A stretch of 64,000 nt of DNA. It comes from a bacterium (lineage in GTDB: Bacteria > RBG-13-61-14 > DATKZS01). The notes below the pieces were generated by a model, which saw nothing but the letters and a program-made list of their open reading frames with translations, made no database searches and was not told the DNA's origin. Numbering within the stretch: the stretch's first letter is position 1; every line of letters starts with the position of its first letter. The stretch is from contig CAXXFL010000006.1 in assembly GCA_963674965.2 (NCBI GenBank), positions 928,001 to 992,000 of the forward strand. The letters are read 5' to 3'. A program made the position numbers and the translations under genes. This document shows positions 1-64,000 of this stretch, one piece after another.

Positions 1-1374
1 CAGGGTGGGGATTTCACCGGCGTTGATCCGGATATCGTCAAGGGGCGTGAACACGCGCGCGTGACTCACTCCCCGCGCGCCGTCCATGGCGGCCACAAGG
101 TCGGAGAAGTGAATATCCTGGCCAAAACCTACCCGGTCGAAAGCCAGGTGTTCCGACAGCGCGTCCTCGATCCGGCTTCGCGCGAGGTCGAGGTCTTCTC
201 CCGCGTAAACATATACCTCGGCGTCGATGTTCACCGGCACATAAACCGGATCGAAGAGTCTGATCTCGATGGTGATGACTTTGCGGGATTCGAGATATGA
301 AAGCAGTTCGTCCTTAAGCAGTGAAGAAGGGAGACCGCCGCCGTCCGGAGCGACCGCGATGTTGACGTTGTAATAACGTATGTTCGAACAGTCATTCGTA
401 TCCAGGACCTGCGCCTTGGCGACTCCCGGATACCCTTCGGCGAGTGCCGTGTAGTCGTCCTTGGTCACCGCCTTCCAGAGTGAGCGCACTTCCGCCGGTG
501 CCTGTCTCCTTGCGTGGGCGATGGTCTCTCGGTCGGCCCCTCCGGTGGAGGGAGTGGAGTTGATGACGGAGAGGGCCACCTGGATGCCGTTCAAATAGAC
601 GGGCGTCATCACTTCCGTAACCAGCCCCCTGCCGATGTTTCCGGAAGCTCCCTGGGTTTCCAGATACTCGACTTCGATCAGTTCGCCCGAAGGAGGAACG
701 GCGCCCCGACTGCCGTCTCCAAAAGCGATGCTGGAAACATCCAGGCCGTCGGTCTCGGTGAGAAAATCCTTCGAGTCCGCGTCGCTTTCCTGGAAATGCG
801 GCGCCTCGGTCCAATCTTCGTTCTGGACGCTGACCTTAACGGAACCTTGCGCCACGTTCCGATTGGCGAGAACGAACCGCTGCCATGGCTGGCCCGTGCC
901 GGTGAAGTTCTCCGACCTGGTCTTTCCCTGGCGGGCGCTGACCTCGACTTCTCTTTGACCCCGGGCAATCGTGGCGTCAAAAACGGTTTCGAACTCCACG
1001 TCTCCGTCATCGAGCCGCGCCCGGCAAAGGCAACCGGCGGGGATCATCAGGTCGTCATTCAGGGGAGCGGAGATTGTAAATCGCAGCAGGGTCGATGCCG
1101 CCACCGGAGTATCCAGCCGGTAGCTGATCAGCTTGCACAGGTTGATCACGTTCTGCCGCTGGCGAGCGGTGGGGAGGAAGGCCTCGGCTGCCTGGGCGTC
1201 GAGATAGTAGGAGAGCATGTCTCCAACACCGCAGAAAAGCTCGAGCAGCACCACTCCCAGGTCGGACTTGTTGAAGTCGGTCCATCGGTCGGTAAGTTGA
1301 GGAATGCGTGCGACGAGTTCCCGCCTGATGGACTCATAGTCTTTGTTGCTGTATGAGATTGACGCCCGGCCCAT
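1..1374 (-). CDS. Baseplate J / T4 gp6-like wedge protein (3' end beyond window)
   Basis: Manual translation from ATG 1374: MGRASISYSNKDYESIRRELVARIPQLTDRWTDFNKSDLGVVLLELF...AFLPTARQRQNV, a typical baseplate wedge N-terminus. Follows the gp25-like gene. Missing from the ORF track because it has no stop in the window. Confidence 0.85.
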   Translation of the reverse strand, partial: MGRASISYSNKDYESIRRELVARIPQLTDRWTDFNKSDLGVVLLELFCGVGDMLSYYLDAQAAEAFLPTARQRQNVINLCKLISYRLDTPVAASTLLRFTISAPLNDDLMIPAGCLCRARLDDGDVEFETVFDATIARGQREVEVSARQGKTRSENFTGTGQPWQRFVLANRNVAQGSVKVSVQNEDWTEAPHFQESDADSKDFLTETDGLDVSSIAFGDGSRGAVPPSGELIEVEYLETQGASGNIGRGLVTEVMTPVYLNGIQVALSVINSTPSTGGADRETIAHARRQAPAEVRSLWKAVTKDDYTALAEGYPGVAKAQVLDTNDCSNIRYYNVNIAVAPDGGGLPSSLLKDELLSYLESRKVITIEIRLFDPVYVPVNIDAEVYVYAGEDLDLARSRIEDALSEHLAFDRVGFGQDIHFSDLVAAMDGARGVSHARVFTPLDDIRINAGEIPTL

Positions 1375-1376
1375 TT

Positions 1377-1835
1377 TCAAGCTCCCGCCGCCGTGCGAAC
1401 CAGGTTGTCCGATGGAGCGAGGCGTGGTTCGCGATGGAATGGATAAACCAGGTTTCCTTCAACCTGGCTCTGGATGACGCGATAGGAGATGCGGACCAGG
1501 AGCAGGTTCCGGTCTTTGTTTACATCCGAATCATCGAACGAGACCTCGGTGATCACCACGCGCTTTTCCCAGCGCTTGATCGCGTCGATCACATAATGGC
1601 GCACCAGGCCCTTCAGTACTTCATCGTTCGGTTCGAACACCAGGTCACGAAGTCTCGATCCGAACTCGGGCAACATGAACCGCTCGCCCGGGCGCGTGCC
1701 GAGTATCTGGAGGATGCTCTCGTGGATGTGGGCATGCTCCGCCGAGGTGGTGGCGGAGACCTCCGCGCCGCCGCTTCTTTGTTTGAAGCGAAAGGGAAAC
1801 TTCAGCCCTTGGCCAAGGAAGTCTAGAGCCATCAC
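1377..1835 (-). CDS. GPW/gp25 family baseplate protein
   Basis: IHESILQILGTRPGERFMLPEFGSRL...AIKRWEKRV, the gp25 family signature. Confidence 0.9.
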   Translation of the reverse strand: MMALDFLGQGLKFPFRFKQRSGGAEVSATTSAEHAHIHESILQILGTRPGERFMLPEFGSRLRDLVFEPNDEVLKGLVRHYVIDAIKRWEKRVVITEVSFDDSDVNKDRNLLLVRISYRVIQSQVEGNLVYPFHREPRLAPSDNLVRTAAGA

Positions 1836-2788
1836 TCGCGCTCCTCACAGATTTTCTCGGGGGAGTCGGGCCCTTCGGAGGATTGATCGCCATCCTCGTC
1901 CGGGAAACGTATGACCAGGTCCAGTCCATTCGAGAGGGCCGCGTGGATAGTTCCATCGGCTTCGATGACGCCCTGGTGATTGCTTTCCAGGGAGATGAAC
2001 GCCCTGGCCCCGCCCGGGACGGTCCTCGCGCTGACCTCTTCGCCAAGGCCCTCGATCCTGGAGGCGCTCAGGACCACCACCGTGCCAAGGGGATTGATAA
2101 CCATGGCCAGTCGGTCGGGATGAGAAACTTCGAGCCGGATGCCTCCGGGCAGATTGAGGGAAAAGCGTCCATTAGCCACCTGGACCGGCTCGATATCGAG
2201 GGGCAGACCCTCGATGCCGGCGACCTCATGAGTAGCCAGGATCGCCTCCTGGACCAGCGTAAACTCGCGGCCGTCGGGAAGCGCGACCACGCCGCCTAGC
2301 GCCGGCTCGAGCTTGGCCGCGTAGCCGTCCTCCATCACGGCGAAGATGATTCCATCTGGATTCGCTCGAAGGAATACGCCATCGGGGAGAGTGAACAGCC
2401 TTCCGCCGTCCGGAAGATCGCGCGCGTCCGTTCCTGAAGGCATGTCCGCGAAGGGGTAATAATCCGGCTGCTCCAGGTCCTGGAAGTATTGACTGGCGCT
2501 CTGGGCGTGGGTATCGAGAATGGCCTGGGCCTCGGCCTGAAGCGCGCCGGACGCGGCCAGGCTTTGTCCGAGCAAATCCTTGATCTCGCCCAGTTGGTCT
2601 CGAATCTGGGGAAGATACGGCTCGGCCGCCACGCCGGGCGTCCAATCTTCCCCCTCGCCCTCATCGCCGGGTCCCTCGATTGCCTCGACTCCCAGCCCGG
2701 CGGCCAGGATATTAATCAGCGCCATCAGCTCGAAATGGGCCTCGGCCGAGCTTGTCCTCTCCACGAGCGGTCCGTCTCCGTAGGGCAT
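1832..2788 (-). CDS. Hypothetical acidic protein in the baseplate module
   Basis: 318-aa ORF tightly packed between neighbours; no motif recognised. Confidence 0.6.
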   Translation of the reverse strand: MPYGDGPLVERTSSAEAHFELMALINILAAGLGVEAIEGPGDEGEGEDWTPGVAAEPYLPQIRDQLGEIKDLLGQSLAASGALQAEAQAILDTHAQSASQYFQDLEQPDYYPFADMPSGTDARDLPDGGRLFTLPDGVFLRANPDGIIFAVMEDGYAAKLEPALGGVVALPDGREFTLVQEAILATHEVAGIEGLPLDIEPVQVANGRFSLNLPGGIRLEVSHPDRLAMVINPLGTVVVLSASRIEGLGEEVSARTVPGGARAFISLESNHQGVIEADGTIHAALSNGLDLVIRFPDEDGDQSSEGPDSPEKICEERE

Positions 2789-2791
2789 GGC

Positions 2792-3532
2792 TTATTCTCC
2801 CGTTATGGGAATCATCTCGAGGTTGGAAACGAACCAGCCGTCGAACTTCTGGAACCCCTCGTCGAGCGTGTCCCAGACAAAGCGCAGGGTGACGCTCCGT
2901 CCGGTGAAAGCCGAGAGGTCGATATGCTCGACGCGGCGGGGAATAAGGTACGGCTCGAGCGGCTCTCCGCCCGAGCCCTCGTCGGGATTGAATTGCTTGA
3001 TATAATCGTTGCCCACGTAAAACTCCAATAAGTCGTAGGTGGCGGGGGCCGAGCTTTCGATTTCACCCCACACGTCGAAGACCAGCAGGTAGTCCTTATC
3101 CAGAAAAACCGGGCGCGAGAGTTCTCCACTGACCCGGACGTTGCTTCCATACTCGTCGTACCAGTCGGAGAAATAATAAAAATGCCAGGTCTCTTCACCG
3201 AGCCGCTCGACGTAGCCCGAGGCGGTCCATCCTTCTTCGCCGCCGTCCTGGTCGGGCGTGAAAATCTCCACCTGAACGTAGCGACGAGAAGCGGCCATTC
3301 CCTCCCTCATGGACTCGACCGTGACGACCGCCGCCCCGGGATTGAGGCCATACTCGAGCGAGCCGTCGATCACTTGGGCGACCATCCGATCGCTGGACTC
3401 GAAATACAACTCGCCGCCCGGATCGCCAAGTATGGACAGGGGCAACGACCTGGCCGAGTCGCCCCCGCCAAAGGGCGTCCGGACAAGATCGGGCTTCACG
3501 TCCCAATAAGGAGCGAGGGCGCTAAAATTCAT
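2792..3532 (-). CDS. Ig-like (Big_2-type) domain protein with a C-terminal beta-sandwich
   Basis: FESSDRMVAQV...RYVQVEI N-terminal domain; C-terminal HIDLSAFTGRSVTLRFVWDT...DGWFVSNL resembles MAM/jelly-roll ends. Confidence 0.55.
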   Translation of the reverse strand: MNFSALAPYWDVKPDLVRTPFGGGDSARSLPLSILGDPGGELYFESSDRMVAQVIDGSLEYGLNPGAAVVTVESMREGMAASRRYVQVEIFTPDQDGGEEGWTASGYVERLGEETWHFYYFSDWYDEYGSNVRVSGELSRPVFLDKDYLLVFDVWGEIESSAPATYDLLEFYVGNDYIKQFNPDEGSGGEPLEPYLIPRRVEHIDLSAFTGRSVTLRFVWDTLDEGFQKFDGWFVSNLEMIPITGE

Positions 3533-3839
3533 CGGGGTTTTCCTCCTCCCACTCGCCTCCGCCGTAGTCGATTATCTCGACCTGGACGTACCTGACGCTC
3601 GTCTCGTCCCACGAGTCGTAGGCCATGACCACCGTCGAGCCCGCTTGCCAACCCGGCCATAAGAGGCCGTCCTCGTCCACGGAAGCCACGCTTTGGTCCT
3701 GACTCTCGAAGAAGACTTGTCCCCTCGGGTATCCCCTGACCGATAGGGGAATGGGAGGGGCCTCCGCCTTGAGGCTCAGCTTGATGGACCTGGGGAAAAC
3801 GTCCCAGTAATGGGTGTATCCCTCGGGGAAAATTCCCAT
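3522..3839 (-). CDS. Small Ig-like (Big_2-type) protein, paralogue of the N-terminus of 2792..3532
   Basis: FESQDQSVASVDEDG motif; shares YWDV, PLS and RYVQVEI blocks with the downstream gene. Confidence 0.6.
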   Translation of the reverse strand: MGIFPEGYTHYWDVFPRSIKLSLKAEAPPIPLSVRGYPRGQVFFESQDQSVASVDEDGLLWPGWQAGSTVVMAYDSWDETSVRYVQVEIIDYGGGEWEEENPDEF

Positions 3840-3848
3840 GCCCCCTCC

Positions 3849-4115
3849 TCAACCGTCCTCGGAGTCCGGACCGCCGGTCACGATCATGGCCCCGCAGCCG
3901 GCAAAGTCGCCCACCCGAGCGTCGGGGCGGCCCTCGGTCAAGGAATCCGGGCTCCCGGTGACGATGGGAGTCACGCCGTGGAAGGGAATCGGGCATGAAT
4001 GAAAGTCGCCCATCCTCGCCGCCGGTTTCCCGTTGATCGTCGTCCTCATGGCGCCGGTTACGATCACGCCGCCGTGGCTGGTCATGTCGCCCATTCTGGC
4101 CTTGGGTCTGGACAT
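3849..4115 (-). CDS. PAAR domain spike-tip protein
   Basis: PKARMGDMTSHGG, KPAARMGD and PDARVGD repeats with His/Cys metal ligands. Confidence 0.93.
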   Translation of the reverse strand: MSRPKARMGDMTSHGGVIVTGAMRTTINGKPAARMGDFHSCPIPFHGVTPIVTGSPDSLTEGRPDARVGDFAGCGAMIVTGGPDSEDG

Positions 4116-4481
4116 TCAATTCCCCAGGTAAAGGCGGATCAGAAAACCAAGTATGCCGCCCAGCGCCCCGGAAAGCGCCAGGGCCAGGCCGATCACTTTC
4201 CACATGGTCTCCGTGCCCATCTTGCGGCTGAGACCGGCGTAAAGGTCCTTGATGTCGTCCGCGTGGCGGCAAAGCTCCTCCCGAATGCCCCGGGCGATCA
4301 ACTCGACGTTTTCCTTGTCCGACTTCTTCTCGATCTCGCGCTCGATCTTCTCCAGCCGCGCCTGGATATCGCGGCGATGGTCCTCGAGGATGCTCCTGAA
4401 CTCGGCCCGCCAGGACTCGAAGGTCCGGGCCAGAAGGCGCTCGCTTTTTTCCAGTTCCTGAGACCCGTTTTCCTTTTCCAT
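4116..4481 (-). CDS. Coiled-coil protein with C-terminal membrane helix (possible lysis accessory)
   Basis: Charged coiled coil followed by the hydrophobic segment VIGLALALSGALGGILGFLI. Confidence 0.55.
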   Translation of the reverse strand: MEKENGSQELEKSERLLARTFESWRAEFRSILEDHRRDIQARLEKIEREIEKKSDKENVELIARGIREELCRHADDIKDLYAGLSRKMGTETMWKVIGLALALSGALGGILGFLIRLYLGN

Positions 4482-4491
4482 TACCGATCTC

Positions 4492-5475
4492 CTAATTGAT
4501 AATCGTCTTGTTCGCCGCCTTGATTACGATATTGCCCGAGACGCCGTCCATAATGATCGCGCTTCCGGCCTTGTCGGACAGGCGTATCTTCTCGGAGCCG
4601 GCGGTCGAGTCGATCAGAATCTCCTGCGTCCCCCCAAGCCCCCAGACGTGGATTTTTTCCTTGCCCTTGGTGGTGTCCAGAAGTATCTTCTGCCAGCGGC
4701 TTCGGCTCTTGTCGCACGACTGAAGGTGAATCTTCTCCTTGTCCTTCCAGGCCTCGAGGCGAAGGTACTGCCGGCAAAGGTCCGTAATCTCGATCCTGGC
4801 CTTCTTGTCCTTGACGTCCGAGTCTATGTTCAGTTGGTCGCCTCGCTCCGCGTCCTTCGTCTTCCGGGGCTTGGAGTTACCAGATTGAACGTCCCGCTTG
4901 ACCTTGCAGTCCATATGGATGATCTGTCCGGTCCGGTCGATGATCTTGAAAAACTCCTCCTCGTCCCGGTCGTCCATCACGATGGTGTGGCCCGTCTCGG
5001 TCTTCATGAGCACCTTGCGCCGGGGACAGTAGTAGGGAGGATGCTGGTGGTACTTCTTGTGCTCGAGGTCGTCCGGGGTCTTGGCCTGATGCTCGAGCTT
5101 GTCCTCGCAGTCCAGGCAGGTCGGCTCGTTGCACAGGCGCTTGGCCTCCTCGGGCTGCTCGCCGGGGTCGCTCCTGGCCAGCCACGCTCCGGTCCAGATG
5201 GGACGACCCACGTCGCCGCCCTCGAACTCGGCCCAGACCGAGGCCCCCTCCTCGGGCACGAGGAACATGCCCGCGTCCTCGTTCCCGCCGTAGGGGAAAC
5301 ACGGCCAGGCCCACTCCGACCAGTTGTCCGGACCCGAGCCGAGCACGGCTGGAATCTCCAGCCGCGCCCGGCCCAGGCGTTCAGGGTCGTTGTTGTCGCG
5401 CACGAAGGCGCGGTACTTGCCGAACCAGCGGTTCTTGTACCTCTCCTCGTGTTGGCGGTCCTGGGTCTCGATCAA
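4492..5475 (-). CDS. Baseplate spike protein (gpV / T4 gp5 OB-fold, VgrG-like)
   Basis: GKYRAFVRDNNDPERLGR, VPEEGASVWAEFEGGDVGRPIWTG and KTETGHTIVMDD motifs. Confidence 0.9.
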   Translation of the reverse strand: MIETQDRQHEERYKNRWFGKYRAFVRDNNDPERLGRARLEIPAVLGSGPDNWSEWAWPCFPYGGNEDAGMFLVPEEGASVWAEFEGGDVGRPIWTGAWLARSDPGEQPEEAKRLCNEPTCLDCEDKLEHQAKTPDDLEHKKYHQHPPYYCPRRKVLMKTETGHTIVMDDRDEEEFFKIIDRTGQIIHMDCKVKRDVQSGNSKPRKTKDAERGDQLNIDSDVKDKKARIEITDLCRQYLRLEAWKDKEKIHLQSCDKSRSRWQKILLDTTKGKEKIHVWGLGGTQEILIDSTAGSEKIRLSDKAGSAIIMDGVSGNIVIKAANKTIIN

Positions 5476-5496
5476 GGCCGGTCCCTCCCCTCCTTT

Positions 5497-5805
5497 TCAC
5501 GCCAGGATGGACTTGGCCACGCGGCTCGCCAGGGCCTCGGGGGTCTTCTTGGGGTCGGCTTTGGACACCGCGTGATGGATCGCGTCCTTGGCCGCCGGGG
5601 TCAGGTTGCCCTCCTGGTCGGTCACGCCCGTTTTGACCTCCAGGGCGCCCACCTTCTCGACCGCGTTGACCACCGCGTCCAGGGCGTCGGACTTGGCCTT
5701 GCCCCAGGAAGAGAGCTTCAAGATGGTCAAGGCCGCGGTAAGCAGCGTCCCTAAAAGGTCCGCGTTCTGAATGATGAGCTGGATAATCCCCTCGAACTGT
5801 CCCAT
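5497..5805 (-). CDS. Small membrane protein, holin candidate
   Basis: N-terminal hydrophobic helix; directly downstream of the M15 peptidase. Confidence 0.45.
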   Translation of the reverse strand: MGQFEGIIQLIIQNADLLGTLLTAALTILKLSSWGKAKSDALDAVVNAVEKVGALEVKTGVTDQEGNLTPAAKDAIHHAVSKADPKKTPEALASRVAKSILA

Positions 5806-5806
5806 G

Positions 5807-6223
5807 TTAATCGCCTCCCTCGCTTTTCATCGCCTCCGAGACCGAAACCGAGCGGCCGTGAAGCTTGGCCCACCTGGCCTTGTGCCCGCGAACGTCCACG
5901 TGGACGAACCCATGGCCCGGATATAAGCCCATGCCGCCGTTCGAAAAGGCCTCGACCTTCTCCGCCAGGCGATAGGTCTCGAAGGGCGTTAGCCCCTTGA
6001 TCACAATGTCCGCCGCCTTGCCCAGCATGTGCTGGCTGCGCTTGGCCCCGCCCACGGCCGCGTTGTGCTTGGGGCATCGATACCCGCTGATCACCGTTAT
6101 CGGGGCCCCGGCCAGGTCGCGAAGCTTCTGCAGGGCCGCTATAAGGCCGGGATCGACCTTGGCCTCGCCGCAGCACCTGCACCCAAACTCCGAGCGCGAA
6201 AAGTTCTCGCTCAAATCTCCCAT
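5807..6223 (-). CDS. Peptidase M15 (D-Ala-D-Ala carboxypeptidase-like) endolysin
   Basis: NFSRSEFGCRCC, SGYRCPKHN, SQHMLGKAADI and FVHVDVR zinc-peptidase motifs. Confidence 0.92.
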   Translation of the reverse strand: MGDLSENFSRSEFGCRCCGEAKVDPGLIAALQKLRDLAGAPITVISGYRCPKHNAAVGGAKRSQHMLGKAADIVIKGLTPFETYRLAEKVEAFSNGGMGLYPGHGFVHVDVRGHKARWAKLHGRSVSVSEAMKSEGGD

Positions 6224-6236
6224 TGAATTCCTCCTT

Positions 6237-7505
6237 TCAGGTTGTCCGCTCGCCGGTATTGGCGTCGATTGTTACCAGGGAAGGCGGCTCCTCCTCCGGC
6301 GACGGGGGAGCCTCGCGATGGTTTTGCCTTCCCAGGGACTCCTCCGACCTTGCGCCCGCGCCCCTCCCCAGCGCGTTCTTCACAAGTTTCAACTCGCAGC
6401 CGTAGCCGCTCGAGTCGATGACGTGGCGGGCGCCATGGCAGTAGTAAACGCCCGAGAACTTCTGGCCCACGCCCCTGATCTCGATATTGCGCTTGGCCCG
6501 AAGCGATGGGACGCCCATGGTCGCGGCCGAGGCCTCCACCTGTCTTAGCTCCGCCTCCTTGAATTTCCCCTCGGCCAGGTCCTGGGCCGGCTCCTGCAGA
6601 GGCTCCTCGTGGAACCCCTCGGAGCGCTCAAAGCTCGGGACCACCCGGCCGGTCTCCTCCTCCTTGTAACTAGCCTCGCCCGTGTTCCCGTCCACCAGGT
6701 AGGTGCGTTTGCCCAGCGACGTCCGCTCGGGGGTGGACTCGTTGTTGGCCTTGTGCTCGACCGGGGCCTTTGCGCGAGGGTCCACGCCCACCGCCCGGGT
6801 CTCGGTACCGGCCCCCTTGGCCGCCTGGGATTGGGTCGAGGGCCTAAAGGACCTGAGAACTCCCTTCCGGTCCGTGAAATACTCGAGGCACAGGAACGGG
6901 CCGCTCTCCAGGTCGCGGGGATGGAAATGCAGCTCGTCGTCCTGGATGTAAAAGGCGTAGCCGGCCACTCCATCCCCGTCCTTGTCGCGGGCCTTGGCCG
7001 CCAGTTCCCGCAGGAATTGCGCGTCCGAGACGTTGCTCTGAGTCACCCGAAGATGCCTTGCCTTGGTGGGCTTGACCACGGGAGTGAGCCCGTTCGCGGC
7101 CGCGATCTCCTCGGCGATCTCCGAGTAAAGGATGCCGGGCGGGGGCTTCCGCCAGACCTTTTGGTTCTCCTTGCCCGCCAGCTTGAAGCCCTTGTCATAG
7201 GCCTTGATCCGGATCGTGGGGTCTCCGTCCTCGGGAAAGTCGTAATCGATGTCCTTGATCACCGCCTTCTTCCTGGGCGAGAGGTTGTCCACGTAGCCGA
7301 AGCGGGCCACGATCTCGTTGCCCTCCTGGAAAAGCGGGTCGTCCACGAACTGGAGGTTACGGTCAGTGATAGAAAGCTCCATCACGTCCAGTTCCTCCTC
7401 GTTGTCCTCGAAGGAAAACGAGGTGATCTCCTGGGTCACGTCCCTCGAGAGGGTCCGCCCCTCGATCTGAATCAATAAAGTGGGTTTGAAAGTGTCAAGG
7501 TCCAT
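6237..7505 (-). CDS. Phage late control D / baseplate hub protein
   Basis: EIVARFGY, TQSNVSDAQFLRELA and GVGQKFSGVYY motifs; tail context. Confidence 0.85.
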   Translation of the reverse strand: MDLDTFKPTLLIQIEGRTLSRDVTQEITSFSFEDNEEELDVMELSITDRNLQFVDDPLFQEGNEIVARFGYVDNLSPRKKAVIKDIDYDFPEDGDPTIRIKAYDKGFKLAGKENQKVWRKPPPGILYSEIAEEIAAANGLTPVVKPTKARHLRVTQSNVSDAQFLRELAAKARDKDGDGVAGYAFYIQDDELHFHPRDLESGPFLCLEYFTDRKGVLRSFRPSTQSQAAKGAGTETRAVGVDPRAKAPVEHKANNESTPERTSLGKRTYLVDGNTGEASYKEEETGRVVPSFERSEGFHEEPLQEPAQDLAEGKFKEAELRQVEASAATMGVPSLRAKRNIEIRGVGQKFSGVYYCHGARHVIDSSGYGCELKLVKNALGRGAGARSEESLGRQNHREAPPSPEEEPPSLVTIDANTGERTT

Positions 7506-7544
7506 TTCTCGCCGCCGCCTCCTAGACCCTTGAGAAGGTCATGA

Positions 7545-7576
7545 GGATATATACCGGCGAGAAGGCGAAAGTGTCG
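7545..7576 (-). promoter_or_regulatory. Phage bipartite motif copy 1 (CGACACTTT-N13-GTATATA)
   Basis: One of seven copies with identical spacing; lies upstream of the baseplate/lysis operon. Confidence 0.75.
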
Positions 7577-7690
7577 GGATTTTTTAAATCGAGGAGGAAT
7601 TTTTCGTGAAAAAAAGAAGCGGGCTGATTTTTTGGCCCCCGTTCAATATAAGATTCATATCGTCCTTATATTAGGAACAAAGTGGGCGCC

Positions 7691-8914
7691 TTAGAAATTT
7701 CCAAAAGGCCAGGCCATGACTCCCGAACCCAGAGGAAGGGGAGATTCTCCAGGATTGACCACGTAGCCGGGCAGGGCCCCGTCGCCAAAATCCTTCTGGA
7801 AGGTCTTAATCTGGTTCGCCATGGCTGGACGCGGCGTGGCTGAAAGCTTGACCTCGATGGGGACAAGCTTGCTTCCGGTTTCGATGATGAAATCTATTTC
7901 CGTCCCCGCCATGGTGCGCCAGAAATAAATTTCTGGATCAACGCCCCGGTGGGTCAGGGTTTTATATATTTCGGAAAACACCGCCGTCTCCATGATCGCG
8001 CCCCCCATCGGGCCGGAAGCCGCGTGCTCCGGGTCTTTCAATCCGGCCAGATAGCAAAGCGTTCCCAGGTCGGTGAAAAAAACTTTGGGAGATTTGACCA
8101 GCCTCTTTCCCACGTTGGCGAAATAAGGCCTTAGCTCCACCACCTGGAAAGTCGCCTCCAGCACCGAGAGCCAGGCCTTGACCGTGTTCAAGGAAACGCC
8201 CAGGTCGCGGGCCAGTTCCGCCTTGTTGATAAGGCCCGCGCTCCTGGCGGCAAGGAGTCGAAGGAAACTCTGAAACAAAGATAAGTCCCCAACCTGACGA
8301 AGCATCCGAACGTCCCGCTCGAGGTAGGTCTGGACGTAGCCGGCATGGTAAAGACCCGCGTCCCGCTCAGGCCGAGCGGCCAATTCCGGGAAACCGCCTC
8401 GTAGGAAGCTCTTCCATAAATCAAGATATGATTGATTGACGGACAACAAGGCCCCATCGCCGCCCTCCCATGGAAGCCGCGCCTGGGGCTGGCCGAAAAG
8501 TTCCCGACGAGAAAGAGGCAATAAGCGAAGGATGGCCGCCCGACCGGCCAGGGACTCGGTAATTTCCTCGATAAGAAGAAGGTTCTGAGAGCCGGTGAGG
8601 AGGTATTGGCCATATCTTCCCCGGTCCGCGTCGATTTTTTCCTTTATATAAGGGAGCAGATCGGGCGCGTACTGGACCTCGTCGAAAATCACGGGAGGAG
8701 CGTTCAATTCAAGAAAGGAGCGAGGGTCTTCCCTGGCCGCCGCCCACACGTCGGGCGGTTCCATGGAAATATAACGATAATCGTTTCCAAACAAATGCTT
8801 AAGCAGCGTTGTCTTGCCCGATTGACGAGGCCCGGTCAGCACCAGGGCGGGGAACTCCTTCACCGCTTTTTTAAGGACCGATTCCAACGACCTCTCGATA
8901 TAATTATCAACCAT
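7691..8914 (-). CDS. AAA_14 ATPase with DUF4143 C-terminal domain (moron)
   Basis: GPRQSGKTT Walker A, IFDEVQ Walker B, LTGSQ, KSPKVFFTDLG and EIDFI...PIEVK motifs. Has its own sigma70-like promoter (TTGACA 8957-8962, CATAAT 8935-8940). Confidence 0.9.
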   Translation of the reverse strand: MVDNYIERSLESVLKKAVKEFPALVLTGPRQSGKTTLLKHLFGNDYRYISMEPPDVWAAAREDPRSFLELNAPPVIFDEVQYAPDLLPYIKEKIDADRGRYGQYLLTGSQNLLLIEEITESLAGRAAILRLLPLSRRELFGQPQARLPWEGGDGALLSVNQSYLDLWKSFLRGGFPELAARPERDAGLYHAGYVQTYLERDVRMLRQVGDLSLFQSFLRLLAARSAGLINKAELARDLGVSLNTVKAWLSVLEATFQVVELRPYFANVGKRLVKSPKVFFTDLGTLCYLAGLKDPEHAASGPMGGAIMETAVFSEIYKTLTHRGVDPEIYFWRTMAGTEIDFIIETGSKLVPIEVKLSATPRPAMANQIKTFQKDFGDGALPGYVVNPGESPLPLGSGVMAWPFGNF

Positions 8915-8984
8915 GGAGAGCACCCTTGGTTAATATTATGCATTTTAAGTGCAATTTGTCAAGTTTAAAATGGGCATGGTCCGA

Positions 8985-9275
8985 TCAAGCCAAAAGTCGC
9001 ATCTGAACGTGATCCAGGGAAGGAATCCGCAGTACCGCCCCGATCTCCAACTCCAGCGGGAAAAAGACGTCGTTATAGTCGCAGATGATCCAATAAAGGT
9101 CCGCTCGGCAGAAGTATCGGTGAGCCAGGACGTCTATCCGGTCGCCCTCGACCACCGCGTGGAAGCGGTCGTCATGTCGGGGAGAGGTTTCGATCATGGG
9201 CCTGGTCCCCAGGAATTCCTCCGAGCCGTCAAGATATAGAACGGAAGTCGCGTATCTCGAGTTTTTGCCGATCAT
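8985..9275 (-). CDS. LysM/gpX-like tail protein
   Basis: VVEGDRIDVLAHRY...LYWIICDYN...GAVLRIP. Confidence 0.8.
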   Translation of the reverse strand: MIGKNSRYATSVLYLDGSEEFLGTRPMIETSPRHDDRFHAVVEGDRIDVLAHRYFCRADLYWIICDYNDVFFPLELEIGAVLRIPSLDHVQMRLLA

Positions 9276-9742
9276 GGCCTCACCTCGGAGAAGTCCACCG
9301 ACTCGTCCACGTATTCCTCAAGCTCGAGGTCCACCTCGGCTCGCTGGGGAAGCAAATTGTCCCGGTCGAACATATGGAAGTACCTGGCGTTCACCCGCCG
9401 AACCACGCAGAGCAAGCCCGGGTACAGGTCGCCGAACATGAATATCACTCGGTGGGGAGCGTTCCTAAGCATGGTCCCCGCGTGCTCGGGATATAGAAGA
9501 GAGCGGAGCCACTCGACGTTCTCCTTTACCGACTGCTTGAAAAAGGCCAGTTTGAAGCTAAGCCTTCGCGGCTCGCCCGCCACGTACTGGTAGCGGGGAT
9601 GACTCATGCCCGGTATCTTGATGGCGGCGTAGGCCGTGCTTTTGTCGTCGCCGATGTCGTTGGGATTGTATTGGAAAGCGAGGTAGTCCCCTGTGTCCAC
9701 ATCTACCAGGTAAGCGGCGGTCTCTTTTTTGTAATCAACCAT
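9272..9742 (-). CDS. Tail tube initiator (CIS tube protein-like)
   Basis: FQYNPNDI, YQYVAGEPRRLSF and LPQRAEVDLELEE motifs; follows the tape measure gene. Confidence 0.75.
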   Translation of the reverse strand: MVDYKKETAAYLVDVDTGDYLAFQYNPNDIGDDKSTAYAAIKIPGMSHPRYQYVAGEPRRLSFKLAFFKQSVKENVEWLRSLLYPEHAGTMLRNAPHRVIFMFGDLYPGLLCVVRRVNARYFHMFDRDNLLPQRAEVDLELEEYVDESVDFSEVRP

Positions 9743-9749
9743 AGGGGCC

Positions 9750-12700
9750 TCACAGCGTTTCGTAATTCCTGATCTTGCGCTCGCGGATGTCCTTGTAAAC
9801 GGACCTGGCGATCTCCCGCCCGTCGAGCCTGGTTGTCACCTGGAGGTCGATGGGCCGATCGGCCATGGCGTCGAGTTTGGCCAGGATCGCTTCCAGGACG
9901 GATGCGACGTTATCGGGTGAAGAGCCGGTAGGTCCTTCTGACGACAGCCCAAGTTTGCCTCTTGTCTCAGCGAGAAGTTGGGACTGCCTGCCCGTGAGAG
10001 GAAGCTGTTCGATCCGCTCGTTTTTTCCGGCCACGACAGACTCTCGGGAGTAGGTCTCCGGAACAGACCCCGATATTATCGGAGTAAGAGCCAGGGTTCC
10101 CGCCACCAAGGATGGAAGGGCCGCGCTCATTACAGGCTTTCCAATGACCTCGGTTGTCTTCTCGATTACCTGGACCGGGATTTGGAAAATTTTGTTAATC
10201 CCGGCTTCCATCGATTTGATCGCTTCGCTAACCTTGCCGAGAGTGAAACGAGGCTCAAGTCCGATTTCAGGGGTCGCGGGCTTAAGCGATTTGGGGCTGG
10301 CGAAACCAATGCTGGCGGTAAGGTTTTCAAAGGGAGCTTTAATCCAGCTTCCCGCTTTTCCCGCCATGGATTTTATATTGTCCCAACCCGAATTGGCGGC
10401 TCCGGCCACCCTCTGCCAGGCAGCGTTCGCGACATTGCCCAACAGCTTGAACGGGGAGGAAACCGTCTCCAGTACCTGCGTCCCCATGCTTCCAATCTTC
10501 CCCCATATCGATGACCCGCCATCGAGCATTTTAGTGAAAGCCGACTTAAGAATATTTCCCGGAAGCGAAACCGCCCCGGACATCCCCTGGGCCAGGGTCT
10601 TTAATACAGATGCGCCCGAGTCCGTAAGCGTGGAAAGCGGTCCGATTTCAGCGTCTGAAAAAGGAAGCAGCTTTCGAAGTCCAGACAGCGCGTTCCTGAG
10701 CGCGGTGACGGGATAGGCGGCCGCCGCCAGGATGCCCTGGGCCAGGGTAATCATCATGCGCCTTCCGGCCTCCATGAAGGTCGAGTGTCCCGACAAAAAG
10801 TCACGCGCCACCCCGATCATGCCGGCGAGCGTTCGCAATATGGGAAGATTCATGAAAGCCGCCATCACGGTCTCGGCCGCCCGCCTTAAGAAATCCTCCA
10901 TCGCGCTGAAAAGACCCTTGATGAATCCCCAGATACCCGCGATCACGTCCCTCGCCCACTGAAATGGAGTGGTAAGGAAATCGAACGCCGCCCGTCCCAT
11001 ACGGCGAAGGCCGTCGGTCACGGAAACGTCTCCGGAGAGTACTCTCCAAAGAGTGAAAGCGGCGTTGGCCGCCAACTTAAACGTCTGAATCATAAGTCGA
11101 AGCGGCGGAGAGAATTTGTACGCGAACCGGGCGGCGGCTATGAACGATCCGACGATGGTCTTTCCCAGCCAGACCACGGCCTTCACCACCAGGGTTACGA
11201 CCTTGATAAGGAACACGAGTTGGTTGATGAGGTACTTGAGAATGAAGGCCCCGACTTTAGCGCCTATGCTGATTAACGATCCCAGGGCCTCCCCCAGAAT
11301 CCGATATATGGAAGCGTCGGCCGACAGCCCGGCCAGTCCGAAAATCTCCACCACCGAGAAGATGGCCTTGTATAGCTCTCCATAGGCCCCCATAAGCGAG
11401 CGAACGGCTGGTCCGAGTATGGCTGCAATCTTGCCGAAGGCTTGGGCAAAAGCCTGGTAAAGCCCGGCCAGGAACTGGCGCACCCGGTAGTAAACCTTGA
11501 ACACCGTGGTCACGATGCCCATGAGCCCGGCCGCCTCGAGCTTTTCGGCCAGGTCCGCCGACATCTGCCCGGTCCCGTCCTTGAGCGAGGAGAGCAATGT
11601 CCTTACCCCCTCGAAGACGAGCTTTACCTTGTTCCAGGCTCCAAGGACAGTTTCCCTGATTCCCGCGAAGTTGGTCTCCCAGGCCCGCTTGAGTAGGTAC
11701 ACGGCCAGGATCACTCCCCCGATGATGGCCGCGGCAGGAAGCAGGTAGGTCGCCAGGGCCGCTCCTATTCCCGAGAGCGCCGCCCCCATGGCCAGAACTC
11801 CAGCTTTGATGACCGGGACAATCACGCCGATGGTCCCGACGGCGGCGATGACTCCCCCTACCACGACCAGCGCCGCGCCCAAGGCCATGGTCAAAGTGAG
11901 AACCGCTCGAGTGACGCCCGGCATGGACTTGGCCAGCTTCTGGAAGAACAGAATCACCTTGGATACTCCCTGAATGATCGGAGAGACCACCGGGAGCAGG
12001 GTCCGGCCAAGGATTTCGAAGAGATTGCCAAGCTGCTGCTTCACAAGAACCACCTGGGCCCCGATGTCCATGTTCATGGCCCGGGCCATCTCCTCGGTCA
12101 CGGCGGTCCCGCTTTTCATGGCCTTCTCGATTGACTGGATGTTCCCCTCGAGCGCTCCCATGCCCTGAGACATCTGGAGGAGGAACTTGACCGCTTCGTC
12201 CGAACCGAACGCCTTCTTGAGTTCGACCTGGGCCGCCGCCTGGGAAAGATCGGGGAATTTCGTTTTGATCTCTTCCAGGATCGGAATGATTCCCTTGAGC
12301 CTGCCCGTCGAGTCGATAAAAGAGAGTCCCAACTCGTCCCCGGCCTCGGCGGCTTTCATGATGAAAGCTTTGTACAAGGTGCCCGCCTCGGACCCCGGCA
12401 TTGTAGTCTGCAGCTGGCCCAGTATGGCGAGTTGCTCCTGGAGGGGTATGTTGGCTGAGGCCGCCACCGCGCCGATGTTCTTGATGGCGTCGGCCATCTG
12501 AGCGCCGGTTGTCTTGAAGGACGCCACGGTCTGGGCCATTGCTCCGGCGAAAGCCTTGGACCACTCCATGTCCGAATACTCGGTCATGATTGGCTTGAAG
12601 ATCCCATAGGCCGTGGTAAAAGTCCCCACCATCTCGTCAGTGGTCGCCTTGGTGGCTTTGGCCGTGAGCGCGGCCATGGATGTGAAAGCGCCCACCGCCT

Positions 12701-13091
12701 CGTCACTCAACGACGACAGAGCGGAGCGAACGTCGTAGGCCGCCGAGATGAACTGCGCCTTGTTGGAGCCGGACCACTGATTGGTGAAGCTTTCCGCCGC
12801 GTCCTCGAGCGCCCTCAAGTCCTTGACTCCAAGCGAGGCGAGTTCTCCAAGCGCCTTCTGAGTCGCGGTGGTGGAGGCGATCAGGGCGGCGGGAACGGCC
12901 ATCAGAGTTAGCCCGGCCCCGATCATCATGGTCCCCTTCTGAATGCGGTCGAGGTTCCTGGTCATCCGTTCGCTCGACGCCGCCACCGCTCCGTCGAGAG
13001 AGAGCATGGACGACTGGATGCGGGCAGCGTTCCGGGAGAACGCGTCCTTCATCGAGACAACCACGCCAAGACCGAGATCGCCGCCAATCAT
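9750..13091 (-). CDS. Tail tape measure protein
   Basis: 1113 aa, Ala/Gly-rich and helical, TP901-like core (GSEAGTLYKA), hydrophobic segments, AWETNFAGIRE motif. Confidence 0.92.
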   Translation of the reverse strand: MIGGDLGLGVVVSMKDAFSRNAARIQSSMLSLDGAVAASSERMTRNLDRIQKGTMMIGAGLTLMAVPAALIASTTATQKALGELASLGVKDLRALEDAAESFTNQWSGSNKAQFISAAYDVRSALSSLSDEAVGAFTSMAALTAKATKATTDEMVGTFTTAYGIFKPIMTEYSDMEWSKAFAGAMAQTVASFKTTGAQMADAIKNIGAVAASANIPLQEQLAILGQLQTTMPGSEAGTLYKAFIMKAAEAGDELGLSFIDSTGRLKGIIPILEEIKTKFPDLSQAAAQVELKKAFGSDEAVKFLLQMSQGMGALEGNIQSIEKAMKSGTAVTEEMARAMNMDIGAQVVLVKQQLGNLFEILGRTLLPVVSPIIQGVSKVILFFQKLAKSMPGVTRAVLTLTMALGAALVVVGGVIAAVGTIGVIVPVIKAGVLAMGAALSGIGAALATYLLPAAAIIGGVILAVYLLKRAWETNFAGIRETVLGAWNKVKLVFEGVRTLLSSLKDGTGQMSADLAEKLEAAGLMGIVTTVFKVYYRVRQFLAGLYQAFAQAFGKIAAILGPAVRSLMGAYGELYKAIFSVVEIFGLAGLSADASIYRILGEALGSLISIGAKVGAFILKYLINQLVFLIKVVTLVVKAVVWLGKTIVGSFIAAARFAYKFSPPLRLMIQTFKLAANAAFTLWRVLSGDVSVTDGLRRMGRAAFDFLTTPFQWARDVIAGIWGFIKGLFSAMEDFLRRAAETVMAAFMNLPILRTLAGMIGVARDFLSGHSTFMEAGRRMMITLAQGILAAAAYPVTALRNALSGLRKLLPFSDAEIGPLSTLTDSGASVLKTLAQGMSGAVSLPGNILKSAFTKMLDGGSSIWGKIGSMGTQVLETVSSPFKLLGNVANAAWQRVAGAANSGWDNIKSMAGKAGSWIKAPFENLTASIGFASPKSLKPATPEIGLEPRFTLGKVSEAIKSMEAGINKIFQIPVQVIEKTTEVIGKPVMSAALPSLVAGTLALTPIISGSVPETYSRESVVAGKNERIEQLPLTGRQSQLLAETRGKLGLSSEGPTGSSPDNVASVLEAILAKLDAMADRPIDLQVTTRLDGREIARSVYKDIRERKIRNYETL

Positions 13092-13264
13092 CTGTTACGC
13101 TCCAACTGTTCCTTTTCAAAAGCGAGCTGCCGCTCCAGGGCTTCGACAAACTCCCGTCTTACCCGAAGCGGCAGCGAAGTGATTTCGGAGTATCCCCAGT
13201 GAAGTCCTCCGTAAGCCAGGAAAAAGGCGTCCCTTACGAGAGAACTCCTGGGAACAAAAAACCC
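13088..13264 (-). CDS. -1 frameshift extension of the tail assembly chaperone (lambda gpGT-like)
   Basis: The -1 frame from the G GGT TTT heptamer gives GFFVPRSSLVRDAFFLAYGGLHWGYSEITSLPLRVRREFV...; its stop overlaps the tape measure start. Confidence 0.75.
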   Translation of the reverse strand, partial: GFFVPRSSLVRDAFFLAYGGLHWGYSEITSLPLRVRREFVEALERQLAFEKEQLERNR

Positions 13265-13911
13265 GGTTCGGCCTCCAGGCGGGTCCGGATACGCGCTCCG
13301 CAACTTTCGCAATCCACGTCCACGACCGTATCGATTCCCGCGTCCACCCGCGCCATCTCCTGGCGGAGCGCGCTCCGGTCCCGGAGGGCCATCTCCGACA
13401 TAACCTTCCTTGTGGGAGGCTTGCCGTCGATTTCGATGATCCTCATCAACATGGCCGAGGTGATTGTGGGCTCCTTTAGCGAGGCCAGCCTCTTTTCCAT
13501 GTTGCCGTCCAGATGAGTGAACTTGACCTTCTTGCCCGCGCCCGGCAGCTTGAAGGCGAACTCCCGATCCTTGCCGTAAGGTGTGACCTTCAACTCGTCC
13601 AGGTTCACGCTGATGAGGTTGGTCTCGCGGCATGCCGCGTTCGGACAGACCAGTTCCAGATCGACTTCGTTGCCCAGGGAGATGTCCCTCAGCTTTACCA
13701 GGATGAAGAGTCGGTCGCCGGACAGGAGATCGAGAACATCCTTCGAGCCAGGCTTCGAGTTTTCTCCCAGACGAAGCACGCAGTTCTTTAGAACCTGATT
13801 AACGGCGTCGCCCGTGCGGATCAGCCGCTGGTTAGTGAGAAGTTCCTCCTCGGCTCCGGTCATCTCCTTGAGATCGGCCTCGATGCCGCTCGGCAGTTTA
13901 AAGGTGTGCAT
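13234..13911 (-). CDS. Tail assembly chaperone
   Basis: Between tube and tape measure genes; KEMTGAEEELL, LLSGDR and two Cys pairs (CPNAAC, CESCG); slippery site near the 3' end. Confidence 0.8.
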   Translation of the reverse strand: MHTFKLPSGIEADLKEMTGAEEELLTNQRLIRTGDAVNQVLKNCVLRLGENSKPGSKDVLDLLSGDRLFILVKLRDISLGNEVDLELVCPNAACRETNLISVNLDELKVTPYGKDREFAFKLPGAGKKVKFTHLDGNMEKRLASLKEPTITSAMLMRIIEIDGKPPTRKVMSEMALRDRSALRQEMARVDAGIDTVVDVDCESCGARIRTRLEAEPGFLFPGVLS

Positions 13912-13925
13912 GTTTCTCCCTCCGA

Positions 13926-14387
13926 TCAGGTCCAGTACTGGTAGCAGATGGTGAGCTTCTCGATGGTGTTCTCGGTGTTCGCTCCCTCGAGTTCGTCATA
14001 TTCCAGGACCTTGATCCAGACCCCGTGCAGGGTCCAGCGGCGGGTCTCTTCGCCGGTCCGGTCGTAACGGACCACTTCGATGTCGCGCATGTAGTCGTTG
14101 GGAAGGCCGCCGGTCACCGCGTTTACGTCCACCTGCTTCTTGATCCAGTCCCTCGCCGCCTCGTCCGAGCCGTCCTGCAGGATTCCCTTCTCCAGGGTGA
14201 TGTCCTCGAACTTGACCCGGCCAGCCACCTTCTGATCGAACATCGAACCACCGGGAGCAAAGGCCACTTCCTCGAACTCGGTTTTCGGCTCCTGGCCCTT
14301 CTTGAACAGAGCCACGTCGAACCCGTTGACCTCAATGGCGAACTGCCAGTTCTGGTACAGGCTCTTGGGCATGTTTCCGCTGCGCAT
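13926..14387 (-). CDS. Tail tube protein (T4 gp19-like)
   Basis: KVAGRVKFEDITLEKG, RRWTLHGVW and IEKLTI motifs; AGGAGG RBS before ATG 14387. Confidence 0.9.
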   Translation of the reverse strand: MRSGNMPKSLYQNWQFAIEVNGFDVALFKKGQEPKTEFEEVAFAPGGSMFDQKVAGRVKFEDITLEKGILQDGSDEAARDWIKKQVDVNAVTGGLPNDYMRDIEVVRYDRTGEETRRWTLHGVWIKVLEYDELEGANTENTIEKLTICYQYWT

Positions 14388-14399
14388 TTTCAAGCCTCC

Positions 14400-16259
14400 T
14401 TATGAAGTGGTGAAGATTTCCTTGAAGTCCGCCCCGGTGGTGGTGAGCACGAAGTTTAGCTCGATGAACTCGGCCGTCTTGGTGGGCTTCACGAAAACGC
14501 GGGCCACCATCTCGTTGCGGTCGATCACCGCCGGGGTATTGGTCTCCTCGTCGCACTGGACCGCGAAGTCGTATAGTCCTCCCTTGTCCTTGACGTCCTG
14601 GAGGAAGGGATTGATGAGCCGAATCAGGGCCCGCCAGGTCTGGGCGTTGTTCGGCTCGAACACCACGAACCGGGCGGACTCGGCGATGGCTTCCTCCATG
14701 TAAATCATCAGCCGCCGGACGTTGACCCGGTCCAGGGCCGAGGGCTGGCTTTGCAGGGTCTTCTGGCCCCAGACGTTGATCCCGCTGTCCGGAAACACGG
14801 CGATCACGTTCACGCCCTCGGGGTAGAGCACGTCCCGCTCTCCCCGGCTGGTCTTGTAGCTCACGGACAAGGCGTTGAACACGCGGCCCCGGTCGATTCC
14901 CGCCGGCGCGTACCAGACGTGGGTCTTCTCGTCGCTTCGGGCGAAGCAGCCCGCCACCGCTCCCGTGGGCGGCACCAGCTTCTTCCTTCCCGAAATGGGG
15001 TCCATGATCTCGAGCCAGGGGTAATAAAGCGCGGCGTAGGACGAGTTGAAGGCCGCGTGATTGTACATGCCCTGGCCCTTGCGGAAATCAACCGCCTCGA
15101 GGGGCTCCAGCAAGATGGGGACCTCGGCCAGGTAGATGAGGTCCTTGCGGTTCTCCGCGTAGGTGACGCCGCCGTTGATCACCGTCGCGGTGGTGACGCC
15201 GGGGACCATGAGGATGTTCAAGGCGTCAATCTCGTCAAAGGCGTAAAGGCCGGTGCGCTGTGAAGGGTCGCCGGTGAAATCGACGTCGCCAAGGCCGGTT
15301 AGGCCATCGTCGCCTCCGATGAGACAGTACATTCCCGACTCCGGCCGGTCAGAGGGGATTCCCGAGGCCGGACCCAGGTCATCAACGGCCACATAGTCCG
15401 ACTTCTCGTTGATCAATAGCTCGACGTGGTTCGGGGAGTTCTCGTCCATGGAGAGGTCCTTGAAAACCTCGACCACCCGGTTCTTGTAGCGGACGATCAA
15501 ATTGAAGGCGTTGTCCGGATCGAGCGTGCCGTCCTCGATTACCACAGCCAGGTCCAACCCCCAGGTCCCCTCGTCAATGGCGCTTATTGAAAGCGCGTCC
15601 TGGCCGTCCGCCCCGTTGGCGAGGTTGGCCGAGGGGGCCGGCTGCACCACGCCGCCGTCGGAGGTGGATACCTCAACAAGCGCCGAGGCCTCGGCGTGTT
15701 GGTTCACGGCGGCCACGACCTGGTCGGCGGTGCTGAGCGGGTTTCCCGAGGCGTCCGTCTCAAGATGGACGTTGATCGTTTGTCCCAACACCTCGATGGA
15801 ACATTCGGCGTTGAGTATTGGGAAAGCCGCCTGCTCGACCCTGATGTTGTTCCCGTCCGCCCCTGGTTGTCTCGCGCGCCAGTTAATCTGGTCCTCTCCC
15901 TGTGTGCCGGTCAGCAGGAAGGCGGCGGCCGCCGTCCTGTCCCTTAACGTAACGCCGGCCTTGGAAGCGGCGAGACTTTCGCGGTCGGTGGGATCAGTGA
16001 GGTGGGCGATCCGGTTCACGTAAAGGACCCTCCCGCCGTTGTCGAAAAAGGCCCGAGCCGCGTAGGCCAGGTACCCCGCCTGAATGTAGGAGCCGAACTT
16101 GTTAACGAACTGCTCCCAGCTGGTGACCAGCGCCGGCTTGTTGATCGGGCCCCGCTCGGCCACGCCGACCATGCCGCAGGAAGAGGTCGATATCTGCTTC
16201 ACGTAATAACTGAAGTCGGTCTCGCGAGTGAAAATGCCCGGTGAAAGATAGGTCCCCAT
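14400..16259 (-). CDS. Contractile tail sheath protein
   Basis: YLSPGIF, AFFDNGG, YAALYYPW, VWYAPAG, VNVRRL, VFEPN and KPTKTAEFI motifs. Confidence 0.96.
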   Translation of the reverse strand: MGTYLSPGIFTRETDFSYYVKQISTSSCGMVGVAERGPINKPALVTSWEQFVNKFGSYIQAGYLAYAARAFFDNGGRVLYVNRIAHLTDPTDRESLAASKAGVTLRDRTAAAAFLLTGTQGEDQINWRARQPGADGNNIRVEQAAFPILNAECSIEVLGQTINVHLETDASGNPLSTADQVVAAVNQHAEASALVEVSTSDGGVVQPAPSANLANGADGQDALSISAIDEGTWGLDLAVVIEDGTLDPDNAFNLIVRYKNRVVEVFKDLSMDENSPNHVELLINEKSDYVAVDDLGPASGIPSDRPESGMYCLIGGDDGLTGLGDVDFTGDPSQRTGLYAFDEIDALNILMVPGVTTATVINGGVTYAENRKDLIYLAEVPILLEPLEAVDFRKGQGMYNHAAFNSSYAALYYPWLEIMDPISGRKKLVPPTGAVAGCFARSDEKTHVWYAPAGIDRGRVFNALSVSYKTSRGERDVLYPEGVNVIAVFPDSGINVWGQKTLQSQPSALDRVNVRRLMIYMEEAIAESARFVVFEPNNAQTWRALIRLINPFLQDVKDKGGLYDFAVQCDEETNTPAVIDRNEMVARVFVKPTKTAEFIELNFVLTTTGADFKEIFTTS

Positions 16260-16262
16260 TGG

Positions 16263-16517
16263 CTAGCTCCTTTTTTTCCTGGTCTTCTTCGGCTTGGCTT
16301 TATTCGCCCCGGCCGCTTGTTCAATCGCCCCGGAGGCGTCCTCGACCGCCTCGCGCTTGATGGAAATAAAACCGCGCTTCTCGGCCGCCTCCATCTCCGG
16401 GGACAGGTATTCCCGGCCCAGCTTCCTGACCTCTCGCGGTTTCAAATGCAGTCCCCCGCCGTCGCCGGCCAGGTGCAGGGTCAACGGCTGAAACATAAGG
16501 TTCTTGATCTCGATCAT
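16263..16517 (-). CDS. Small hypothetical virion protein
   Basis: 84-aa ORF with AGGAGG RBS upstream of the sheath gene. Confidence 0.6.
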   Translation of the reverse strand: MIEIKNLMFQPLTLHLAGDGGGLHLKPREVRKLGREYLSPEMEAAEKRGFISIKREAVEDASGAIEQAAGANKAKPKKTRKKRS

Positions 16518-16534
16518 TCAATTTCCTCCTTTTC

Positions 16535-17083
16535 TCAAGGCTTATAGGTAAAGTCCTCGTCAACTCCGTCGCGGAACTGGAAAATCAGGTCCTTGACCAG
16601 CTTCCCGTCCCGGACGAGGCCGTCGTATACCGGGCAATCCTCGATCCGGCATCGCCCGGAACTCTGTCTCAGGTTGGAAAGATTCACTCTTTTTAGCCCG
16701 CCCAGGGGGACCATTTCGGTTACGTTCAAAAAGCCTTCGTCCTCCACCTCCAGGACGGGATGCAACTGATAAAACCGGGCAACCTTCTCCTGGTATTCCA
16801 GAAGGCCCAACTCATGACCGGCGGTAACGATCAGGTCGAAATCGAGGTGATAGAGCCTCGGGTGTCTGCACTCCTCATAAGTCAGGCCGGGGATGTCCTT
16901 TTCCACCAGCTTGACCTGGGACCTGCGGTCCCCGTTCTCCGTCAGGGTCGGGCCCTGCAATACGACGCTCGGGACGTTGGGCACCTCGAAAACGTCATCC
17001 GAGAAGACCAGGACGGCGTCCTCCTCTATCTCGGCCTTGACCAGGCGAATGAAGCTTTCCACGACCAGCCGGATGCTTTCCAT
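16535..17083 (-). CDS. Tail terminator / neck protein (putative)
   Basis: Position between head completion genes and sheath; PRLYHLDFDLIV resembles terminator proteins. Confidence 0.55.
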   Translation of the reverse strand: MESIRLVVESFIRLVKAEIEEDAVLVFSDDVFEVPNVPSVVLQGPTLTENGDRRSQVKLVEKDIPGLTYEECRHPRLYHLDFDLIVTAGHELGLLEYQEKVARFYQLHPVLEVEDEGFLNVTEMVPLGGLKRVNLSNLRQSSGRCRIEDCPVYDGLVRDGKLVKDLIFQFRDGVDEDFTYKP

Positions 17084-17092
17084 TTCAATCCT

Positions 17093-17578
17093 CTACAAGG
17101 CCGAACGGATGGCCCGCCGGTAGTTCTCGATCACCTCTTCCCGGTATTTTTCCATCACCGGATGCAGAAAAGGCCTGGGAGGGATCACCATCACCGCTCC
17201 GTTCGGGTGGTTGATGGTGGCTCCGTACTCCATGACCGCGCCGATGTTGACCATGTCCTCGCCATCCTTATTCACCGTTCCCCGCAGTAGTCCCACGAAG
17301 GCCCGGTCGGACATGATGCGCTGGGTAATGGCGTTCACCAGGAAGCCCGTGTCGATCAGCGCCTTGCTCGATCCCTTTTTCAGGATTGTGCTCGGAGCAA
17401 GCTCCGCGAACTGCTGTCCGCCCGGGGCCTGGCTTTTGATGCCCCGCTTTATCTCTCGGACCAACAGGATCGCGTTCTTGATGGTGGCTTGGCGCAAGGC
17501 CAGGGCCAGGCGAGCGCCGGGATTGCTCGCCAGCTTCGCCTTGGCCTTTTCCCAATCGCCGAATCTCTTAACTCCCAT
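17093..17578 (-). CDS. Virion morphogenesis / tail completion protein
   Basis: LAPSTILKKGSSKALIDTGFL, MEYGATI and IPPRPFL motifs. Confidence 0.82.
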   Translation of the reverse strand: MGVKRFGDWEKAKAKLASNPGARLALALRQATIKNAILLVREIKRGIKSQAPGGQQFAELAPSTILKKGSSKALIDTGFLVNAITQRIMSDRAFVGLLRGTVNKDGEDMVNIGAVMEYGATINHPNGAVMVIPPRPFLHPVMEKYREEVIENYRRAIRSAL

Positions 17579-17930
17579 GCAGCCTCACCAGTTTGATCAC
17601 CTTATGGGTGACGACGCCGAAGCAGCGCTCCTCTTCTATGGCCTGGACCCTGAAAGTGTCGTCGCCAAGCTGAAAGCGATCCTCGGTGCGGACATCCAAC
17701 TCCGGCAATACGCATGCCGTGGCGTCGATCTTGTTGGCCAGGTCCTCGGGTGGGGTCTCGATAAGCTCCATTGGAAACGTCTCTATCTCCGAGTACGAGG
17801 CGTCGTCGGAACCGAAGAGCCGCTCGCCGGGAACGCTCCGCCATAGAGTCGCCTCCAGCCCGGAAGCGAGGATCAGGTCCCTTACGTCCTCGGCCACCAG
17901 TTCCTTCTCCCGGTCAGACAAGAGGCTCAT
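17568..17930 (-). CDS. Head closure / adaptor protein (putative)
   Basis: Size and position in the head-tail joining module. Confidence 0.55.
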   Translation of the reverse strand: MSLLSDREKELVAEDVRDLILASGLEATLWRSVPGERLFGSDDASYSEIETFPMELIETPPEDLANKIDATACVLPELDVRTEDRFQLGDDTFRVQAIEEERCFGVVTHKVIKLVRLHGS

Positions 17931-18378
17931 TGTCCTTCCCCCGTTCATAAATCAAGGGCGAAAGTCCTTTCGGCGTAATGACGTAATCATCCGGGCTTAC
18001 CGTGGAACCGGGCTTGATCTCGCCGAGCCTAGCCTTGTAATAAGCCCTTAAGTCCTCCTCGAGTTGGGCCCAGTGCTCGGGCTGCTTGGTCTTGTCCACG
18101 CGCTTGTCCGCGCTCGAGAAGGAGAAAGCGTTGGCCGTGGCCGCCCTCATTGCCTGGCAGGCGTGTATGCGCCCCAAAAGAAGGAGCATCTCCAGGGTTT
18201 CGCCCTCCGGCTCAGGGGTTATCTCCCCGTTACTGATCGCCATCGAAACCTCGAGGTCCCGGGCCGCCTGATATACACCCTTGAGGATGCACCTCCCCAG
18301 GACCTCGTCCGTGAACAGCCCGGCGTCCGGATCGGAAAGGTCTTCGCGAAGACTAAGGATGAAATCACTCAGAGCCAC
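17914..18378 (-). CDS. Head-tail connector protein (putative)
   Basis: LREDLSD...LFTDEVL helical N-terminus; located after the capsid genes. Confidence 0.55.
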   Translation of the reverse strand: MALSDFILSLREDLSDPDAGLFTDEVLGRCILKGVYQAARDLEVSMAISNGEITPEPEGETLEMLLLLGRIHACQAMRAATANAFSFSSADKRVDKTKQPEHWAQLEEDLRAYYKARLGEIKPGSTVSPDDYVITPKGLSPLIYERGKDNEPLV

Positions 18379-18754
18379 CCTCAACCTCCGCTAATCTCTT
18401 CTTCAGCGCGTCCAATACCTTCCGCCGCTTCTCCTTTTCCAGGCCCGCTTTCAATTTGGCGAGGTCATTTTCCTCGCCGACCCTGGAGATGGCCTCGGTC
18501 GCTGAAAGACTGGTGAAGTCCATATCCTCTTCGTCGCCTTTCTCGTCCGCGCCCGGCGCGTCGGCCTCTTGGTCCTCGAACAGGGGAGCGGCGCTCTTCG
18601 CGGCCTCGACCTTTACCAGGAAGCCGCGCTTAAGGGCCGCTTCCGTCCCCCTTGTCAGGCCCATCACCTCCACCACCTCTCCGGGGGAAAGCCTAAGACC
18701 CGCGTCGGGGACCATCAGGATGCCCGGGCGCGCGTTCTTTAGTTTTCTGGACAT
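18365..18754 (-). CDS. Hypothetical protein following the capsid gene
   Basis: C-terminal EKEKRRKVLDALKKRL helix of a type common in post-capsid genes. Confidence 0.55.
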   Translation of the reverse strand: MSRKLKNARPGILMVPDAGLRLSPGEVVEVMGLTRGTEAALKRGFLVKVEAAKSAAPLFEDQEADAPGADEKGDEEDMDFTSLSATEAISRVGEENDLAKLKAGLEKEKRRKVLDALKKRLAEVEGGSE

Positions 18755-18766
18755 GGCCTCCCTCCC

Positions 18767-19630
18767 TTATCCGAGGAGCCTGATCTTGGCCAGGATTTCA
18801 GGGCGCGTCACGCCCTGGCCCTGCTCCGACCAGATCAGCCAGCCCGTCTTGAACTTGAGCTTCTGCTCGATGGCCTCGGTCTTGAGCGTCTCCCGCACCG
18901 GGAGCTTGCCGTATTCCTCGTCGGGGATGATGAGAATCTCGTCCAGAGGGGCCGCCGCCGTGAGCAGGATGCCGCCGGTGCCGTAGTTCTTGATCAGACC
19001 CTTGGCCCGAAGCTCGAGCTTGGTCTGAGGGTCCAGGTCCCAGCCGCGCATGTCGTTGAAACGCCGGCCCCGCATCACGATGTATTTCACCGAAAGCTCC
19101 ATGTCCTCGATGATCGAGACGGCCTCGTTGAGGGCCTCCTCGGTGAGCGCGTTCCCGGTCACCTCGACCGTGTTCTCGGCCGGGATAGCCGCCGTGATCA
19201 CGCTGAGCGTGCGCTTGTCGATTTCCTTTCTGATTTCATCGGCCGCCGCCGTCTGCATGTCCGTCAGCGTTCCGATGTTCCCGTGCTTCAACACCGAGAT
19301 GTCGACCATGGGAGCGGAATGGATGCGGTGAGTGGGGAACTCGACCTCGTCCTTTCCCACCTCGGTCTCCTGGGCCTCGCCCTCCTTGCTGATCCAATAG
19401 GCCTTTACCCGGGGCTTTTTCTGGTAGACCGGGCGCTCGCCCTTGGGCAGAGTGTGCTTGGTCAGGAGCAGCGAGGATATCTCCTTGCGCTTGATCTCCT
19501 GCTCGATGGGAGCCGCGATGGCCGCCGCCAGCGCGTGCATGCCCTCGGGGGATTCCAGGGCCTCGCTCATGAGCCTGGCCATGGTCTCCATGTATTCCTG
19601 GCTGTGTACGTTCATCAGGTTCGAATCCAT
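18767..19630 (-). CDS. Major capsid protein (HK97 fold, putative)
   Basis: 287 aa after the protease/scaffold and decoration genes; AYWISKEGEA and AAADEIRKEID pattern; C-terminal GVTRPEILAKIRL. Confidence 0.8.
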   Translation of the reverse strand: MDSNLMNVHSQEYMETMARLMSEALESPEGMHALAAAIAAPIEQEIKRKEISSLLLTKHTLPKGERPVYQKKPRVKAYWISKEGEAQETEVGKDEVEFPTHRIHSAPMVDISVLKHGNIGTLTDMQTAAADEIRKEIDKRTLSVITAAIPAENTVEVTGNALTEEALNEAVSIIEDMELSVKYIVMRGRRFNDMRGWDLDPQTKLELRAKGLIKNYGTGGILLTAAAPLDEILIIPDEEYGKLPVRETLKTEAIEQKLKFKTGWLIWSEQGQGVTRPEILAKIRLLG

Positions 19631-19643
19631 TTGCGCTTCCTCC

Positions 19644-20006
19644 TTAGATCAGCAGCCTGAACTTGACCAGTCCGTCCGATACCGAGATGGCCCTGGCGAT
19701 AACTTCCTCACCGGCAGCGACGCCGGAGGTGAGCTTGCCATTGCCCGACACCTTGAGGTCGTCGCCGGGATTGATAACCCCCTCGAAGACGTCGGTCTCG
19801 TAAATCCCGCCCATGCAGTAAACGCCGGGCATCTCGCCGTCCTTGTAGTCGGTTATAAGAAGGCCGAAGGACTTCTGCGTCGGATCGGTGTTCACCGCGA
19901 ACAGGTCGCCGCCCACGATCCTCACCACCTGGCCCCTCTGGCCCTCGCCCTGCATGTAGCCGTCGCCGTATGCCAGGCCTCGATGACACGGATTGATGTA
20001 AGACAT
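19644..20006 (-). CDS. Head decoration / capsid cement protein (putative)
   Basis: 120-aa beta-rich protein (INPGDDLKVSGNGKL) between scaffold and capsid genes. Confidence 0.65.
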   Translation of the reverse strand: MSYINPCHRGLAYGDGYMQGEGQRGQVVRIVGGDLFAVNTDPTQKSFGLLITDYKDGEMPGVYCMGGIYETDVFEGVINPGDDLKVSGNGKLTSGVAAGEEVIARAISVSDGLVKFRLLI

Positions 20007-20023
20007 CGCTTGTTCCTCCTTCC

Positions 20024-23000
20024 TTATTTCGCCTCGGCGGACTCGCCGGTGTTCGAAGACACCCGGTTGCGGTAAGCCGCCATGAACCCGGCCTTGAGCT
20101 TGTCCTCAAGCGTCTCCTTTTTGTCATCCACGTCCTTGGGCCGCACCCCGGCGTCACTGCGCATGGGAGGTTCCTGGTCGGATTTCTCGGCCCTGGATTT
20201 TTCCTTGTCGGCGGGAGGGTCTTCCTTCTTTTCGGTCTTTGCCTCGGCCCGACCCTTGATCATCCGCTCGTAGGCGGCCTCGGTCGCGGCAAAAGCGTCG
20301 TCGGTCATTTCCGCCAGACGTTTGAACTCGGCTTCGCGGTCCTCGTCGCTGTCGAAGGCGAGTCCCTGCTTTTCCAGCTTGCGGACGAGTTTCTGCGCCC
20401 GCGAACGGTTGGCCGCCGCCTGCTGTTCAGCCTCGAGTTCCTCGACCCGTTTCTGGAGAGAGGCAACCTGCTTCTTCAGTTCGCCGTTCTCCTTTTCCAA
20501 TTCCTTGATTCGGGTCTTGTCGTCGGTGGAGCCGCCACCTCCGCCCTCGTCCTGTTCTTCTTCCTTGCCTTTGGCGGCCTCGGCCCGCTCGTCTTTCTGC
20601 TTTTCCTTCTCGTCCATGGATGGACCTCCTTTTTCATGGTTTTCGGTTTCCGCGTCGTCAATATCCGCTACCTGGGTTATCCGCGCGTTCTCGTCCGCTC
20701 CCTTCCGGTCAAGAAGGCCCAGCCCGGTAAAAGTCACCCCATGCAGAATTTCGTACACGGGCTTTCCCTGGAATGAGCCTCCCTTGTTCTTCCGCAAATG
20801 AATGCAGTAGTCGGTCTTGTTCCTGACCTTCTTCCCGCACACCGAGCACTCGCCCTCCTCGTAATCGCACTCCATCGATACCTGGGTGATGATCCCGCGC
20901 TTCATCAGCTTGTAGGCCAGCTGGGCGTTCTGGCTGTCACCGGTATAAAGCTCTCCCACGCATTCGACCCGTCCGCCGTTCTCGTCCTCGATGAAGTCCG
21001 CGCCCACGATGCCGCCCACTATGTCGGTGAAGTCCTGCGAGTGCTTCAGGTCGATCTTCTTGTTGATAGCAGTCATGTATCTGGTGGAAAGCTCTTCCGG
21101 AGTGAAGTGGTCGCCGTTCTTGTTGGTCCCGGCCCGGCACAGCACGAAGGTGAATTGGGGGTCTCCGACGTGGTTGCCCATGTCGAGGGCCTCGGTGAAT
21201 AGTTCCTCAGACTCCATGATCTCGATATCGACCGGGACCGTTGTGTGGCAGGCTGCGGCGGACAGCGCCCCCTTGGAACGGGGCGCGCTCCTGGCCTTCG
21301 AGGCCACGAACAACAACTCCTTGGCGTGCTTGCCTTCCCGGCCTATGTCCTTGGCGATGTTATAGTCGACTTCCAGGCCGCTGACCTTGACCTGCCCGAA
21401 ATGATTGCCGAAGATTTCCTTGATCTCGTCCTCGCGGGGGAAGGCCCGGTCCCGGTAGGAGAGGAGAACTGCCCCGTACTTGCCCCGGGCGTCCGATGCC
21501 ATGGTCGTCATCAGTTCCCTGATCGACTCCTTGGTGTACTTCGTCCGGGAAGGGAAACTGCGCCTTGGGTTCGAGCCGATCTTCTTATCGGCCCAGCGGG
21601 TCATCAGCCCCTCCACGAAATGAAGGGAATCCTCGTAATCGTTCGACCCGAACTCCGTGACATAAGGCGGGTCCAGGTAAAGCACGTCCGCGCTGTAGCG
21701 CCTTACCGCCTCCGACGCCTCAAGGTTCGTGGCCTTGCATTCCTCCCCGTTGTCGAACACCAGGTTGTTGAGTTGATTGACCGAACGCCTGAAGGACTCG
21801 ATAAATTTCTTGAGAGGAGGGTTGGAAAGCTGCGACTGCTCCAGGCTGGCCTCCGCTTCCAGGTCCGCTTTCCGCTGCATCTTCGAGCGAGAGAACTGGC
21901 CGAAGGCGCTCTTGGACTTGACCGTTGTCCCCAGCGCCGCCAGCGCCAGATCCTTCTTGTAACCGGAGAGCTTCTGGATGTTGGACCACACCTGGTCGAG
22001 CCACTGGAGCACTGGCCTGGTGTAGTAATAGCCGTAGAAATGGTCCGCGATGAACGTGCCCGCGCCCGGATTGGGGGCGAGAAGCATGTCGATGTCCTCG
22101 TCGGTAAGTTTTTCGCTCGAATTCTCGACAACCGCCCGGGCCAGGTGGTGAGGGTACCTCAAGAGGTCATTGGCCATGACCTTGTATCCCTTTCGCTTCA
22201 GGTTGTAGGCCACGTTGGCCCCGCCCGAAAAAGCGTCAAGCACCGTCTTCGTGCCTTTGGGTATGTGGCTGTCGATCCAGCCCATCATGAGGTACTTGCT
22301 GCCCATGAAACCGGTGACCCGCACTGGGCCGCTTTTCCCGGCCACGCAACTTAAAAGGTCCACGGCGTCATCGAGAGGAGCATCGGCCAGAGCCCGCATG
22401 TTCTCCTCGATTCGCAAGGCCGCCTCGGCCGCCTGCTCGGACTCGTGCTTATCGATCCATTCCCTGGCCTTCTCCTTGCTCCAGCCGTCCGGAGTGTCAT
22501 CGGTCTTTCTGGCGAAACGATAGGCCTGGAGCACCATGCACTTGGGGTCGTGGCCTTCCTGGACGTGTTCTTTCTTAAGCCTCCCGACAATGATCGTGAC
22601 TCCATCCACTCCCTCGAGCGGCTTGGTTCGGAAGCTGTCCTTCTCGAACTGCTCGGGATCGCGCACCCGGTACCGGATCTCATTGTCGGTCTCGTCCCAG
22701 ATGGCCTCGGTATCGAGTTCGCCCTCTGCCCTGTCCTCCAGTGATGCCGCTGCTTTCTGGTCGGCCTTGCCCCGCTTGCAGATGAACAGCCGCTCCTTGG
22801 CGTGGGAGGCGTCACCGTGACGCGAGGTAATCGAGTAATGGTGATCATGCGAGCGCATGGTCGAGTCGTGCCCAAAGGAACTGATGATCCGCTTCATGTC
22901 CTTTTCGTTCGGGTAGGCGTGGTCCCGGTAGGAAATGAGCCAGTGAGGTATGTGCTTGGCCGCGCCCAGGAAGCCCTCGAAAAACTTGTTGGCGTTGGCC

Positions 23001-23899
23001 TTGGTCACGGTTATGTGGTCGGTCTCGTAATGTTTGGTCTTCGAGTCATCCTTGATCGTGAGCCCTTCCCAGTAGGTCATTAGGCCCTCGATAAAGTGAT
23101 AGGACTTTTCGTAGTTCGTGGTCGAAAACTCGGTGGCGTAAGGAGGGTCGAAGTAGACAAGGTCGACCTTCACTCCTGGGAGCAGTTCGTTAACATCCTT
23201 CCGGAATGCCTTGCAGTCCTTGCCGTTGTCGAAAACAAGAGCGTTGATCCGGGCTGCGTTCTTTTTGAAACGCTCCTTGAACTCGTCCGGCGAGTCTTCC
23301 CGCTTGCCGTACCGGGTCGAGGACGAGAAATGCCCGAACCCGCCCTTTCCGGACATGCAGGTTTTGCCCAGGGCGAAGAGCGCTATGTCCTTCTTGTAGC
23401 CGTCCAGCTTGTCGATATTGGCCCTGATGGTGTCGATCAGTCCGTGGACCCCGTTGGCGAAGAAGATTCCCTTGAACTTGTCCCGAACAAAAGTCTCGGC
23501 CTTGGGGTTGTCCGAAAGGAGCATCTCCAGGTCCTCGTCGGAGAGCCGGACCTTCTTGTTCTCGATAATCGCCCGCGCCGCATGGAAGCAGTAGCGCAGC
23601 CGGTCGTTGGAGATTACCCGAAGTCCCTTGGTCTTGTACATATAGGCCACCACCGCCGAGCCGGAGAAAGCGTCCAACGCCGACTCCACGCCCTCCGGTG
23701 TATGCTTCCAGATCCAGTCCACCAGCTTTTGCTTGGAGCCGATGTAGTTGGTGATGTACTTGGGACGCTTGCCCGGGGGAAGTTCGTCTTGAGAAACTTC
23801 CCTGGCCTGGGCCTCGAGTGCTTCGAAGTCCAGGTTTAGTGCCGCGTCGGTCTCCAGCAGGAAGGCCAACCGTTCGAAATCAGTGGCAAAAATTTCCAT
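20024..23899 (-). CDS. Fusion of two D12-class DNA adenine methyltransferase domains, putative prohead protease and C-terminal scaffold
   Basis: MTase 1: YIGSK, DAFSGS, YFDPPY. MTase 2: FMGSK, DAFSGG, YLDPPY. Then TNKNGDHF...VSMECDYEEGECSVCG...CIHL...GLLDRKGAD and an acidic/basic coiled coil. Confidence 0.85.
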   Translation of the reverse strand: MEIFATDFERLAFLLETDAALNLDFEALEAQAREVSQDELPPGKRPKYITNYIGSKQKLVDWIWKHTPEGVESALDAFSGSAVVAYMYKTKGLRVISNDRLRYCFHAARAIIENKKVRLSDEDLEMLLSDNPKAETFVRDKFKGIFFANGVHGLIDTIRANIDKLDGYKKDIALFALGKTCMSGKGGFGHFSSSTRYGKREDSPDEFKERFKKNAARINALVFDNGKDCKAFRKDVNELLPGVKVDLVYFDPPYATEFSTTNYEKSYHFIEGLMTYWEGLTIKDDSKTKHYETDHITVTKANANKFFEGFLGAAKHIPHWLISYRDHAYPNEKDMKRIISSFGHDSTMRSHDHHYSITSRHGDASHAKERLFICKRGKADQKAAASLEDRAEGELDTEAIWDETDNEIRYRVRDPEQFEKDSFRTKPLEGVDGVTIIVGRLKKEHVQEGHDPKCMVLQAYRFARKTDDTPDGWSKEKAREWIDKHESEQAAEAALRIEENMRALADAPLDDAVDLLSCVAGKSGPVRVTGFMGSKYLMMGWIDSHIPKGTKTVLDAFSGGANVAYNLKRKGYKVMANDLLRYPHHLARAVVENSSEKLTDEDIDMLLAPNPGAGTFIADHFYGYYYTRPVLQWLDQVWSNIQKLSGYKKDLALAALGTTVKSKSAFGQFSRSKMQRKADLEAEASLEQSQLSNPPLKKFIESFRRSVNQLNNLVFDNGEECKATNLEASEAVRRYSADVLYLDPPYVTEFGSNDYEDSLHFVEGLMTRWADKKIGSNPRRSFPSRTKYTKESIRELMTTMASDARGKYGAVLLSYRDRAFPREDEIKEIFGNHFGQVKVSGLEVDYNIAKDIGREGKHAKELLFVASKARSAPRSKGALSAAACHTTVPVDIEIMESEELFTEALDMGNHVGDPQFTFVLCRAGTNKNGDHFTPEELSTRYMTAINKKIDLKHSQDFTDIVGGIVGADFIEDENGGRVECVGELYTGDSQNAQLAYKLMKRGIITQVSMECDYEEGECSVCGKKVRNKTDYCIHLRKNKGGSFQGKPVYEILHGVTFTGLGLLDRKGADENARITQVADIDDAETENHEKGGPSMDEKEKQKDERAEAAKGKEEEQDEGGGGGSTDDKTRIKELEKENGELKKQVASLQKRVEELEAEQQAAANRSRAQKLVRKLEKQGLAFDSDEDREAEFKRLAEMTDDAFAATEAAYERMIKGRAEAKTEKKEDPPADKEKSRAEKSDQEPPMRSDAGVRPKDVDDKKETLEDKLKAGFMAAYRNRVSSNTGESAEAK

Positions 23900-23972
23900 T
23901 CAGTTCTCCGGTAGCGGGCTTCTCACAAGTCCTGCCTGTAAAATTTGCGTGGGCTTGAATGAAGCTCCTATA

Positions 23973-24004
23973 GGTTACATACCGGAAACGAACTAAAAGT
24001 GTCG
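23973..24004 (-). promoter_or_regulatory. Phage bipartite motif copy 2
   Basis: CGACACTTT-N13-GTATGTA upstream of the capsid/tail operon. Confidence 0.75.
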
Positions 24005-24022
24005 GAAAAAAGTTGAAGAAAA

Positions 24023-24086
24023 ATGAAAAAACGACCCCCTCGCCACGTTCGGCAAAAAGCCTACTTGCCGCGAGGGGGTCTTTCAT
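24023..24086 (-). terminator. Probable terminator of the DGR transcript
   Basis: 11-bp inverted repeat GACCCCCTCGC (24033-24043) / GCGAGGGGGTC (24070-24080), followed by T-runs on the minus strand. Confidence 0.6.
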
Positions 24087-24198
24087 ATTCGGCCCGGCAA
24101 AATACCGGCCCGGGAAGGGGGCCAGGACTGATGGGGCTCGCTCCCCGGGAAATACTCCCGAGGACTCCGGCCATGCCTCCACGTCTCCGTGAAGGAAC

Positions 24199-24324
24199 TC
24201 AGTCCCCAGCACAACGGAATCCTATGTTGTTGTTCTGGTTAGTAGGCGTATTGTTGTTCCGGTTTGCTACGCGCAGGTTGTTCGTATTGTTGTTCCAATT
24301 GCCGCCGCGCAAAACGCGATACGT
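24199..24324 (-). repeat. DGR template repeat (TR)
   Basis: 126-bp ungapped match to 25825..25950; AAC-rich, reads [39 protein letters not shown]. Confidence 0.97.
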
Positions 24325-25400
24325 TATCGGCCACCCTCCCCAATCACGAATACAAACGATGGCAGCATTTGCGCTCTGAGTTTGTAGCTGTCGGCATAGG
24401 ACGCGTGAGACAGCCATGAAGTAACCGAGGCACCGATCTCCGAAAGCGCGACCTCGCCTCTCGAATATTCATCCTGCAACCGCCTCATCCTGGCCTTGAA
24501 GCGTCTGACGTTTTCCTTGCGCACCTTGGTCATGTGCGGCAGGTGCCTGAACCCGAGGAACTCCACTCCCTCCTTCACCGTGTATATCCTGCTCTTACCG
24601 TCATGGATTGAAAGTCGAAGCCCGGCCAGGTAATCGACCACCGCGGACCTGATCTCGTTCAGCCGATTCTTGTCGTCGCCGAAGATGCAAAAGTCGTCCA
24701 CATAGCGGACATACGGCCCGGCCCTGAGCTCCTCCTTAACCCAGTGGTCGAAGTCATTTAGGTAAAGGTTGGCGAAGAACTGGCTGGTCAGGTTGCCCAC
24801 CGGGATGCCGCGTCTCCTTTCATGCGGCGTGAACAGGCCGTCGCCGGGGTAGTAAATGATCGGCCCCTTGTCATTGAAACAGCGCGAGCCGATGATCTCG
24901 GAAAGCAGCCACATCGCGTCCCGGTCCGCGATCCTGCGCGAAAGTTTCCCGATCAGTATCTCGTGGTCAATGCTCTGGAAATATTTGCGGATGTCGCACT
25001 TGAGCACATACTTGTGGCGCTTGAGGAACTCCCGGAATCGCATGAGCGCTGCATGCGTGCCCTTGCCCTTTCTGCAGGCATAGCTGTCGGGGATGAAGCT
25101 TTTATCGAACAGCGGTTCGATAATATTGGTCACCGCGTGATGGACCACCCGGTCGCGATAGGGCGCGGCAGAAATCAGCCGCTTCTTTGCGTCCTTGACA
25201 ATGAAGTCGTGGTACGGGCCGTGATGATAGATTTTATGTAGCAGTTCGTCATGAAGCCGAAACAGGTTCCTCTCCAGGTCCATGTTGAAAATGAGCGTGC
25301 TCTCCCGGTAGCGCTTGCCATTCTGTGCTTTTTTGGAAGCCAGCAAGAGGTTCTGAAAACTCGCGATCTCGGGGAAGATGTTTTTGAAAGTCTTGGCCAA
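24324..25400 (-). CDS. DGR reverse transcriptase
   Basis: [27 protein letters not shown] (DGR-type SQ motif) and YVRYVDDF; 358 aa with no maturase or endonuclease domain. Confidence 0.96.
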
Positions 25401-25409
25401 TACTCCGCC

Positions 25410-25754
25410 TCACGTCTTCTTTGCCGCCTGCTTGCGCCAGCCGCCCACCTGGCTGCCAAGCTCGGTAATCATCTTCATCACGTGCTCGTAGCCCTTGTTG
25501 GAAAGAGCACCAAGGTCACGGCTAAGGCGAAGAAGAAAGCGAAGACGCTCCAGCCGTCGATTTGCTTCATCAAGCAGGTGTACTTTATCACGACGATATG
25601 ATGCCTCTGTTAAAATCTCAAGAATCGAAAGGCAATTGTCCACGATCCTCTCTCCGAGCGAATACTTAAGATCTTTTGGAAACTTTGAAACCCTTGGCAA
25701 AACCTCTTTGCACAGATCATACGCCTTTTGAACAGCGGGAAGTTCTTTCTTCAT
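25410..25754 (-). CDS. avd: DGR accessory variability determinant (Avd, four-helix bundle)
   Basis: FPKDLKYSLGERI and ELGSQVGGW motifs; basic 114-aa protein between target and RT. Confidence 0.92.
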   Translation of the reverse strand: MKKELPAVQKAYDLCKEVLPRVSKFPKDLKYSLGERIVDNCLSILEILTEASYRRDKVHLLDEANRRLERLRFLLRLSRDLGALSNKGYEHVMKMITELGSQVGGWRKQAAKKT

Positions 25755-25766
25755 TTTTAAAAATTT

Positions 25767-25794
25767 TTTAATGGGGGCTTACGCCCCCATTAAA
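25767..25794 (-). promoter_or_regulatory. DGR target-recognition hairpin downstream of VR
   Basis: Perfect 12-bp stem TTTAATGGGGGC/GCCCCCATTAAA with a 4-nt loop (GTAA on the minus strand), 30 nt after the target stop codon. Confidence 0.8.
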
Positions 25795-25824
25795 GTGTAA
25801 GAGTTAAAAAGGACAAAAGAGTAA

Positions 25825-25950
25825 TCAGTCCCCAGCACAACGGAAGCCTATGAAGACGCTCTGGGCAGTAGGCGAAAGGTTGTACCGGTTCGCCACGCGC
25901 AGGGTGCCCGAAGTGATGTGCCAACCCCCGCCGCGCAAAACGCGATACGT
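25825..25950 (-). repeat. DGR variable repeat (VR)
   Basis: Differs from TR at 24 of 126 positions, 23 of them TR adenines; encodes [39 protein letters not shown]. Confidence 0.97.
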
Positions 25951-27138
25951 ACCTGACGCGGGACCGGGAGGATCGTTGGTGGGACTTGTACTGTAGTAAT
26001 CGCTCTGATACCAGTCGTTGACCCATTCATAAACATTACCCCCCACATCATAAAGACCGTAACCATTAGCAGGATAGCTTTCAACCTCGCTGGTATCTCC
26101 AATACACCAATCGTAATTTGCGTCAACACATGCTGTAGCTGTATCTCCCCAGGGATAGCGTTTGCCGGACAGGCCGCCACGGGCAGCGTACTCCCACTCG
26201 GCCTCGGTGGGCAGTCTCTTGCCCGCCCAGGCGCAATAGGCCGTGGCCTGATTCCAGTCAACCCAGATAACAGGAAAATTGTCATAGGTCGGATTACCGT
26301 AATAAGAGCCGCGAGAATAACTTGAAGAATAGCCGGGCGCCGTGCATCCCCCTCCGCTCACGCAAGCCGCGTACTCCGAGTTGGTCACCTCATGAACGTC
26401 CATGTAGAAGTCCGAGGTGATGCAAACGTTATGCACCGGAAGTTCATCGCTGCTTCCCTCGCTGAACGCGTCGCCCATGTTGAAACAGCCGGAGGGGATA
26501 AGGGCCATTGGGCCGACAGTGCTTCCTCCCTGGCAGTCAGGGTCATCACCGTCGATCTTGCCGTCGCAGTCATTATCGAAACCGTCGTCACAGACTTCGG
26601 CCGCGCCGGGGTTTATGGAGGCGTCGACATCGTTGCAATCCGTGGTGGCCGTGGCCCCGTCAACGACCTTTGAGTAACCGTCCCCGTCGTAATCGCTCTT
26701 ATTGTAAAAGGCCGTAAGCCAGCCTCCTTCTACCTTCAAGGCATAAGGCACGCTGGCGATCCTGGACCGGGGCGACATCTCGCCATCGCTTTCAACCTCG
26801 ACTCCCATCCACACGTCCTGGTGGTTCTGGAAGACAGCGGAGAGGCTTGGCTCGGTACCCGGCGTTACCGTGCCCGAGCCGATGAGAACATTATAAAGCC
26901 CGCCGGTGACCGCCACGTCCTCCTGGAGAACGGTCAGATAAGCGGTCCCGCCCGTTTCAACACCATAAAACGCGAACGTCAGATCAACGGTAGACCCGTC
27001 CGCAAGAGGCTGGCCTGCAGAGTTCGTGAGCCGCCCCTGGTAATTGATAAGCTGCGGAGCGGACTGCGCCCAGGCAATGCCCACCACCACGGCCATAACA
27101 AAAACACCAACCAACGCCATTCCAATCTTAGCCCTCAT
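25825..27138 (-). CDS. DGR target: secreted protein with C-terminal FGE-sulfatase (CLec-fold) domain
   Basis: Signal peptide ending AWA-Q; INYQGRL domain; Cys/Asp motif DCNDVDASINPGAAEVCDDGFDNDCDG; FGE motifs HEVTN, RLPTEAEWEYAARGG, NGYGLYDVGGNVYEW and GFRC. Confidence 0.93.
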   Translation of the reverse strand: MRAKIGMALVGVFVMAVVVGIAWAQSAPQLINYQGRLTNSAGQPLADGSTVDLTFAFYGVETGGTAYLTVLQEDVAVTGGLYNVLIGSGTVTPGTEPSLSAVFQNHQDVWMGVEVESDGEMSPRSRIASVPYALKVEGGWLTAFYNKSDYDGDGYSKVVDGATATTDCNDVDASINPGAAEVCDDGFDNDCDGKIDGDDPDCQGGSTVGPMALIPSGCFNMGDAFSEGSSDELPVHNVCITSDFYMDVHEVTNSEYAACVSGGGCTAPGYSSSYSRGSYYGNPTYDNFPVIWVDWNQATAYCAWAGKRLPTEAEWEYAARGGLSGKRYPWGDTATACVDANYDWCIGDTSEVESYPANGYGLYDVGGNVYEWVNDWYQSDYYSTSPTNDPPGPASGTYRVLRGGGWHITSGTLRVANRYNLSPTAQSVFIGFRCAGD

Positions 27139-27203
27139 GACTTAATCCCCCTTCTTCGAGATTTATAGACAATTATCCATATGTTACCATGCTGTAAATT
27201 ACA

Positions 27204-27231
27204 ATACTATCCCCCCCCCCCCGATTGTCAA
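27204..27231 (-). promoter_or_regulatory. Sigma70-type promoter of the DGR target with a G12 tract in the spacer
   Basis: Minus strand reads TTGACA-atc-G12-a-TAGTAT (16-nt spacer). Confidence 0.75.
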
Positions 27232-27241
27232 CCTCCGATTA

Positions 27242-27571
27242 TTAAAATAGTGATCGCAGCTTAGCGGCGGCAAAAGCTTCCGCGGATGCTAATTCTTCGA
27301 TCTCGACAATTGGCCCTCGCATGCCTTTATAGGGTGATAGGGTTTTCTGGTGGTACGCCAGGAAATCCTCGGGAAGCGATTTGACTCCAGCTTCCACAAG
27401 CCGGTTGATGACCCAGTCGGCCTCCTCCTGAGCTTCTTGGTTGCCGGGGAAGTACTTGATGACCAGGTCGAGTCCGGGGCCGGGCCCCTGGACCCAGACG
27501 CCGATTGGCTCGTAATGGGGATCGCGAATGCGGTCGCGGAGCGCGTACTCGATCATGTAGCGGAGCTTCAT
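27242..27571 (-). CDS. Hypothetical protein, candidate immunity/accessory gene of the MuF protein
   Basis: ATGA overlap with the upstream gene. Confidence 0.6.
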   Translation of the reverse strand: MKLRYMIEYALRDRIRDPHYEPIGVWVQGPGPGLDLVIKYFPGNQEAQEEADWVINRLVEAGVKSLPEDFLAYHQKTLSPYKGMRGPIVEIEELASAEAFAAAKLRSLF

Positions 27572-28038
27572 TCCCACTCCTCCGCGATCCGGATGTGTTC
27601 TTCAAGGATGCTCTGATCGGCGGTCTCAAACCTCTCCTTGTTCTCGGCCTTGTACTTTTGCCAGGCCTTCCAGTCTTCGACCATCCCCGGCTCCGAAACC
27701 TCCATGATCAATTCCACGTGGAAGCGCCGGTCCATGTCATCGAACAAATCAATCAGGTAGGTGTCGTCCTGATCCCAGCGCCGGACCTTGATGGTGTGCG
27801 AATACTGGAACCCTTGGTCGTAGCCAGCCATCTTGAAAAGGAGCCAGAAGTCCACGTGGGTCATTTCGCCCGAGGCGTTGAAAATCGGGGCCACGCGGGT
27901 GACCGTGTAGCTGTCAACCAGGCCCAGGCGGATCGACTCACTGCCGCGCTCCCGCATCTCGATCCACGATCCTTGCTGGTTGAACTCCGCGAACAGGGCC
28001 TGCAGTCGCTCTTTTTCCTTTTCGATAAACTCCTTCAT
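27568..28038 (-). CDS. Hypothetical acidic protein, candidate immunity gene of the MuF protein
   Basis: ATG 2 nt after the MuF stop; 156 aa starting MKEFIEKEK. Confidence 0.65.
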   Translation of the reverse strand: MKEFIEKEKERLQALFAEFNQQGSWIEMRERGSESIRLGLVDSYTVTRVAPIFNASGEMTHVDFWLLFKMAGYDQGFQYSHTIKVRRWDQDDTYLIDLFDDMDRRFHVELIMEVSEPGMVEDWKAWQKYKAENKERFETADQSILEEHIRIAEEWE

Positions 28039-28040
28039 GC

Positions 28041-31000
28041 TCACCTCGCAATCACAATATCCTCGACCTTGCGGCCGTCGGGAAGTTTCACGATACCCTT
28101 CTTGCGGAATGAATCCAGTATCTTTTTCCGCTCGTTCTGGCTCCCGACCACGATGACCTCGATGTTGTCCAAGAGCGTCACCGAATACTTGAATATGGTC
28201 TCGTTGCCGCTCTTCTTCGCGAACCTTTTCCACTCCTCGGGAGTGCTGCCGCGATGCCGCGTCACGTAGTCGTCCACCACTTTGCCGTAAGCGTCATGGT
28301 CGTAACTTATCGCGTCCATCCGGCGCAGGAGCCGCTTCTTGAAGTACAGCCCGGTTTCGCCCGGCCCTCTTTCCGGCACCTTCTTTATCCGCGTGAAAAA
28401 GTAGCTTGCTCCGCCGGTTCTCATGTCCTCTTCGGGCGACATTCCTCCCACCGGGACCCCGGCCCGCAGTTTCTCGACGGTGCTTACCGCCGCGCCGTTC
28501 TGCTCGATCACCTTGTCGAGGAATGAGGACACGCTCTCTCCATTGGTGAGGTGGTGATGGAGCGCATAGCCTTTCATCTGCTTCTCCAGGTCCTCGTCCG
28601 AGATATCGAACCGGTATTGATGCCTGTAACCGGCGCTTTTGCCGGGCTGCTTGAACGCCAACTGGTGCTCGCCGATGGGATCATAACCCGGCATGCGAGT
28701 CAGGTCTTTCACGCCCAGGCGTTTTTCCCAGAACGACCGCATCTCCCGGACACGGACTTCCTTGCTCGCGGACCGCCGATCAAGGTCGGCGACTATCTTC
28801 TTGTATGCCGCGTCCTTGTCTACCTTGGACAGATAAGCCTGCTTGTGAAGGTAGAGCAGTTCGGCGTCCTCGGCGGTAGCCGGGGTGGAGTTGAGTCCAA
28901 GGCTCTCCATGTGCTCCATCGCCCGCTCCATGCTCTTCGCGTCCGGGCGATCCGGCAGAACTATCTCGAACTCGCCCCGCTGGGCATAGAGGTTCTTCTC
29001 CGACCAGGGGCGGTACACGGCCTTTATGCCGTCGCCGAAGTCAACTTCGTACTGCTCGCCAGCCTTCATGCTGTGGCCCTTGAACATGGCGGAATTGTCC
29101 GAGTTCTCGTTCACCACCACCAGGTCGCCCTTCTTCAGTTCGCGTTTCTCGTGCAGGACCTTCGAGCGAGTAACCTTGAAACCCGCGTCCTTGGCCTTAG
29201 CCGGGCGAGGCGATTCGTGCTTCTTGGTATAGGCACCGAACATTTCATTTATCGGCTTCTTGGCCCGCTCGGCATCCTCGATCTTGGAGAGCCAGGCCAG
29301 GTACTCGTTGGCCATGCCCCGAACGTCTGGGTCGCTCGACTGGGCCAGCTTCTGGAGCGCCTTTTCGTAGCCCTTGGCCTTGTTCAGCTTGTCCTGGTTG
29401 TACTTCTTGTCGTCTTTGTGGTGGTTGATGGTCTTGGCGGCGGCCAGGATGTCATCGGCGAACCGGTCCTCGGGCAAGGTGTCGCCGACCTTGGTCGAGG
29501 CGGGATCAATCCCGGCCTTCTTGAGCGCCTCCAGGATTTTCGCGTCGGCCTCGGGCCGGACCTTCATTTTGACCACGGTCCGCTCCTTGCCCTTGGCTTT
29601 TTCAACGAAAATGAGAGCGTTCTGGTCCTCGATGTCATCTTCGTCAATGGGAAGCGCTTTTCCCTGCCAACCAAGGCGCCTTACTTCCTCGATTAATTTT
29701 TCATCCTCCGGACCGAGGCGTCCCTTTTTGGCGATAGGTTCAGCCGCGTCCTCGAAACGGAACCCCTTTTTGCCAAGGACGTCTGAGTAGAAAGATTCGA
29801 AGTCGCGACGAAGGTTGCGCTTTCGATCCAGGGCCGTCTCGTAAAAAGCCTTCTTTTTCGCTTCGTCCTTCCCGAACCGGCCCTCGACGTATGGGCGCAG
29901 CATATCCAGATAGTCGTCATCCGATATTTTTTCGACTTCGCGGATGTACTTCAGCGTGACGGAGGGGTCGGGTTTAACCTTGCCTTGCTTGGCCGCCCTG
30001 AAGACCGCGTTGTAAAAAGGCTCCTGCTCGCCGAACTTCTGGTTCGGGTGATAGTCGATGGAAAGCTTGTCCTCGCCCAGGTGCTTGAGCAACTGCCCTT
30101 TGTCGATGCCGTAAATCTTGCCGCTCCTGGAGCGGAGGAACTGCTTGGAGTGGCCGTCGTGATTAGAGATGAGCCAGTCGATCACGTGCTCGCGCTGGAT
30201 CTGTTCAAGCTCAAGGGTGGTGAGGTCGGTGGGGTCCATGCCCGAGAAGTCGATCTTGGACTGAAGGTCGGTGCGCCATTTCTGGATCGAGCCGAGCTTT
30301 CCCTTGAGTCGAATGGTACGGACTTCGATGGCGTCAGGATCGATCATCCGGGCGATTTTGTAAGCGGCCTCCTCGCCGTAAGCGATGAACTCGTCGCCTG
30401 ACTTCTCGACCGGTTTGAACATCCACTTGTCGCCGTTCTCGTCGGTCCAGAATTCCTTGCTGTGAGCGCCTCCCACCTGGGCTTTCCCGGCGGGCTTGAA
30501 CTTGCCCGCTTTCCTTTTTGCCTCCCAGGCCTTGTCCGCATCCTCGAATTCCGATCCCTTCTTGGTGAAGGTCGGCTTTGCCACTGGTTCAGGCTCGGGC
30601 GGAGGCGGGGCTTTTACCTCGGGTTTCGGTTTCGATGCTTTCTTCTTGCCGCCGTGTTTCTCGGCCCAGGCGGCATGCTTTTCCTCGATGGCTGCCTTGG
30701 CCGCTTCGACCTTCTTTGGATCGGTCTCGCTGAACAGGGTGACCAGTTCATCCTTGTTCGCCCACTGCCAGTGCTTGAGCTTGGTGTCCTTGGCCAGGGT
30801 CTTGAGGTCGCCCACCTTCATGCCCGCCAGTTGCTCCTGAAACACCTTCTTCTTGAGCGCCAGTTCCTTGGCATGTGATTCAAGCATCTCCTGCGGCAAA
30901 ACACCGCCTTCTTCGAGCGCGGTTTCTGCATCCTTAACCGCCGCCAGGAAGTCTTCGTATTGGGTGGGCGACTTGGGCAGCACAACCTTGGCAGATGACT

Positions 31001-32612
31001 CTTCCACGCTCTCCTTGGCTTTTTTGATCTTCTCCTTGGCGGCGGTCTCGACCGCCTCCTTCTTTGCTTTCTCGGCAAGTTCCTGGCCGGCGGATTTCTC
31101 GATGGCCTTGGCGAGTTGCTCCTTGTTCTTGAGCGGCCCGATGTGATGCTTTTTCTTGGCCGCCATGAGGTCTTTTCCCTGAAGGCCCGAGTGGTCGATG
31201 CCAGGCTCCAGTTCATCCAGGAGATCGATCACGTCCTGCTTGGTCATATTGAGGGAGATGCCCTTTTCCTTCGCCATCTCCTTTAGCTCCGCCGCCGATA
31301 AACCCTGCAGTCCCTTTGGATCGGGAATCTTCTTCAACTGTTCGGCAACCTGCTGGGCCTGCTTGAGCGCAGATTGTTTCTCGGCCAGGAGCTTGACCAG
31401 TTCTTCCTTGGTTCTTAGAAGCCCTATCTTGTGCTGCTTCAGCTTTGCTTTGAGCGCCTGGCCTGACAGGTCCGAGTGGTCGATGCCGGGTTCTGCCTGA
31501 TCCAGTAGCTTGATAAAGTCGGATTTGGTGCGGGCTATGGAAACGCCGTTCTGTTTGCTAAGGGCCTGCAACTGCTTTGAGGTAAGGGCTTCCAGATCGC
31601 CGATCCCTCCCTTTTCGAATGCGGCCTTCAGCTTGGCGTCCTCGGTTGCTTTGGCCTTGGCTTGTCCCTCGATGGCTTGTGGCGGGAGGATGCAGGCGGA
31701 AGGTTCATCGGCCGCCACCGCGCCCAACTCTCCACCGCAGATTTTTAAAGGCCAGGCCGGGAGGTTGCTGCAGCGACAATTGGGGTGAGCGGGTTGCTGT
31801 GGGAAGCGGTCGATGTCATAAGTCTTGCCGTCGAGTGGACCGCACACAGGACATACCCGCTCGTCCTCCATGGTCATCCATTCGAGCTTTCGAACGCCAA
31901 CGTGCTTATGGAACTTGATCCTCCCCTGGTTGTGAGCTCGCAGTACTTCGGTCCGGGCTATGACCTCCATCCGGTATTGGGCCTTGCTGAACACCTTCGA
32001 GCCTGCGTGTCTGAAAGATTCCGGGTCCTTCACTACGTGGCCCAGGTCGCGAACAATGTCTTCCACGCCCTTGCCCGTGGCGATCCCCGAGAACACCACC
32101 CGCTTGATCCCGTCCGCGAGCTCCCGGTTTACGTCCCCAGCCAGGATCAGGTTGTAATTGGTCATGAAGTCGAGCGCGTCGGTGTCGACCAGGGTGAAGA
32201 CTTTGGTTGAGAGCTTATCTATGCCGTCGGGCTTGAGGTCTCGGTAGAAGGGCAGTTGGGCCGAGGCGAATTCATCGATGCCCTGGTAGATGCCCTGACG
32301 GAAGGACGCCTTGGCCGCTTTCTTGAACCGAAGGGTCTGCTCCTTGCGAAGCGTGGCGGTGATCGACTGGAGATCGGCTTCGAGTTTCTTGAGGCCCTCT
32401 ACAGCCGCGAGCTTGTTGTCGGGAAGAGATCCGAGCGTCTTATAGTGGAGAATGACCTTTCGGACCTCAGCCTCGGCGTCGGCCAGAGTTTCAGTAAGAT
32501 CAGCGGCCACCTGTTCGGAGTAGAGGTTCCTGTGCTTGACGCTCCGCTCCGTGGCCTGGCGGATGGCTTCGGCTTGTGAAAGTGATGTGCTCGCGGCCAG
32601 GGATGAGAGCAT
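28041..32612 (-). CDS. MuF (SPP1 gp7-like) head morphogenesis protein with HeH-like repeats, HipA/PI3K-like kinase domain and C-terminal extension
   Basis: IARTEVLRAHNQG, DERVCPVCGPLDG and PAHPNCRC (MuF); WMFKP, GEEAAYKIA, DWLISNHDGH and IYGIDKG (kinase); directly after the portal gene. Confidence 0.88.
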   Translation of the reverse strand: MLSSLAASTSLSQAEAIRQATERSVKHRNLYSEQVAADLTETLADAEAEVRKVILHYKTLGSLPDNKLAAVEGLKKLEADLQSITATLRKEQTLRFKKAAKASFRQGIYQGIDEFASAQLPFYRDLKPDGIDKLSTKVFTLVDTDALDFMTNYNLILAGDVNRELADGIKRVVFSGIATGKGVEDIVRDLGHVVKDPESFRHAGSKVFSKAQYRMEVIARTEVLRAHNQGRIKFHKHVGVRKLEWMTMEDERVCPVCGPLDGKTYDIDRFPQQPAHPNCRCSNLPAWPLKICGGELGAVAADEPSACILPPQAIEGQAKAKATEDAKLKAAFEKGGIGDLEALTSKQLQALSKQNGVSIARTKSDFIKLLDQAEPGIDHSDLSGQALKAKLKQHKIGLLRTKEELVKLLAEKQSALKQAQQVAEQLKKIPDPKGLQGLSAAELKEMAKEKGISLNMTKQDVIDLLDELEPGIDHSGLQGKDLMAAKKKHHIGPLKNKEQLAKAIEKSAGQELAEKAKKEAVETAAKEKIKKAKESVEESSAKVVLPKSPTQYEDFLAAVKDAETALEEGGVLPQEMLESHAKELALKKKVFQEQLAGMKVGDLKTLAKDTKLKHWQWANKDELVTLFSETDPKKVEAAKAAIEEKHAAWAEKHGGKKKASKPKPEVKAPPPPEPEPVAKPTFTKKGSEFEDADKAWEAKRKAGKFKPAGKAQVGGAHSKEFWTDENGDKWMFKPVEKSGDEFIAYGEEAAYKIARMIDPDAIEVRTIRLKGKLGSIQKWRTDLQSKIDFSGMDPTDLTTLELEQIQREHVIDWLISNHDGHSKQFLRSRSGKIYGIDKGQLLKHLGEDKLSIDYHPNQKFGEQEPFYNAVFRAAKQGKVKPDPSVTLKYIREVEKISDDDYLDMLRPYVEGRFGKDEAKKKAFYETALDRKRNLRRDFESFYSDVLGKKGFRFEDAAEPIAKKGRLGPEDEKLIEEVRRLGWQGKALPIDEDDIEDQNALIFVEKAKGKERTVVKMKVRPEADAKILEALKKAGIDPASTKVGDTLPEDRFADDILAAAKTINHHKDDKKYNQDKLNKAKGYEKALQKLAQSSDPDVRGMANEYLAWLSKIEDAERAKKPINEMFGAYTKKHESPRPAKAKDAGFKVTRSKVLHEKRELKKGDLVVVNENSDNSAMFKGHSMKAGEQYEVDFGDGIKAVYRPWSEKNLYAQRGEFEIVLPDRPDAKSMERAMEHMESLGLNSTPATAEDAELLYLHKQAYLSKVDKDAAYKKIVADLDRRSASKEVRVREMRSFWEKRLGVKDLTRMPGYDPIGEHQLAFKQPGKSAGYRHQYRFDISDEDLEKQMKGYALHHHLTNGESVSSFLDKVIEQNGAAVSTVEKLRAGVPVGGMSPEEDMRTGGASYFFTRIKKVPERGPGETGLYFKKRLLRRMDAISYDHDAYGKVVDDYVTRHRGSTPEEWKRFAKKSGNETIFKYSVTLLDNIEVIVVGSQNERKKILDSFRKKGIVKLPDGRKVEDIVIAR

Positions 32613-32624
32613 GGCGAATCCCGC

Positions 32625-34151
32625 TTAGCCTGGCGAGATCATGCGGGTATCGAAAAAGCGGCAGGCCTGTGAATCGAAAGTTGTCTCGGACTTCCTGGCC
32701 CGGCAGTAGTTCCTCTCCTCGTCGAAGTGGGAACAGGAATCGCAGATTTCATTCGAGGCGTTGGCCTGAGCATACGAGCCTTCCAGTGAAGAACCTCCTG
32801 CGCTGTTATCCTTGGGGTCCAGGCCCAGCATCTTCTGGGCGACCTCGACACCCATGATCCCGGCCATGACCATGTCCACGATGGGCTTTATCTGCTTTTC
32901 GTCGAGCATGTCCAGGACTTTTTTCTCGCTCTCGCGGTTGGCGGACTCGATCTCCGGGTCCAGGTCCATCTTGAGTTGGAGGCTGGCGCGGCTGATGAGC
33001 TTGCGGTCATAAAGCTCGATGAGCAGGCGCTTGAAGTCCACGGCGTCGCTTGGGTCAAGATCGTTGAACAGGAACTGGATGGACTTGTCCTTATAACCCT
33101 TGAGTTCCATCCAGTCGTCGAACACCCAGGCAAGGATTTCGCGGGCCGCCTGCTTGATCTCCCGGATCATGACCAGCATCTTCTGGAGGCTCACCGAGGC
33201 CGTTGCGAAGTTGGGACCGTCGCCCGTCACCAGCGAGCGGGACAGGCCGAGCGCCACCATGATGTCTTCCTTGACCTCCTTGACCTTGTCCTCTGCGTTC
33301 AGGACCTGGCCTTCCGTCCCGTGGGTCTCGACCGTGACGTAAAAGGGGACCACCAGCCCGCTCTTCATGTCCATCTTGTTCACCAGATCCCGGACTTTTT
33401 CCAGCATGGGCTGGTCGGGCATGACCATCTTCTGGCCGAACGCGCCCCCGACCTTGATCAGCCGGAAGGGAGTGGCCCAGCGCTTGGCGATGGCCTGCTC
33501 AGCCCGGCGATAGTCCCGAAGCAGTTCAATGGATTGAAAAGCGGGGAGCACCAGTGAGTTGCCGCGCGGTGAAAAGGGAGGCGCGTCCCATTTTAGGTGG
33601 AGTACCTGTTCAACCGGCAGGTCAATCGGGTCGCCGATTCCTCCGGAGTCCTCGGGATACTGCTTCGCCTCGGTCAGTTCGCCGTTCTCATACTTCACCT
33701 TGACCGACACCGGGTTTACGCACACTACTTCCTCGATGTCCTTGCCGCCCTTGACATAGCTCTTGAATCCGATGGCGTCGCCCTTGACCAGGAGTTGGAG
33801 GATCATGTCCTTAACAAAGGTCGAGACGCTGACGCGGTCCCCCAGGTCGGCGGCTTCATCCTTAAGACCTTCATCGTCGCTGGTGACCTTTATCTCGTCT
33901 CCCACCGCGAAGGTCCGCCACGAGTTGACACAGTTCTTGACCAGCGGCTCTTCAAGGTAATACTCCCAGGCTTTGCGGGCGCGCTCTTCCCAGGTAACGG
34001 GAATGGCATCCTTGCCGATCACCGAACTAAAGACAGAGGAGTCCAGTGCCGCCGCCGTGGCCATGGGGACCACAACCATGCCCTGGGATTCAAGGTCGTC
34101 GCTCACAACTTTTCCTTTTCCTTCCACTCGAACCTCTCTTGTACTGGCCAT
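32625..34151 (-). CDS. Portal protein (putative)
   Basis: Position between terminase and MuF; IMVALGLSRSLVTGDGPNFATASV resembles portal clip/stem regions. Start taken at ATG 34151, downstream of the repeated promoter motif. Confidence 0.8.
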   Translation of the reverse strand: MASTREVRVEGKGKVVSDDLESQGMVVVPMATAAALDSSVFSSVIGKDAIPVTWEERARKAWEYYLEEPLVKNCVNSWRTFAVGDEIKVTSDDEGLKDEAADLGDRVSVSTFVKDMILQLLVKGDAIGFKSYVKGGKDIEEVVCVNPVSVKVKYENGELTEAKQYPEDSGGIGDPIDLPVEQVLHLKWDAPPFSPRGNSLVLPAFQSIELLRDYRRAEQAIAKRWATPFRLIKVGGAFGQKMVMPDQPMLEKVRDLVNKMDMKSGLVVPFYVTVETHGTEGQVLNAEDKVKEVKEDIMVALGLSRSLVTGDGPNFATASVSLQKMLVMIREIKQAAREILAWVFDDWMELKGYKDKSIQFLFNDLDPSDAVDFKRLLIELYDRKLISRASLQLKMDLDPEIESANRESEKKVLDMLDEKQIKPIVDMVMAGIMGVEVAQKMLGLDPKDNSAGGSSLEGSYAQANASNEICDSCSHFDEERNYCRARKSETTFDSQACRFFDTRMISPG

Positions 34152-34195
34152 GTGAGCGCCACATTCGCGCCCTGTGGCGAGATAATGGACCTGCT

Positions 34196-34227
34196 GGTTA
34201 TATACCGGCGCAAAAGTAAAAGTGTCG
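34196..34227 (-). promoter_or_regulatory. Phage bipartite motif copy 3
   Basis: CGACACTTT-N13-GTATATA upstream of the portal gene. Confidence 0.75.
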
Positions 34228-34564
34228 GAAAAAAGTGGATGTATAGCCCAAAAAGTTCTCGGAAGGATGTTCAAGGGGGAATGAAACTATTTAATTAGCA
34301 GATGGCTTAATGACAGTTTTACTCTCGGATTTATGGTTTGCACTAAACCTGTCTGCAACTTTATGGAACATGATAACCGAGAATAAAGGTTTCCAGTTAG
34401 ATGCTTAACCGGTATTAAATTTTATCAGTCTTGAGCTTTTTTGACAATCAGGCCAGATAAGGCTAATAACATTGATTCTTTAGTTCCTGTTTGTCAAAAA
34501 TGACTCCATATTGTTTGACAAATAAGCTATTTAGGATTAAATTTATTAATACCAATTACACGGC

Positions 34565-35392
34565 GTGTCAAAAAATGGATTAATAGAAATGTTAAACGAG
34601 TTTCTGTCTCAGCGCGATGTTTTCACTGTCGATGAGTTCGACCGTTATCTTTCGGAGAATGGTTCGGGCAACTTCAACACCAGAAAATCCCTCTTGAATT
34701 ACTACCGAAAGCAAGGCCGAATAATACCAGTGCGACGAGGTTTGTATGCTGTTGTCCGTCACGGGAACTCTCCAGACTCAAGCCCTGTTGATCCCTTCCT
34801 CTTGGCCTCAAAAATGACCAGGGATGCCGTGCTTGCATACCATACGGCGCTTGAATTCCATGGTAAGGCATACTCGGTTTTTACCAGGCTTCACTACCTC
34901 TCTCGGCACAAATCTCAGCCTCTAAAGTTTCGATCATACGAAATCAAGGGAGTGCCTTTTCCCCGGCCACTAATAGCAACAGGCAAGGAGATGTTCGGGG
35001 TCGAGACTTCCAGTCGTTCCGGAGTTGAAGTGAGAGTGACCGGCCTGGAAAGAACTATGGCCGACGTGCTTGATCGGCCGGAATTGACCGGTTCTTGGGA
35101 GGAGATATGGCGTTCCCTTGAGTCAGTAGAGTTTTTCGATTTGAATCAATTGGTCAAATACGTCGAGTTGCTGGGTAACGCGACGACTGCGGCAAAGGTT
35201 GGATTCTTTCTCGATCAGCACAGGGAATCCCTCATGGTCGAGGAAACGCATCTTGAGCCGTTACGAAAGCTGCTGTCCCGCCAACCTCACTACTTGATAC
35301 GGGGCAAGCGCAAGGGCAGCAAATGGGTCAAAGACTGGAACTTGATGGTCCCCGCTGAAATACTAGATAGAACCTGGAGTGAAGTATTATGA
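34565..35392 (+). CDS. abiEi: Type IV TA antitoxin, AbiEi family
   Basis: N-terminal wHTH (RRGLYAV), YHTALEFHG and ERTMADVLDRP; 4-nt overlap with the toxin gene. Confidence 0.85.
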   Translation: MSKNGLIEMLNEFLSQRDVFTVDEFDRYLSENGSGNFNTRKSLLNYYRKQGRIIPVRRGLYAVVRHGNSPDSSPVDPFLLASKMTRDAVLAYHTALEFHGKAYSVFTRLHYLSRHKSQPLKFRSYEIKGVPFPRPLIATGKEMFGVETSSRSGVEVRVTGLERTMADVLDRPELTGSWEEIWRSLESVEFFDLNQLVKYVELLGNATTAAKVGFFLDQHRESLMVEETHLEPLRKLLSRQPHYLIRGKRKGSKWVKDWNLMVPAEILDRTWSEVL

Positions 35393-36363
35393 TCCTTTCC
35401 CAATCAGAGTTGCTCCCCATTGCCGAATCAACGGGCTTCAATGCCAATGTTGTCGAGAAGGTCGTCCACCTAATAAACCTCTTGAACAAGCTGAACTCGC
35501 ATCCATATCTCACCGGTAAGCTGGTCTTAAAAGGTGGGTCCGCGCTGAACCTTTTCATCTTCGATCTGCCCCGATTGTCCGTGGATATCGACCTCAATTA
35601 CGTGGGGGCCATCGAGCGTGAGGCAATGCTCGAGGAGAGGCCGAAGGTGGACCATGCAGTTCAAGCCGTATTTTCAAGGGAGGGGTTCGCGGTCAGGAAA
35701 ATACCCGAGGATCACGCTGGAGGAAAGTATCGATTAAACTACCAGAGCTTTGCCGGACAGTCAGGGAATCTCGAAGTAGACTTGAACTTCATGTTCAGAG
35801 AGCCACTCTTTGAGTTGCAGACTCTCGACTCACGACCTTTGGGCGCCTTTGTCGCGAACCATATTCCCGTCCTTGATGTGCACGAACTGGCAGCCGGAAA
35901 ACTGGCCGCTCTTTTCGCAAGGCGCCAGGCGCGGGATATCTTTGATGCCCACCAAATACTCTGCAACACCGATTTGAACCAAGACCGATTGCGAACGGGA
36001 TTCATCGTTTACGGAGCGCTGAATCGAAAGGACTGGCGGACGATATCTTTGGAAGACGTTGCATTTGATAGCAATGAGTTGGAAAGGATGTTGATCCCGC
36101 TTCTCCATTCCGGTATGGCCGTCGGGGAAGAGGATTTTTCAGAATACGCTAAGCGGCTGGTAAGAGAATGTCAGGACAAGCTGGCGATTGTATTCCCCTT
36201 CAAGGAAAAAGAAACAGAGTTTTTGGATCTCATCCTATCCAAGGGAGAAATAAAACCATCCTTGATAGCATCCGATGACGTTCTACAGAGCAGAATTGCA
36301 AGGCATCCCATGTTACTTTGGAAAGCGATGAATGTACGCAAGCATTTCGGTCTTGATAAGTAG
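35389..36363 (+). CDS. abiEii: Type IV TA toxin, AbiEii nucleotidyltransferase
   Basis: LKGGSALNL...RLSVDIDL and KLAAL..R..ARDIFD motifs. Confidence 0.9.
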   Translation: MILSQSELLPIAESTGFNANVVEKVVHLINLLNKLNSHPYLTGKLVLKGGSALNLFIFDLPRLSVDIDLNYVGAIEREAMLEERPKVDHAVQAVFSREGFAVRKIPEDHAGGKYRLNYQSFAGQSGNLEVDLNFMFREPLFELQTLDSRPLGAFVANHIPVLDVHELAAGKLAALFARRQARDIFDAHQILCNTDLNQDRLRTGFIVYGALNRKDWRTISLEDVAFDSNELERMLIPLLHSGMAVGEEDFSEYAKRLVRECQDKLAIVFPFKEKETEFLDLILSKGEIKPSLIASDDVLQSRIARHPMLLWKAMNVRKHFGLDK

Positions 36364-36385
36364 CTCAAGAAAATTTTCTAAACAC

Positions 36386-37912
36386 TCAGATAAACACCGG
36401 CTCCGTTATCAGCGGAGCCAGTGATACCATTTCCTCTCGTCCCTGCCCAAGGTTACCCTGCTCCCTGGCGAGCACCGCGCAGCGGACCGCGTCGATTATA
36501 TGATCGTTGCCCTTCGAATAGATCACCTTGCCGTCCCGGAGCGTGTAGGTATGGGTCGTGAACTGGTCCTCGATCTCCATGTCATCAGCAGGGAAGATTA
36601 TCTGCTTGCGTTGGAGCCCCCCGTTGATAAGGCTGGTCATCAACTCCTTCGTTCGTTTCTTGACCTCGCGCCCGTCCCGAACCGCCAGGGTGGTCATCCC
36701 GCCGAAGTCGAAGCCGTTCAGCCGTCCCTCAAGCTGGAGAGACTTGTACTTGTCGAGGGTGAGTAGCTCCTGCACTACGGCCAGCCCATTGCCTCCGTTA
36801 TCCACTCCGATCCCGACGGGGGTGAAGTACCGGTCGAGGAGGCCGATAGTCTGGGCTATGTGCGGATAGGTGACATGCTCCATGTGTACGCGCAGGATCA
36901 GCTTTATCACCGAGCGTTCCCCCACCTCCATCTCGCGGAAGACCACGATCTCGGTCGGGTCGTTGGTGTAACCGAGGTCGCCCCCGATCCAGAACATTCC
37001 TGTCTGGGGCATGAGGTTGAGAAGCATCTCCAGCCGGTCGTGGGCCGCCTCCTCGGTCTCGCAGTTCTTGAGCTCGTCGCCGGTGATAACCACCTTCTGG
37101 TATTCCAGGAGTTCCTGGCGGCACAGGTTCAGGTACTCGATGTTGAAAGCTCCATAGGAAGGCTTGCCGTGCTCGCCCGCCACTTCGTGCTGCCAGCCCG
37201 CGCTGTCCTTGCCCCCATAGAACTCGATCAACTCCGCCTCGCGCCGTTCGTTCCAGGCCGGGTTCAGCCACGAGGGCCAGCGGAACACGGTGAACTGCTC
37301 CGAACTCGTTAGACGGTAATAGGTCGTGTTCCGGAGGCCGTTCGGGGTCGAGTAGATGCGGAGCTTGCCCTCGGCCTTGAGACACTGGCGCAGGGCCTTC
37401 CAGGCCTTCTCGGACAGCCACGCCCCTTCGTCCACCCATATCCGGTCAACGTGCAGGGAACGGAACGAATCGCCGTATGCTCCAGCCGGACGGAAATAAA
37501 GGATCGTCCCGTTGGCGAATTCCAACCGGAAGTAAGGCTTCCTGTGAATCTTGGGCTTGCCGTACTTGGTGATGGCCACGCTGTCCATCAGGTCGGAGTT
37601 GGCTTCCAACTGGAACTCGATCTCTTCGATCAAAGTGTCGAGGTGGCCCTGGTGGGGAGCCGCGATTAGTCCCTGGCCGCCCGTGGTGATAAAGGCGAAG
37701 TGCAGCGCGTCGGTGGTGATGTTTACGCTCTTCCCTGCATCCCTTCCGTCAAGGTGGATTACATTCCTGTCCCTGCAGCGCAGGTCCTCCACCTGGTGGG
37801 ACCAGTAATCGCGGGCGGTCCCGTCCCGGTTCTTCAGGTACGCCTGGCCCCACCGGACCGGGTCCAGCAGGGTCTCCGCCAGTTTGCGGTCCCTGGCTTT
37901 CAGCGTTGCCAT
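36386..37912 (-). CDS. Terminase large subunit
   Basis: GRDAGKS Walker A variant, IWVDE Walker B, YSTPNG coupling motif, GGDLG and DHIIDA nuclease residues. Confidence 0.9.
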   Translation of the reverse strand: MATLKARDRKLAETLLDPVRWGQAYLKNRDGTARDYWSHQVEDLRCRDRNVIHLDGRDAGKSVNITTDALHFAFITTGGQGLIAAPHQGHLDTLIEEIEFQLEANSDLMDSVAITKYGKPKIHRKPYFRLEFANGTILYFRPAGAYGDSFRSLHVDRIWVDEGAWLSEKAWKALRQCLKAEGKLRIYSTPNGLRNTTYYRLTSSEQFTVFRWPSWLNPAWNERREAELIEFYGGKDSAGWQHEVAGEHGKPSYGAFNIEYLNLCRQELLEYQKVVITGDELKNCETEEAAHDRLEMLLNLMPQTGMFWIGGDLGYTNDPTEIVVFREMEVGERSVIKLILRVHMEHVTYPHIAQTIGLLDRYFTPVGIGVDNGGNGLAVVQELLTLDKYKSLQLEGRLNGFDFGGMTTLAVRDGREVKKRTKELMTSLINGGLQRKQIIFPADDMEIEDQFTTHTYTLRDGKVIYSKGNDHIIDAVRCAVLAREQGNLGQGREEMVSLAPLITEPVFI

Positions 37913-38049
37913 GGGCTTGTCTCCCGGCCTCCGGCGCTGGTTACATCTTCTTCAGAAAGGCCTTGACTTCCGGCCCAATGGAAGCGTGTATGTGAATGCG
38001 CCGACATGATCGGAAAGCGCGATAAAAGACCAACTGAGAGGAGGCACGC

Positions 38050-38238
38050 ATGAAACGAAAGGATGTCCAGGTCGGACGGACCTACCTGGTCAAGGTATCC
38101 GGAAAACTCGTCCCCGTGAGGCTCGACGCCGAGCATCCCAGTGGGGGCTGGACAGGAACCAACAAGGAAACGCGGAGACAGGTCCGGGTCCGGACCGCCG
38201 CCAGACTGCGGTGTGAATACGCCGCGAACCGTAACTGA
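38050..38238 (+). CDS. Small basic hypothetical protein
   Basis: GAGGAGG RBS; first gene of a plus-strand three-gene unit. Confidence 0.6.
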   Translation: MKRKDVQVGRTYLVKVSGKLVPVRLDAEHPSGGWTGTNKETRRQVRVRTAARLRCEYAANRN

Positions 38239-38253
38239 GAAAGGAGAACGATC

Positions 38254-38655
38254 ATGGCAGAAACTCTTCATCAGGCCGCCGAGGCCTACCTGGAACACCT
38301 CAAGTCCCAGGGGAAAAAGGATCGAACAATTTACACCTACGGAAAAGACTTCCAACTCATCGAGGCCCACTTCGGGGCGGACCGGAAGCTCGACACCATC
38401 CTGCCCCAGCACGTGGGAAAGTTCTTCAAGTCCGACGACCTGCTCAAGCTCCCCAGCGGAAAAGAGCGAGCCAGGCCCACCGTTGACAAGACCATGCGAG
38501 TGATGCGCATGTTCCTGGTCTGGGCCAAGGAGACCGGAAGGATCAACAAGCTCCCGCTCCCCAAGGACACGCCCATGGGACACAGCGCCAAGAAGGACCA
38601 GCAGGATGACACAGGAAAGAAACGAAAGACCGCTCAGGCTGCTGCCCAGTCCTGA
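38254..38655 (+). CDS. Stand-alone integrase N-terminal SAM-like domain protein
   Basis: YLEHLKSQGKKDRTIYTYGKDF...TMRVMRMFLVWA mirrors the core-binding domain of the next gene. Confidence 0.7.
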   Translation: MAETLHQAAEAYLEHLKSQGKKDRTIYTYGKDFQLIEAHFGADRKLDTILPQHVGKFFKSDDLLKLPSGKERARPTVDKTMRVMRMFLVWAKETGRINKLPLPKDTPMGHSAKKDQQDDTGKKRKTAQAAAQS

Positions 38656-39553
38656 ACCAATCAAGGAGGCGATCCGCGCCTTCTCCCTGAGACTCGAGGC
38701 TGACGGACGCTCGCCGAACACAATCAGCGCATACCAGCGAGACCTCATGACCCTGGCCCGGGTGCTGACCGAACAGCGCCCGGGTCTTTCAATGGACCGA
38801 ATAAAGCCGGGGATACTGGACGAGGCCATCACCTCGCCGGTGATCTCCCGCACATCGCAAGGAAAGCCACGCTCGCCCGCGTCCATGCACCGATTCAAGG
38901 CCGCGCTCCGCTCGTTCTTCGCCTGGGCCGAGGATACCGGCCTGGTCCCGGAGAACCCGGCCCGGTCGATCAACCTGCGCAGGCTTCCCCGCAAGCCTCC
39001 CGCCTTCCTGACCGAAGCCGAGAAGAAGCGGCTCCTCAAGGAGCTTCGGGGACGGACATCGCCCTTGGCCAGGCGGGACCGGCTTATCATCGAGATGTTC
39101 CTGGGGACCGGCATCCGGCTCCAGGAGCTCGTGGACCTCGACATCGAGGACGTGGACCTGGACGCCAAGCATCTCCGGGTCCGCCAGGCCAAAGGCAATG
39201 TGCCGCAGGTCAAGTTCCTCAAAACCGACCTCCGCTCATTTTTGCGCTCCCACCTTGTGGAGCGCCGTCGGCAGGGAACCGGGGAGTGCTCCGCGCTGTT
39301 CCTCTCCAACCGGGGGACGCGCCTTTCTCCGCGCCAGGTGGCCCGGAGGCTGGCTGTGTGGCTCGAAGCCGCCGGAATCGATAAACACCTTAGCCCCCAC
39401 GCCCTGCGCCACACGTTCGCCACACACCTCTACAGCAGGAACGGGGACATCCTGGTGGTCCAGCGAGCCCTTGGCCATCGGGACCTCTCCACAACCCAGA
39501 TTTACACCCACCTCGTGGACGGCGTTCTGGAGGAGGCCATCGAGCGCCTTTGA
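38606..39553 (+). CDS. XerC/D-like tyrosine recombinase
   Basis: Complete catalytic set: GIRLQEL (R), AKGN (K), HALRH, LGH and TQIY. Confidence 0.92.
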   Translation: MTQERNERPLRLLPSPEPIKEAIRAFSLRLEADGRSPNTISAYQRDLMTLARVLTEQRPGLSMDRIKPGILDEAITSPVISRTSQGKPRSPASMHRFKAALRSFFAWAEDTGLVPENPARSINLRRLPRKPPAFLTEAEKKRLLKELRGRTSPLARRDRLIIEMFLGTGIRLQELVDLDIEDVDLDAKHLRVRQAKGNVPQVKFLKTDLRSFLRSHLVERRRQGTGECSALFLSNRGTRLSPRQVARRLAVWLEAAGIDKHLSPHALRHTFATHLYSRNGDILVVQRALGHRDLSTTQIYTHLVDGVLEEAIERL

Positions 39554-39564
39554 GCGCCCGGCCT

Positions 39565-39927
39565 TCATCGTCCTTCCCCTTGGGAAATTTCCATTAACAC
39601 ATTCTTCATTCTGGTCCGCAGTCGCTTGATCCTTCGCCATGCAAAAAACGACCAGCCCATCACGTCCAGGATTTCCTGCTCGACCTCGTCGAGGATTTCA
39701 ACCGAGGAGCGCCGCAGGGTGGATTCCCCATACTCGACCGCTCCACGCTCCAGCCTCCGTTCAACCAGGGAGACGAACTCGCGCCATTCGCTGGCCAGGT
39801 CCTGGCTCATTCCCGGTTCCTGGATACCCAGGAACACGTCATATCCGACCTTATCTCCCATCCGGTGCTCCCTAACCCTTTGAAACAAGCGGCCCTTGCT
39901 TTTCGGACCGCCGGTGTTATCCGCCAT
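39565..39927 (-). CDS. Hypothetical protein
   Basis: RLERGAVEYG...EVEQEILD motif resembles small nucleotide-pyrophosphatase-like phage proteins; assignment uncertain. Confidence 0.5.
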   Translation of the reverse strand: MADNTGGPKSKGRLFQRVREHRMGDKVGYDVFLGIQEPGMSQDLASEWREFVSLVERRLERGAVEYGESTLRRSSVEILDEVEQEILDVMGWSFFAWRRIKRLRTRMKNVLMEISQGEGR

Positions 39928-40447
39928 CTTTTTTGCGTTTTCGTTTTTTGGCGGGCTTGTCCTTGCCGTCTTTCTTCTCGTCCGCCAGCGTCTTGACCAA
40001 CTTGCTCGCCCATTCAGCGGGGGTGGCGGCCCGCTTCGAGGCGGGATCGGTCTCGCGGGTGATCTTGGTGGTCTTCAAATCCTTGAGGTGACAGCGGATC
40101 ATCCGGTCCAGCCGCTCGGCCGCGTCCCAGTTGCCCTCTTCCTGCGCCCGACTCAGCTTGATGAAGTAAACCGCCACCAGCTCCACCTGCATGAAGTCCG
40201 AGCTCTTGTTGAACACAAAGTCCTTGTAAAGCTGCGCAATGATCTTGTCGAAGATCTTCTTCTCGTCTTCGGCCAGGAAGCGGCTCGCGTAAATGCCGTG
40301 GTTGATGCTATTGAGGTTGCCCTCGGGCGCGCTACGGCCTCGCCCTCGCACCTTCTCGTTGCGGACCCACTTGTCCAGTTCCACCTCGTCGCTCTTGCAA
40401 AGCGTCTTGTCCTGGTCATTGTCTTTCTGTTCATTCATGCTTGTCAT
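39917..40447 (-). CDS. Terminase small subunit (putative)
   Basis: SAPEGNLNSINHGIY motif; upstream of the large terminase. Confidence 0.65.
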   Translation of the reverse strand: MTSMNEQKDNDQDKTLCKSDEVELDKWVRNEKVRGRGRSAPEGNLNSINHGIYASRFLAEDEKKIFDKIIAQLYKDFVFNKSSDFMQVELVAVYFIKLSRAQEEGNWDAAERLDRMIRCHLKDLKTTKITRETDPASKRAATPAEWASKLVKTLADEKKDGKDKPAKKRKRKKDGG

Positions 40448-40814
40448 TTTCGATTTCTTGGTCCGATGCCTCCGACTCGGGCGGGAAATCCGAATTTAGC
40501 GGATTTCCCTCACCGCTTTCTGGCGCGCCTTCTACTGGATTACATACCGGAAACGAATCGAAAGTGTCGGAACTTTTTTCATCGGACCGCTCCTTTTTTA
40601 GAATCTGGTGGACCCGGCGGGGAGAAATTCCGGCCAGCCGCGCGATCTTCTTGACGGGCACGCCCTCGTCCTTGAGGGCCAGCACGAGCTTCTTGCGCTC
40701 GGCATAGAACATCTTGCTGCTCGGCACCCAGAGCAGGCCGGTGAAGTGGGATTGCACCGCCTCGACCAGGTCGGGCGGCAGCACGGCATGAGCGCAGGCA
40801 TAGCGTTTTTTCAT
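40431..40814 (-). CDS. HTH DNA-binding protein (Mor/CD3324-like)
   Basis: VLPPDLVEAVQ...LWVPS and VKKIARLAGISPRRVHQIL. Confidence 0.7.
   Translation of the reverse strand: MKKRYACAHAVLPPDLVEAVQSHFTGLLWVPSSKMFYAERKKLVLALKDEGVPVKKIARLAGISPRRVHQILKKERSDEKSSDTFDSFPVCNPVEGAPESGEGNPLNSDFPPESEASDQEIENDKHE
40538..40569 (-). promoter_or_regulatory. Phage bipartite motif copy 4
   Basis: CGACACTTT-N13-GTATGTA upstream of the small terminase, inside the tail of the HTH gene. Confidence 0.72.
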
Positions 40815-41608
40815 GGGGTCTCCTTGCCTGGCTTCTTGAGCCACGGCTGGGCGACGTGCGGGTTATAGAAGCGCAGTCGGCTCTCGCGGGGACCGGGGAC
40901 GATGATCTCGATGGACTGGCGGGTGACCTCGCCGATTTGCCTTTCGCTCTCCAGAAAGCAGACCAGGCCGTAATCCTCGCCGCAGGGGAATTTGAATTTG
41001 TCTCGGTTCTGGTAGAGGGTGGGTTCGGTCCAGTCGAGGGCCAGAGCTTGGTCCTTGATGGCATCGACCTTCCCCACGGCCTCGGGGGAGACGCGGTGGG
41101 TGAACCTGAAGTTCCCGTTGGCCGGGAAGAGGTGTTCGGGTATCGGCTCGACCGGGGCCATCTTCGCTTCCTGCTTGTCCAGGTCGCCAGCCTTCCAGGG
41201 AACGGGAGGAGAGTAAGCCTGGGCGTCCAGCCGGTTGATGGCCTCTTGTATCTGGCCTTCGCCGAAATTCTTCATCGCCCATTCGTGAATGGGCATGAAC
41301 TTACCACGCAAGTCCTCATAGGCGGCCTTGGCAAGTCTCCCCGAGTCGCATGCTTTTTTCGCCAGCATGATCTTGGAGCGGAGCCAGGCATAGTATTCGG
41401 GATCGAGGCGGCGGAAACAGAGGTCATCGTAAGTGACGTCGCGGGCGTAAAGCTGGAGCTTATCGGTCTCCCAGGTTTTGAGCGTGGGGGAAACGTAAAG
41501 GGCCGGCTGTTGAATCGAGTCGATGGGTTTATCCGATGGGCAGGGACTTATTGGTGTGGCTTCGGTGTCGGCGTTTGAATATTCCTGCATGTGTCGGAGC
41601 AGGCTCAT
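40811..41608 (-). CDS. Hypothetical protein
   Basis: AGGAG RBS before ATG 41608; ATGA overlap with the next gene. Confidence 0.65.
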   Translation of the reverse strand: MSLLRHMQEYSNADTEATPISPCPSDKPIDSIQQPALYVSPTLKTWETDKLQLYARDVTYDDLCFRRLDPEYYAWLRSKIMLAKKACDSGRLAKAAYEDLRGKFMPIHEWAMKNFGEGQIQEAINRLDAQAYSPPVPWKAGDLDKQEAKMAPVEPIPEHLFPANGNFRFTHRVSPEAVGKVDAIKDQALALDWTEPTLYQNRDKFKFPCGEDYGLVCFLESERQIGEVTRQSIEIIVPGPRESRLRFYNPHVAQPWLKKPGKETP

Positions 41609-41645
41609 GGTTCGCTTCTCCTTGCTTGAGATTTGGGGTCCATAA

Positions 41646-41677
41646 GGATACATACTGGAACGCGAGTAAAAGTGTCG
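41646..41677 (-). promoter_or_regulatory. Phage bipartite motif copy 5
   Basis: CGACACTTT-N13-GTATGTA. Confidence 0.75.
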
Positions 41678-41704
41678 GAAGTTTTTTGAAAAAAAGTTCG
41701 CGGT

Positions 41705-42022
41705 GGTGAAAGGGTGAAAGGTTCGGATGGGTCAAAAGGACCTTTCACCATGACCTTTCACCACACCTAACCATTCAATTTCAATAAATAAATAATAAAA
41801 TATGGTGAAAGGGTGAAAGGTATAGATAGATATGTCTATTAATGGACAAAAAATAAAAGCTACCATACCCTCTACATGGCCCCCCACCCATATTTTTTTT
41901 CTTAAACATGGAGAGTGACCTCTGGGAACCTTTCACCCTTTCACCATGCGGGGTAACCATTTGGATTTTCATTCCTTTTTCAGAGTGAAAGGTTCGCCGT
42001 GGTGAAAGGGTACCCTTTCACC
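41705..42022. repeat. Iteron cluster / putative replication origin
   Basis: Ten perfect and one near-perfect GGTGAAAGG copies in both orientations around AT-rich tracts, right after the primase-helicase gene. Confidence 0.75.
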
Positions 42023-42052
42023 CAATGGGCTGAACGGAAAAAAAGAAGCCGG

Positions 42053-45000
42053 TTATCGGGGAAGACAGGTGATGTTGTAAGTGGTGATTCGAGCGTGGCC
42101 TTGATTCAGTTTGATGTCGAACCCAGCCTGTTGGATGGTTTTCAAATCATTCGAGAAACGTTGCGCGAACTGCTGGACGGATTTCATGTTGAAGGAGAGG
42201 CTGAAATCCTTAGCGATCCGGCGGAGGGCGACGAAGAGATCGCGGGCCAGGGCGTCCTTGATCGTATCCTCGTCCTGAAAATCCAGCTGGTAGCGTTCCA
42301 TGAACGCGGCCTTGTTGGACTTGACCACGTTGGTCGCCGTGCTCTCCTGGTCGGCTTCGAGCGCGTGGCGATAAGCCTTGAAGAGAGTGGCAAGGGCCGT
42401 GGCGATGGGGTTGGACTCGCGGGCCGTCTCCAGGCTCACACTGTTAATAGAGGCGATCCGCTCCACGAACTGCGGGTGGAGGGTCTCCAGGGCCTGGGCG
42501 ATTTCCTCGGGGGACTCGCCCGCGATCATCATCAGGTACATGAGGCTCAGGTAGTCGTTGCAGCGGCGCTTGTTGTGATGGCCCAGGGTCTGGTGCAACA
42601 GGCGCATGACCTTCTCCTGCGCCCCGTCCCGGAGCAGGGCCAGGACATGGCTGGTGCGTTTCATCAGCGCGGAGAGGATGAAGTCCCGGCGCTGCTTGAT
42701 GGCGTCCAGGACCTTGGCCTCGAGGAAGCAGTCGCTGGCCTGCTCATTGATGTCGAAGCGGATGATGAAGGTGCGCGAGAGAATCTCGGCCAACTCTCCG
42801 CCCAGCGGCTCAATGCCGGTGGTGTTGAGCAGGCACTTGGTCCGCTCGACGATCGTCTCGGTGTCGGTCCCGCCCCGGCGTTTTTCCTTGGCGATCCCGG
42901 TGATGCTGGTGAGCAGGAAGGTGGTGAGTTCATCGGTCAGCTGGGCGACCTCGATGTTATCCAGGAAGATGCAGGGGTTCCGCGAGCCGTCGGTGTAGTT
43001 GGCGGCTATGGTGCTGGTCTTCTGTTCGGTCTCGCCGTAGAGCAGGGCGGAGATGAGTTTGCTGGCCGTGGTCTTGCCGGACTGCGAACTGCCCTCGAAG
43101 CGGGTCATGGGCCGGGTCCCCACGAAGTCGATGAGTAGGAAGCACGAGAGCCAGAGCAAGATCAGGAAGCGGTCGCCCTGGGCGCAGGGCAGGTTGCAGA
43201 CAATGAGGTCCAGGAGCATCCGATCAGCCTCCTCGATGTCCGCGTCCGGCCGGAACTTGAAGGGCCTCATTTTGTTCGAGGCTTGGAGGATGATCTTGTC
43301 CGCGTTGCCGCCGTTCTTCATGATCTCGATGCCCTCGGGTGTGATCTTGGCTATCTCGTGATCGGAGTTGTTGAGATTGAAGTAAAGGGTATAGCGGCCC
43401 ACGTTGGTGTGGAGCCACATGAAGTCATCCCGCATTTCGCCCCGGTCCATCGCCAGGTTGGACAGGACCTCGTAGAAAGTGCGGCCGCCATTAGTGGTCT
43501 GGACAATGCCGGTGTGCTTGTACATGGTCGAATAGTAACTGCGCTTGCGGCCCCGGTCGAAGCTGTCCATCCACAGGAGCCGATCCTCGAAGAACATGAA
43601 CGGTTCGCCTCGGGGCGTGTAGAAGAACCGGGCCCCGTTGGACAAGAACCACTCGAACGCGACCTCGGCAATCTTGGCGTAGTCCGGCCCGCCCGATGCC
43701 TCGTCGGCCTCGATCATGGCCTGCTCGATCCGGGCGCGGCACGAGCCAGGCGGGGCGTTGGACGTGTATTTTTCCGACCGCCTTCTCCCGCGAGACCGGG
43801 CCGCGCTTTGCTTCTGCGCGGCTTTGACCTGGTCCCGCAGCGTGGTGAGCGAGAGGTTCTCCTTGCCGAACTTCTCCTGGAGAATTTTCAAGTGGCGATT
43901 TTGTTCGAGCGGGACCAGATGGGCAACCTCAAGGAGAATCGGTTCGAGGAGCCGGTTGCGCTCCTGCTCGGGGAGATCGGTCGGCAGATTGACGATCCCG
44001 AACTCCAGGGGCGTCTGGGCCTGGGCCAGAAGACCTTCGAAGTCCGCCCCGGTGTGGCCGGAGAGGAAGTAATCGTTGACGTCTATCTTGGCTTGGGAGA
44101 GCAGCTGCTCGGCCTGCTTGATCTCTTCGTCCGAGCGCCCGGCCAGGAGCTTTTTCAATTCGCCCGGGCCGACGTTTGCGGTGACATTGAATGCTCGCTG
44201 GAGTTGACCGCGGGCTTGCTCCTGCTTTTCGGTTAGAGGGAGGACCACAAGTCTGGTCTCGATATTGTGTTCGGCCAGGATGCTTGCGGTCTTCATGGCC
44301 CCGTGCAAGCCCGCCTGCGAGACCTCGTTGTCCTGGCAGATATAGATGGTCTTCACCCCCCGCAGCTTGGGGATGAGCCGCTCCCAGTCCGCCTGCCGGA
44401 TTCTCACCGTGACCGGCGAGACCGCCGGGAAGCCCTGCTCCATCAGCGAGATGCAGTCGGTCACTCCTTCCGTGATGATCACCCGGTCAGGCCGGGCCAG
44501 CAGACAGTCCTCGTTGAACAGGAAGCTGTTGTTCACGCAGGCCGCGATGTGCTTGTTGGAGCCTTCGTTGTTCACCGGGAGCTTCTTGTACTTGCCCTGC
44601 TCCCAGGGCTTGTCCGGGGTCCAGGGGGTCTTGCGGCCGATCATGAAGACCACGCGGCCCCGGCTCCAGTAGGGGAACACGATCCGAGCGTCAAAGAAGG
44701 GGAACACCCCGTCCTGGCTCGTCGGTCTGAAGGCCCCGCTCGCGGCCAGTTCCCGGAGAGTGAAATTATAGGGAGAGCCGGTCAGGGCCTTGAGCAGGCC
44801 CGGGCGCTCTTCTCCATTCGGACACCTGATCGGGGAGTTTAAGGCATAGCCGATCAGAAGCTTGTCGATGGCCTCATCGGAGATCCCATAATGCGCGTGG
44901 AACCACTCCAGGACCTTGGGGGACTCCTTGAGCCGCTCGTGATAGAAACCCGCGAGCGCGGTCAAGGCTTCCTGCACCCGCAATTCCAAAATGCGCGCGG

Positions 45001-45388
45001 CCTCGGTCTCCTTAAGGTGTTCGGGGGAGAGGCCGTATTCGGATAGCGGCGGCAGCCCGGCCTTTTCCGCGAGGTAGTCCCGGGCGCGGCGATGGCTGTC
45101 GGGCATGGTCCCGGATCGACCGGCGGTCACTTTGCCGGACTGGACGAATTCCACCAGCTGGAGCACGTCCCCGCCCGCGCCGCACCCGAAGCAGTGCCAG
45201 CCCTGCTTGTCGAGCATGATGTGGAGCGAGCGATGGGACTGGCTCTTGTGGTTGGGGCAGTCGCACTGGAGCAGATGCCCCGACTCCTGGATGATGCGCC
45301 CGGCAAGGAGGTCGCGGGCTACCTGGCCGATGTCAATCTCGGTGATGAGCCGGTAATACTCCCTGACGTTTGCGAGCGAGGCCGCCAT
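42053..45388 (-). CDS. Primase (CHC2 zinc finger + Toprim) fused to a helicase-like domain
   Basis: CPNH...CFGC, ITEGVTD, CQDNE and DVND; C-terminal GSSQSGKTT and IFLDN. Confidence 0.88.
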   Translation of the reverse strand: MAASLANVREYYRLITEIDIGQVARDLLAGRIIQESGHLLQCDCPNHKSQSHRSLHIMLDKQGWHCFGCGAGGDVLQLVEFVQSGKVTAGRSGTMPDSHRRARDYLAEKAGLPPLSEYGLSPEHLKETEAARILELRVQEALTALAGFYHERLKESPKVLEWFHAHYGISDEAIDKLLIGYALNSPIRCPNGEERPGLLKALTGSPYNFTLRELAASGAFRPTSQDGVFPFFDARIVFPYWSRGRVVFMIGRKTPWTPDKPWEQGKYKKLPVNNEGSNKHIAACVNNSFLFNEDCLLARPDRVIITEGVTDCISLMEQGFPAVSPVTVRIRQADWERLIPKLRGVKTIYICQDNEVSQAGLHGAMKTASILAEHNIETRLVVLPLTEKQEQARGQLQRAFNVTANVGPGELKKLLAGRSDEEIKQAEQLLSQAKIDVNDYFLSGHTGADFEGLLAQAQTPLEFGIVNLPTDLPEQERNRLLEPILLEVAHLVPLEQNRHLKILQEKFGKENLSLTTLRDQVKAAQKQSAARSRGRRRSEKYTSNAPPGSCRARIEQAMIEADEASGGPDYAKIAEVAFEWFLSNGARFFYTPRGEPFMFFEDRLLWMDSFDRGRKRSYYSTMYKHTGIVQTTNGGRTFYEVLSNLAMDRGEMRDDFMWLHTNVGRYTLYFNLNNSDHEIAKITPEGIEIMKNGGNADKIILQASNKMRPFKFRPDADIEEADRMLLDLIVCNLPCAQGDRFLILLWLSCFLLIDFVGTRPMTRFEGSSQSGKTTASKLISALLYGETEQKTSTIAANYTDGSRNPCIFLDNIEVAQLTDELTTFLLTSITGIAKEKRRGGTDTETIVERTKCLLNTTGIEPLGGELAEILSRTFIIRFDINEQASDCFLEAKVLDAIKQRRDFILSALMKRTSHVLALLRDGAQEKVMRLLHQTLGHHNKRRCNDYLSLMYLMMIAGESPEEIAQALETLHPQFVERIASINSVSLETARESNPIATALATLFKAYRHALEADQESTATNVVKSNKAAFMERYQLDFQDEDTIKDALARDLFVALRRIAKDFSLSFNMKSVQQFAQRFSNDLKTIQQAGFDIKLNQGHARITTYNITCLPR

Positions 45389-45399
45389 ATCGCTCCCGC

Positions 45400-47610
45400 T
45401 TAAGGTCGAGCTTCATTGCTTTGCGGAACCGGCTCGGCCAAATAAATGGACAAGAAGGTCTTGCGTTCGTCCAGGTGTCGCTTCTTCACGCAGTTCTTGA
45501 TCCCCCAACGGTCGCCGATAATCACGGCGGTCTCCCTGGCCCGCGTGACGCCGGTGTAAAAAAGATTGCGATGGTGCATGAAGGCGTGGGACTTGTGGAC
45601 GATGACAATGGCGCAGGGGTATTCCGATCCCTGGGCTTTATGGATAGTGATCGCGTATGCCAGCTGCACGTCCTGCAGGTTGGGGGCCTCGACCGTAACC
45701 GGCATGCCGTCGAAGTCGATAGTGAGCGATCCCTTACGGTCCACGTCAACCACCATGCCGACCGCGCCGTTCATCACCCCAAGTTCATAGTTGTTGCGGG
45801 TCTGGATGACCTTGTCGAACGCGTGGAACTTGGGCCGCCTGCCCGGAGGCGTGTCCGGCACGTGGACTCCCCAAAGCTTGCGCTGCAGGAGCTTCTGGAG
45901 CTTTATGTTCAACTCGACCGTGCCGAGCGGCCCCTTGTGCGTGGGCGTCAAGACCTGCACGTCATTGATGAGATTGAAGCCCAGGCCCTCTTCGATCCTT
46001 TGCTTGAACATCTCCAGGAGGGCTTGTTGCGCCTCCTGATGATCGGTGAACTGGTCAAGGAGATACCATCCCTGTCGCTTGATCTTTTTCTCTTCGGCGG
46101 TCTTGCGGACCTCCCCATTCAGGACCGCGATGCAGTTCTCCTTCAGCACCCCCGCCTGGCGGACGACCTTGTCGAGGACCACGGTGGGCACGGCCTGGGT
46201 CTGGATCAGGTCGCGCAACATGTTGCCCGGGCCGACCGGCGGCAGCTGGTTGTGGTCTCCCACCAGCACCACGGCGGTCTGGCTCAAGTTGATCGTTCGG
46301 AACAAGCGCCAGGCCAGTGGCACGTCCACCATCGAGACCTCATCAATGATGATCACATCGGCGTCAAGGAGATCGTCCCGACCGCGAGCATAGGTCTTGC
46401 CGTTGAATCCGAGCAGGCGATGGATGGTGCTTGCCGAATGCCCAACCACCTGTTCGAGCCTCTTGGCGGCCTTGCCGGTGGGCGCGGCCAGGATGACGCT
46501 CAAGCCCTGCTCTTCATAGATGCTGGTGATCGCGGAGACCGTGTAGGTCTTGCCGCTGCCCGCGCCGCCGGAGATGAGAGTAATCGAGTGAGACAAGGCC
46601 AAGGTCACCGCTCGGCGCTGTCCATCATTGAGGCTGGGAGCCGCGCGGTCCACGAGTTCAGAGACATCGTTTCGGTCATCGAAAATCGGGTTGGCCTGGA
46701 CGCCCCAGCGAAGAGACCTTGATAGGTCATCTTCCATCGCCTGGATGTCCGGCTTGGCGATGATGAACCGACCTCCATGCGATGAGCATGAAAGTTGCCT
46801 TGAGTCGATCAGCGCGTCCAACTCCCTCTCGATCCGGTCGCGGCTGTCGAGCGTGTCCATCACCAGGAGCAAGTTGGCGCGGTCCAGAAGGTCTTCATAT
46901 TCAACCCAGCAGTCACCCCGGTCCAAGGCCTCGTCGAGGCAATGAACAATCCCGGCCCGGATGCGAGGGCCGTGGTCCTTGGGCGTGCCCATCTTGCGGG
47001 CGACCTTGTCCACCTTCTTGAAGCCGAAGCCGGAGACCTCCCGGATGATCAAGTAGGGGTCGGCCTGGAGCATGCCCAAGACGTTATTGCCGAACCTCTC
47101 TACCAGGCTCGTCACTTGGTGATGGGTGAGTTCGAAGCTCGCAAGCCAAGTGAGGGCCTTGTTGACCAGGCGAGTCCGGTCCCATTCGTCCCGCAATTGG
47201 ATGATCTTATCCACGGAGACTCTGGCGGTCTTGGCGATGGCCTCTGCATCCTCGGCGAGTGCGCGGTCGAAGTCATCTCCGAACCGCTCGACTATGAGCT
47301 TGGCCTTGACCGGACCGATGCCCTTGACGTGAGGGTTGTTGGCGAGGTAGTTGGCCAAGCCCGCGGAGCCGAGGTCCAGGTTGTACTCCATGTTCTCAAC
47401 CTCAAACTGCCTGCCATACTTGGGATGCATGATCCAGCGGCCATTAAGCACGACCGAGTCGTTCTCCTGCGCGAACAGGTTGCCTGCGAACTGGACGTCC
47501 TCGCCCGAGTCCGTTTGTAGCCTCCCCGCCGAAAACTTGCCCCCGGCGAAAAAGACCTTCTCAATCGTGCCCCGGATGGTTGCCGGGGTTGTTGGTTTTT
47601 TGTCTGTCAT
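45400..47610 (-). CDS. recD2: RecD2-like SF1 helicase
   Basis: HhH GIGPVKA, GGAGSGKT, APTGKAA, IDEVSM, GDHNQLPPVG, TIHKAQGSE and YTGVTRA. Confidence 0.92.
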   Translation of the reverse strand: MTDKKPTTPATIRGTIEKVFFAGGKFSAGRLQTDSGEDVQFAGNLFAQENDSVVLNGRWIMHPKYGRQFEVENMEYNLDLGSAGLANYLANNPHVKGIGPVKAKLIVERFGDDFDRALAEDAEAIAKTARVSVDKIIQLRDEWDRTRLVNKALTWLASFELTHHQVTSLVERFGNNVLGMLQADPYLIIREVSGFGFKKVDKVARKMGTPKDHGPRIRAGIVHCLDEALDRGDCWVEYEDLLDRANLLLVMDTLDSRDRIERELDALIDSRQLSCSSHGGRFIIAKPDIQAMEDDLSRSLRWGVQANPIFDDRNDVSELVDRAAPSLNDGQRRAVTLALSHSITLISGGAGSGKTYTVSAITSIYEEQGLSVILAAPTGKAAKRLEQVVGHSASTIHRLLGFNGKTYARGRDDLLDADVIIIDEVSMVDVPLAWRLFRTINLSQTAVVLVGDHNQLPPVGPGNMLRDLIQTQAVPTVVLDKVVRQAGVLKENCIAVLNGEVRKTAEEKKIKRQGWYLLDQFTDHQEAQQALLEMFKQRIEEGLGFNLINDVQVLTPTHKGPLGTVELNIKLQKLLQRKLWGVHVPDTPPGRRPKFHAFDKVIQTRNNYELGVMNGAVGMVVDVDRKGSLTIDFDGMPVTVEAPNLQDVQLAYAITIHKAQGSEYPCAIVIVHKSHAFMHHRNLFYTGVTRARETAVIIGDRWGIKNCVKKRHLDERKTFLSIYLAEPVPQSNEARP

Positions 47611-48043
47611 TCTTGGATACCTTTTGATAAACGCGCAGCAGGTAAGCCTCGACAAAAAGGCAACCGAGCTGGCGGCTCCCGCAAAAGAACACCGGCACGC
47701 CTAAATCCACGATGATGGAGATGGCCGCGCCCAGGACCGAGTTGGGATGAGCGCCGCTCACGTACTTGGCCTCGATGATGTTGTCCAGATCCGCCTCGAC
47801 CACGATGCAGGCATCCGGGTATTCCGCGAGGCGCTTCAACTCCTTGTGGAACCGCTCCCTGCCTCGGATGACGGTGGAGACGAAGTCCGCGAGCGACTTT
47901 CGCTCCACCGCCACCGAGCCTTCGTAACCCGCAAGCGAATAGTCCCCGGCCTGAAGCGTTCGGCGGATTGCGGTAATGCGCTGCGGATCAAAGCCGTAAG
48001 GCTCCTGTTCCCGCGTGTCGACAACGATGGTGATCTTGTCCAT
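47561..48043 (-). CDS. ERCC4-domain nuclease
   Basis: IVVDTREQ, LQAGDY and VERKS motifs. Confidence 0.9.
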   Translation of the reverse strand: MDKITIVVDTREQEPYGFDPQRITAIRRTLQAGDYSLAGYEGSVAVERKSLADFVSTVIRGRERFHKELKRLAEYPDACIVVEADLDNIIEAKYVSGAHPNSVLGAAISIIVDLGVPVFFCGSRQLGCLFVEAYLLRVYQKVSKNDRQKTNNPGNHPGHD

Positions 48044-48071
48044 GCCTGCCCATTCTTGCTGCGCAGGCCGC

Positions 48072-48560
48072 TTAGAACGGGATGTCCGAAGGCGTCGAAC
48101 TCGGCTTGTCCCCGCTGTCCTCCAGTACGATCCGCTTGTTGAGGTACACGTTCTCGTTCTCGCCCTTGGTGCGCTTGGTCACCTCGAGCTTGACATCGAG
48201 CAGCTTATTGAGGTTTTGGGATAGATCCGAGAGTTTCTCCAGAGTGAGACCGCAGGTGTGCAAGTCGTTCTTGAGCCACTTGATGTTCTCGCTGGTGACG
48301 ATGACGTTGTTGCGCCAGAGCAGCCGCCCGGCGAACTTGGGGGCCAGGATGCGCAGGGTCCACTTCAGCATCGGCGCGCCCGAGGTCTGGGCCCGGGTTA
48401 GTTCCACCTTCTCCACGTTGACTTGGTACTTGCCGTCCGGCACTGGATCGAATTCGCGCTCTTCGATCTCCGCCTGGACATACTCGTTGTTGAACTGCGA
48501 AAGGTCGATGTCGCCGGTCCAGCCGGAGGCGGGATTGGTCTCGAATTCATTGTTCGTCAT
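48072..48560 (-). CDS. DUF669 family ssDNA-binding protein
   Basis: VPDGKYQV, PMLKW and acidic DIPF C-terminus. Confidence 0.85.
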   Translation of the reverse strand: MTNNEFETNPASGWTGDIDLSQFNNEYVQAEIEEREFDPVPDGKYQVNVEKVELTRAQTSGAPMLKWTLRILAPKFAGRLLWRNNVIVTSENIKWLKNDLHTCGLTLEKLSDLSQNLNKLLDVKLEVTKRTKGENENVYLNKRIVLEDSGDKPSSTPSDIPF

Positions 48561-48577
48561 GGTTCGGTCCTCCTTGG

Positions 48578-49363
48578 TTAATTGGTTTGGTTAGCGGGCG
48601 TGGTCGGTTTGGCTTGAGGGGCGGCGGGCTTGGCCTCGGGACGCGATGTGCTCGGCTTGGGCGCGGATGTCGCGCCGTTGAACGCCTCCATGAACTTGCC
48701 GAAGTCGAGGTCAATCACCTCGGGCATCCGTCCGGTGCGGTCGCCAGCCTCGTAGTTCAAGCTGGGCTTGGTCCTCATGACCCTGCGATAGTTGGGCTTG
48801 CCGTCTTCGCCGGGGACCGCTTCGATGTCGCAGAAAAGGATCACGTCAACCATGCCCAGGACCATCTTCCGGGCCTTGTCCGGCAGGGTGGGCACGACCC
48901 TGGTGTGCTTGCCCGTGCGGGTCTCGATATCCTTTTCCTGGGAGTGGGAGATGAGGAACAGTCCGTAAGGCAGGAAGGCCAGCTTGGTCAGCACGCGATG
49001 GAACTCGTTGTTGATGAGCGCATAGCCCTTGCCGTAGCCCAGGTCCGACTCGTGCTCGATCTTGAACTTCTTGCAGATGTAGTCCGAACACATGCGATAG
49101 GCGTTGTCCAGGGTATCGATCACGATGGTCTTGAAGTCGTGCTTGCCCTCGGCGATCTCGGCGCAGGCGGCGAGCAGTTCCTCCCAGTTGTTGATGGGAG
49201 CCTGGAAGACCTCGAGGGAATTGAGCCCCGGCTCGGTCGCCAGGAAGAGGGCGTGGTCCGCCTTAGAACATACGGTCGATTTGCCTAACTTCGAAGGCCC
49301 GTACAATAGGATCGTCAAGTTGGAAATGTCTTCTTTGGTGGGAGTTTTTTCCTTGGGTAACAT
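48578..49363 (-). CDS. AAA_24 (Sak4-like) ATPase/annealase
   Basis: LYGPSKLGKST, IVIDTLD and GYGKGY motifs. Confidence 0.85.
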   Translation of the reverse strand: MLPKEKTPTKEDISNLTILLYGPSKLGKSTVCSKADHALFLATEPGLNSLEVFQAPINNWEELLAACAEIAEGKHDFKTIVIDTLDNAYRMCSDYICKKFKIEHESDLGYGKGYALINNEFHRVLTKLAFLPYGLFLISHSQEKDIETRTGKHTRVVPTLPDKARKMVLGMVDVILFCDIEAVPGEDGKPNYRRVMRTKPSLNYEAGDRTGRMPEVIDLDFGKFMEAFNGATSAPKPSTSRPEAKPAAPQAKPTTPANQTN

Positions 49364-49380
49364 TGTCAATTCTCCTTTCA

Positions 49381-50421
49381 TCAAAATGCCGGGGCGCAAT
49401 CGCTGGCCGCCTGGTCCCGGTCAATGGATTGGTTGGCCTCGACCAGTTCCTCGTGAGGAATGACCTTCTGGTAGAGGTTGTCGATTACGTTGGGATTACC
49501 GTTCGAACTGCAAAGGGGGAAGTAGGCGCACGGTCTCCGGTAATGAAAACAGAACGCGGTGTTCTGATAGAAGACCTCGCGGCGGCGCGCGTCGAGCAGC
49601 GCCTGGGAGAGTTCCCACAACTCGGAGCGTAAGGTTTCGAACTGGTCGCGGGAAAGATAGAGCATCTCGCGATGGAACATTCCCGGCTCGGTGTACTTGG
49701 CGGCCAGCCGTTCCTGGAAGTCATCGTCGCTCTCCGGCATCTTGCGCTTGGCGCTGCTCTTGCCGGTCTTGGACTTGGCGATCAACTCCGCCCGCCGCGC
49801 TTCGAACTCGGTTTCCGTCTCGCCCTTGCCCTGCTGGAGCCTGGCCTTGACCAGGATGTTGTAGATGACTCCGGAGATCTTGACCCCGAGCGCCTGCTCC
49901 ACGTACCAGGTGTAGAGGATGATCTGGAAGTCGGTCCACAACCTCTCAAGGTAATCGGCGTCCAGTTGCGAGGCGGTCTTGTGCTCGAGCAGGAAGTTTT
50001 CATCGCCGATTCGGACAATGCCGTCCACCTTGCCCGCCAGGGTGAAGCTTCTCGATGAGGCCCCCGTGGCGGGGTTTATGATCTTCCCTTCGAAAGGCTG
50101 TTCGAGGGCGACCACTTCGAATTCCTCATCCGGGTACCGGGCCGCGTAAGCCTTCATCATCGCGGCCGCCAGGTGCCATTCCCGAAGCTCATTGTCATCC
50201 TGGGTCCGGTTAGGGTAGGAGCGGTCGATGTATTCGAGCACCGCGGCGAGGTCCCGTCCCCGATGCCAGAGCTCGAGGCACTCATGAATGATCGATCCGA
50301 AGCTGAGGTTCCTGTCCTTCTCCAGCGGCACGAGTTCCTTGATGTAACGCCACTCGAAGGCTTTGCGGCAGTTGCGGAACATGGACCACATCGAATAGGT
50401 GGTGATCATCTGGCCGCTCAT
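49381..50421 (-). CDS. PD-(D/E)XK (RecB/Cas4-like) exonuclease
   Basis: FGSIIHECLE, GKVDG, LEHKT and QIILY motifs plus four Cys for an Fe-S staple. Confidence 0.87.
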   Translation of the reverse strand: MSGQMITTYSMWSMFRNCRKAFEWRYIKELVPLEKDRNLSFGSIIHECLELWHRGRDLAAVLEYIDRSYPNRTQDDNELREWHLAAAMMKAYAARYPDEEFEVVALEQPFEGKIINPATGASSRSFTLAGKVDGIVRIGDENFLLEHKTASQLDADYLERLWTDFQIILYTWYVEQALGVKISGVIYNILVKARLQQGKGETETEFEARRAELIAKSKTGKSSAKRKMPESDDDFQERLAAKYTEPGMFHREMLYLSRDQFETLRSELWELSQALLDARRREVFYQNTAFCFHYRRPCAYFPLCSSNGNPNVIDNLYQKVIPHEELVEANQSIDRDQAASDCAPAF

Positions 50422-50735
50422 ACCGCCGCCTCCATGGGCTGGCGGGGTTCCTCCCGTGGCTCTCGGGCAAGCGTACGCTCGACCTTGAACGCCTCTTCCC
50501 CGAATTGCCGGGTGATAAAACCGGTGAAAATTTTGGCGATGTTCCTGCCGACCTCGGTGCCCGCGTCGATTACGCATGAGCGCTTTTTCAGGTCCAATCT
50601 GAATTTCGCGTCCAGCCTGATCAGGGACCGACCATGCATGCACTCGGCGGCGAGAGCCGACAACATCAGAGAGTCCTCCACGTCCTCGAGCGCCACCTCG
50701 GGATAAAACTTGTAATGGTAAACTTGCGAATTCAT
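50418..50735 (-). CDS. Hypothetical protein
   Basis: AGGAGG RBS before ATG 50735; ATGA overlap with the nuclease gene. Confidence 0.65.
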   Translation of the reverse strand: MNSQVYHYKFYPEVALEDVEDSLMLSALAAECMHGRSLIRLDAKFRLDLKKRSCVIDAGTEVGRNIAKIFTGFITRQFGEEAFKVERTLAREPREEPRQPMEAAV

Positions 50736-50819
50736 TTTTTGCCTCCTTTCATGGCCGTGGGCCATGGTCCTTTTCGCTCCGGCTTTTATTCCGAGAGCGT
50801 TTTGCGAGGCGCCTCTGCG

Positions 50820-50851
50820 GGATATATACCGGCGCAAAAAGAAAAGTGTCG
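50820..50851 (-). promoter_or_regulatory. Phage bipartite motif copy 6
   Basis: CGACACTTT-N13-GTATATA directly after the sigma gene and upstream of the replication operon. Confidence 0.75.
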
Positions 50852-50866
50852 AAAAAATGTCTCCTT

Positions 50867-51451
50867 TCAGAGATAATTTTTCAGGCCGGCCTCGTCGAAG
50901 ATTTCCCTAACCTTCCGGATAGCCTCGTAAATCGTGCTTCGGGGCATGCCCAACTCGGAAGAGATATCGGATACCGTCTGAGTCTTAAGCCGCTCGCACA
51001 GGTCACGAAAATTCTCCGGCAGTCGTTCCAGCGTTCTCTCGACGTCCATGACCATCTCGCGATGGTCCTCGGGAGATCGGTCCGCCAGGCCAACGCTCAG
51101 TAGGTACTCTTCCTCGCTGACGCGCTCTCGCCATTGGGTCGGCCTTTCGCAATCTGGATCATTCGAGTCCAATGAAAAGGCGCGCATTCGCCAATCTCGT
51201 TTCCCGGCCTTACTCGCCGCGATGATAGAGGCGACCCGGCGGTTTACGATTCGACTGATAAAGGTGTTTCGCTTAGCGACGGCGGCGTCGTATTTGGGCA
51301 GGCGCATGAGCAGGCAGAGAGCCAGGTCCTGCTCGACGTCTTCCCGGTCCGCCCTTCGGAACCCTGGCTGATTTATCAGTTGCCAGGACTTGACCTGAAT
51401 TAAATTCACCGCGTACTCCTCGATTCCGGGGTATTTATTCCTTGTTCCCAT
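50867..51451 (-). CDS. Phage-encoded sigma-70 family (ECF-like) factor
   Basis: Region 2: DREDVEQDL...KYD...TFISRIVNR. Region 4 HTH: LERLPE...VSDISSELGMPRSTIYEAI. Confidence 0.82.
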   Translation of the reverse strand: MGTRNKYPGIEEYAVNLIQVKSWQLINQPGFRRADREDVEQDLALCLLMRLPKYDAAVAKRNTFISRIVNRRVASIIAASKAGKRDWRMRAFSLDSNDPDCERPTQWRERVSEEEYLLSVGLADRSPEDHREMVMDVERTLERLPENFRDLCERLKTQTVSDISSELGMPRSTIYEAIRKVREIFDEAGLKNYL

Positions 51452-51615
51452 CTGGTCCTCCTCGCGGCCGAGGAGGAAGCCATGTGGGTGTCATCCATTG
51501 CCGGGCCGCCGTCTTAGAACGGATCGTCGCGAGTTCGCCGGTTTGGCGACACCCACAACGACCTCCGCTCAACGGCCAGTCGGTTGTCTGGTGGTTAATG
51601 TTCAGGGCTACTGAT

Positions 51616-51948
51616 TCAGCGCCCGACCGAATCCTCTATTTCCATGGAGAAGGGAAGGCCCGCCTGAACCTCCAGTAGGATGATGGTCCCGTCGTGCAGA
51701 TCGAATATGTGGTCTAACAAACGGCTGACCTTTTCCTTGAGCGGGAAGTCTTTTGCACTGTCCTGGCGGCGCGGGCCATTGTCGGCCCCGAGCTTGATCT
51801 TGCGGACCACCCTGGGCGGCGGATCGAAAACCGGCTCCCCCTCCGCGATCACGAGTCCCTCGATGCGCCCGTAATTGATCTCCGACATGAGATCGACCAG
51901 CTTCCGGCTGGAAGCGCCCAGTGAAAATTTCGTTGCCTGGTTTTTCAT
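51616..51948 (-). CDS. Hypothetical protein
   Basis: GGAGG/AAGGA RBS; upstream of the sigma gene. Confidence 0.65.
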   Translation of the reverse strand: MKNQATKFSLGASSRKLVDLMSEINYGRIEGLVIAEGEPVFDPPPRVVRKIKLGADNGPRRQDSAKDFPLKEKVSRLLDHIFDLHDGTIILLEVQAGLPFSMEIEDSVGR

Positions 51949-52145
51949 TCCTTCAACCCTCCATTTACTTTGTGAAATCTCCGGGGCGAATCCCGGCGCT
52001 CGGATTTTTCCGAGCCTTTGCCCCTTATTGGGGAAATTTCACCGGGAGGGTTGAAAAAGTGACGCCGGGACGGGCTAAAACGACGCAACCCCCTGGATTA
52101 CAGGGGGTTTACGTGAAGGAAAAAATTTTAAATTTTCATTAAGGC

Positions 52146-52165
52146 CCCGGTGAAATTTCACCGGG
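52146..52165. promoter_or_regulatory. Perfect 20-bp palindrome, candidate operator
   Basis: CCCGGTGAAATTTCACCGGG, with degenerate copies at about 52030-52046 and 51972-51986. Confidence 0.6.
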
Positions 52166-52182
52166 AATGGCGGGTATTACTT

Positions 52183-53238
52183 TTATTCCGGTTCGATGGT
52201 AAAGCGAGCGCGCCATCCCTTGGCATTCTCGTCATAAATGAAGGGATCGCCCTTGATCCGGAAAAAATCGTATAAGTTAGAGGCCAGGCTGCTCTTGCGT
52301 CTTTTTAAATTCGGGTCGGCCTTGGGACTTCGCCAGGTAATCACGCCTCGCTCCTCGGCGAAGTCCTGAAGTAGCTTCCACTGCACGGTGGGTTCGCCGT
52401 TCTTGGCGCTGGCCATGCCCATCTGGGTATAGTTGAATATTCCTCTTTCCGACTTGACCCTGACCGCGACCTTGTGCCCGTCAACGAACCTGACGCTCAC
52501 GTTCTCCCAGCTCGAGCCGGGCGGGGTCGAGAAAAACGTCATGGAGGATTGGTCGTCGAAAGCCGGAACGTGGAGGTCTTTGAATTTTGATAAAAGGGTC
52601 TCCAGCGGAGGATGGGCGATGAGCATGCCGCCTTCAATATTAATGAAGTTCTCAAGCGCGAGCAGGCAACAACCTCGTCGATTCACCATGTCCATTACCG
52701 TGGGATTGACTAAATCTCGCGTGGGGACCAAAACGATTATGGGAGAATCGAGCGTCGCGATCAGGGTCGCCATGGCCATCTGAAGCTCGTACGGATCGAA
52801 CTGTATGCAAAGAAACACGGGAAACTCGTACCCCGCCAAGGGGGAATAAGTCCCCAGTCGGAAGGTCATGTACGAATCCCTCAGCTTCTCGAACTCCGGC
52901 TCAATGCCCAGCGCCGAGGCCAGGGCCGTTCCCAAAAGTGACTGGTTGACCTCGAATATCACCCTGTCCGATTTTGCGACCGGAAAGGTATCGCAGCGCT
53001 GAGGCTCGCATTGGCAAACGGCCACCGCGTGATCCGGCGAATGCTCGACCACGTAATGCGCGCATCCGCAATCATGCTCGGCGGGGCAGGGAACCGATTG
53101 GGCCAGGGCCCCGCTGGGCCGGAGGAACCCGGCCATGGGTTCGTATTCCGGCCCAAGGAGCTTCTCCCAGGCGCGGGTTACCTCCGCGAGACCGATGACG
53201 GACTCAAGAGACCGCCACCAGCGCTTTAGCGTCGTCAT
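52183..53238 (-). CDS. Hypothetical protein with Cys/His cluster and possible C-terminal DNA-binding domain
   Basis: CPAEHDCGCAH...CQCEPQRC; overlaps the upstream gene. Confidence 0.65.
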   Translation of the reverse strand: MTTLKRWWRSLESVIGLAEVTRAWEKLLGPEYEPMAGFLRPSGALAQSVPCPAEHDCGCAHYVVEHSPDHAVAVCQCEPQRCDTFPVAKSDRVIFEVNQSLLGTALASALGIEPEFEKLRDSYMTFRLGTYSPLAGYEFPVFLCIQFDPYELQMAMATLIATLDSPIIVLVPTRDLVNPTVMDMVNRRGCCLLALENFINIEGGMLIAHPPLETLLSKFKDLHVPAFDDQSSMTFFSTPPGSSWENVSVRFVDGHKVAVRVKSERGIFNYTQMGMASAKNGEPTVQWKLLQDFAEERGVITWRSPKADPNLKRRKSSLASNLYDFFRIKGDPFIYDENAKGWRARFTIEPE

Positions 53239-54397
53239 GCGCGCCCTCCGCGACGATGAATCCTCTTTTCTTGAGCCAATCCTCGACGATCGCGCCGTCG
53301 TCGTCCCTGGTGTATTGAGCCACGTTGGAGGGACGGATGGTTACTATGCGGGGAGGGCCGCCGTCGGTGAATTTAACCTGGAAGGTGGCGCGAGCCACGC
53401 GGGCCCGGGGAGGGATGACCCGGCGGCTCATGGCCAGGGCCGCGAAAAGGTCGTCGGCCTTCCTGATCTCGACCTCGCGCATCGGGCCGCCCCAGTAATA
53501 ATGGATTTCCCTGAGCTTCACCCACTCCATGCCGGCGACGTCCGTGCAAGCCGTCGAGGCCTCGCCGTCCACGAGGAGAGGAAGCAGCGAGTATTTGGCC
53601 TCCCCCGGGAAAAACGACTCGTCCCCAAAAAGGTGAAGACCGAACTTGACGCGATACATGCGCCTCTCGGCCTTGGTCCCCGCGTTGATCCTGACCTCCC
53701 CCAGGGCCGGATTGTAAATCAACAGGTCGTGCTTCTCCGGCCGAAAAAAAACCGACGACGACGAGCCATCCTCAACGCAGCCCTCGCGCCGGAAAGGATC
53801 GCCGTGACGAACGAAGAACCAGACCTCATCGGCGTGACAATGAACGATCACCTTGCAGCACCGGCCCCTGCCGCTCTGCTCGAACCAGTTGTCCAGGTCG
53901 CGCTCCAGATTGTCAAGGACCTCCCTGGAAGGCTCCTCGAACTCCGGGACCGGCGTCCGGTCGGTCTGATAGTATTCAAAGGAGCGCCGGCGAAGGCCGA
54001 GCCTCTCAGCGTGCCTGGTCTCGAGCGCCTCCGGGCATTTGAGCCACGCCTGGACCGCGACGTCGGCGGGCGTCGCGCCATGGCCGTCAATGGCTATGCC
54101 CCGGCTCTCCATCTCCGCCAGCAGATCGTTCATGATCTCGGGAGTCGAAGTCTCGTGCACCATGTAAAGAGCGTTGGCCAGGTCCCTTGGCGTGTCCGGA
54201 CCCGGACTCATGAACACGCCGGCCAGTCCCTCGTAATCGATCCCGCCGTCCGAGCAAGCGGGCGGCAGCGCGACTCCCCGCATGGCCAGGTAATCCTCGT
54301 GTGGACCGAGCAGGGCCAGAAGGCGCTCGCCGCTAATCGTCTTTAAAGCGTCCGGATTCGAAAACCTCCGAAGATTGAATATCGCCATTTCCCACAC
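53204..54397 (-). CDS. Hypothetical protein
   Basis: 397-aa ORF co-oriented between lexA and the sigma operon. Confidence 0.7.
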   Translation of the reverse strand: MWEMAIFNLRRFSNPDALKTISGERLLALLGPHEDYLAMRGVALPPACSDGGIDYEGLAGVFMSPGPDTPRDLANALYMVHETSTPEIMNDLLAEMESRGIAIDGHGATPADVAVQAWLKCPEALETRHAERLGLRRRSFEYYQTDRTPVPEFEEPSREVLDNLERDLDNWFEQSGRGRCCKVIVHCHADEVWFFVRHGDPFRREGCVEDGSSSSVFFRPEKHDLLIYNPALGEVRINAGTKAERRMYRVKFGLHLFGDESFFPGEAKYSLLPLLVDGEASTACTDVAGMEWVKLREIHYYWGGPMREVEIRKADDLFAALAMSRRVIPPRARVARATFQVKFTDGGPPRIVTIRPSNVAQYTRDDDGAIVEDWLKKRGFIVAEGAHDDAKALVAVS

Positions 54398-54517
54398 CCC
54401 CTTCTGAAATTGGAAAAAGTCCTCCCTTATGGGCGCGACCGACGACCCATGGGAGATTCTCGATCAGGAGTGGATTAAACTCGTCGGCGCCCCCTGGCGG
54501 AGGGGAATTGACGACTG

Positions 54518-55168
54518 TCAATCCTTGGCTTGCCTGATCGCCACTACTTTGCCGAGAATGCGCAGATCGTCATCTGGGCCGATGGGAATCGGTTGGTACT
54601 TGGGATTCTCCGGACGGAGTTCAATGCGAGCGTCACGAACGTAGAGCCTTTTCACGGTCGCTTCATCATCAAGAAGAGCCACGACTATATCCCCGCTCTC
54701 AGCCACCGGCTGTTGGCGGACGATGACGAGATCGCCTTCATTGATACCGGCGTCGGTCATGCTGTCCCCGGAAACGGAAAGCGCGAAACAGCGGCCCGAC
54801 CGCGCGGCCTTGTCGTCAATTAAAATTTCACCCGTGACGTTTTCCACGGCCAGGATCGGTACTCCCGCCGCGACCTTGCCCACTATGGGAACCGAGACAA
54901 GCTCGGTAAGCCGGCTGTCGGGCTCGCGCAAAACGGTCAAACCGCGCGCCTTGCCCGGCTCGCGCTTTAAATAGCCCTTCCTGATCAGTTGGTTGATCTG
55001 GGCGTGCGCGCTCATCTGAGAGATGCCGAGAATCTCCGAGAGTTCCTTGATCGAGGGAGGAAAGCCCTTGCGAACGATGAAATCGCCTATCTCCGAAAGC
55101 GTGTTCCGCTGCGGCTCCGTGATTTCATCCGTCGGGCGTCTGCCCCGGGGTTTTGGCTTTTTTTTCAT
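54518..55168 (-). CDS. lexA: LexA-like repressor (wHTH + S24 peptidase)
   Basis: GFPPSIKEL, VGKVAAGVP (Ala-Gly cleavage site), GDSM (catalytic Ser) and ATVKR (catalytic Lys). Confidence 0.9.
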   Translation of the reverse strand: MKKKPKPRGRRPTDEITEPQRNTLSEIGDFIVRKGFPPSIKELSEILGISQMSAHAQINQLIRKGYLKREPGKARGLTVLREPDSRLTELVSVPIVGKVAAGVPILAVENVTGEILIDDKAARSGRCFALSVSGDSMTDAGINEGDLVIVRQQPVAESGDIVVALLDDEATVKRLYVRDARIELRPENPKYQPIPIGPDDDLRILGKVVAIRQAKD

Positions 55169-55238
55169 CAGAATCGTTCTTCGCGATTTAATTAGGAGGC
55201 GGTTGTTCCTCCAACCGTCTCCAGCCAAGAGTGGCCAT

Positions 55239-55266
55239 ATAATAGCACTTATGTACATAAGGTCAA
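55239..55266 (-). promoter_or_regulatory. lexA promoter with palindromic operator in the spacer
   Basis: TTGACC-N16-TATTAT overlapping the 14-bp palindrome CTTATGTACATAAG (55248-55261). Confidence 0.6.
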
Positions 55267-55426
55267 TAGTAAAATTTGATCAATTTTAAAAGTCATTTAA
55301 TATCAACGCGATAGAATGATCGTTTTGCATCATTCTCTATTCGAGTGAAAGATTTTGGCGATAAGTTCGACCTTTCATCCGTATGAATATGGTCAAGTTA
55401 GGTTCATACCGGAAAACGCATCCGTG

Positions 55427-55885
55427 CTACCGGCGTGACAGGCGCTCTATCTTCATCGCTTCCCACTCTTCTCTTTGCCGGTTCCAATGGGGGATCGCGG
55501 TGATCGGCCGCAGGTTCTGCTCGCGGATCGGATCACGGCCTCTGACCGTTCGGGGCAGGAAGAGGATTTCCTCCTGGATGTCGGGGGCGAGGTTGGTGAG
55601 GTTCATGATCTGGGTGACGCGGGCCCGGGTGACGTAGCCAAGGCGGGCGAGATCGGCGTAGTCGCGGACCTCGCCGCGGGCGAGCATGCCTTCGAACTTG
55701 ATGGCCAGGGCCATGAGGCGGGTGACGCGGGGGATGTTACCGGAAGCGACGTCGTGACTTGAGGCGGATTCGGGAGCGGGAGCGTCGGCGCCGGAACTGG
55801 CCCGAGCATTGCGGGGAGTAAACGTGAACTCAACGTCGACCTTGTCCACTCCATCTCCCGCCGATTTATGATTGCCAATTTTCAT
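55427..55885 (-). CDS. Small HTH protein of the serine recombinase module (possible directionality factor)
   Basis: DYADLARLGYVTRARVTQIMNLTNLAPDIQEEIL motif, of a type typically found after DUF2924-associated recombinases. Confidence 0.7.
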   Translation of the reverse strand: MKIGNHKSAGDGVDKVDVEFTFTPRNARASSGADAPAPESASSHDVASGNIPRVTRLMALAIKFEGMLARGEVRDYADLARLGYVTRARVTQIMNLTNLAPDIQEEILFLPRTVRGRDPIREQNLRPITAIPHWNRQREEWEAMKIERLSRR

Positions 55886-55919
55886 TTCCTTGATTAACCT
55901 CCCGTCAATCTCTTTTTTT

Positions 55920-57545
55920 TCATTTTCCCACTCCGCCTCTGGCGAGTTCCTTGATCCCAAGGGACCTGAAGCTGATGGTCACCTTGCCGGTGGAGCCGTC
56001 GTAGCCAACCTTGTCGAGCAGGAGATGAAGTATCCTGGACTGCTCGCTTGAGTTCAGGGACTCCCAGACCGGGTCAAAGACGGCCAGGGCCCTGACCAGG
56101 TCGCCGGAATCGAGGGTATCGCGCTCGACGGCGATAAGTTCCTCGCGCAGTTGGGTCATCCTTTGCTCGGCGCTCCTGATTATGTCCTGAAGATCGGCGA
56201 GCCTGGCGGTGTCCAGCGATTGATTGTCCCGGCCCAGGTTCATGTCGCTCACCAGATTTTTAAGTTTGGAATGCATCCGCTTGAGCTCCTTCTCCCCAGC
56301 GAGACGCTCGCGGTCAAGCTCTTGCCGCCGCTTCTCGCTCAGTTCACGGAATTGCCTCACGGTCTCAGCGACCAGCCTCTCGTCCGTGCCCAGCCCCCTG
56401 ATATGTTCGACTACGGCCCTTTCGATTTCATGGGCGTTAAGCGACTTGGAGGGACACGAGTCCCAGCCGCGCTGTTGCGCGTTCATGCAGACGTAGTAGC
56501 GGTAACGACGGTGGCCTCCCTTCTTTATCGTGTACGTGTGCATCATGGGTTTGCCGCAGGGCACGCAGTGGATAAGGCCCTTGAGGAGAGCGCCGTGCTT
56601 GTTTCGCAAGCCGGCGTTTTTACCCTGGCCGTTCTTTTTCAAAAGCTCTTGCGCCTCGCGCCAAATCTCCGGAGCGACGATAGCTTCATGCTCGCCGTCG
56701 TAAACCGTCCCCTGGAAATAAATTTTGCCGGTGTAGACGATATTGGTGAGCAGGCTGTAGAGATAATGCTTGGCAAAGGGCTTACCGCCGCGCGCCTTGC
56801 CCTTTTTGGTAATCCACCGCTTGGTCTTCCAACCCCGCTCGTTAAGCTCATTGACCACGGGGATAAGGCCTCGACGCTCCAGATATAAATCGAAAATCTC
56901 GCGCACCCGCGCGGCCTCTCGTTTGTTCACGACGATGCGGCCGCCTTTCTCGTCCAGGTCATAGCCCAGTATCAGCATGCCGCCGATCCACTTGCCCTTT
57001 TTACGGGCGGCCGACATCTTGTCCCGCGTTCGCTCGGAGATGATCTCGCGCTCGAACTGGGCGAAGGAGAGGAGCATGTTGAGGGTGAGGCGCCCCATGG
57101 AGTCGGTGGTCGAGAACTTCTGGGTGACCGAGACGAAGGAGACGTCGTGCTCTTCAAATATCTCCATGAGGCGGCTGAAGTCTATAAGCGATCGAGAGAG
57201 CCGGTCCACCTTGTAGACGACCACCACGTCAATCTTGCCGGCCTCGACGTCGGCCATCAAACGCTTGAGAGCGGGCCGATCCATGTTGCCGCCGGAGAAG
57301 CCGCCGTCGTCGTAAAGGTCAGGCAAGCACGCCCAGCCTTCGTGCTTCATGCTGGAGACGTAGTCTTCAGCCGATTCCCTCTGGGCGTCCAGACTGTTGA
57401 AGTCCAGGTCGAGACCCTCCTCCGTGGACTTGCGCGTGTAGATGGCGCATCGCGCCTTGCCGTTGTTTTTGGGCACGTCGCTGTCAAAAGCTCCCGTCTT
57501 TCTCGGCCGCCTCCGCGTGTTAATGTTCAAATCCCCTCCTTTCAT
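55920..57545 (-). CDS. Large serine recombinase (integrase)
   Basis: AIYTRKST (catalytic Ser), YKVDRLSRS, FAQFERE, recombinase domain, zinc ribbon (CVPCG...YYVC) and coiled coil. Confidence 0.94.
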   Translation of the reverse strand: MKGGDLNINTRRRPRKTGAFDSDVPKNNGKARCAIYTRKSTEEGLDLDFNSLDAQRESAEDYVSSMKHEGWACLPDLYDDGGFSGGNMDRPALKRLMADVEAGKIDVVVVYKVDRLSRSLIDFSRLMEIFEEHDVSFVSVTQKFSTTDSMGRLTLNMLLSFAQFEREIISERTRDKMSAARKKGKWIGGMLILGYDLDEKGGRIVVNKREAARVREIFDLYLERRGLIPVVNELNERGWKTKRWITKKGKARGGKPFAKHYLYSLLTNIVYTGKIYFQGTVYDGEHEAIVAPEIWREAQELLKKNGQGKNAGLRNKHGALLKGLIHCVPCGKPMMHTYTIKKGGHRRYRYYVCMNAQQRGWDSCPSKSLNAHEIERAVVEHIRGLGTDERLVAETVRQFRELSEKRRQELDRERLAGEKELKRMHSKLKNLVSDMNLGRDNQSLDTARLADLQDIIRSAEQRMTQLREELIAVERDTLDSGDLVRALAVFDPVWESLNSSEQSRILHLLLDKVGYDGSTGKVTISFRSLGIKELARGGVGK

Positions 57546-58072
57546 GCCTGATTATTATTCTCATCAGCCTTGTTGATTTTCTTCTTGCCTCCAAGCCCGA
57601 AGAAGGTGTAGCCGTTCCAATTGACCCCCGTAATCTCACGGGCGACACCGGAGAGCGACTTGTAACGCCGGTCCTCATACTCGAACCCCTGGTCGAGCAC
57701 CTTTATCGTATGGGTCTTGCCCCGAAACTCGCGGACAAGGTAGGAGCCGGGCAGGGGAATTAGATGCTGAATGGAGTCGTCAACTTTGGCGATTACGGCG
57801 GGGGTAGATTGTCCATCGACTCCAGCTCTAGAAGTCTTGGGGGCCCTCACGCGGAGATCGGCGTCGTTGGCGATCTCCAGCGCTCTTCGCCTAGCGCGCT
57901 CCGAGAGTCCTCCCTCGGCCAGGGACTGGATGCGCCAGGCGATCTTCTTGCACAGATAGTCCTTGTGGCCGGAACGCGCCCGCTCGCCGAAAACCTCATA
58001 GTACTTCACCTTCAGCTGGGCAACGTTCATCTTCCGTAGCTTCTGGATTTCCAGATAGCTTTCCACGCTCAT
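57542..58072 (-). CDS. DUF2924 domain protein
   Basis: IAWRIQ...GGLS, PGSYLVREFRG and YKSLSGVAREITGVNWNGYTFFGL. Confidence 0.9.
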   Translation of the reverse strand: MSVESYLEIQKLRKMNVAQLKVKYYEVFGERARSGHKDYLCKKIAWRIQSLAEGGLSERARRRALEIANDADLRVRAPKTSRAGVDGQSTPAVIAKVDDSIQHLIPLPGSYLVREFRGKTHTIKVLDQGFEYEDRRYKSLSGVAREITGVNWNGYTFFGLGGKKKINKADENNNQA

Positions 58073-58102
58073 TCCAAACCTCCTCTTATATTCTCAAGTC
58101 CG

Positions 58103-58330
58103 TTAACTCGGTTCGGAATGATTGCTTCGGTTACGGGGACAGTCAAGGCGATTCTCGGTTAACGCGGTGCAATTCTCCGCGTCCCCCACGTCGCCGGAAC
58201 GCTTGCTTCCATCAAGACCCTGGCTCCTCGTTTTCACGAAGCGCGTGTACCCGCGGGCCAGGATGGAAGCGATCTCCACGAGGACTTGCTCGGCGCTCGA
58301 TCGATCGTCGTTGTGGTTGTGGTATTCCAT
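58103..58330 (-). CDS. Small hypothetical protein
   Basis: EIASILARGYTR; GAGGAG RBS; first gene of the recombinase operon. Confidence 0.55.
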   Translation of the reverse strand: MEYHNHNDDRSSAEQVLVEIASILARGYTRFVKTRSQGLDGSKRSGDVGDAENCTALTENRLDCPRNRSNHSEPS

Positions 58331-58400
58331 TTTCTCCTCCTCTGCTTTCGTGCCCACAACGGTTTCCGCTTGGCGGCCGCCCCGCTGTCCGGTGGCTTAG

Positions 58401-58432
58401 GGATATATACCCGCGAAATGTTAAAAGTGTCG
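58401..58432 (-). promoter_or_regulatory. Phage bipartite motif copy 7
   Basis: CGACACTTT-N13-GTATATA upstream of the DUF2924/recombinase operon. Confidence 0.75.
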
Positions 58433-58682
58433 AAAAAAAGTTGCCCCAGGGTTTCGCGAACAACCTCCCTGTTAATTAAGAGGGCTTGTAAACGTGAGAA
58501 TCTGAGAATCAGAAGAGAGATTACCGAATAACGCCAGTAACCCCGGGAAATTTTGCGCGGATAAAGAAAGACTGGACTGAAATGGAGAATCGAAAGAAAG
58601 TGTGAGATGGCCGCAAACTGTCGGAATAATTTATGAAAAGATAAAGCCCTAGCGAGGCATCGAGCCGGGGATTTCCGTAAAT

Positions 58683-58706
58683 AAAAAAGCCGCTAAAGTT
58701 AGCGGC
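58683..58706 (-). terminator. Rho-independent terminator of the tRNA gene
   Basis: GCCGCTA-4 nt-TAGCGGC stem followed by T6 on the minus strand. Confidence 0.8.
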
Positions 58707-58714
58707 GGAAGATC

Positions 58715-58790
58715 TGGCTCCTGGGGAGGGATTCGAACCCCCGACCTAGTGGTTAACAGCCACCCGCTCTGCCGGCTGAGCTACCCAGGA
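58715..58790 (-). tRNA. tRNA-Asn (GTT)
   Basis: TCCTGGG acceptor, TAGCTCAG D-arm, CT-GTT-AA anticodon loop, GGTTCGAATCC T-arm and encoded CCA; 76 nt. Confidence 0.97.
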
Positions 58791-58835
58791 ACGGTAAGAA
58801 TAGCTTGTTGGTGGACCCCAACAAGCTAGGAGAAT

Positions 58836-58863
58836 ATTATACCTGGTTTTTCCGGGTTGTCAA
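58836..58863 (-). promoter_or_regulatory. Consensus sigma70 promoter of tRNA-Asn
   Basis: TTGACA-N16-TATAAT. Confidence 0.8.
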
Positions 58864-59668
58864 TTTCAACTTAAATCATCAAATATAAGGCCAAGTGGAA
58901 ATTTCCAGCCCCCCCTCCCCCCCGGATTGCATAGCCGCGCGGAAAAATGAGCTTGATTAAAAGAGATGAATTCGATGGTTGTTGACCGGCCATGAATTGT
59001 TATATTATACTTTTTTATTAGCACCTTACACTTCAGCAGCATGATGACCGCCTCTTTTTACCGTTCATGGAATTAGTCCTATTTTTAGCGGCCAATATCA
59101 TTGGTTAAAAATTATTTTCGCCTTAATTGCTTATTTTATATTCGATTGATAGAGGGTAATGTTTTAAAAAGGCATTTTCTTAGCCATATGTATCCGATTA
59201 AATTGATAATTTTTTCCAATAGCCCAGTTGGCGACCATTCAAGTAACGTTTTACGGCAACAATCCCGATTGACATTACCTTTTTACATTTTACGTATAAA
59301 TGGCTGTAATATAAGCATTTTATCCTAACTATTCAAACCACCGCCTCCAAATTCCGGTAATTTCGTAATGTATCGATATCTTCGGAGCTATTTAACGCCA
59401 TCTGAAATATCGGGTGGCCTTTCAGTTTTTATACCTTTAAATACCGGGCATTGCCTGATAATAAAATAATGCAATTCCTCTATTGGCATTAATATTGCTT
59501 TACAGGTTGGCGGCAGTTGCAATTATAACAATCCTTCATAAATATTCGGGCTTTAACGTTTTCGCGGGTTGCAAGATATAAAGTAATTTTATCGAATTCA
59601 ACGAATTCAGCATATAGAGTGGTCAATATTATACAAGATTGGAAAAAAGACGGGTGGAAGGTAACAAA

Positions 59669-62600
59669 ATGAAAAAGATGAAAAGGATTGGAAAAATGTT
59701 GTATGCAGTTAAAACGGAGGACGTGAAAAATCGCGTCTCGATCAAAATCAATGGCATGACGCCCGAAATATCATGGGGATTCGGGTTGGCCTTGGCGGCA
59801 TTTGTAGCGGCCATGACTATAACGCTTTTTATACCCGGCGCGTCCCTGGCCGAGGACGCCGTATATAGCGGGGGCTATACCGCGCCCTATTGTTCCTCCG
59901 CCGTCAGCCCCTGCAACGTTCCGCAGAGCCTGATAAACGGCAGGAGGACCATAACGGGTGGAGTCGAGCCCAACCAGCCAAACACGGTTTCCACCAGCCC
60001 TTGCCAGGACGGTAGATACGGGACTTACCACACGGACGAATCACTCGACAGCATGATTGTTTACAAACCGGCGGGCGGCCCATTCCTTCCGGGGGACACG
60101 GTCAGGCTCGAGGCCAACGTCTGGTGTTACTCCAGCGCCTCGGACAATCTGTACGTTTATCAGGCCGACTCGGCGGCTTCTCCCGTATGGAACCACGTGG
60201 GATCGGCCGGTTGCCCGGCCAACGGGGCCCATACCCTGACGGTTGATTTCCAACTTGGAGACACCTCGGGAGAGCAGGTGATAAGAGCGGCTTTTTATTA
60301 CGAAACGGCCGCCACTCCCTGCGACAACAACAGGAACACCTACAACGAGCGCGACGACGTGGTCCTGACCGTGGCCAGCGTCCAGGACGCCGACGGCGAC
60401 GGCATGCCCGACTCCTGGGAAATCCTGTATGGATGCATGCAGCCGAACACGGCCGACGACTTGGCCGACTACGACTCGGACGGGCTGCTCAACGTTGACG
60501 AGTACGCGAACTCCGGCGACCCCTGCGATCCCGACACCGACGGTGACGGACTTAACGACGGCGACGAGGTCCACCAGCACGGCAGCGACCCGACCATGAC
60601 CGACACGGACGGAGACGGTCTGAGCGATTACGACGAGGTCACCTTGCATCTAACCGACCCGGCCCTGGCCGACACCGAGAGCGATGGAATCCCGGACGGC
60701 TGGGAGGTCGATAATGGACTCGATCCGCTGGTTAACGACGCCGGAGACGACCCCGACTCGGACGGCCTGACCAATATCGAGGAATACGGCCACGATACCG
60801 ATCCTTTCGATCCCGACACCGACGGCGGGGGCGAGAACGACGGCTCGGAAGCGGCCGACGACAAGGACCCTCTCAACCCTCTCGACGACGGGGGAGAACT
60901 GGCCGGGTACGACGCGACTCTAACCTGCCCAAGCTGCACAACCGGATACAGCCCCTGCACCATCCGCGAGGCCCTCATCATGAGCCGCGACGGCCAGACG
61001 GGCCTGCCCGAGCCCAACCAGCCCAACACCATCGCCACCAGCGCCTGCGCCGACGGCTCGCAGGGAGAGTATCTGGATGACGAGTCAACGGACAAGATAA
61101 TCGTGACCAGCCAGAGCGGGGGTATCTTCAATCCCGGGGACACGGTCACGGTTAACGCCGAGGTCTGGTGCTGGGGCATTGGAAGTATTAACTCGCTCTA
61201 CGTCTATCACGCCGACTCGGTTACAACCCCGACCTGGACCCTGATGGGAACAGATACCTGCCAGGCCTTCGGTTACCAGAACCTGTCGGCCACCTTCCAG
61301 TTGGGACCGGACCCGGGCGAGCAGGTTATCAGGACGGCCTTTACCTATAACTCGGCCGCGGCTTCCTGCGACGCGGGAGGATACAACGACCGCGACGACC
61401 TGGTCCTGACCGTGATACCGTGGATGGACTCGGACGCGGACGGATTGTCCGACAGCATGGAAATGGCCAACTGCACGGACGAGACCAATCCCGACTCGGA
61501 CGGCGACGGTCTTTGCGACGGTGACACGGCGGTATTCGACGGGGCCACGCTTCTTTGCGCCGCCGGCGAGGACATTAACCTTAACGGAGTTGTTGACGCC
61601 GGCGAAACCGACCCCTGCAACTCCGACACCGACGGAGACGGAATGCCCGACGGGTGGGAGGTTGACAATGGCCTCGATCCTCTGACGGACGACTCGGCTT
61701 CCGACCCCGATATCGACGGGCTTACCAACCTGGAGGAATACAACAACGGCACAAACCCCAACGTGGCGGACACCGACGGAGATGGAATGCCGGATGGGTG
61801 GGAGGTTGATAATAGCCTCGATCCCCTTACCGACGACTCGGCCGCCGACCCCGATATCGACGGACTTACCAACCTCGAGGAATACAACAATGGGACCAAC
61901 CCCAACGTGGCCGATACCGACGGAGACGGAATGCCCGACGGGTGGGAGGTCGCCAATAGCCTCGATCCCCTTACCGACGACTCGGCTTCCGACCCCGATA
62001 TCGACGGACTTACCAACCTCGAGGAATACAACAATGGGACCAACCCCAACGTGGCCGATACCGACGGAGACGGAATGCCCGACGGGTGGGAGGTCGCCAA
62101 TAGCCTCGATCCCCTTACCGACGACTCGGCTTCCGACCCCGATATCGACGGACTCACCAACCTCGAGGAATACAACAACGGGACCAACCCCAACGTCGCG
62201 GACACCGACGGAGACGGAATGCCCGACGGGTGGGAGGTCGCCAATAGCCTCGATCCCCTTACGGACGACTCGGCCGCCGACCCCGATATCGACGGACTCA
62301 CCAACCTCGAGGAATACAACAACGGGACCAACCCCAACGTCGCGGACACCGACGGAGACGGAATGCCCGACGGGTGGGAGGTCGCCAATAGCCTCGATCC
62401 CCTTACCGACGACTCGGCCGCCGACCCCGATATCGACGGACTCACCAACCTCGAGGAATACAACAACGGGACCAACCCCAACGTCGCGGACACCGACGGA
62501 GACGGAATGCCCGACGGGTGGGAGGTCGCCAATAGCCTCGATCCTCTTACGGACGACTCGGCCGCAGACCCCGATATCGACGGACTCACCAACCTCGAGG

Positions 62601-64000
62601 AATACAACAACGGCACCAACCCCAACGTGGCCGACACCGACGGTGACGGAATGCCGGATGGGTGGGAGGTCGCCAATAGCCTCGATCCTCTGACGGACGA
62701 CTCGGCCGCAGACCCCGATATCGACGGGCTTACCAACCTCGAGGAATACAACAACGGCACCAACCCCAACGTGGCCGACACCGACGGTGACGGAATGCCG
62801 GATGGGTGGGAGGTCGGCTACAACTCCTGCGTCGATCCCGTCACGGCCGACGCGGCGGGCGATCCTGACGGCGACTCCTCCGACAACCTGGCGGAATACG
62901 GCGCGGGTACCGATCCATGCGTGGCACAGACGGGTGGAGATTCCGACGGCGACGGTCTTTCGGACGTTGACGAGGGCGGCACTTACGGCACCAATCCTTA
63001 CGAGCCGGACTCTGACAACGACGGGGTCGGCGATTATGAGGAGGTGATCGTCTCGGCCTGCCTCGATCCTCTAATCAACGACACCGACGGCGATGGCATT
63101 CTCGACGGCGGCAGCCTGGGCGAGGATATGGACGGCGACGGCGTGGTCGACTCGAACGAGACCGACCCGTGCAAGGCCGACAGCGATGACGACGGTCTTG
63201 AAGACGGCGATGAAGACTCCGCCGGCACGGACCCACTCTGGTGGGACACGGATGGAGACGCGCTACCCGACGGCTTCGAGGTGGCTAATCAGACGGGTCA
63301 TACTCAAAACCTTGACGCCCTCGATCCCTCGGACGGGTGCGTGGCCGACTTCGACGGCGACGGCAATCCGAACTGCCACGAGTATTACAATGGGTCCGAT
63401 CTCTGGGCCACGAGCCATACCGGCGCCCCGGGCTGCTATTACTGGGCGGAATCGGGAAACACGGTGGCGGTGGACGGTCTGGTCAGTCCCCTCGACGTGG
63501 CCGCTCTCAACAACCGCGTCATCTTGAAAGACACTTCCTACACGGGCGTCCTGCCCCCCAACGGCGACACCCAGGAACTGGACATGGACGAAATCATCTC
63601 TCCTCTCGATACCAGCATCATCACCCAGATGGTCAACAACATCGCCGTGGCCTCGGTCCCCGCGAAGCCGGTGGACCTCGAGCCGGTTGGCGGCCTCACC
63701 GTGAGCGTCGAGGTTGGCTACACGGTCCGGGTCTCCGCCGGGGTCCTAAACGCGGCCTCCAAGTACACCTCGGGCTTAGGCGTCATCTTCGCCATCGACC
63801 CATCCTCGACCGGATCGGGACTGGTCCTGGGCGGAGAGGGCAATGACGGGGCCGCCGGACGCTACGACGTGTCCGGCCCTATCGCCTCGGGCGGCCGTTC
63901 CTCCGTGGTTATAAGGGTGGACTCAACCGGCACGATCCTGGTGACGGCCACCATTCCCCAATGCGGCGCCGACGGACGGGGTCGCTACTGCGACGCGATC
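59669..64000 (+). CDS. Very large secreted host protein with Asp-rich (thrombospondin type 3-like) Ca-binding repeats; 3' end beyond window
   Basis: Manual translation: signal-like segment ending ASLA-E, two EPNQPNT..C.DG...DES.D domains, many DTDGDG.PDGWE repeats, and a dockerin-like DGLVSPLD...DEIISPLD pair near 63470-63610. Start and repeat block are in the same frame. Confidence 0.85.
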   Translation, partial: MKKMKRIGKMLYAVKTEDVKNRVSIKINGMTPEISWGFGLALAAFVAAMTITLFIPGASLAEDAVYSGGYTAPYCSSAVSPCNVPQSLINGRRTITGGVEPNQPNTVSTSPCQDGRYGTYHTDESLDSMIVYKPAGGPFLPGDTVRLEANVWCYSSASDNLYVYQADSAASPVWNHVGSAGCPANGAHTLTVDFQLGDTSGEQVIRAAFYYETAATPCDNNRNTYNERDDVVLTVASVQDADGDGMPDSWEILYGCMQPNTADDLADYDSDGLLNVDEYANSGDPCDPDTDGDGLNDGDEVHQHGSDPTMTDTDGDGLSDYDEVTLHLTDPALADTESDGIPDGWEVDNGLDPLVNDAGDDPDSDGLTNIEEYGHDTDPFDPDTDGGGENDGSEAADDKDPLNPLDDGGELAGYDATLTCPSCTTGYSPCTIREALIMSRDGQTGLPEPNQPNTIATSACADGSQGEYLDDESTDKIIVTSQSGGIFNPGDTVTVNAEVWCWGIGSINSLYVYHADSVTTPTWTLMGTDTCQAFGYQNLSATFQLGPDPGEQVIRTAFTYNSAAASCDAGGYNDRDDLVLTVIPWMDSDADGLSDSMEMANCTDETNPDSDGDGLCDGDTAVFDGATLLCAAGEDINLNGVVDAGETDPCNSDTDGDGMPDGWEVDNGLDPLTDDSASDPDIDGLTNLEEYNNGTNPNVADTDGDGMPDGWEVDNSLDPLTDDSAADPDIDGLTNLEEYNNGTNPNVADTDGDGMPDGWEVANSLDPLTDDSASDPDIDGLTNLEEYNNGTNPNVADTDGDGMPDGWEVANSLDPLTDDSASDPDIDGLTNLEEYNNGTNPNVADTDGDGMPDGWEVANSLDPLTDDSAADPDIDGLTNLEEYNNGTNPNVADTDGDGMPDGWEVANSLDPLTDDSAADPDIDGLTNLEEYNNGTNPNVADTDGDGMPDGWEVANSLDPLTDDSAADPDIDGLTNLEEYNNGTNPNVADTDGDGMPDGWEVANSLDPLTDDSAADPDIDGLTNLEEYNNGTNPNVADTDGDGMPDGWEVGYNSCVDPVTADAAGDPDGDSSDNLAEYGAGTDPCVAQTGGDSDGDGLSDVDEGGTYGTNPYEPDSDNDGVGDYEEVIVSACLDPLINDTDGDGILDGGSLGEDMDGDGVVDSNETDPCKADSDDDGLEDGDEDSAGTDPLWWDTDGDALPDGFEVANQTGHTQNLDALDPSDGCVADFDGDGNPNCHEYYNGSDLWATSHTGAPGCYYWAESGNTVAVDGLVSPLDVAALNNRVILKDTSYTGVLPPNGDTQELDMDEIISPLDTSIITQMVNNIAVASVPAKPVDLEPVGGLTVSVEVGYTVRVSAGVLNAASKYTSGLGVIFAIDPSSTGSGLVLGGEGNDGAAGRYDVSGPIASGGRSSVVIRVDSTGTILVTATIPQCGADGRGRYCDAI
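61625..62816 (+). repeat. 144-bp (48-aa) coding tandem repeat, 8 full copies plus a partial one
   Basis: Units start at 61625, 61769, 61913, 62057, 62201, 62345, 62489, 62633 and 62777; unit DTDGDGMPDGWEVANSLDPLTDDSAADPDIDGLTNLEEYNNGTNPNVA. Confidence 0.93.

Follow-up and report, generated by a model that had tools for sequence, protein, structure and literature searches.

A poly-G tract in the promoter spacer of a prophage DGR and of its paralogous targets: a candidate slippage-driven expression switch

Introduction

What does a run of twelve G's do between the -35 and -10 hexamers of a promoter whose gene is already subject to DGR hypermutation? The question is raised by a stretch of 64,000 nt, G000:C6:928001-992000 (hereafter the window), of a bacterial genome of 6.5 Mb. 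The first-pass annotation, made from the letters of the window, took the tract for a possible phase-variation element, by which one slippage event could switch both the display of the variable protein and the machinery that mutates it. Here we describe the promoter and its cassette, follow both through the rest of the genome, through relatives and through metagenome and viral contigs, and weigh what the tract may be doing.

Results

Anatomy of the promoter

On the minus strand positions 27231..27204 read TTGACA-ATC-G12-A-TAGTAT with a spacer of 16 nt, which confirms the sequence given in the first-pass annotation together with its distance from the target: the leader of 65 nt (27203..27139) is followed directly by the ATG at 27138 (Table 1). 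Four promoter-like sites are found by a consensus scan of 23500-28500, against 2.3 +/- 1.4 in shuffles, and TTGACA/TAGTAT is the top-scoring one with 10 of 12 consensus positions. The tRNA-Asn promoter in the window is TTGACA-16 nt-TATAAT. Hence the host uses the same consensus, and the equality of the two spacers, pointed out at first reading, holds.

The -10 region allows more than one register. TAGTAT matches the -10 consensus at 4 of 6 positions, and three candidates, TAGTAT, TATTGT and TGTAAT, overlap at 3-nt steps. With TGTAAT as the -10 the G9 and G5AG3 copies of the promoter, described below, would get 17-nt spacers; this hexamer is without the key A at the second position. Because of the overlapping hexamers and the 4/6 match, the spacer length and the on/off state of each copy are uncertain.

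The leader holds two ATTGT motifs, separated by about 40 nt, and a near-palindrome, TGTAATTTACA (27139-27203). They may be the site of a regulator, in which case control would not be confined to the G-run. Rfam gives no family for the leader over 23800-27600; the single match there, flavi_FSE, is below threshold (24 bits vs the gathering score of 43) and is taken as chance.

Formation of a G-quadruplex by the G12 was considered and set aside by reasoning, since a three-layer quadruplex needs more G's than the twelve available. On the minus strand a G7-A-G7 stretch (58909-58923) precedes the -35 of the tRNA-Asn promoter by about 50 nt, near the integrase end of the prophage.

Table 1. Coordinates of the promoter, the DGR cassette, the variable repeats and the promoter module copies. 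Positions without a contig prefix are those of the window; module copies are placed by their start codons, and their spacers are measured to the first -10-like hexamer.
Feature	Position	Strand	Details
-35 hexamer TTGACA	27226..27231	-	consensus scan and copies of the module elsewhere
Spacer ATC	27225..27223	-	sequence
G12 homopolymer	27211..27222	-	C12 on plus; 12 of 16 spacer bases
Spacer A between G12 and -10	27210	-	
-10-like hexamer TAGTAT	27204..27209	-	consensus scan
Overlapping -10-like hexamer TATTGT	27206..27201	-	
Overlapping -10-like hexamer TGTAAT	27203..27198	-	
Conserved 65-nt leader with ribosome-binding site GAAGGGGGA	27139..27203	-	alignment A1 of module copies
DGR target gene, 437 aa	25825..27138	-	signal peptide, MopE-like Cys motif, FGE-sulfatase/C-type-lectin domain; Pfam PF03781 6.8e-60, PF11617 4.4e-11
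Variable repeat (VR), 3' end of target (cognate)	25825..25950	-	126 nt, 81% identical to TR; 23/24 differences at TR adenines
12-bp hairpin, GTAA loop, just after VR	25767..25794	-	
avd, 114 aa	25410..25754	-	Pfam bAvd 1.7e-19
DGR reverse transcriptase (RT), 358 aa as listed	24324..25400	-	Pfam RVT_1 3.7e-27
Template repeat (TR)	24199..24324	-	126 nt, 41 adenines
Terminator-like hairpins 3' of TR	24125..24105 and 24059..24036	-	
VR	C6:1175939		25/25 differences at TR adenines
VR	C2:337210		23/23 differences at TR adenines
VR	C2:268625		22/29 differences at TR adenines
VR	C2:335772		24/34 differences at TR adenines
VR	C2:270611		26/35 differences at TR adenines
VR	C7:109317		31/40 differences at TR adenines
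VR	C4:80531		21/40 differences at TR adenines, weak case
Module, window copy			TTGACA-atc-G12-a-TAGTAT, spacer 16
Module	C6:1174751		TTGACA-tccca-G14-TAGTAT, spacer 19
Module	C2:271787		TTGACA-tc-G9-TAGTAT, spacer 11
Module	C2:269819		TTGACG-atcgagat-G8-TGGTAT, spacer 16
Module	C4:79326		TTGACA-tccgaa-G7CG3-TAGTAT, spacer 17
Module	C7:110511		TTGACA-ttcga-G5AG3-TATTGT, spacer 14, TAG lost

Rarity and reality of the tract

The G12 is the longest homopolymer in the window, as the first reading had it; after it come A/T runs of at most 8 nt and G/C runs of at most 7 nt. In the 6.5 Mb of the genome there are 342 G/C runs of 7 nt, 105 of 8, 24 of 9, one of 10, two of 11, two of 12, one of 14 and one of 16 nt. 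Runs of at least 12 nt are thus seen four times, and extrapolation of the run-length decay gives well under one.

Long G/C runs of this genome are concentrated in promoter spacers. Three of the seven runs of at least 10 nt lie between TTGAC[AG] (at most 15 nt upstream) and TAnnnT (0-2 nt downstream); among runs of 5-9 nt the same setting is found once in 12,585, at the G9 paralogue of the target. The remaining four runs of at least 10 nt look intergenic and stand outside promoter spacers. The longest G/C run in the genome, at C5:167900-167915 (L024:1401-1416), belongs to the promoter TTGACA-aagc-G16-TAATAT, which is unrelated to the target family and is situated about 275 nt before an ORF of 279 aa with the lipoprotein signal MAKKYFFLQLIVFTLLALGC. 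Pfam has no match to this ORF, and orthologues of the locus are absent from the 12 relatives searched.

The doubt, already voiced in the first-pass annotation, that the tract could be a sequencing artefact was answered with Logan contigs. The C12 is bridged without gaps by X1 record 8 and X2 record 16, covering 27180-28200; X1 and X2 are runs of a single sample, which is probably the source, and their contigs were built separately per run. Among the six public runs listed for the window these two alone contain at least half of its sampled words, and no RNA run containing it was among those listed. No other tract length at 27211-27222 is present among the Logan contigs of that sample, in which rare variants are dropped. 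The contigs break at 27180 because of a 35-nt stretch shared with paralogues, and the joint over the VR that 'skips 85' is caused by the 94%-identical paralogue. Over the VR itself the contigs mix with those of this paralogue, and VR variants are not assignable to either of the two.

An intact DGR inside a prophage

The locus is an intact DGR, comprising an RT, Avd, a TR/VR pair with adenine-biased differences and a target of C-type-lectin fold. The gene order is target-avd-RT-TR, with all four intact and on the minus strand; annotation and repeat search agree here with the co-orientation and close spacing noticed earlier. The N-terminus of the target is MRAKIGMALVGVFVMAVVVGIAWA/QS. The RT carries the motifs YVDD and SQFFANLYL. 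The avd of the cassette is the sole bAvd match in the genome and the RT is the sole full-length RVT_1 match, two other RVT_1 matches being partial.

Hairpins behind the VR serve target recognition in DGRs. The hairpin found here recurs in identical form and at equal distance behind five of the eight VRs of the genome (see below). Because it is shared in this way, we suggest that it is probably a DGR recognition element rather than a strong terminator. No promoter-like site was found by the consensus scan between the VR and avd, hence avd and the RT probably need read-through. The DGR transcription unit may end at the hairpins of 24036..24125.

A myovirus-like prophage surrounds the DGR. Toward high coordinates it has the portal, a MuF-like head protein of 1523 aa, terminase, primase, helicase and a serine integrase adjoining tRNA-Asn, and toward low coordinates a DNA methyltransferase of 1291 aa, the major head protein, sheath and tape measure. 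The MuF-like head gene and two small upstream ORFs have the same orientation as the cassette. The stop codon of the upstream ORF is placed 10 nt before the -35, with no terminator predicted between them. During lytic growth, structural transcription from upstream could bypass the tract whatever its length.

Two of the neighboring genes are large. The MuF-like head protein (28041-32612) matches PHROG 6577 at 1.6e-214 and is followed by small ORFs without a family match (27242-28233). The methyltransferase (20024-23899), between the DGR and the major head gene, has a D12-class N6-adenine domain and a large PHROG 27806 region.

A promoter module on paralogous targets

The window promoter is one member of a promoter family on remote DGR targets, which was overlooked at first reading. 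Nine full-length paralogues of the target, with identities of 58-100%, are found in the genome by tblastn with the target protein. A module formed by the -35, the G-rich spacer, the -10 block, the 65-nt leader and the signal peptide precedes six of the nine, the window copy included (Table 1); the five promoters outside the window are placed at C6:1174665, C2:271856, C2:269892, C4:79230-79263 and C7:110573-110600. Two paralogues without a G-run have TTGACA-13-TAGTAT and TTGACA-16-TAATAT, and one full-length paralogue retains the 3' half of the leader only. In the alignment the six copies are homologous from about -35 to -50 onward, with unrelated sequence before it. The leader blocks TATTGTA and TGGTAAC are invariant, TATTGTA being fixed in an alignment of 7 copies. 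Origin of the paralogues by mRNA retroposition was rejected, as the homology includes the -35 and the -10.

The module is also found beyond this genome. A relative of the same family, G002, has TTGACA-ttc-G9-TAGTAT, TTGACA-ttt-G6-CATTGT and a third copy with G9 and no -35; downstream of the G6 copy (L113) there is no clear gene. The metagenome contig L021 carries TTGACA-tctga-G7-TAATAT before a homologous gene. Tract length differs between these copies too. The -35 is TTGACA or TTGACG in all six copies of the genome itself and in three outside it (two in G002 and one on the metagenome contig). A search with the module pattern gave 7 sites in 2 of 15 genomes, and the reversed control pattern gave none.

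Scans with the leader pattern returned two loci in metagenome contigs, one of them the true homologue on L021 and the other, L020, apparently chance; two in genome contigs, the known one of G002 and a Bacteroidales match taken as chance; and none in viral contigs. The target protein likewise found no locus in viral contigs. With the RT, 80 viral loci of at most 41% identity were found, whose 636 kb contain two G/C runs of at least 8 nt, neither with TTGACA in the adjacent 30 nt. With no such tract in these 80 distant phage DGR loci, the G-tract is not a general DGR feature.

Across the homologous copies the G counts are 5, 6, 7, 7, 8, 9, 9, 12 and 14 between conserved flanks, in a comparison made among paralogues or other species and not among strains of one lineage. 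The distance from the -35 to the invariant TATTGT block varies from 9 to 22 nt, a 13-nt range that comes mostly through the G-run. The most recently diverged pair, with 94% protein identity, differs by two G's; at loci outside the window the tract lengths are those of the assembly alone. Hence the G12 is a real promoter-spacer homopolymer, the length of which changes over evolution. We note that the paralogues share ancestry and are therefore not independent evidence, and that the non-G part of the spacer varies between copies as well, so that not all of the length change is slippage.

One TR and its remote targets

In a BLAST search the TR matches eight VR-like copies; all of them lie at the 3' ends of FGE-sulfatase genes, seven outside the prophage. 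This is a multi-target DGR that has two remote VRs with adenine-only differences, outside any other DGR. The gene with the VR at C2:337210 has 75% protein identity to the cognate target over the lectin domain, and its VR equals the TR at all 85 non-A positions, which fits recent homing from this TR or from an identical one. The neighbors of the remote targets are ordinary chromosomal genes, coding for MnmA, Fic, an ECF sigma factor and a cNMP/PilZ protein. A G-run promoter is absent from the two VR-bearing genes of lipoprotein type in the tandem cluster C2:335647-338425; the other six of the eight have the G-rich module.

Traces of the history of these loci are visible in their flanks. Remnants of avd, matched over 52 and 24 residues, lie behind two remote targets, at C6:1176135-1176290 and C2:335505-335576, respectively. 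Two histories would account for them: duplication of a unit that reached from the promoter into the beginning of avd, or the former presence of full DGR cassettes at these loci. In the C4 paralogue (C4:80573-80656, L030) the 3' flank matches the sequence downstream of the TR and not that of the VRs. The TR may be derived from the 3' end of a C4-like paralogue, as it is suggested by this flank.

In the part of the survey of Wu et al. (2018, PMC5758913) that is considered here, remote targets (>100 kb) are not expected for phage-associated DGRs, and with a single exception the DGRs that have such targets are non-phage. The present system differs from them in that the only complete DGR of the genome is in a prophage; with its remote VRs, it is hence unusual against this expectation.

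Discussion

Proposed mechanism

With moderate confidence we suggest that the G-run in the promoter spacer acts as a slippage-driven expression switch atop DGR hypermutation, which explains the sequence evidence best. In this mechanism a promoter of the sigma-70 type, TTGACA/TAGTAT, would drive the secreted target of C-type-lectin fold in a self-contained prophage cassette. The promoter, the G-run and the 65-nt leader form a module common to paralogous targets, several of which are remote targets of the same TR. As a G-run this long slips during replication, the spacing of the -35 and the -10 would drift and the strength of the promoter would shift with it, in a heritable and reversible manner and for each paralogue on its own. 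The window copy, at 16 nt, is probably on or partly on, and one or two more G's would bring its spacer to 17-18 nt. Transcription past the post-VR hairpin would also provide avd, RT and TR, and the tract may in this way modulate mutagenesis in the lysogen, where these three elements probably depend on read-through from the G12 promoter. Use of the promoter, slippage on the time scale of a population, its effect on expression and co-transcription of the cassette are what we infer.

The phase variation proposed in the first-pass annotation is thereby sustained as far as the spacer position of the tract, the conserved hexamers and the variable length among homologues suggest it, these lengths being compared across paralogues and species. 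Its further proposal, a single slippage event that switches display and mutagenesis together, is consistent with the co-orientation of the genes; it is weakened by the 12-bp hairpin between target and avd and by the possible lytic read-through.

A constitutive promoter is expected to hold its spacing. The spread of spacings among the copies fits a contingency locus, the copies of which are in different states, and also fits a set of silent, decaying copies. Several spacers, of 11, 12 and 19 nt, are far from 17, and the copies that have them may be silent or decayed rather than switching. MutS and MutL are present in the genome, hence slippage is not boosted by a repair defect.

Alternative explanations

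The conserved 65-nt leader with its TATTGTA and TGGTAAC blocks suggests additional control, and the alternative that it favors accepts the promoter as real and takes the G-run for slowly drifting filler. A regulator that acts on the leader or the TTGACA box would then control expression, and the tract lengths would mark old divergence with no phase variation in ecological time. The interrupted tracts (G7CG3 and G5AG3) and the spacers of 11-12 nt in copies with degenerate VRs, which have 9-19 non-A differences, point in the same direction, as does the presence of MutS and MutL. However, the pure runs G12, G14 and G16 are many-fold above the run-length decay and all three stand in promoter spacers, an excess that is hard to explain without selection for slippage, or generation by slippage, at this place. 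Moreover, copies with 94% identity are already two G's apart. We therefore consider drifting filler rather unlikely.

That TTGACA/TAGTAT is not a working promoter at all would require the cassette to be transcribed from the prophage operon, or by means of another sigma factor or an activator, the G-run being a protein-binding or structural element or inert. Read-through from the prophage cannot explain the module at the remote chromosomal paralogues, which carry it in unrelated, non-phage surroundings; the -35 is kept as TTGACA or TTGACG in the module copies, and the independent G16 case has the same arrangement. We regard this possibility as quite improbable, even with the co-oriented genes upstream, the last stop codon so close to the -35 with no predicted terminator, and the weak 4/6 -10 in its favor. 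A precedent exists in the fim genes of Bordetella pertussis, where poly-C spaces an activator site, not a -35, from the -10. As for the length of the tract being wholly or partly an artefact of sequencing or assembly, homopolymers of 12 nt or more are error-prone on every platform and the paralogue lengths come from the assembly. Nevertheless, the C12 is recovered without a gap in contigs built separately from two runs, G-runs occupy the same place in other assemblies, and the long ORFs nearby, of 1523 and 1291 aa, are intact, which means that the assembly is not riddled with homopolymer errors; we hold an artefact to be very unlikely.

Building on the slippage-driven switch, we tentatively put forward a wider scheme, doubtful as it is at present, of two-tier bet-hedging. 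In this scheme the prophage DGR would rewrite in trans the binding tips of up to seven chromosomal paralogues, the members of the main family would each be gated by their own poly-G, and the tract of the prophage would serve as a master dial of hypermutation through read-through.

Relation to known systems

In Mycoplasma hyorhinis the vlp lipoproteins have poly-A in each promoter spacer, which results in combinatorial on/off expression. The present family is similar to vlp in that several paralogous surface proteins have their own promoter-spacer homopolymer each. However, the vlp runs are poly-A, the proteins vary by the number of coding repeats, and no retroelement is involved.

The DGR carried by Bordetella phage BPP-1, of the order mtd-avd-TR-brt, has a tail-fibre target and, in the accounts considered here, follows the phase variation of the host. 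With BPP-1 our system shares a phage-borne location, a target of C-type-lectin fold, avd, RT and TR, and a hairpin after the VR. Unlike in BPP-1, there are chromosomal paralogues of the target, which has a signal peptide, the order is target-avd-RT-TR, and a candidate phase-variable element is present in the promoter of the DGR itself.

The closest promoters are those of Neisseria meningitidis porA and Treponema pallidum tp0126, where, according to the sections of PMC7864442 and PMC3639595 used here, poly-G between the -35 and the -10 sets transcription via the spacer length with an optimum near 17 nt. The poly-G is placed in the same way here, in the -35/-10 spacer of a promoter of a secreted or surface protein gene. 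However, the present bacterium is uncultured and environmental, whereas those of porA and tp0126 are host-restricted pathogens; moreover, the gene is DGR-hypermutated, the window copy is in a prophage, and the arrangement is known from sequence alone. In the tpr family of T. pallidum (tprE, G, J, F, I, L) each paralogue has a promoter poly-G, the length of which varies within isolates and alters reporter output (sections of PMC7864442). The likeness is that of a paralogous surface-protein family with promoter poly-G of differing length, one for each member. In the same sections the tpr run is described as situated just upstream of the start site and as acting with a CRP-like regulator, and tprK as varying by gene conversion and not by a retroelement, both of which set tpr apart.

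On the side of the DGRs, Treponema denticola has, in the parts of PMC4891356 and PMC5758913 considered, a DGR with seven non-adjacent targets, in which one RT and TR serve dispersed FGE-sulfatase/C-type-lectin targets with adenine differences in the VRs. The organization described here, one RT and TR with dispersed targets of this domain, is the same.

The switch itself is of the classical kind. What would be new is a DGR target or cassette under a homopolymer promoter, and the statement of the first-pass annotation that no such DGR was known to it stands, as far as the accessible portion of the literature on DGRs with phase variation, homopolymers or slippage extends: no description was found there, and in two DGR papers phase variation is mentioned only as the host behavior that BPP-1 tracks. 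The word 'promoter' does not occur in any of four DGR papers, PMC5758913 and PMC4891356 among them, 'homopolymer' does not occur in PMC5758913, 'poly' does not occur in PMC4891356, and 'retroelement' does not occur in a 2025 review of phase variation. Contingency loci in phages are presented as new, in coding regions of T2 and T4, in the available part of a 2025 preprint (PMC12633550).

Implications

Little is known about the regulation of DGRs. A heritable stochastic switch on the promoters of the targets, and perhaps on the RT as well, would give diversity a second layer, since the choice of the displayed paralogue would vary in addition to what it binds. The biology of contingency loci would also be extended beyond host-restricted pathogens, to a bacterium that is uncultured and environmental and to its prophage. 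If the two-tier scheme is true, cells would vary both in the receptors that they display and in what each receptor binds, and the phage would bring a mutator to genes of the host. A prophage DGR with remote chromosomal targets is of interest independently of the G-run.
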